DNA of 20,000 nucleotides, taken from an uncultured virus (IMG/VR IMGVR_UViG_3300042691_006655). Its lineage: Duplodnaviria; Heunggongvirae; Uroviricota; Caudoviricetes. Positions within the stretch are counted from its first letter, which is position 1. Each line of letters opens with the position of its first letter. The notes under the pieces are model-generated. The model saw only the letters and a list, made by a program, of their open reading frames with translations, did no database searches and was not told the origin of the DNA. The stretch lies in the IMG/VR virus record IMGVR_UViG_3300042691_006655. One strand, 5' to 3'. The position numbers were made by a program, and so were the translations under genes. This document shows, one piece after another, positions 1 through 20,000 of the stretch.

Positions 1-2
1 CT

Positions 3-728
3 TCTATAATCTTCTTGTATATTTTTAACGCTACCAGAAAGTGGTAGTGAATCTCTTGTATAAGAATCATAAACAAATTTCTGATAAGTATTGCCTACAT
101 ATAAAGATTCTAAAGAACAATAATAAAACCCATCTCTATTTTCAAAAAAAACATAACTTGGAGATCTATTAGCGTTGGTTGATAAGGAAGTTAAATAATT
201 TAAATTTTTAAAAGGTGACCAGAAATTTGAAATATATTTGGTGCTATTATTAGTAGGTTCTATAAAAACTTTCTTTTCACTTTCAAGACCAATAGTTTTA
301 TCTTTAATAAATGGCTCTACTAGATTAGATATTTTATCCCCAAAAACTCTACTAATTTTTTTATTTAAATCTACTATGGCTTCTGCAGATATAAAATGCA
401 TCTGATAAACTACGTTTTTATTTCCTATTAGTTCTCTGTCAGTAATTTTATAAATGTAATATCTACCTTTTATACCAGCTTTTTCTAATGTTGGTGTAGT
501 TATTTCAAGATCGATATACTCTTCACCTATAAATGGGAAAAGATTAATATAATCTAATGATTCTTTAAGTATTATAGAACCAGTTATAAATGGTGAAAAT
601 AAATCTTCATAATATTGAATGTTAATAATTTGAGCAGATATATCCTGAAAGAAGCCATTAGATGTTATAATTCTGGCTTTATCTACACTAACATCACCAG
701 CGAAACGTAAGATCTTACTAGATTTCAT
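3..728 (-). CDS. T4-like baseplate hub / tail protein (gp27-like), 5' part only; runs off the window
   Basis: Not in the ORF track. ATG at 728 overlaps the gp53 stop. Manual translation MKSSKILRFAGDVSVDKARIITSNGFFQDISAQIINIQYYEDLFSPFITGSIILKESLDY...YVFFENRDGFYYCSLESL is open to the window edge. The 'YEDLFSPFITG' and 'FFENRDGF' motifs resemble hub proteins found downstream of gp53 in T4-like phages. Confidence 0.7.
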   Translation of the reverse strand, partial: MKSSKILRFAGDVSVDKARIITSNGFFQDISAQIINIQYYEDLFSPFITGSIILKESLDYINLFPFIGEEYIDLEITTPTLEKAGIKGRYYIYKITDRELIGNKNVVYQMHFISAEAIVDLNKKISRVFGDKISNLVEPFIKDKTIGLESEKKVFIEPTNNSTKYISNFWSPFKNLNYLTSLSTNANRSPSYVFFENRDGFYYCSLESLYVGNTYQKFVYDSYTRDSLPLSGSVKNIQEDYR

Positions 729-1219
729 TATAAAATATCTTTATACTCATTTAAAATAGTGTTGATTAACTTTGCAGAAATAATTTTTATTCTTCTTTTA
801 GATTCATTTATTCTTCTCTCATATTGTTCATTTGATACAGAAGTGGCACCTGGAGCATCTGAGTTTACTACATAACCTTGTGCGTTTTCATAATGATGTA
901 CTCCTGACACATTTGTACCATAAACAGATTGAATGTGTTTAACTAATGCAACTTCTTCTAAAGGAAAATCAGTAATATAATCATACCTATCATTGGCTAA
1001 CATTAATATCCAATGATACTGTGGGTTTCCATAAATTTTTTCAGCAATTATTTCTGGTGTTTCGCCATCTATAATATCATAGTAATCATATAAAGTTATA
1101 TTTGATAACAATTCTTTTCTAAAACGTACATTCGATGTTATATCTTTAACTATGCTAGTTTTGACTTGGTTTCCGTATTTAAAATCATAAAGAAACTTTG
1201 GAAATTTATCAAAATACAT
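728..1219 (-). CDS. gp53: Baseplate wedge protein gp53
   Basis: MYFDKFP N-terminus, LysM-like 'YDIIDGETPEIIAEKIYGNPQYHWILMLAND', 'HHYE' and 'YERRINESKRRIKII' motifs; adjacent to gp48. Confidence 0.9.
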   Translation of the reverse strand: MYFDKFPKFLYDFKYGNQVKTSIVKDITSNVRFRKELLSNITLYDYYDIIDGETPEIIAEKIYGNPQYHWILMLANDRYDYITDFPLEEVALVKHIQSVYGTNVSGVHHYENAQGYVVNSDAPGATSVSNEQYERRINESKRRIKIISAKLINTILNEYKDIL

Positions 1220-2388
1220 TATAGACCATCCTTAATCTTATCTTTGGTGAGAAGAGCAAGCTCTCTAAATTGCAATGTTATATTGATTTGAGTAGGCATT
1301 CCATCAGGGAAAGTTGTAAAGTTACCATTTGGAGTATAATTAACACTCATTTCTGTTAATACGCACGAAGTGTGACGATGAAGATTTAAATTCTCACTAC
1401 CACCAGTATAATAGAATATGTCAAACTCAGAAGGATATATGTAAATAAAATTATTTGTATCTTTAAATTCTGGGTGCATATGATACTTAAATTCTTGTAT
1501 AATTCTTAATACATTATTAGACTCATCAGAATTTCTTGGGTAGAACTGATAATCAAAAGAAAATGTTCTAAAATCTACACCTTTAAACACCTGTTCTTTT
1601 TTAGGGTTTGCTGCTAATCCCAATGCAGCTGAGTTTGCTCCTGCGTTTGGTCCTTTTGATAATGCCAAGTTAGCAATAATTGCCTGTCCGACACCAGTCA
1701 CATCAGCTTTTTTATCTTTATCTAATGCCTTCATTATTTCACCAACACCTGCTTGAGCCATCGCTAAACCAGCAGTATCTTCTTCAGAATAAGTGACGCC
1801 ATATCTAATTTGTAATTGATTTGGTACGTGCATGGCAATAGCAGTTTTTAATCTTTTTTGAGATCTAACAGCATCTGGAGCCATCGTCGCTGCAGCCATT
1901 AATCCTACAGTAGAAATATTAGCAATAGCAGCACCTTTAGCTGCACCACCGATATTACCAGAAAGAAGACCTCCACCAGCTGCTCCAGCAATGGTATTAA
2001 GAGTTGCGTTAGCACCTACTAAAGAACCAGTAGCACCACCTGTAAATTTTTGAGCGATTAAATCGCCACGATCTCTGGCTGGAAAATCTGCCACGAAATC
2101 TTGTTCGGTTAAAGATTTTGCTAGTTTAGAATCTGTAGCTATATTAATATAGAAAATAACATAATGACCACCATACCTATTGTCGTCAGACATAAGATCA
2201 GAAGGGTACATATAATTATTAACAGAATATTTTCCACCATCGAATTGATCCTTTTTACCACGAATAAACTGTTGTTCTAATGGAGTTCCTTTTTGACTAA
2301 TTCTATTGACTAGCTGTTTACCACTCTCTGAAACTCTACTAATAGTAGGTTTAGCAGCTTCAACGGCTCTGTCCCATATGTTTTGCAT
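1219..2388 (-). CDS. gp48: Baseplate tail-tube cap gp48
   Basis: 'NPKKEQVFKGVDFRTFSFDYQFYPRN', 'YPSEFDI', 'CVLTEMSVNYTPNG' and 'PTQINITLQFREL' are typical gp48 motifs. Confidence 0.9.
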   Translation of the reverse strand: MQNIWDRAVEAAKPTISRVSESGKQLVNRISQKGTPLEQQFIRGKKDQFDGGKYSVNNYMYPSDLMSDDNRYGGHYVIFYINIATDSKLAKSLTEQDFVADFPARDRGDLIAQKFTGGATGSLVGANATLNTIAGAAGGGLLSGNIGGAAKGAAIANISTVGLMAAATMAPDAVRSQKRLKTAIAMHVPNQLQIRYGVTYSEEDTAGLAMAQAGVGEIMKALDKDKKADVTGVGQAIIANLALSKGPNAGANSAALGLAANPKKEQVFKGVDFRTFSFDYQFYPRNSDESNNVLRIIQEFKYHMHPEFKDTNNFIYIYPSEFDIFYYTGGSENLNLHRHTSCVLTEMSVNYTPNGNFTTFPDGMPTQINITLQFRELALLTKDKIKDGL

Positions 2389-2401
2389 TTCTGTTCCTTA
2401 A

Positions 2402-2440
2402 CTAAATAAATGTGGTTATTTATTTCTAACTCTTATTTAT
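2402..2440. promoter_or_regulatory. Divergent T4-like late promoter boxes: CTAAATA (+, 2402-2408) and ATAAATA (-, 2417-2423 and 2434-2440)
   Basis: Variants of the T4 gp55 late consensus TATAAATA lie on both strands in the short gp48/gp4 divergent intergenic region. Confidence 0.55.
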
Positions 2441-2870
2441 GTTCCATAAAAGAAAGTTTATTCCTTTATTTCCAGAGAAATATGCTGGAGACCCCACAAA
2501 CATCATTATGAGATCTAGTTGGGAAACTAGATTTGCCTCCTGGTGTGATAAAAACACGTCTATTGTTAAGTGGAGTTCTGAGGAAACCGTAATTCCATAT
2601 AGATGTCCTACTGATAATTACATCCACAGATATTTTGTAGATTTTAAAATAACAACAAATACACAAAAAACGTACTTGGTAGAAGTTAAACCTCAAAAAC
2701 AAACTATTCCACCTGTATTTCCAGGAAAACAGACTCAAAGATATCTGTTAGAATCATTAACATTTTTAAAAAATCAGGCGAAATGGGAAGCTGCTAAAAA
2801 ATATGCAAAAGATAGGGGTTGGGAGTTTAAAATTATAACCGAACACGAGTTAGGTATAGCACCTAAATAA
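2439..2870 (+). CDS. gp4: Head completion nuclease gp4 (TnsA-like endonuclease fold)
   Basis: 'KYAGDPTNIIMRSSWE', 'WSSEETVIPY', 'HRYFVDF', 'LVEVKP' and 'NQAKWEAA' motifs. Confidence 0.93.
   Translation: MFHKRKFIPLFPEKYAGDPTNIIMRSSWETRFASWCDKNTSIVKWSSEETVIPYRCPTDNYIHRYFVDFKITTNTQKTYLVEVKPQKQTIPPVFPGKQTQRYLLESLTFLKNQAKWEAAKKYAKDRGWEFKIITEHELGIAPK
2863..2869 (+). promoter_or_regulatory. Late promoter box CTAAATA just upstream of gp2
   Basis: Motif lies 6 nt before the gp2 ATG and overlaps the gp4 stop. Confidence 0.45.
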
Positions 2871-2875
2871 CTAAT

Positions 2876-3490
2876 ATGGCTATACCTAAACCTAAAGAAT
2901 CAATGTTAGATGTATTCGAACGAAACAAATATGACTTAACTACTGTTGTTAGAAAGTCTAGAGGTTGGTTCGAACAGCAGGTTAATTTGTTAACCAAGCA
3001 GCAGCTCACTCCAGGAAAAGTATTAAATGGCAATCCAGAACAATTGGTGACTAAAATTATGCCTGGAAGATTATACATGTTTGTATATGATCCAAAACTT
3101 AAAAAAGAGCTACCATATTATGATAGATTTCCGCTAGTTTTTCCATTTAGTAGAACTGAAGATGGATTTATTGGTTTAAACATGCATTATCTTCCATATC
3201 CTGTTAGAATTAGATTGTTAGATTCTCTATTAACATTTAAAACTAATAATAGAATGGACGAAACTACAAAATTAAAATATTCTTGGCAAGTTATTGATGG
3301 TGTTTCTAAGTTTGCTCCAGCACAGCCTTGTGTTAAAAGATATTTGAGCGGACACATTAGATCTCAATTTAGGCAGGTAGAATCTAATGATTGGGCGACA
3401 GCTATGCTACTCCCAGTTGAAAGATTTGCTGGCGCTAATAAACAAGAAGTATGGGCAGATTCAACTAAAATAATAAGAAGAAACAAATAA
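2876..3490 (+). CDS. gp2: DNA end protector protein gp2
   Basis: 'PGRLYMFVYDPKLKKELPYYDRFPLV', 'GFIGLNMHYLP', 'PCVKRYL' and 'LLPVERF' motifs. Confidence 0.93.
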   Translation: MAIPKPKESMLDVFERNKYDLTTVVRKSRGWFEQQVNLLTKQQLTPGKVLNGNPEQLVTKIMPGRLYMFVYDPKLKKELPYYDRFPLVFPFSRTEDGFIGLNMHYLPYPVRIRLLDSLLTFKTNNRMDETTKLKYSWQVIDGVSKFAPAQPCVKRYLSGHIRSQFRQVESNDWATAMLLPVERFAGANKQEVWADSTKIIRRNK

Positions 3491-4179
3491 TGTTAAAAGA
3501 CTTTATAGCAGAAATCAAAAGAGGTGCATTAGCAAGAACTAATCGCTATGCAGTATTATTCGATACGCCAGAAGGTGTAAACTCAGCATCTTTAAGAAAA
3601 ATATTGTTGTTCTGCGATCAAGTTCAATTACCTGGTGTTAATTTTTCAACAGTGCAAAATAGAACATTTGGTGAATTTAGAGAAGTTCCTTATGAGAAAT
3701 TATTTGATAATTTAAATTTATCATTTTACGTAGATCAAGATATGAAGGTTAAATCTATGTTTGATAAATGGATTAACATGATACAAGATCCTTTAACTAG
3801 AAATTTTAATTACTATGATAAATTTATTGCACCAAAATTTGAAATAGAGGTCCAGGATATTAATGACAAAACACGATATCAATTAACATTATGGGAAGCA
3901 TATCCTAAAAATATAGGTTCTATACAATTAGATAACTCAGCTAAAGATATAATGAAGTTAAGTGTAACTATACAATACAAATATTGGACAGCTACTACAG
4001 TTCAACCACTTCCCGATCAACAAAAGATTTCAAATTCTTTAATTGATAAGGCTATAAAAAATTTTACTGGGTTCCAAGAAACATTAAATCAAACCTTAGG
4101 AACTAAAGCAGGAAACGCTATAACTGGATCTGCTTTGACATATGGTATAACAAAATTACCAGGAGCATTAAAGTTCTAA
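3490..4179 (+). CDS. Baseplate tail-tube initiator / tail-tube-fold protein (gp54/gp19-like)
   Basis: 'LARTNRYAV', 'CDQVQLPG', 'FYVDQD...FDKWINMI', 'EAYPKNIGSIQLD' and 'KLSVTIQYKYW' match the T4 tail tube family. Confidence 0.8.
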   Translation: MLKDFIAEIKRGALARTNRYAVLFDTPEGVNSASLRKILLFCDQVQLPGVNFSTVQNRTFGEFREVPYEKLFDNLNLSFYVDQDMKVKSMFDKWINMIQDPLTRNFNYYDKFIAPKFEIEVQDINDKTRYQLTLWEAYPKNIGSIQLDNSAKDIMKLSVTIQYKYWTATTVQPLPDQQKISNSLIDKAIKNFTGFQETLNQTLGTKAGNAITGSALTYGITKLPGALKF

Positions 4180-4186
4180 ATGTTCA

Positions 4187-4193
4187 ATAAATA
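4187..4193 (+). promoter_or_regulatory. Late promoter box ATAAATA upstream of gp16
   Basis: Intergenic ATAAATA followed by AGGA (RBS) and the ATG at 4203. Confidence 0.5.
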
Positions 4194-4202
4194 GGAATTA
4201 CT

Positions 4203-4616
4203 ATGAAAATTGATGAAACATTATCTGAAGTTTTTGACGTGCAGCCAATGACCAAAACTGAAATTGTTGATAAGACTGGAAACATTATTCCAGAAGTTAA
4301 TAATAAAGTTGAAGACGATTACGAAATAACAAGAAATAATTTAAGAGTTATATTACAGCAGGGACAAGAAGCTCTACAAAAATCCCTAGATGTTGCGATG
4401 CAATCAGAACACCCAAGAGCATTTGAGGTTGTTGGGAATCTTATGAAACAACTTGCTGACGTAAATCAACAGTTACTAGATTTACATATGCAAAAACAAA
4501 AATTAGATGCACCTAAAGAATCGTCTAAAAAAGAAGTGACTAATAACAATGCTATCTTTGTAGGTAGCACTGCTGAGTTGAATAAGTTAATCAAGAATAT
4601 GTCTAAAGGAGATTGA
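4203..4616 (+). CDS. gp16: Terminase small subunit gp16
   Basis: 'DYEITRNNL', 'SEHPRAFEVVGNLMK' and 'VTNNNAIFVGSTAEL' are T4-like gp16 motifs. Confidence 0.88.
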   Translation: MKIDETLSEVFDVQPMTKTEIVDKTGNIIPEVNNKVEDDYEITRNNLRVILQQGQEALQKSLDVAMQSEHPRAFEVVGNLMKQLADVNQQLLDLHMQKQKLDAPKESSKKEVTNNNAIFVGSTAELNKLIKNMSKGD

Positions 4617-4617
4617 T

Positions 4618-5340
4618 ATGGCATTACCTATTATGAGCACCCCAACCTATACAATGATTGTTCCATCAAGTGGACAACCAGTTAAGTATAGACCATTTTT
4701 AGTTAAAGAAGAAAAGGCTCTATTAATAGCACAGCAATCAGAAGATTTATCTACAATGGTAGAAACCCTAAAGGGGGTTGTTAAATCTTGTGTGCAAGAC
4801 AACATTGATGTTGAAAAATTAGCTACGTTTGATTTAGAGTATATGTTTACTCAAATTCGTGGAAAATCTGTAGGAGAAACTGTTGATTTAATATTCGCTT
4901 GTGATGAAGATCATGGCGAACAAAATGCAAAGGCAAGATCAACAGTAACTATTGACTTAACTACATTAGTGGTAGATAAATCACCAGACCATACAAATAA
5001 AATTCAATTATTTGACGATGTAGGTGTTATTATGAAGTACCCTACAGTAGATATTATTAAAAAACTTGAGGGTATTAACACTGAAGATTTAGACAAAGTG
5101 TTTGATATTATGGCGTTATCTATTGATTACATTTATAAGTCAGATGAAATTTTTTATAGCAAAGAACAAACACATAATGATTTGGTACAATTTATTGGCA
5201 ATTTAACATCTGATCAGTTTTTAAAAATTCAGAAGTTTTTTGAAACTATGCCAAAAATTAAGAAACAGATAGAATACAATTGTCCAGTTTGCGGAAAACA
5301 CCATGTTAAGGTGTTGGAGGGTCTCCAGAATTTTTTTTAG
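4618..5340 (+). CDS. gp26: Baseplate hub assembly protein gp26
   Basis: 'MALP...YRPFLVKEEKALL', 'FDLEYMFTQIRGKSVGE', 'MKYPT', 'FFETMPK' and C-terminal 'CPVCG...LEGLQNFF' motifs. Confidence 0.9.
   Translation: MALPIMSTPTYTMIVPSSGQPVKYRPFLVKEEKALLIAQQSEDLSTMVETLKGVVKSCVQDNIDVEKLATFDLEYMFTQIRGKSVGETVDLIFACDEDHGEQNAKARSTVTIDLTTLVVDKSPDHTNKIQLFDDVGVIMKYPTVDIIKKLEGINTEDLDKVFDIMALSIDYIYKSDEIFYSKEQTHNDLVQFIGNLTSDQFLKIQKFFETMPKIKKQIEYNCPVCGKHHVKVLEGLQNFF
5331..5338 (+). other. Putative -1 ribosomal frameshift slippery site (T8 run; AAT TTT TTT TAG)
   Basis: The last two sense codons of gp26 form T TTT TTT directly before TAG, and the -1 frame is open into the gp51-like sequence. Confidence 0.6.
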
Positions 5341-5525
5341 TATTACTCAGTCATGAGGCATTAGAGAATTATTATAAAATGAATTTCTCTCTGATGCAAT
5401 ATCACAAATATTCGTTGGCTGAGTTAGAAGAAATGATACCATTTGAAAGAGAGGTATATGTATACATGTTGATACAATATCTCGAAGAAGAAAAGAAAAG
5501 AATAGAATCTAAAACGAGGGTATAA
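5331..5525 (+). CDS. gp51: Baseplate hub assembly catalyst gp51-like; probably the -1 frameshift extension of gp26 (first in-frame ATG at 5379)
   Basis: Not in the ORF track. The frame reads FFLVLLSHEALENYYKMNFSLMQYHKYSLAELEEMIPFEREVYVYMLIQYLEEEKKRIESKTRV*. The stop TAA at 5523-5525 overlaps the next ATG. Confidence 0.85.
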   Translation, partial: FFLVLLSHEALENYYKMNFSLMQYHKYSLAELEEMIPFEREVYVYMLIQYLEEEKKRIESKTRV

Positions 5526-7531
5526 TGACAGTTATAACTGCATCACCAAAAGGTTTCAATAGAATGCTAGAATTACAAGAGCAGGCTAATGTTCATTTAA
5601 TGACCATGGCAAAAGTTCTTGAAACTATGAAGTCTGTTGATATGGCTGCACTAATAGAGACTAAAAAACTTGAAAATAATAACAAAGCAAATTTAGAAAA
5701 TGCAGATAAAAGTCTAAAAATACAAAATGAACAGCTAAAACTTGAAAAACAAAGTTTAACATCTCAAAGAGATCTTATAAAATCTTTAAAAGATCAAGAT
5801 AGAATTAGATCAAAAGAATCTGAGGCTATTAAAAATATAGCAGAGAGCATGGAAACTTTTAAAACCATGGGTGATAAGTTAGAAGAAATTAAAAAAGGAT
5901 TTAAAGAAAAATTTAGTGCCCAAGGAATAAGAGAAGGTTTACTTAACAAACTTAATATTGGTGGCATTTTTAATAAAGCATTATCTCGTGAAAAATTCAT
6001 TAAACAACAAAAAGCATTGGGATCAGAAAAATCTAGATCTGAACTCAAACAAGATTTTGAAGGTGCTCAAAAAGCATCCAAAGATATAAAGAAAAATGAA
6101 AAAGAATTAGCCGAATACAAGAAAGTAACTGGATTATCTGATTCTGAACTAGCAAAAACAAAAGAAGGTAAACGATTACTTGCAAAAAGACAAGAATCTA
6201 CCGATGAGTATGCAAAATATGATAAACGTGCTGAACTCGTAAGACAAGAGAATCCATCTTTTAAACCTCTTGATAAAAATACTGATCTCATTAAGAAAGA
6301 AACGCCAACTCAATTACATGCTGATAAAAGTGAACAAGAAGAAACTATGCTTGAACAAAACAAGATGGTTGGTGAACAAACAGATTTACTTAAAGCAATT
6401 GCTGAGAATACTGGTGGTGAAAAGAAAGATACTACAAGAACAAAACCAAAAGAAGAACAGAAAGATACTGGTGGCGGGGGGCTATTAGGTAAGTTAATGG
6501 GTGGTGGTGGAATGGGTAAGGCTCTTAGCTCGCTGAAAGATTTTGGTATTGGTATTGTTTTGGTCGCTGGTGGACTTTGGGTAGCATCTAAGGCATTTAA
6601 AAGTTTTGGAGATGTTGAGTGGGATGATGTTGGCAAAGGTGTAGTTGTTTTAGGTGCACTCGTTGCTGCTGCAGTAGGACTGGATAAAATGAAAGGATCA
6701 ATATTAAAAGGTGCTTTCGTTTTAGGTGCTTTATCTTTAGCAACATATGGTATTAGTCAAGTATTTAAAACATTCTCCGAACTAGATTGGGAAACTATCG
6801 GTAAGGGAATGACAGCGATCGCTGGGTTGGGTGTAATTGGCGCATTAGCTGGAGCTGCTGCACCATTATTATTAAAAGGTGCTCTAGCAATGGGTGCTTT
6901 AGGTGGTGCTTTGTGGGTTATTGGCGAAGCAATGCAAGCTGTCGGACAAGGATTTCAAGACTTAACAGATGGTCTTGAAAGATTATCTCAATTAGATGGT
7001 GGTAATCTATTAAAAGTTGCTGGTGGGGTACTTGCTCTAAGTGGTGCTATGGTAGCATTTGGTGCTTCTCAAGCAGTTGCTGGTGTTGGTAATCTTGTTG
7101 GTAGATTACTAACGATTGGAACAGATTCTCCAGTTGATCAACTAATAAAAATTGGTGACAGAGGAGAAGGAATAGAAAAAGCAGCAAATGGCATGGAAAA
7201 ATTAGGTTCTGCCATGGTTGCTTTTAATAAAGTAGATAAAAAATCAATGGATGTTGTTAATGACTTCCCATGGCTAAAGGCTACAGCATTTGCTGCAGCA
7301 GGTGGTGCTATGCAAGTTGATGGAGTTAAAGTATACAACGCATCAAAGGGTAATGCCGATGAAAATGCTAAGACAGAAGTAGCAAAAGGTGGTAATACAA
7401 ATGTCGTTAACGCACCAGTAAATAATGTCACTAGACAAACCAATATAATAAAACCTGCTATTAGAAATAGAGAATCCACTCAGGCAAAAGTTCAATGGGA
7501 ACGAATGGGTGGTGGTGGCAATAATTTCTAA
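5525..7531 (+). CDS. Tape-measure-like tail length / baseplate hub protein (gp29-like)
   Basis: Lys/Glu-rich coiled-coil N-terminal half; Gly/Ala-rich amphipathic repeats (FKSFGDVEWDDVGKG / FKTFSELDWETIGKG); C-terminal 'NTNVVNAPVNNV'; positioned after gp26/gp51. Confidence 0.7.
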   Translation: MTVITASPKGFNRMLELQEQANVHLMTMAKVLETMKSVDMAALIETKKLENNNKANLENADKSLKIQNEQLKLEKQSLTSQRDLIKSLKDQDRIRSKESEAIKNIAESMETFKTMGDKLEEIKKGFKEKFSAQGIREGLLNKLNIGGIFNKALSREKFIKQQKALGSEKSRSELKQDFEGAQKASKDIKKNEKELAEYKKVTGLSDSELAKTKEGKRLLAKRQESTDEYAKYDKRAELVRQENPSFKPLDKNTDLIKKETPTQLHADKSEQEETMLEQNKMVGEQTDLLKAIAENTGGEKKDTTRTKPKEEQKDTGGGGLLGKLMGGGGMGKALSSLKDFGIGIVLVAGGLWVASKAFKSFGDVEWDDVGKGVVVLGALVAAAVGLDKMKGSILKGAFVLGALSLATYGISQVFKTFSELDWETIGKGMTAIAGLGVIGALAGAAAPLLLKGALAMGALGGALWVIGEAMQAVGQGFQDLTDGLERLSQLDGGNLLKVAGGVLALSGAMVAFGASQAVAGVGNLVGRLLTIGTDSPVDQLIKIGDRGEGIEKAANGMEKLGSAMVAFNKVDKKSMDVVNDFPWLKATAFAAAGGAMQVDGVKVYNASKGNADENAKTEVAKGGNTNVVNAPVNNVTRQTNIIKPAIRNRESTQAKVQWERMGGGGNNF

Positions 7532-7560
7532 AATAAAAAAGGGGATCTTTTGGATCCCCT
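7531..7560 (-). terminator. Rho-independent terminator for the minus-strand (gp32) transcript, between convergent genes
   Basis: Stem AGGGGATC (7540-7547) / GATCCCCT (7553-7560) with a 5-nt loop. The A-tract at 7531-7540 gives a U-tail on the minus strand. Confidence 0.85.
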
Positions 7561-7596
7561 CAAACTAATAACTCAGGCGAATTGCAGAGTTAGTGT

Positions 7597-8505
7597 TTAA
7601 TCTTCTTTCGCAATCTTCTCGAAATAAGACATAACATCGTCGTCGTCTTCATCTACACTTTTAGGTGTAGGTGCAGGTTTTGATGCAATTTTTGGTGCAG
7701 AAGCAACTGGTCGATCTTCATCCTGAGCAATTTCTGCTGCAGACTTACCAGCAAAAGTATCTCCAGATAAAACTTCATTTAGTTTTTTCTTCAACTCATC
7801 ATAAGATTTGAAATTCTTACGTTCTACAAACTCAGCCAATTTTACCTGTGAGTTTACAATCTTTAGAAGTTGGCTTTCTTCGTCACTAACAGCACATGGT
7901 TCAGTGAAAACTGATTCGTCATAGTTTGCATAACCATCTTTCTTACGCATACGAAGTTTAAAGTTTGCACCTTCCCACAAATCAAAAACATTGACTGGCT
8001 TTTCATCTTCGAAAGTTGGACGTGCTTTGTCCATAATCTTATCAAAGATTTTCTTGCCGAATTTAAACAAGAATACCTTACCTTCATTCTCTGGATGCTT
8101 TGGATCAGACACAACAAGAATGTTGGCAATAAAACTTAGTTTACGCTTTTGTTTACGAGCGATTTCTTTGTTGGCTTCAGAACCAGAGTTCCAGAGTTGA
8201 GTGTTTAGCTCGCCAACAGGATCGTTTTCACCAAGAGTGGTCAAAGAATTCTCAATATACCACTTACCAGTTGGACCTTGGAAACCATGAGAGAAGATAC
8301 GAACCCATGGGAGTTCATCACCTTCTACACGAGGTAGAAAACGAATAGTTGCAGTACCATTACCTGCTTTGTCGCCTTCTAAACGCCAAAAGCGATCGTC
8401 ATTATAGGATTTGGTTTCTGTTTGGGGATTTGCGATTTTCTCGAACTCTCCAGCGATTTTGCTGAAGTCAGAATTGCGCATTTTGCGAAGTGCTTGAATG
8501 TCCAT
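7597..8505 (-). CDS. gp32: Single-stranded DNA-binding protein gp32
   Basis: 'DDRFWRLEGDKAGNGTATIRFLP', 'HGFQGPTGKWYIENSLTT', 'FGKKIFDKI', 'FDLWEGANFKL' and the acidic tail 'DDDDDVMSYFEKIA'. Confidence 0.97.
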   Translation of the reverse strand: MDIQALRKMRNSDFSKIAGEFEKIANPQTETKSYNDDRFWRLEGDKAGNGTATIRFLPRVEGDELPWVRIFSHGFQGPTGKWYIENSLTTLGENDPVGELNTQLWNSGSEANKEIARKQKRKLSFIANILVVSDPKHPENEGKVFLFKFGKKIFDKIMDKARPTFEDEKPVNVFDLWEGANFKLRMRKKDGYANYDESVFTEPCAVSDEESQLLKIVNSQVKLAEFVERKNFKSYDELKKKLNEVLSGDTFAGKSAAEIAQDEDRPVASAPKIASKPAPTPKSVDEDDDDVMSYFEKIAKED

Positions 8506-8531
8506 CGTATTTTCCTTTGTATAAAATTGTA

Positions 8532-8756
8532 TTACGGATTATCGTTTTGTATATGTTGAATTTCGATCTCATCAGTTAGTTCAATATCATCATCAAAGAT
8601 GTCATCATCAAAGTCAATATCTTCTTCAACATAACTATTTAGCGTTTTCATACCTCCACTTTTATGATTATTGGAGTGTTTGGCATGTTTTCCAGTTCGC
8701 CCACTGCTTGACTCGTCGTCATAACGACTAGCCTGTTTTCTATAAGTCTTACCCAT
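8532..8756 (-). CDS. Hypothetical protein (basic N-terminus, very acidic C-terminus)
   Basis: Start overlaps the gp59 stop (TAATG); strongly bipartite charge pattern. Confidence 0.7.
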   Translation of the reverse strand: MGKTYRKQASRYDDESSSGRTGKHAKHSNNHKSGGMKTLNSYVEEDIDFDDDIFDDDIELTDEIEIQHIQNDNP

Positions 8757-9364
8757 TATAAAATCTCTTCTTTAAATGCCTCAAAGATTTTCGATAGTTT
8801 AATTTTATCGTATTTAACAAAACCAGTCAATTTTATTACTCGCCTCAATTCATTATCCCAGATATATTTTATTGCATTATTTTCTTTCCATGTTGCAATT
8901 AAATCAGTAAATTCATTAATAATGCACAGTGTTTCAATGCAAATCTTACCACCTAAGAATAACTTTAATGCAACGGGATATTCATTATCAGTAAATGCAA
9001 AAATAGCACTATGTTTTAATTTATTAATTTCAATATATGTGATTAATGATGCAAGATCATCTACAAAAATTTTAGTTATACTTTGTTTTCTTTTAGTCCA
9101 TTGGGTAAAATTATCTTCAGCTTCTTGGCCAGAATATATTGCAGTATCATTTCCATATGCAAAGTTAGAAACAAAAAACTGAATTAGTTCTTTATCATCT
9201 GGTCTCTTTTGAGCCAGTTTCTCGAAAATGTATCTATCATTCCTAGCATTAAATGCTTCTCGAGTGCCACGAACATTTCCCCTGTTTTGGAAAACATTAA
9301 ACTTATCTGTGGTAAAGTGGAGTTTTATTGCTAGGTAATAACGATATGCTTTAAATCCATCCAT
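8756..9364 (-). CDS. gp59: Helicase loader gp59
   Basis: 'AYRYYLAIKLHFT', 'RNDRYIFEKLA', 'FFVSNF' and 'GKICIETL' motifs; gp33-gp59-gp32 synteny. Confidence 0.9.
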   Translation of the reverse strand: MDGFKAYRYYLAIKLHFTTDKFNVFQNRGNVRGTREAFNARNDRYIFEKLAQKRPDDKELIQFFVSNFAYGNDTAIYSGQEAEDNFTQWTKRKQSITKIFVDDLASLITYIEINKLKHSAIFAFTDNEYPVALKLFLGGKICIETLCIINEFTDLIATWKENNAIKYIWDNELRRVIKLTGFVKYDKIKLSKIFEAFKEEIL

Positions 9365-9579
9365 TAGACATCAAGTTGTGCTTGTTTAGGCAGATAGTTC
9401 AACTCACGAAAATTCATCTCAATTTTATCTTTAAGAGACTTATTAATCAATGATGCAACATCATCTGGTTCTAGATAATTTTCTTTACAGTATTCTAATA
9501 CTGCATCCATATAGGAAAGTTTCTTTGCTCGAACCAGATGTTCGATATGAAGAGAAAATTCATTGGAATTTTTAAACAT
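9364..9579 (-). CDS. gp33: Late transcription coactivator gp33
   Basis: 'FSLHIE...SYMDAVLEYCKEN...LINKSLKDKIE...LNYLP' motif; synteny with gp59. Confidence 0.9.
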   Translation of the reverse strand: MFKNSNEFSLHIEHLVRAKKLSYMDAVLEYCKENYLEPDDVASLINKSLKDKIEMNFRELNYLPKQAQLDV

Positions 9580-9790
9580 GGTGTTCTTTCTTCATCCAAT
9601 ATTCTGTAGTTCTAATCTTATGTTGCACATCATCATATTCTTTAAGTTTGGACTTATATAATTTCCATATTGGCGTATTGGTCTTTTCACAATCCATCTT
9701 ACGTTCATATTTTTCAAGAAACATAGAAAAAAACTTATCTAGTTTCATTTTCTGTAAGATTAGTGATTGATGTTGTTCTTTCAAGTTCAT
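9572..9790 (-). CDS. Hypothetical protein (probably leaderless mRNA)
   Basis: 72-aa ORF overlapping the gp33 start; a -10 box lies 6 nt upstream of its ATG. Confidence 0.75.
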   Translation of the reverse strand: MNLKEQHQSLILQKMKLDKFFSMFLEKYERKMDCEKTNTPIWKLYKSKLKEYDDVQHKIRTTEYWMKKEHHV

Positions 9791-9796
9791 AATATA

Positions 9797-9825
9797 ATTA
9801 TACTTTATTTTTAGTTAGAAGGCAA
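9797..9825 (-). promoter_or_regulatory. Sigma70-type promoter TTGCCT-N17-TATAAT (leaderless)
   Basis: -35 at 9820-9825, -10 at 9797-9802, exact 17-nt spacer. Confidence 0.7.
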
Positions 9826-10011
9826 ATTAAAATCTTTATTATAAAAACCAATATCTAAAATCAAACTATCATTTTGGTTCTTCAATTTATTGTTATGTTC
9901 TTTCAATGAAAGAATTCGTTCTTTCATGCACTCTGTTTCCCTATGGTGCTTAGATCTCAATAACTCTAGTTCAGATTCCAAAGCAGCACAATGTGCACAA
10001 AATTCTTTCAT
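9811..10011 (-). CDS. Hypothetical coiled-coil protein with N-terminal CxxC
   Basis: Tightly packed, co-oriented 66-aa ORF. Confidence 0.6.
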   Translation of the reverse strand: MKEFCAHCAALESELELLRSKHHRETECMKERILSLKEHNNKLKNQNDSLILDIGFYNKDFNLPSN

Positions 10012-10013
10012 AA

Positions 10014-10313
10014 TTATTCTTCGCCAATATATTCGATAGTATTTCTATACATATCTAAATCAGTTTTTGTTTTCTTTAAGAAATAATCATGCTCTTTATA
10101 TTCTTTCTTAACTACTTCAAGTTGTGCTTTTTTAGTATCAAGAATCTTTCTTAATTGTTCTTTAGCAAGAATGATCTCATGGTCATCTTCAGCAGTTCCT
10201 TCAAAAGAAAGAATACGTGTATTGTTTGCTTCTGTTGTAGAAATAAAAGTTTCTAATCTGTCTTTTAGAGCAGATAGTTCATCGAAACGCTTCACTCTTT
10301 GTCTAATTTTCAT
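10014..10313 (-). CDS. Hypothetical coiled-coil protein
   Basis: AGAGGA RBS upstream of the ATG; co-oriented with its neighbours. Confidence 0.7.
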   Translation of the reverse strand: MKIRQRVKRFDELSALKDRLETFISTTEANNTRILSFEGTAEDDHEIILAKEQLRKILDTKKAQLEVVKKEYKEHDYFLKKTKTDLDMYRNTIEYIGEE

Positions 10314-10360
10314 ATAATTCCTCTTTGTTTAGTTTAAAGATTACAGACACTGTTATTTAT

Positions 10361-10702
10361 TTATCGTCTCATTTTTGCAATATCTATCGCTTCTTCATCA
10401 CTAAAAATAGGAACAGCATTAGACTTATGCATGGTTCCAATACCCTTAATCATAGTTCCAGTATACACTTTATCGGGTGCTTTGGTACATGGACCAGCAG
10501 TAAAAGGAAGACTTGGAATATTAGGCGTCTCCCGACGAGCAGGTTTTCCAAGTGAGTACACGCTACTGAGATCTTTCTTCAATTCAGTTAGATTCTTTGT
10601 AGGGTACTTCTTTAACATGGTTTCCCATGATTGTTGCAACTCACGCTGTTTTGCATTAGGTTTCTTTTTCTTCTTAGAAGAGTTTCTAACATAAATGAAC
10701 AT
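10361..10702 (-). CDS. Conserved hypothetical T4-like phage protein (basic; probably leaderless mRNA)
   Basis: C-terminal 'YTGTMIKGIGTMHKSNAVPIF...AIDIAKMRR' motif recognised from T4-like phage hypotheticals. Confidence 0.8.
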   Translation of the reverse strand: MFIYVRNSSKKKKKPNAKQRELQQSWETMLKKYPTKNLTELKKDLSSVYSLGKPARRETPNIPSLPFTAGPCTKAPDKVYTGTMIKGIGTMHKSNAVPIFSDEEAIDIAKMRR

Positions 10703-10708
10703 AATATA

Positions 10709-10737
10709 ATTATACCCCAGTTATAGTTGCATGTCAA
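10709..10737 (-). promoter_or_regulatory. Perfect consensus sigma70 promoter TTGACA-N17-TATAAT (leaderless)
   Basis: -35 at 10732-10737, -10 at 10709-10714; ATG 6 nt downstream of the -10 box. Confidence 0.85.
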
Positions 10738-11435
10738 GCAGTAATCACAAAACCAGTTGTGTCTTTCTTCGCTTTACCTTTGGCTTTCAAGCCAACGATA
10801 ACTCCCTTTGCATCTAAGAATCGCAAATCAGTCTCGTCTCCATTAATGACTGGACGACCAAGATATGTCTCTGGCACTTTATGAAATACAGCTGCAACAT
10901 TCATGCCATTTGATAGTGCAATACGAACATCCATATCGTTGCCATCTGCTTTAGAGAATGTCAGGTGATAATTAGGAATGTGTTTTACTTTACGATTATT
11001 TACTTTAGTGTAATCATAGAACTGTACATCAGGGAACATTTGAAATATATTCTTACCATTTGTAACTTCATATTTCTCCCATGAAAGATCTGAAGTACCA
11101 TTCAAACGAAAGACTGGAATGAGTCCTTGTTTTTCTGCTTTGGTTTTTGTTTTGATAATCTCAACAACTAACTCATTAAGGAATGCTTGACGATTTTGGA
11201 AGAATGCTTTGGTCTTGCGAATTCGTGCTTGCTGAATCACATTAGTAGTTTCACCCTTTTTAATAATACCACCTCGACCAGCAGTGTTCAAACATGCTGC
11301 AGTGCACCCAGCTGTTCTTTTAGGACAAACTTCTTTACCTGACAAATTGGCAGGGGCGAGATGCAAGACAGAAGACAGATAACCTTTCTTCTGACCCTTC
11401 AACAACTTTGGGTTTCCAACTGTAAGCAATGTCAT
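10734..11435 (-). CDS. Gp88-family protein (Cys-rich, radical-SAM-like Fe-S motif)
   Basis: 'CPKRTAGCTAACLNTAGRG', 'RLNGTSDLSWE', 'QFYDYTK', 'NYHLTFS' and 'GDETDLRFLD...GLKAKGKA' motifs. Confidence 0.8.
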   Translation of the reverse strand: MTLLTVGNPKLLKGQKKGYLSSVLHLAPANLSGKEVCPKRTAGCTAACLNTAGRGGIIKKGETTNVIQQARIRKTKAFFQNRQAFLNELVVEIIKTKTKAEKQGLIPVFRLNGTSDLSWEKYEVTNGKNIFQMFPDVQFYDYTKVNNRKVKHIPNYHLTFSKADGNDMDVRIALSNGMNVAAVFHKVPETYLGRPVINGDETDLRFLDAKGVIVGLKAKGKAKKDTTGFVITA

Positions 11436-11464
11436 AACAACTCCATATCAACGATAATAGAGAT

Positions 11465-11493
11465 ATTATACACTAATTCACAATTAAAGACAA
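11465..11493 (-). promoter_or_regulatory. Sigma70-type early promoter TTGTCT-N17-TATAAT
   Basis: -35 at 11488-11493, -10 at 11465-11470; GGAG RBS before the Gp88-like ATG. Confidence 0.75.
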
Positions 11494-11537
11494 CCCCTAG
11501 AAACCCTGTATCCTAGAGGGATAATATAAGTTAGTGT

Positions 11538-11774
11538 CTACTTACTTGATTTATACTGGATTTGCTGTGGGTGAGATGCAGCATAAGCCACGCAAACCAT
11601 ATCTTTTTCAATAGAATATGCACAACGAACAGCAATAGGATCAATCCCCTTAACAATTGCAGATTCTACATTCTTTTCTATAGTTTTTAATTTACTATAA
11701 CTATAAAATGTAACTGAAAATATAAGACTACATGTAGCAATTAATAAAGAAACAGTGAAAACTCTATTGTCCAT
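11538..11774 (-). CDS. Hypothetical membrane-anchored protein
   Basis: Start reassigned to ATG 11774 (MDNRVF...) after an AAAGGGG RBS. One N-terminal hydrophobic helix, then 'KGIDPIAVRCAY...CVAYA'. Confidence 0.7.
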   Translation of the reverse strand: MDNRVFTVSLLIATCSLIFSVTFYSYSKLKTIEKNVESAIVKGIDPIAVRCAYSIEKDMVCVAYAASHPQQIQYKSSK

Positions 11775-11790
11775 AACCAACCCCTTTAGT

Positions 11791-11973
11791 TTAATAAGAT
11801 CCATCATCGATAGCTCCACGAACCCATACTGGTCCAATTGAAATCATAAATCCATAATTTTTAGGATTTAAATCATCTGGCTGAATACCAGTAAATTTTA
11901 ATTCCCAATGGCACGGATTAAAAACCAATCCCATCCACAATCCAGAATATTTAAGATAATTCTTTAACTTCAT
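11791..11973 (-). CDS. Hypothetical protein
   Basis: 60-aa ORF with an aromatic-rich, beta-like pattern; packed between neighbouring genes. Confidence 0.6.
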   Translation of the reverse strand: MKLKNYLKYSGLWMGLVFNPCHWELKFTGIQPDDLNPKNYGFMISIGPVWVRGAIDDGSY

Positions 11974-12514
11974 CGCATAATCCTAACTTTTTTGCTTCAG
12001 AGGGACTTAACCATATATCTTGTGGTGGTAACAAAACTTCTCTAATTTTGTCGTCACTGAGACCAGTACATTTTTTATAATGCTTGATCATCTTTTTAGT
12101 AGTTAAATCAAACTCTTTTACTGTTGCGAATAATTCGTGTTCTTTACCAAAAGCACCCCAAGAATATTGGTGAGAAAGAATTGATGTATTTGGTGTAAGA
12201 ATACGATTTCCCTTTTCTCCAGCAATAAAAATCATAAGACCTGCTGATGCGATTTGTCCTAATCCTATTGTTCTAATAGGAATAGCAGAACCACGCATTG
12301 TATCAATAACAGCAAACGCTGCATTCAAGTCACCACCTGGAGAAGTGATTACTAAATTTAACATTTCTGGTCTTTCCTCTGAAAAGTTAGTGTCAAAAAT
12401 CCATTCAACAATACTTTTACAAGAAGCCAGTGTTACTTCTTCCATCAATAGAAAAAATGAGTGTTGCGATTGTTCTTCTTTTAATGATAAATTCAATTTA
12501 TTAAGCATACTCAT
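11951..12514 (-). CDS. clpP: ClpP-like serine protease subunit
   Basis: 'ITSPGG', catalytic Ser in 'GQIASAG', His in 'ILSHQ', Asp in 'QDIWL', and 'EAKKLGLCD'. Confidence 0.88.
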   Translation of the reverse strand: MSMLNKLNLSLKEEQSQHSFFLLMEEVTLASCKSIVEWIFDTNFSEERPEMLNLVITSPGGDLNAAFAVIDTMRGSAIPIRTIGLGQIASAGLMIFIAGEKGNRILTPNTSILSHQYSWGAFGKEHELFATVKEFDLTTKKMIKHYKKCTGLSDDKIREVLLPPQDIWLSPSEAKKLGLCDEVKELS

Positions 12515-13026
12515 ATCCTATTCTTCTCTTTATAAAATATATGTCTACCAATCACAGCAGTTTTCTCCAATCCTTTCCATCTGGGATTGACATAATCTGC
12601 ATGATAGAATAAAGCACCATTTGTAATATCTTTTATTTTGTCATAATTGGCATAAACATGCAGTGCCACTTCTAACGAATTTTCATATGATTCTTTTTGT
12701 CTGTTAGTTATTTTATGTTGGCAGAACCAACTAAATTGACATGTATATTTTACCTTCTGCTTCACTACAGAACAAATATCTTTTGGATATCTTGGATCTT
12801 GTAGTCTATTTAAGGTAACCAATGCCACTGCAACTTTACCCACATCTGGCTCATATCCAGCCTCATGATAAATGTTGTCTGCCAAACAAATTACTTCTTG
12901 TTTAGCATCTTCGGTTAATTGAGACAACTTTATATCTAATTCTCTGCTACCAAAGAAATAAGAACTTAAAATTATTGATAAACTTGTTAAGAATATTATT
13001 ATTAGTGTATACAATCTTAATTGCAT
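12511..13026 (-). CDS. Cell wall hydrolase, SleB / Hydrolase_2 family, with N-terminal membrane anchor
   Basis: 'CLADNIYHEAGYE', 'VAVALVTLNR', 'ICSVVKQ', 'CQFSW', 'GALFYHADYVNPRW' and 'IGRHIFY' motifs. Confidence 0.92.
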   Translation of the reverse strand: MQLRLYTLIIIFLTSLSIILSSYFFGSRELDIKLSQLTEDAKQEVICLADNIYHEAGYEPDVGKVAVALVTLNRLQDPRYPKDICSVVKQKVKYTCQFSWFCQHKITNRQKESYENSLEVALHVYANYDKIKDITNGALFYHADYVNPRWKGLEKTAVIGRHIFYKEKNRI

Positions 13027-13083
13027 AATTATCTCCTAAAGTAAGAAGCAGAAGGTTGCATGAACCCTCTGCCCTAATCCCTA

Positions 13084-13362
13084 TCAGGTGGACTTTTTGC
13101 TAGTCTTTTCTAATGTACTTGGGGGAATATTTGAAACAAAACCATTAAGAGATGCTGCCTTCGTAATGATTTCTGCTTCTGTTGGATATGGAGGAAATCC
13201 TGGATGATCAGGTAACACTCCACCATTGATTTTAGCTGACTCAATTTTAGTCTGCCAATCATTATTAATGACCTCACGCTTACCATAATAATCTTCGGTC
13301 AACATATCTTTCGCCATTTTTAAAAGTTCAAGGCGAATCTCGAACGGAGTCATGTTTGACAT
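13084..13362 (-). CDS. Conserved hypothetical T4-like phage protein
   Basis: Start reassigned to ATG 13362 (MSNMTPFEIRLELLKMAKDML...YPTEAEIITKAASLNGFVS), preceded by a strong AAAGGAG RBS. Confidence 0.8.
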   Translation of the reverse strand: MSNMTPFEIRLELLKMAKDMLTEDYYGKREVINNDWQTKIESAKINGGVLPDHPGFPPYPTEAEIITKAASLNGFVSNIPPSTLEKTSKKST

Positions 13363-13403
13363 TTTACTTCTCCTTTGTGTGTTGTGTGAAATGGAAGTTT
13401 TGT

Positions 13404-13437
13404 AGGGTTCTTCCAACCCTCGTGTATAATTATTTAG
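13404..13437 (-). promoter_or_regulatory. Late promoter box CTAAATA (13431-13437) followed by a 5' hairpin AGGGTT-N5-AACCCT (13404-13420)
   Basis: Motif and perfect 6-bp inverted repeat are seen directly in the intergenic leader. Confidence 0.5.
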
Positions 13438-13440
13438 GAA

Positions 13441-13656
13441 TTATTTCTTTGCTGCTTCAGCTTTTTTATCATCCTTTTTCTCTACTTTCTTAGGAGTAGG
13501 TTTAGGAGAATCTGGTAATGGTGGACACTTACCATTTTTATCTTTCTTTACACAATTATCATTTTGTACTGTTTTTGCATCTGCTTTCTTTGCAGGTTCT
13601 GCTGCGAAAGAAACAGCTGCGAACATCATTAGTACTGCAGTTAGTAATGCTTTCAT
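13441..13656 (-). CDS. Small secreted Lys/Ala/Pro-rich protein with Sec signal peptide
   Basis: Signal-like MKALLTAVLMMFAAVSFA|AEP; AAGGA RBS; two Cys (C-x8-C) in a low-complexity mature region. Confidence 0.75.
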   Translation of the reverse strand: MKALLTAVLMMFAAVSFAAEPAKKADAKTVQNDNCVKKDKNGKCPPLPDSPKPTPKKVEKKDDKKAEAAKK

Positions 13657-13774
13657 TTTACATTTCCTTTTATAAAAGTTAAGTTAACATCTAACATCAG
13701 TTCGTCACTATCATCACAGTACAAGATACCTATGGGTATCGGTTGCTGTTGTGTAGCAAAGACTTACTAATTCG

Positions 13775-13940
13775 TGGTAGGTTATTCTGTTACGAGGAAA
13801 CCTACCGAAACCCTAAGCAGTGTTTAGGCTGCTAATGCGAACTGTGCGTCGTTTGCGTTTACGTTGTTTACTTTTTACGACTCTCTGTGTCGTGCTGTCC
13901 ACTCTGTTACTAATTGCTACGTCGAAACCTAGTCACCCCC
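13775..13940 (-). ncRNA. ssrA: tmRNA coding piece of a permuted two-piece gene; tag (A)ANDAQFALAA*
   Basis: 5' end GGGGGUGACUAGGUUUCGAC at 13940; tag frame GCA AAC GAC GCA CAG TTC GCA TTA GCA GCC TAA at 13856-13824; terminal stem GGTAGGTT/AACCTACC around 'GTAACAGAA'. The 3' boundary is approximate. Confidence 0.93.
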
Positions 13941-13941
13941 A

Positions 13942-14067
13942 TCAAAAGAAATCTTTTTTAGCTTGTTCTTGGTCTTTTTCAAAGTTAGACCAATCGTAAG
14001 TCACTATAGAATAAATCCAATATGCATTTAAACCTATAATCAACAATAAAAGAAATAGCTTGTCCAT
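13942..14067 (-). CDS. 41-aa predicted single-pass membrane peptide encoded inside the tmRNA intervening segment
   Basis: Not in the ORF track. The sequence reads CCA-AAAGGAATTT-ATG, then MDKLFLLLLIIGLNAYWIYSIVTYDWSNFEKDQEQAKKDFF-TGA. The stop lies 1 nt before the coding-piece G1. Confidence 0.7.
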   Translation of the reverse strand: MDKLFLLLLIIGLNAYWIYSIVTYDWSNFEKDQEQAKKDFF

Positions 14068-14077
14068 AAATTCCTTT

Positions 14078-14141
14078 TGGTGGAGGTGGAGGGAATCGAA
14101 CCCTCGTCCGCAACACCTTTCTCATTGCTTCATACAGCAAT
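14078..14141 (-). ncRNA. ssrA: tmRNA acceptor piece (T-arm, 3' acceptor strand and encoded CCA)
   Basis: GCGGACGAGGGTTCGATTCCCTCCACCTCCACCA. CACCUCC pairs with GGGGGUG of the coding piece, including the G3-U70 alanine determinant. The 5' boundary is inferred from the promoter. Confidence 0.92.
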
Positions 14142-14147
14142 TCTTTA

Positions 14148-14176
14148 ATTATACGTTGTATTTAGTTGCAAGACAA
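14148..14176 (-). promoter_or_regulatory. tmRNA promoter TTGTCT-N17-TATAAT, with a late-type CTAAATA box (14159-14165) in the spacer
   Basis: -35 at 14171-14176, -10 at 14148-14153; same hexamers as the promoter at 11465-11493. Confidence 0.7.
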
Positions 14177-14745
14177 GTATTATTTAAAAATTGTTCAGTT
14201 TTCTCGCCAATAATTCCAGTAGTAACTAGTGAAGCTCTTGGTTGTAAACTTGCGTTAGCAGTACAATGATACATTGTTTGCCAATCAAATGTATGGATAT
14301 CTCCAGCCATCCAATTAGAATACGGAGTATTATCATATTGATAGAAATGTCCAGGAATCCAATCTGATAACATAACAACCACTCGAAGAACTTTACTTGG
14401 ATCGTCACGATTATATCTGGCTAACTTATCCTTATGCCAGTTGAATACCTGTCCAGTCCATTGTACATGAATCCTGTTATAACTTTTCTCAAGACCAATC
14501 ATATCAATCATCTTTTGAAACACTGGTGGTATAGAATGTTCCATATTAGTTAGAACTAAGTTTCTATCACCACCAGCATCTTCAATATAATCTTCTTCAA
14601 GTTTTGTAGATGGAACATCAGTGATCTGGCCAACTGATGTTTTAACTCTCCAGTATCTAATAGTTTCCCATGTTGCTGGAGTAGAAGTATTAATAACTGT
14701 AGTTAAATCATTCTGCCATTCTCCAACAAATTTACCAAGATGCAT
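14149..14745 (-). CDS. 2OG-Fe(II) oxygenase / Asp-Asn beta-hydroxylase-like cupin
   Basis: HxD...H facial triad ('FNWHKD' ... 'MYHCTANAS') and downstream Arg ('PRASL'). Start reassigned to ATG 14745, which overlaps the upstream stop (TGATG). Confidence 0.7.
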   Translation of the reverse strand: MHLGKFVGEWQNDLTTVINTSTPATWETIRYWRVKTSVGQITDVPSTKLEEDYIEDAGGDRNLVLTNMEHSIPPVFQKMIDMIGLEKSYNRIHVQWTGQVFNWHKDKLARYNRDDPSKVLRVVVMLSDWIPGHFYQYDNTPYSNWMAGDIHTFDWQTMYHCTANASLQPRASLVTTGIIGEKTEQFLNNTCLATKYNV

Positions 14746-15698
14746 CAATCTTGAATCGTTCTTGCTAAAGGTAACCATTGGTTTCTTAGATCCTTGATAA
14801 ACTTATCCATACCCACTTGTGTCAATTCTTGTTTGTTGTAATACAAATAGTTTTCAGAATAACGACTTTTCATATCATCGCTGTTGATAACATCTGAAAA
14901 TTTCTTTCTGTACCACTCAACAATATTATCTGGAGTATCTTTTGGGAATGCCAGTAATACTCCAGCAAATGCGTTTAAACCTGGAACTTGTTGTGCCATT
15001 GTAGGGACATCTGGCATGCTTGGATGTTTAGATTCTGTAGTTAAAGCAATTGGCTTAACTTTTCCAGATTTTATTAAAGCAATAGCAGTAGATAGTGGCA
15101 TAATACCAAATTCAACTTCCTTAGCAGCTACTGCAGTAACAGCTTGTAGTGGTCCAGGGTATCTAATAGTCTGAACATTTTTTGTATCACCAGAAATCTT
15201 AGTCATAATATATTCATAAGTTATCTTATGAGCGCCACCACCAATAGCAATAGAAACTGGATTATTAGGTTTCTTTAATGTATCAACTAATTGCTTTGGA
15301 GTATTAACATCACTGTTAGATCTGGCGACAATCACTAATGGACTTTTAGCAATCATGAATGGAGTTTTAAAACTCTCATAGGTATAATTCATAACATCTT
15401 TTTGCCAAATTTCATGAGTGACAAAAATACTCATGTGTGCAACTGCTCCAATAGTGTGTCCATCTGCTTTTTGTTTAACCAAATCATTAAGCATAACAGT
15501 ACTATCTGCTCCAGGTTTTAGATTGATGATAAAATTTACATTCTTATCTCGTTTTTCAACCTCACTAGCGACTAGTCTAAAGTTCATCTCAATAGCAGAG
15601 CCTGGACCACTGCCGATCATAACATTTATTGGTTTTGTAGGTTCCCATGCGAATGCAAGGGTTGGGATAAGTAGCATGGCTACTAAGATTTTTTTCAT
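14745..15698 (-). CDS. Bug/TctC tripartite tricarboxylate transporter substrate-binding protein
   Basis: Signal peptide, then 'WEPTKPINVMIGSGPGS', 'NLKPGAD', 'KADGHT', 'RYPGPLQAVTAV', 'KSGKVKPIALT', 'PDVPT' and 'PKDTPDNIV' motifs. Confidence 0.88.
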   Translation of the reverse strand: MKKILVAMLLIPTLAFAWEPTKPINVMIGSGPGSAIEMNFRLVASEVEKRDKNVNFIINLKPGADSTVMLNDLVKQKADGHTIGAVAHMSIFVTHEIWQKDVMNYTYESFKTPFMIAKSPLVIVARSNSDVNTPKQLVDTLKKPNNPVSIAIGGGAHKITYEYIMTKISGDTKNVQTIRYPGPLQAVTAVAAKEVEFGIMPLSTAIALIKSGKVKPIALTTESKHPSMPDVPTMAQQVPGLNAFAGVLLAFPKDTPDNIVEWYRKKFSDVINSDDMKSRYSENYLYYNKQELTQVGMDKFIKDLRNQWLPLARTIQD

Positions 15699-15764
15699 TT
15701 TAAATTACCTTTTAAGTTTTAATTAAAAAGTATATTGGCACTAATCGTCCGTCAATACTATATG

Positions 15765-16313
15765 TTATAATAAAATACTTCTCACATCGTTTGGCAACAC
15801 TGGTTCGTTCATTCTCTCTGGATGCCACACTATGCCGTAGATTGGTTTATATTTATGTTTGAATGCTTCAGTATATCCACCTAAATCCATAGCAATCTTT
15901 TCCATATCTGGACCAAGTTTATCTATAGATTGACCATGATAACTATTCACAGTATAAATCTTATTATCCATAATAATCTCATGATCAGTTTGAACATGAC
16001 CATCGATATATCCATTGATACCATCAGTCAAATCATTAATAGCAAAAGCACCATGACAAAAACCAATAATTGGTTTGTTTCTTTCTAATGCGAGAGAAAA
16101 CAAAAGATTTTCTGTTTGATTTCTTTCAATACTATCTGGACCACCAGTTAATACCAAACAATCGAAATCTACATCTCTATCTATTCTTCCTAGATTAGGA
16201 ACTGGTATTAGATCATGACCAGAAAGAAAGTCATACCAACTTCTTTCCAAAGCATCGAAAGTAAAAAATGATGGAGGGATGCGAACATCCCTCTGTGAAA
16301 TCAAAATTCGCAT
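15765..16313 (-). CDS. Class I glutamine amidotransferase-like / peptidase C26 (gamma-glutamyl hydrolase, PuuD-like)
   Basis: 'LVLTGG', nucleophile 'PIIGFCHG', 'VNSYHGQ' and 'GIVWHPE' give the Cys-His-Glu triad. Confidence 0.88.
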   Translation of the reverse strand: MRILISQRDVRIPPSFFTFDALERSWYDFLSGHDLIPVPNLGRIDRDVDFDCLVLTGGPDSIERNQTENLLFSLALERNKPIIGFCHGAFAINDLTDGINGYIDGHVQTDHEIIMDNKIYTVNSYHGQSIDKLGPDMEKIAMDLGGYTEAFKHKYKPIYGIVWHPERMNEPVLPNDVRSILL

Positions 16314-16327
16314 GATAACAATGAAAT

Positions 16328-17056
16328 TTACAACGCTACTGCTAACTCTCTTGTTGGCATTCCGTATGTTTGCTTCATTGCAGTACGTCCTTCTTCAGAA
16401 ACTTGTGCAATAGACAAACAAGTATTCTCATAAAGATCCCAAACAAACTTATTAGCAAATTCTAAAGCACGTGCTTGTGCTTCTGGAGATGTGCATAATT
16501 TTTCTAATTTTAGACGACCAATTTCGCTATGAAAACGCTCATCACGTGCAATTTTTGCATAACGTGAAGAAACATAATCATCTTCTATAGAATCTGCCAT
16601 AGCTTGCCATACAACTGAAGCACGACCTTCTGCTAGGAATTGATAAAGAGCCAATACTAACTCGTCACCTTGCGCATTGTACTTGTCAAGGATGAACACA
16701 CCTTGAGATGGCATTTTCTTACCATGTGTTTTTGCCAATTCAGCTAGATCTGCTTCAACACCAGAAATATGTTCAACAACTTCTTTAACCATACGAAAGT
16801 GATTTGCCTCATCGTATGCTTGTTTAGCTAAAAGTTGCAATTCATCCATTGGAGTGTCAACTGGAGCATTAGCAACAGCTTGGCTTAATTCAACCATGTT
16901 CCAACGCTCATTAAACAAACGAATTTTAAAATAACCCATTAGTTCTTCATTGCTTGGATTTGTAGAAAAATATTCACGAGTAGTTTTATCTGCTACGTTA
17001 TAAAGAGTATCAAATGTTTTTCTTAAATCTGATACAAATTCTTTTGATGTTTTCAT
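16328..17056 (-). CDS. Ferritin-like diiron-carboxylate enzyme, paralog B
   Basis: Ligand pattern NE...DEANH...AEG...DERFH. Start reassigned to ATG 17056 (MKTSKEF) after an AAGGAA RBS, which also aligns it with paralog A. Confidence 0.8.
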   Translation of the reverse strand: MKTSKEFVSDLRKTFDTLYNVADKTTREYFSTNPSNEELMGYFKIRLFNERWNMVELSQAVANAPVDTPMDELQLLAKQAYDEANHFRMVKEVVEHISGVEADLAELAKTHGKKMPSQGVFILDKYNAQGDELVLALYQFLAEGRASVVWQAMADSIEDDYVSSRYAKIARDERFHSEIGRLKLEKLCTSPEAQARALEFANKFVWDLYENTCLSIAQVSEEGRTAMKQTYGMPTRELAVAL

Positions 17057-17069
17057 TTTAGTTCCTTGA

Positions 17070-17768
17070 TTATAGTGGACCATATGCATCTTCCATCATC
17101 TTCTTGCTTTCTGGATTCATACCAGATTTAGCACAAGTGATGAGGAACAGATCTTTACGCATAGCATCAACAACTTCTAAAACACGTTGTTGATTAACTG
17201 GATCTTCACATAAAGCCATTAGTTGGCGACGACCAATAGATGAATGGAATTTTTCGTCTTTAGCGATTTTTGCATATGTTCTTGCAATAAACTGATCTTC
17301 AATACATTCTGACATCATTTTCCAGTTACGAGCAGCACGACCTTCTGCGATTAGTTGATATACAGCTAGCATAAGTGGATCTTTATCTGCGCCATATTTC
17401 TTAATAAGTGCAGCACCTTTAGTGTTTAGTTGAGTAGAATGTTCTTTAACTGCAGCTGCGACGTCTAATTTCTCACCAGAAATGTGCTCGATAACATTTT
17501 TCACCATACGAAAATGTTTCGCTTCGTCTTGAGCTTGTTTGGCTAAAAGATTAAGTTCGGTAGTATCTGCGTCTGCAGAAGCAGAGGCGATCTGAGCAGA
17601 AATCTCAATCATATTCATTCTTTCGTTAACCATACGACCTTTAAAGTGTTCGATTAACTCTTCTTTAGATGGTTTCGAGTCAAAATATGATTTTACTTGA
17701 AGTTCTGAAGCACGAAACATTGCTTCGTTTCTTAGTTCTAAGTTTTCTATAAATTGAGCAGCTGACAT
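17070..17768 (-). CDS. Ferritin-like diiron-carboxylate enzyme, paralog A
   Basis: Ligand pattern NE...DEAKH...AEG...DEKFH; collinear with paralog B along its whole length. Confidence 0.8.
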   Translation of the reverse strand: MSAAQFIENLELRNEAMFRASELQVKSYFDSKPSKEELIEHFKGRMVNERMNMIEISAQIASASADADTTELNLLAKQAQDEAKHFRMVKNVIEHISGEKLDVAAAVKEHSTQLNTKGAALIKKYGADKDPLMLAVYQLIAEGRAARNWKMMSECIEDQFIARTYAKIAKDEKFHSSIGRRQLMALCEDPVNQQRVLEVVDAMRKDLFLITCAKSGMNPESKKMMEDAYGPL

Positions 17769-17799
17769 ATTGTGGTTTCCTATACGAGTTGATACCTAT

Positions 17800-17828
17800 T
17801 ATTTAGGTGAATTCTAATGTTATTTATA
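17800..17828 (-). promoter_or_regulatory. Tandem T4-like late promoter boxes TATAAATA (17821-17828) and CTAAATA (17800-17806)
   Basis: An exact T4 late consensus plus the variant seen elsewhere in the window, both directly upstream of the five-gene cassette. Confidence 0.65.
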
Positions 17829-17831
17829 ATA

Positions 17832-18485
17832 TCATATATTCTTGTAATTTTTATAATCTAATCTCAGTTTTTTAAATCCTGCTACCCAATTGTCTCGTTT
17901 TTCAATAAAAAGACGTGGATAGTCGTTTGCAACAGCCATAATAATAACCAGCCTTCCGATAGGAATTCCAGTTCTTTCCTCAAAAGCAACTGCATATGCA
18001 GATGTCTGCATAAAATAGTTGTGAATGTCATCTCTTTCTTTGGGGCGAGACGAAGTTTTAAAATCTATGACAGAAAGTTTACCTTGAAATTCGGCAATAC
18101 AATCTACTGTTCCAGCTACTTCTAAATGGTCGGAATATAATGGATCCTCTAACGCATGAATATTATCAATATCATCTAACCATTCTTTAATAGATGAGAA
18201 CATCTCTGCATCAAATATATCTGGGTTAACATCGTTTCCAAGCAAATAGTCTTCGCAGAGTTGGTGTATTCTGGTTCCACGATTGGCTGCAGTGGTGGAG
18301 ATTCTGTTGGCTTCTGCTTCTCCGACTCTTTTTCGCCATTCCATGATTCCCTGTTTTGTGTGCAATCCAGTAACTGTGGTGACGCTTGGATAGGATTTAC
18401 CCGATGGAGTTTTGTATACCCTCGTACCATCAGGTTTTGTGTCACGTTCAAGTTTGGGTAAATCATGATGTATAAATGTTTTCAT
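17832..18485 (-). CDS. PD-(D/E)xK exonuclease (Cas4-like, T4-like phage type)
   Basis: 'YPSVTTV', 'WRKRVG', 'RGTRIH', 'AGTVDCIA', 'IDFKTS' and 'YFMQTSAYA' motifs. Confidence 0.9.
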   Translation of the reverse strand: MKTFIHHDLPKLERDTKPDGTRVYKTPSGKSYPSVTTVTGLHTKQGIMEWRKRVGEAEANRISTTAANRGTRIHQLCEDYLLGNDVNPDIFDAEMFSSIKEWLDDIDNIHALEDPLYSDHLEVAGTVDCIAEFQGKLSVIDFKTSSRPKERDDIHNYFMQTSAYAVAFEERTGIPIGRLVIIMAVANDYPRLFIEKRDNWVAGFKKLRLDYKNYKNI

Positions 18486-19105
18486 TATGTAAGTAAATGT
18501 ATCGCTTCATTGTAATGTTTAATACGATCATCAAGACCAATGTATCCACCATTAATTTTTCGTGTCATTGTCTTAATATCACCTGCGTCTGCTTCTTTAT
18601 TTAATCCATTTTTATTCCAGAACCAAATAGCAGACATGAGCGCAAACTCACGATCTGATGTAACCCAATCTGGATTGTTAAAAAGATTCTCCCAATCTTC
18701 AAACATATCTTTAGCAAATTGCATATAATTATTTTTTCCAGTTAACTGGATTGGTCCACGTCCACGATACTTCCATCCATCGCCAGATTCCTCTGGTCCA
18801 TTACCCATGCGACCACCATACACTTTATTAGCAATCATTTCTGGTTTACGAGCATATGGTGTAGCGGACTCAAGTGTAGGAAAATATTTTTTGAAAATAC
18901 TACATAAACCTTGTGCTGAGTAATTTAAGTTTTCCTCAAATACTGTCCATCCACCAGACTCATGTCCACACTGTGCAAGAAAGGCTGCAACACGATATGC
19001 AGTATTAATTTCATATGTTGGAAATACGTTGTTCATAGAATTAGCCCAACCTGCTGGATCTTGTGCTTTTGGGAATAGATGTTTAAACTGTTCTCCTGTT
19101 ATCAT
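18485..19105 (-). CDS. Glycoside hydrolase family 19 (chitinase-like) endolysin
   Basis: 'AAFLAQCGHESG', 'EENLNYS', 'IANKVYGGRMGNG', 'DGWKYRGRGPIQLTGK', 'SAIWFW' and 'TRKINGG' motifs. Confidence 0.93.
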   Translation of the reverse strand: MITGEQFKHLFPKAQDPAGWANSMNNVFPTYEINTAYRVAAFLAQCGHESGGWTVFEENLNYSAQGLCSIFKKYFPTLESATPYARKPEMIANKVYGGRMGNGPEESGDGWKYRGRGPIQLTGKNNYMQFAKDMFEDWENLFNNPDWVTSDREFALMSAIWFWNKNGLNKEADAGDIKTMTRKINGGYIGLDDRIKHYNEAIHLLT

Positions 19106-19887
19106 TTTTGATTTCCTTCGTTATCTTCGTACTTTAATTTAGCCAGAATATAATCCTTAACTAATGAACTTCTTACGATGTCATTTGGAGTAAATTCTAT
19201 TTTTGTAAATGCTGACATGTGGTGTGCGATATCAAAAAATTTCAGAATACCAGACATATCATTTTTTCTTTTATTTAGATCTGTTTGACGATAATCACCA
19301 CACCAAATAATTTTAGAACGATAACCGACACGTGTCATAACAGTATCAATTTCTTCATATGTGAGGTTCTGCATCTCATCAACAATAATAATTGCATCAT
19401 CAAATGACATACCACGAATAAAAGAAGTAGAAATAAATTCGATATGCTTTTGTTCTTCTAATCTTTGATATGCATCATGTCTACCGAATAATGTATGACA
19501 AATCTGCTGATACGGTTGGCGATAGATTTCTGTTTTCTCATCTAAGTCACCTGGTAGATGTCCAACCTCACGTGATGGTACTGCTGAACGAACAATAATA
19601 ATTTTATTAAAGGGATTACCTTTATCAAGAACCTCTTCTAATGCTTTATACAAGGCAATAAATGTTTTTCCAGTTCCAGCAACTCCGTGTAATGCTATAA
19701 AGTAGTCTTGTCTCTTATATGCTTCATAAAATAATCTTTGATTTTCTGTCAAAGGATCAAAAGATTTTAAATCATCAATTCTTAGTCTTAAAGTATTGTT
19801 GATAGTTTGTTTATTTCTAGAATTTTCTCTAGCATCACACTGTTCATCATGTTCTACTACTTTTAGTGTGGTGGGTTTACGAGCCAT
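19102..19887 (-). CDS. phoH: PhoH-like ATPase
   Basis: Walker A 'GVAGTGKT', 'GHLPGD', 'FIRGMSF', 'IIVDEMQN', 'TRVG', 'GDYRQTD' and 'DIVRSSLVK' motifs. Confidence 0.95.
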   Translation of the reverse strand: MARKPTTLKVVEHDEQCDARENSRNKQTINNTLRLRIDDLKSFDPLTENQRLFYEAYKRQDYFIALHGVAGTGKTFIALYKALEEVLDKGNPFNKIIIVRSAVPSREVGHLPGDLDEKTEIYRQPYQQICHTLFGRHDAYQRLEEQKHIEFISTSFIRGMSFDDAIIIVDEMQNLTYEEIDTVMTRVGYRSKIIWCGDYRQTDLNKRKNDMSGILKFFDIAHHMSAFTKIEFTPNDIVRSSLVKDYILAKLKYEDNEGNQK

Positions 19888-19902
19888 TGAGACTCCTTAA
19901 AA

Positions 19903-19998
19903 TTATAGTTGAGAAGAGGACTTATCTAATTGACTTCCTGGAGTTTTTTCGTGGATTCTTTGCAGTACCTCCTTAAATCCTGTGTCATATTTCTTGAC
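19903..19998 (-). CDS. 3' end of a gene entering from outside the window; probably an FmdB-like zinc-ribbon protein
   Basis: Manual translation ...VKKYDTGFKEVLQRIHEKTPGSQLDKSSSQL* resembles the C-terminus of the small protein usually found upstream of phoH in T4-like phages. Confidence 0.55.
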   Translation of the reverse strand, partial: VKKYDTGFKEVLQRIHEKTPGSQLDKSSSQL

Positions 19999-20000
19999 TG

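Follow-up and report, generated by a model that had tools for sequence, protein, structure and literature searches.

A peptide gene in the intervening segment of permuted phage tmRNA genes, and a tmRNA precursor that probably doubles as an mRNA

tmRNA genes are among the best-catalogued RNA genes. Their permuted form, in which the molecule is encoded in two pieces, is described from Alpha- and Betaproteobacteria, cyanobacteria and aquatic phages (RF04321, RF01849-51; PMC9004378, PMC11915505), and the linker between the pieces has been treated as disposable. In the accessible text of a 2025 paper on the tmRNA database, the only elements placed inside these intervening segments (IVSs) are a tRNA-Ala gene and a repetitive element, and no protein-coding gene is mentioned there (PMC11915505). 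The corresponding text on the OM43 phage Melnitz describes a glutamine riboswitch that accompanies the tmRNA but no ORF in the IVS (PMC9004378), and that of a Ribo-seq study in S. meliloti concerns the tag peptide only (PMC10117765). A full-text literature search, which included the accessible parts of these three papers and of PMC4131195, found no protein-coding gene in a tmRNA IVS or leader. The analysis presented here, of one phage locus and about 100 relatives, indicates that aquatic phages regularly have protein-coding genes under selection in this linker, or in the leader just before the tmRNA.

The window (the whole stretch of 20,000 nucleotides that was analysed) comes from a T4-like freshwater (lake) phage, and among its ORFs are matches to gp32, gp59, a T4 baseplate protein, PhoH and a Clp protease. 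ARAGORN places a permuted tmRNA gene (tmRNA*) on the minus strand at 13733-14170, with the tag ANDAQFALAA*. Two Rfam covariance models recognize the gene: RF04321 (tmRNA_permuted) with 123.5 bits against a gathering score of 47, the acceptor piece lying upstream of the coding piece, and RF01850 (beta_tmRNA) with 114.1 bits against a gathering score of 84. The acceptor stem is of the alanine type, GGGGGTG (13940-13934) pairing with CACCTCC, after which ACCA follows; its third pair is G-T (G3-U), and the discriminator A is joined to a CCA that is encoded at 14080-14078 on the minus strand. The tag frame has a resume codon and a C-terminal ALAA. Judged by all of its sequence-level features, the locus belongs to the permuted tmRNA family (Table 1). 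RNase P presumably cleaves at G1, as would be expected from tRNA-type processing. The IVS has a minimum free energy of -26 kcal/mol, with a z of -2.11 versus shuffles.

Table 1. Positions of the features of the permuted tmRNA locus in the window
Feature	Positions	Strand	Basis
Sigma-70-like promoter, TTGTCT, 17 nt, TATAAT, 10/12	14148..14176	-	Consensus match; overlaps 3' end of upstream 209-aa ORF
tmRNA acceptor piece (long-helix 5' strand, T-arm, 3' acceptor strand, discriminator A, CCA)	14078..14141	-	ARAGORN, Rfam; 5' limit placed from loci in which a peptide-gene stop codon abuts ...TATTGCTGTATGAAGC
Intervening segment (IVS), 137 nt, CCA to G1	13941..14077	-	Strand reading, Rfam
IVS closing stem, 5' strand AAAGGAATTT, containing SD-like AAGGA	14068..14077	-	Pairs with 13945-13954
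41-codon ORF, TYDW peptide (P0001; predicted membrane peptide), including stop codon	13942..14067	-	Homologues, omega 0.078
IVS closing stem, 3' strand AGATTTCTTT, also (K)DFF codons	13945..13954	-	Pairing, covariation
Conserved TGAT before G1: ORF stop codon plus -1 nt of presumed RNase P site	13941..13944	-	
tmRNA coding piece, G1 (GGGGGTG acceptor strand, G3 pairs with U) to ARAGORN end	13733..13940	-	
Tag frame ANDAQFALAA plus stop codon	13824..13856	-	ARAGORN (gene positions 315-347); Rfam alignment end 13824 agrees

Read on the minus strand, CCA is followed by AAAGGAATTT (14077-14068), by an ATG (14067-14065) that opens a frame of 41 codons, by TGA (13944-13942), by a single T (13941) and by G1 (13940). 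The initial annotation had described a spacer of 137 nt filled by a ribosome-binding site right after CCA and an ATG...TGA frame (14067-13942), with one nucleotide to spare, and its coordinates and description proved correct wherever they were checked. As to the ribosome-binding site, a purine run resembling a Shine-Dalgarno (SD) sequence is present as described; what had gone unnoticed is that the same bases are one strand of a conserved closing stem, common to non-coding IVSs. The ORF product is a 41-aa peptide, MDKLFLLLLIIGLNAYWIYSIVTYDWSNFEKDQEQAKKDFF. The hydrophobic N-terminal stretch and charged tail ascribed to it are borne out by a Kyte-Doolittle maximum of 2.18 over residues 4-22 and by three K and four D/E in the tail. 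An AlphaFold2 model computed with the family alignment has a helix at residues 2-23, a break at Y24-D25 and a helix at residues 26-40, with a mean pLDDT of 94.6. The peptide is thus predicted to be a small membrane peptide in which a single hydrophobic helix is joined through a TYDW hinge to a charged helix, and its location would be the membrane. P0001 had no match in Pfam, its best match in PHROGs (E 0.031, function unknown) was not significant, and its best score in the ESM Atlas, 0.81, fell under the useful range; compared with these three collections, the peptide is outside every described family.

Is the ORF a gene? A complete ATG-to-stop ORF of at least 41 codons arose in 18 of 20000 mononucleotide shuffles of the 137-nt IVS, which makes a chance ORF unlikely. 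Over 22 distinct full-length copies borne in IVSs, maximum likelihood gives an omega of 0.078 (lnL -1158.96, versus -1282.42 for the same tree when omega is held at 1; 2 x delta lnL = 247). Pairwise Nei-Gojobori (NG86) estimates have a median dN/dS of 0.16 for the IVS copies (135 of 231 pairs usable) and of 0.20 for all copies (986 usable pairs), and at codon positions 1, 2 and 3 of the IVS set 26, 15 and 37 of 41 sites are variable. The frame is intact in all 22 copies, while a 23rd (L212) stops two codons early; among complete copies (23 distinct in IVSs, 72 distinct overall) ORF lengths range from 35 to 55 aa. Invariant residues are W17, the block T23-Y24-D25-W26 and D32. An SD-like AAGGA or AAGAG precedes the ATG by 4-6 nt in every IVS copy and, in these as in the window, is predicted to be base-paired within the closing stem. 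The low omega and the intact frames together indicate a protein-coding gene under strong purifying selection, and at the level of sequence the status of the IVS ORF as a genuine gene is strongly supported. The check proposed in the initial annotation, namely conservation of ORF length, ribosome-binding site and hydropathy with dN/dS below 1, came out favourably over these 22 copies.

Where is the peptide encoded in other genomes? Searches with the peptide alignment returned 24 loci among 299 pattern matches in viral contigs and 74 loci among 251 pattern matches in metagenomes. With the window, 99 sequences were classified, of which two are incomplete and 97 are counted; the 97 loci represent 72 distinct ORF sequences and are not independent, because the viral and metagenome collections share contigs. 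At 37 of the 97 loci the peptide gene is inside the tmRNA IVS. At 33 its stop codon abuts the tmRNA acceptor piece (...TGA TATTGCTGTATGAAGC...), with a gap of 0-3 nt in most and of 14-19 nt in L166, L173, L175 and L233. A tmRNA follows 100-800 nt downstream on the same strand at 10 loci, no tmRNA was called within at least 400 nt of downstream sequence at 14, and at three the sequence ends too early to be classified. The gene is therefore in, or at most 800 nt upstream of, a same-strand permuted tmRNA at 80 of 97 loci. Within the class that appears to lack a tmRNA, an acceptor-piece-like sequence below the Rfam gathering score lies directly after the stop codon in L223 and L255, and about 100 nt downstream, beyond another small ORF, in L245, so that the real number of tmRNA-free loci is smaller than 14. 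Protein searches yielded 21 proteins in a clustered protein collection and 24 representatives at 50% identity, all of 36-60 aa. In a collection of cultured phages, tblastn with P0001 and P0014 found nothing, and the blastn matches of the locus, in 19 Stenotrophomonas and Xanthomonas phage records, were confined to 63-67 nt of the acceptor region. Phage Marzo has its annotated tmRNA on the strand opposite to the blastn match. Candidate homologues in bacterial genomes amounted to three weak matches (E 5e-6 to 1e-4 among the candidates), none with an ARAGORN tmRNA, and were rejected as unconvincing; one bacterial match (L263) has no ORF of at least 25 aa across the matched region.

All IVSs, coding and non-coding alike, have a closing stem, in which the 10-11 nt that follow CCA pair with the 10-11 nt before the terminal TGAT. 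When pairs are counted by position from the IVS ends (a MAFFT alignment set the 5' strands out of register), 97.5% of 242 cells are paired in the 22 TYDW IVSs. The figure is 91.3% in 86 distinct IVSs among the matches listed, and drops to 42-54% when the partner strand is displaced by 1-3 positions. Many compensatory pair types occur across IVSs, and covariation links the opening base of the IVS to the third position of the last codon: A goes with TTT, T with TTA (Leu), G with TTC. In the window the 3' strand, AGA TTT CTT T, encodes (K)DFF, and the stop codon is supplied by the first three bases of TGAT. The ORF of L212 ends with TAA two codons early and the stem strand is retained beyond it, which indicates that the stem is selected in its own right. 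The closing duplex has an energy of -6.5 kcal/mol in the window. Among the matches listed, the stems of coding IVSs are weaker, with a median of -6.4 kcal/mol (n=34) versus -9.8 (n=69), a difference that the Mann-Whitney p of 6e-9 overstates since the stem sequences are related. TGAT terminates every extracted IVS, coding or non-coding, and was part of the search pattern in the larger of two scans (at least 80 loci) and not in the smaller (35 loci).

These scans, in which viral contigs were searched with patterns for the tmRNA ends, gave 35 loci in one case and at least 80 loci with DNA in the other. The IVS was extracted by script at no fewer than 142 loci, 16 more being not extractable. At least 87 distinct IVSs of 28-208 nt were obtained, five of which carry a 41-codon homologue of the window ORF. 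Among the matches listed, a spanning sense ORF (start within 20 nt of CCA, continuing to or past TGAT) is found in 24 of 87 distinct IVSs, whereas 1000 shuffles average 6.7 and never exceed 17; in the same set, ORFs covering 70% of the IVS number 26 in sense and one in antisense. The shortest spanning ORFs, of 19-20 codons in IVSs of 60-61 nt, may be due to chance. The other 63 of the 87 distinct IVSs listed are without a spanning ORF, and the premise from which the initial annotation started, that the IVS is normally a short non-coding linker, is true for most relatives. Clustering of the small ORFs near every tmRNA gene in the collected set revealed four small-peptide families that are present both in the IVS and upstream of the tmRNA: TYDW, MxDDLTRF..., MK[AT]YE... 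and ...LEVWCxxYGFL. Unrelated IVS ORFs end in stem-encoded residues, as in ...KVSL, ...VFL and ...DFF. In the L058 group and in L062 and L133 TGAT does not end the frame, which continues into the mature tmRNA as far as the TAG of GGGGGTGACTAG. Among virus records the nearest to the window is G001, with 98% identity over 13400-13948 and 81% over 14074-14780; its IVS is an unrelated 68-nt hairpin without an ORF. The peptide gene is consequently dispensable for a working tmRNA gene, and the difference between the two phages is a replacement, not a decay, of the peptide ORF.

How might the peptide gene be transcribed? The promoter-like sequence of Table 1 is the best sigma-70-like site in 13400-14400. 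It is conserved in G001, falls in the 5' portion of the Rfam beta_tmRNA model and lies directly before the acceptor piece, which would put the ORF inside the tmRNA transcription unit. The promoter sites given here are consensus matches, not mapped starts. We infer that the peptide ORF is co-transcribed with the tmRNA, and the dual tmRNA/mRNA precursor suggested in the initial annotation gains inferential support. Where the gene is upstream of the tmRNA, promoter-like sequences of its own are seen: TTGACG-17-TATAAT, 20 nt before the ATG, in L258; TTGACA-17-TATAAT before the peptide ORF, read by eye, in L166; and -10 boxes ending 6 nt upstream of the ATG, as would suit a leaderless message, in L173 and L248. 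At L205-type loci the best site (11/12, with a TG extension) has the ATG between its -35 and -10 boxes, so that a transcript from this site could not encode the whole peptide. Part of the stretch was found in 20 rows of sequencing runs, six of them RNA libraries, with a share of 0.21-0.23. In four RNA runs, represented by Logan contigs only, the conserved acceptor and coding pieces are covered at 85-99% likeness, hence by sequences from relatives. Positions 13955-14073 have zero contig cover in these runs, which says nothing for or against expression of the ORF. One X16 contig joins 13947 to 14075, with 27 letters on its shorter side and unknown letters between.

We propose that the IVS houses a small membrane-peptide gene, that the pre-tmRNA is at the same time an mRNA, that the IVS is an exchangeable expression slot, that translation precedes processing and that the peptide acts in trans; as a whole, we consider this account likely. 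The tmRNA precursor probably doubles as mRNA. The tmRNA's own promoter would drive the peptide gene as part of the pre-tmRNA. The closing stem, 10-11 bp long and extending from right after CCA to 4 nt before G1, would join the two tmRNA halves. Its purine-rich 5' strand would double as a Shine-Dalgarno sequence, its 3' strand would encode the last three or four residues of the peptide, and TGAT would provide the stop codon. Initiation would be most likely while the SD sequence is free, that is on a nascent or unprocessed precursor before the 3' strand has been made, or through breathing of a weak stem. Afterwards, tRNA-type processing (RNase P plus 3' trimming) would part the tmRNA pieces from the ORF, and the peptide would insert in the membrane and act in trans on a target there.

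The main competitor, to which we give a substantial chance falling somewhat short of even, is that the ORF is an ordinary small accessory gene in a permissive gap, where any insert is tolerated provided that the stem is kept, and that it has no functional tie to the tmRNA, to its maturation or to trans-translation. This overlaps with our proposal, and the two differ only on a functional tie between peptide and tmRNA. At other loci the IVS slot holds one of several unrelated ORF families or, in many cases, a non-coding hairpin, and the closest relative, G001, does without the gene. T4-like phages pack their genes tightly, and an abutting stop codon is not unusual in them. Moreover, the gene is away from the tmRNA at 24 of 97 loci, from which it follows that a specific tie to the tmRNA is not required for the function of the peptide, and the linkage seen elsewhere could be inherited synteny among related phages. 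Against a mere passenger stands, first, the association itself, in or shortly upstream of a permuted tmRNA at four-fifths of the loci. Second, IVS-borne copies are found in tmRNA genes of two Rfam subtypes, the beta_tmRNA-scoring gene of the window and alpha_tmRNA genes at eight loci (L167, L168, L181, L191, L192, L194, L207 and L227). Third, on a FastTree of 71 distinct ORFs the state 'IVS or outside' requires 5 parsimony changes, whereas shuffled labels require 19.7 on average and never fewer than 14. This speaks for about five moves between the upstream position and the IVS, not for dispersal over the genome, although the count is rough, as the sequences are short, support in the tree is moderate and stem-constrained tails possibly group the IVS copies.

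A more elaborate idea, which we hold to be improbable, makes the pre-tmRNA bifunctional and self-referential: translation of the embedded ORF and tRNA-type maturation would compete, and the output of peptide would report the balance of processing and rescue during infection. A ribosome terminating at TGA would cover G1 and the acceptor strand, and RNase P, by cutting 1 nt past the stop codon, would create a message that ends at its own stop codon. In the L058 and L062 types, whose TAG is inside the mature tmRNA, a true non-stop message would result. The ribosomes translating such a message would themselves become substrates for the tmRNA that is being made, and moves between leader and IVS would be selected because both positions put the stop codon at a tmRNA piece boundary. 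All of these steps belong to one joint reading and share its low probability.

It is similarly doubtful that the stem-closed 137-nt IVS survives the RNase P and post-CCA cuts as a sharply bounded mini-mRNA from which most of the peptide is translated. Both of its ends could be shielded by the closing stem, and the ORF fills the IVS to within 10 nt on the 5' side and 1 nt on the 3' side. However, the SD sequence would be locked in the stem once the segment is excised, and a single nucleotide would remain after the stop codon; ribosomes at the end of an mRNA attract tmRNA-SmpB. Upstream-type loci would express the same peptide without excision, and the IVS is uncovered by contigs in the four RNA runs. 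A shade less probable still is a peptide that acts in cis, a nascent chain whose membrane anchor, aromatic TYDW block and acidic run would stall or slow the ribosome beside a tmRNA piece boundary and thereby control folding or processing of the pre-tmRNA. In the IVS type the stop codon is 1 nt from G1, and in the upstream type it is mostly 0-3 nt from the acceptor piece, together 70 of 97 loci, and at such a boundary a terminating ribosome would be expected to cover the neighbouring tmRNA strand. Strong amino-acid conservation is likewise compatible with a nascent-chain function. Such a peptide would resemble MifM and SecM, arrest peptides that sense membrane insertion. In these the arrest motif is at a fixed distance from the stall site and the stall unmasks a downstream element, whereas members of the present family have anything from 12 to about 23 codons between the invariant W26 and the stop; furthermore, some copies of the gene are remote from any tmRNA, and neither Pfam nor PHROGs yields a significant match. 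That the ORF is no gene at all and merely arises from a structured, AT-rich spacer into which a purine-rich start and a TGA are built is very improbable: non-coding IVSs likewise have the SD-like RAAG and the TGAT, AT-rich DNA commonly contains hydrophobic codons and some of the 19-20-codon spanning ORFs in 60-61-nt IVSs are probably chance, but the omega of 0.078 with its likelihood difference, the frame preserved in 22 of 22 full-length IVS copies (with L212 two codons short), the rarity of such an ORF in shuffles and the same peptide being encoded outside any IVS all stand against it.

What would a gene in this position mean? The closing stem would amount to a ready-made ribosome-binding site and stop codon, and, if our proposal holds, precursors of stable RNAs can be mRNAs. 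Such loci would offer a compact natural case of translation and RNA processing on one transcript. Gene callers and RNA annotators would each miss half of them. The TYDW motif defines a new, widespread family of small, predicted membrane peptides tied to phage-encoded ribosome rescue, and the target of the peptide may show why phages carry tmRNA.

Compared with described permuted tmRNA genes, the locus has the same order of acceptor piece, IVS and coding piece, the CCA end, the G1 start, the ALAA tag and an upstream promoter-like site. It differs in the IVS, which against the Rfam models shows up as an insert of about 123 nt (beta_tmRNA leaves 14 consensus IVS positions, the window has 123) and at 137 nt encodes a selected peptide. 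Intervening sequences of 23S rRNA are removed by RNase III. That of Coxiella, a 428-nt selfish element in helix 45, is described in the accessible text as carrying an S23p ORF whose protein is apparently not made (PMC4990558). Both cases place an ORF on a segment that is excised from the precursor of a stable RNA; in the phage, however, excision is proposed to be by tRNA-type processing, the ORF is strongly selected and the slot exchanges genes. SgrS/SgrT and RNAIII/hld are dual-function RNAs, riboregulator and mRNA in one. RyhB/RyhP has been described as another (PMC5331693). With these RNAs the phage locus would share a single transcript that has a non-coding and a small-protein function. 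Both functions are on the mature RNA there, whereas the phage ORF is wholly outside both mature tmRNA pieces; as it lies in the part that is removed, or in relatives in the 5' leader, the duality would be at the level of the precursor. The tRNA gene cluster of phage T4 has small ORFs interspersed among its genes. There, as here, small phage genes stand between tRNA-type processing sites in one transcription unit; in T4, however, they separate different RNA genes, whereas the peptide gene described here sits between the two halves of a single RNA, inside the stem that would join them.

In one related locus, the two demands placed on the end of the intervening segment (IVS) of the permuted tmRNA gene have been separated by nature. 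At L212:1190-1334, the ORF of the TYDW family of predicted membrane peptides lies within the IVS and ends two codons earlier (TAA), and the closing-stem strand AAATTTCTTT, part of the pairing between the IVS ends, is retained after the stop codon. The coding and structural constraints are thus distinct here.

What else can be accommodated between the two tmRNA pieces? In loci with a 107-nt IVS (L058, L061, L073, L086 and L088) or a 127-nt IVS (L062 and L133), the terminal TGAT is read through in another frame and the ORF stops at the TAG of GGGGGTGACTAG, within the mature tmRNA. Such ORFs, one of which is Cys-rich (CPTC...HKC), would be left without a stop codon once RNase P cleaves. The small-ORF analysis around tmRNA genes also revealed an IVS containing a 122-aa ORF, whose C-terminus (...QVSL) is encoded by the closing stem; the slot thus also accepts genes well above peptide size. 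In RNA run X16, a single metatranscriptome contig links window positions 13947 and 14075, skipping 127 nt; its shorter side has only 27 letters, and those between are unread. This contig probably represents a relative with a different IVS.

Small peptide genes seem, from their arrangement, to cluster around phage tmRNAs. Second tiny membrane-peptide genes, of the types ...FALVLL and MxDDLTRF, adjoin the TYDW gene ahead of the tmRNA at L245:1288-1400 and, upstream of the TYDW gene, in L259-L261; in L045/L066 an MxDDLTRF-related peptide is encoded inside the IVS. Where the TYDW gene precedes the tmRNA, an overlap with a promoter-like site is apparent. An extended -10 promoter-like site, TTGACT-17-TG-TATAAT, close to consensus (11/12), is present at L205:1177-1205. 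Here and in similar loci of the 45-aa type (L204, L206, L211, L214-L220 and L224), the site overlaps the start of the peptide ORF. Because the -35 and -10 boxes flank the ATG, a tmRNA leader originating from this site would hold the ORF minus its start codon.

Features flanking the tmRNA in the window and in locus L165
Feature	Position	Strand	Evidence or note
Clp protease gene	11951-12514	-	PF00574, E 3.9e-30
71-aa ORF	13441-13656	-	~75 nt downstream of tmRNA
TctC-family periplasmic solute-binding protein gene	14745-15698	-	PF03401, E 2.4e-21
tRNA, anticodon CTA	L165:1903-1977		ARAGORN, labelled tRNA-Pyl (amber-reading); Rfam tRNA 40.9 bits

The Clp protease gene lies ~1.2 kb downstream of the window tmRNA on the same strand; both a tagging RNA, with an ALAA-type degradation tag, and a ClpP-like protease are thus encoded by the phage. 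The 71-aa product has a signal-peptide-like start and a body rich in Lys/Ala/Pro, and has no Pfam match. Two genes upstream of the tmRNA, the TctC-family protein, with a signal-like N-terminal sequence, is a possible auxiliary metabolic gene product. The L165 tRNA is located just downstream of a phage tmRNA.

Comparison of the window with G001 (locus L001), its nearest virus record, uncovered compensating changes in the helix formed by the acceptor and coding pieces (14087-14092 with 13916-13921), the acceptor strand reading TTGCGG versus TTCTGG and the coding strand GACGTAGC versus GACAGGGC. The 98%-identical block shared by the two therefore begins ~25 nt into the coding piece rather than at the edge of the IVS, which marks a mosaic junction inside the tmRNA gene.
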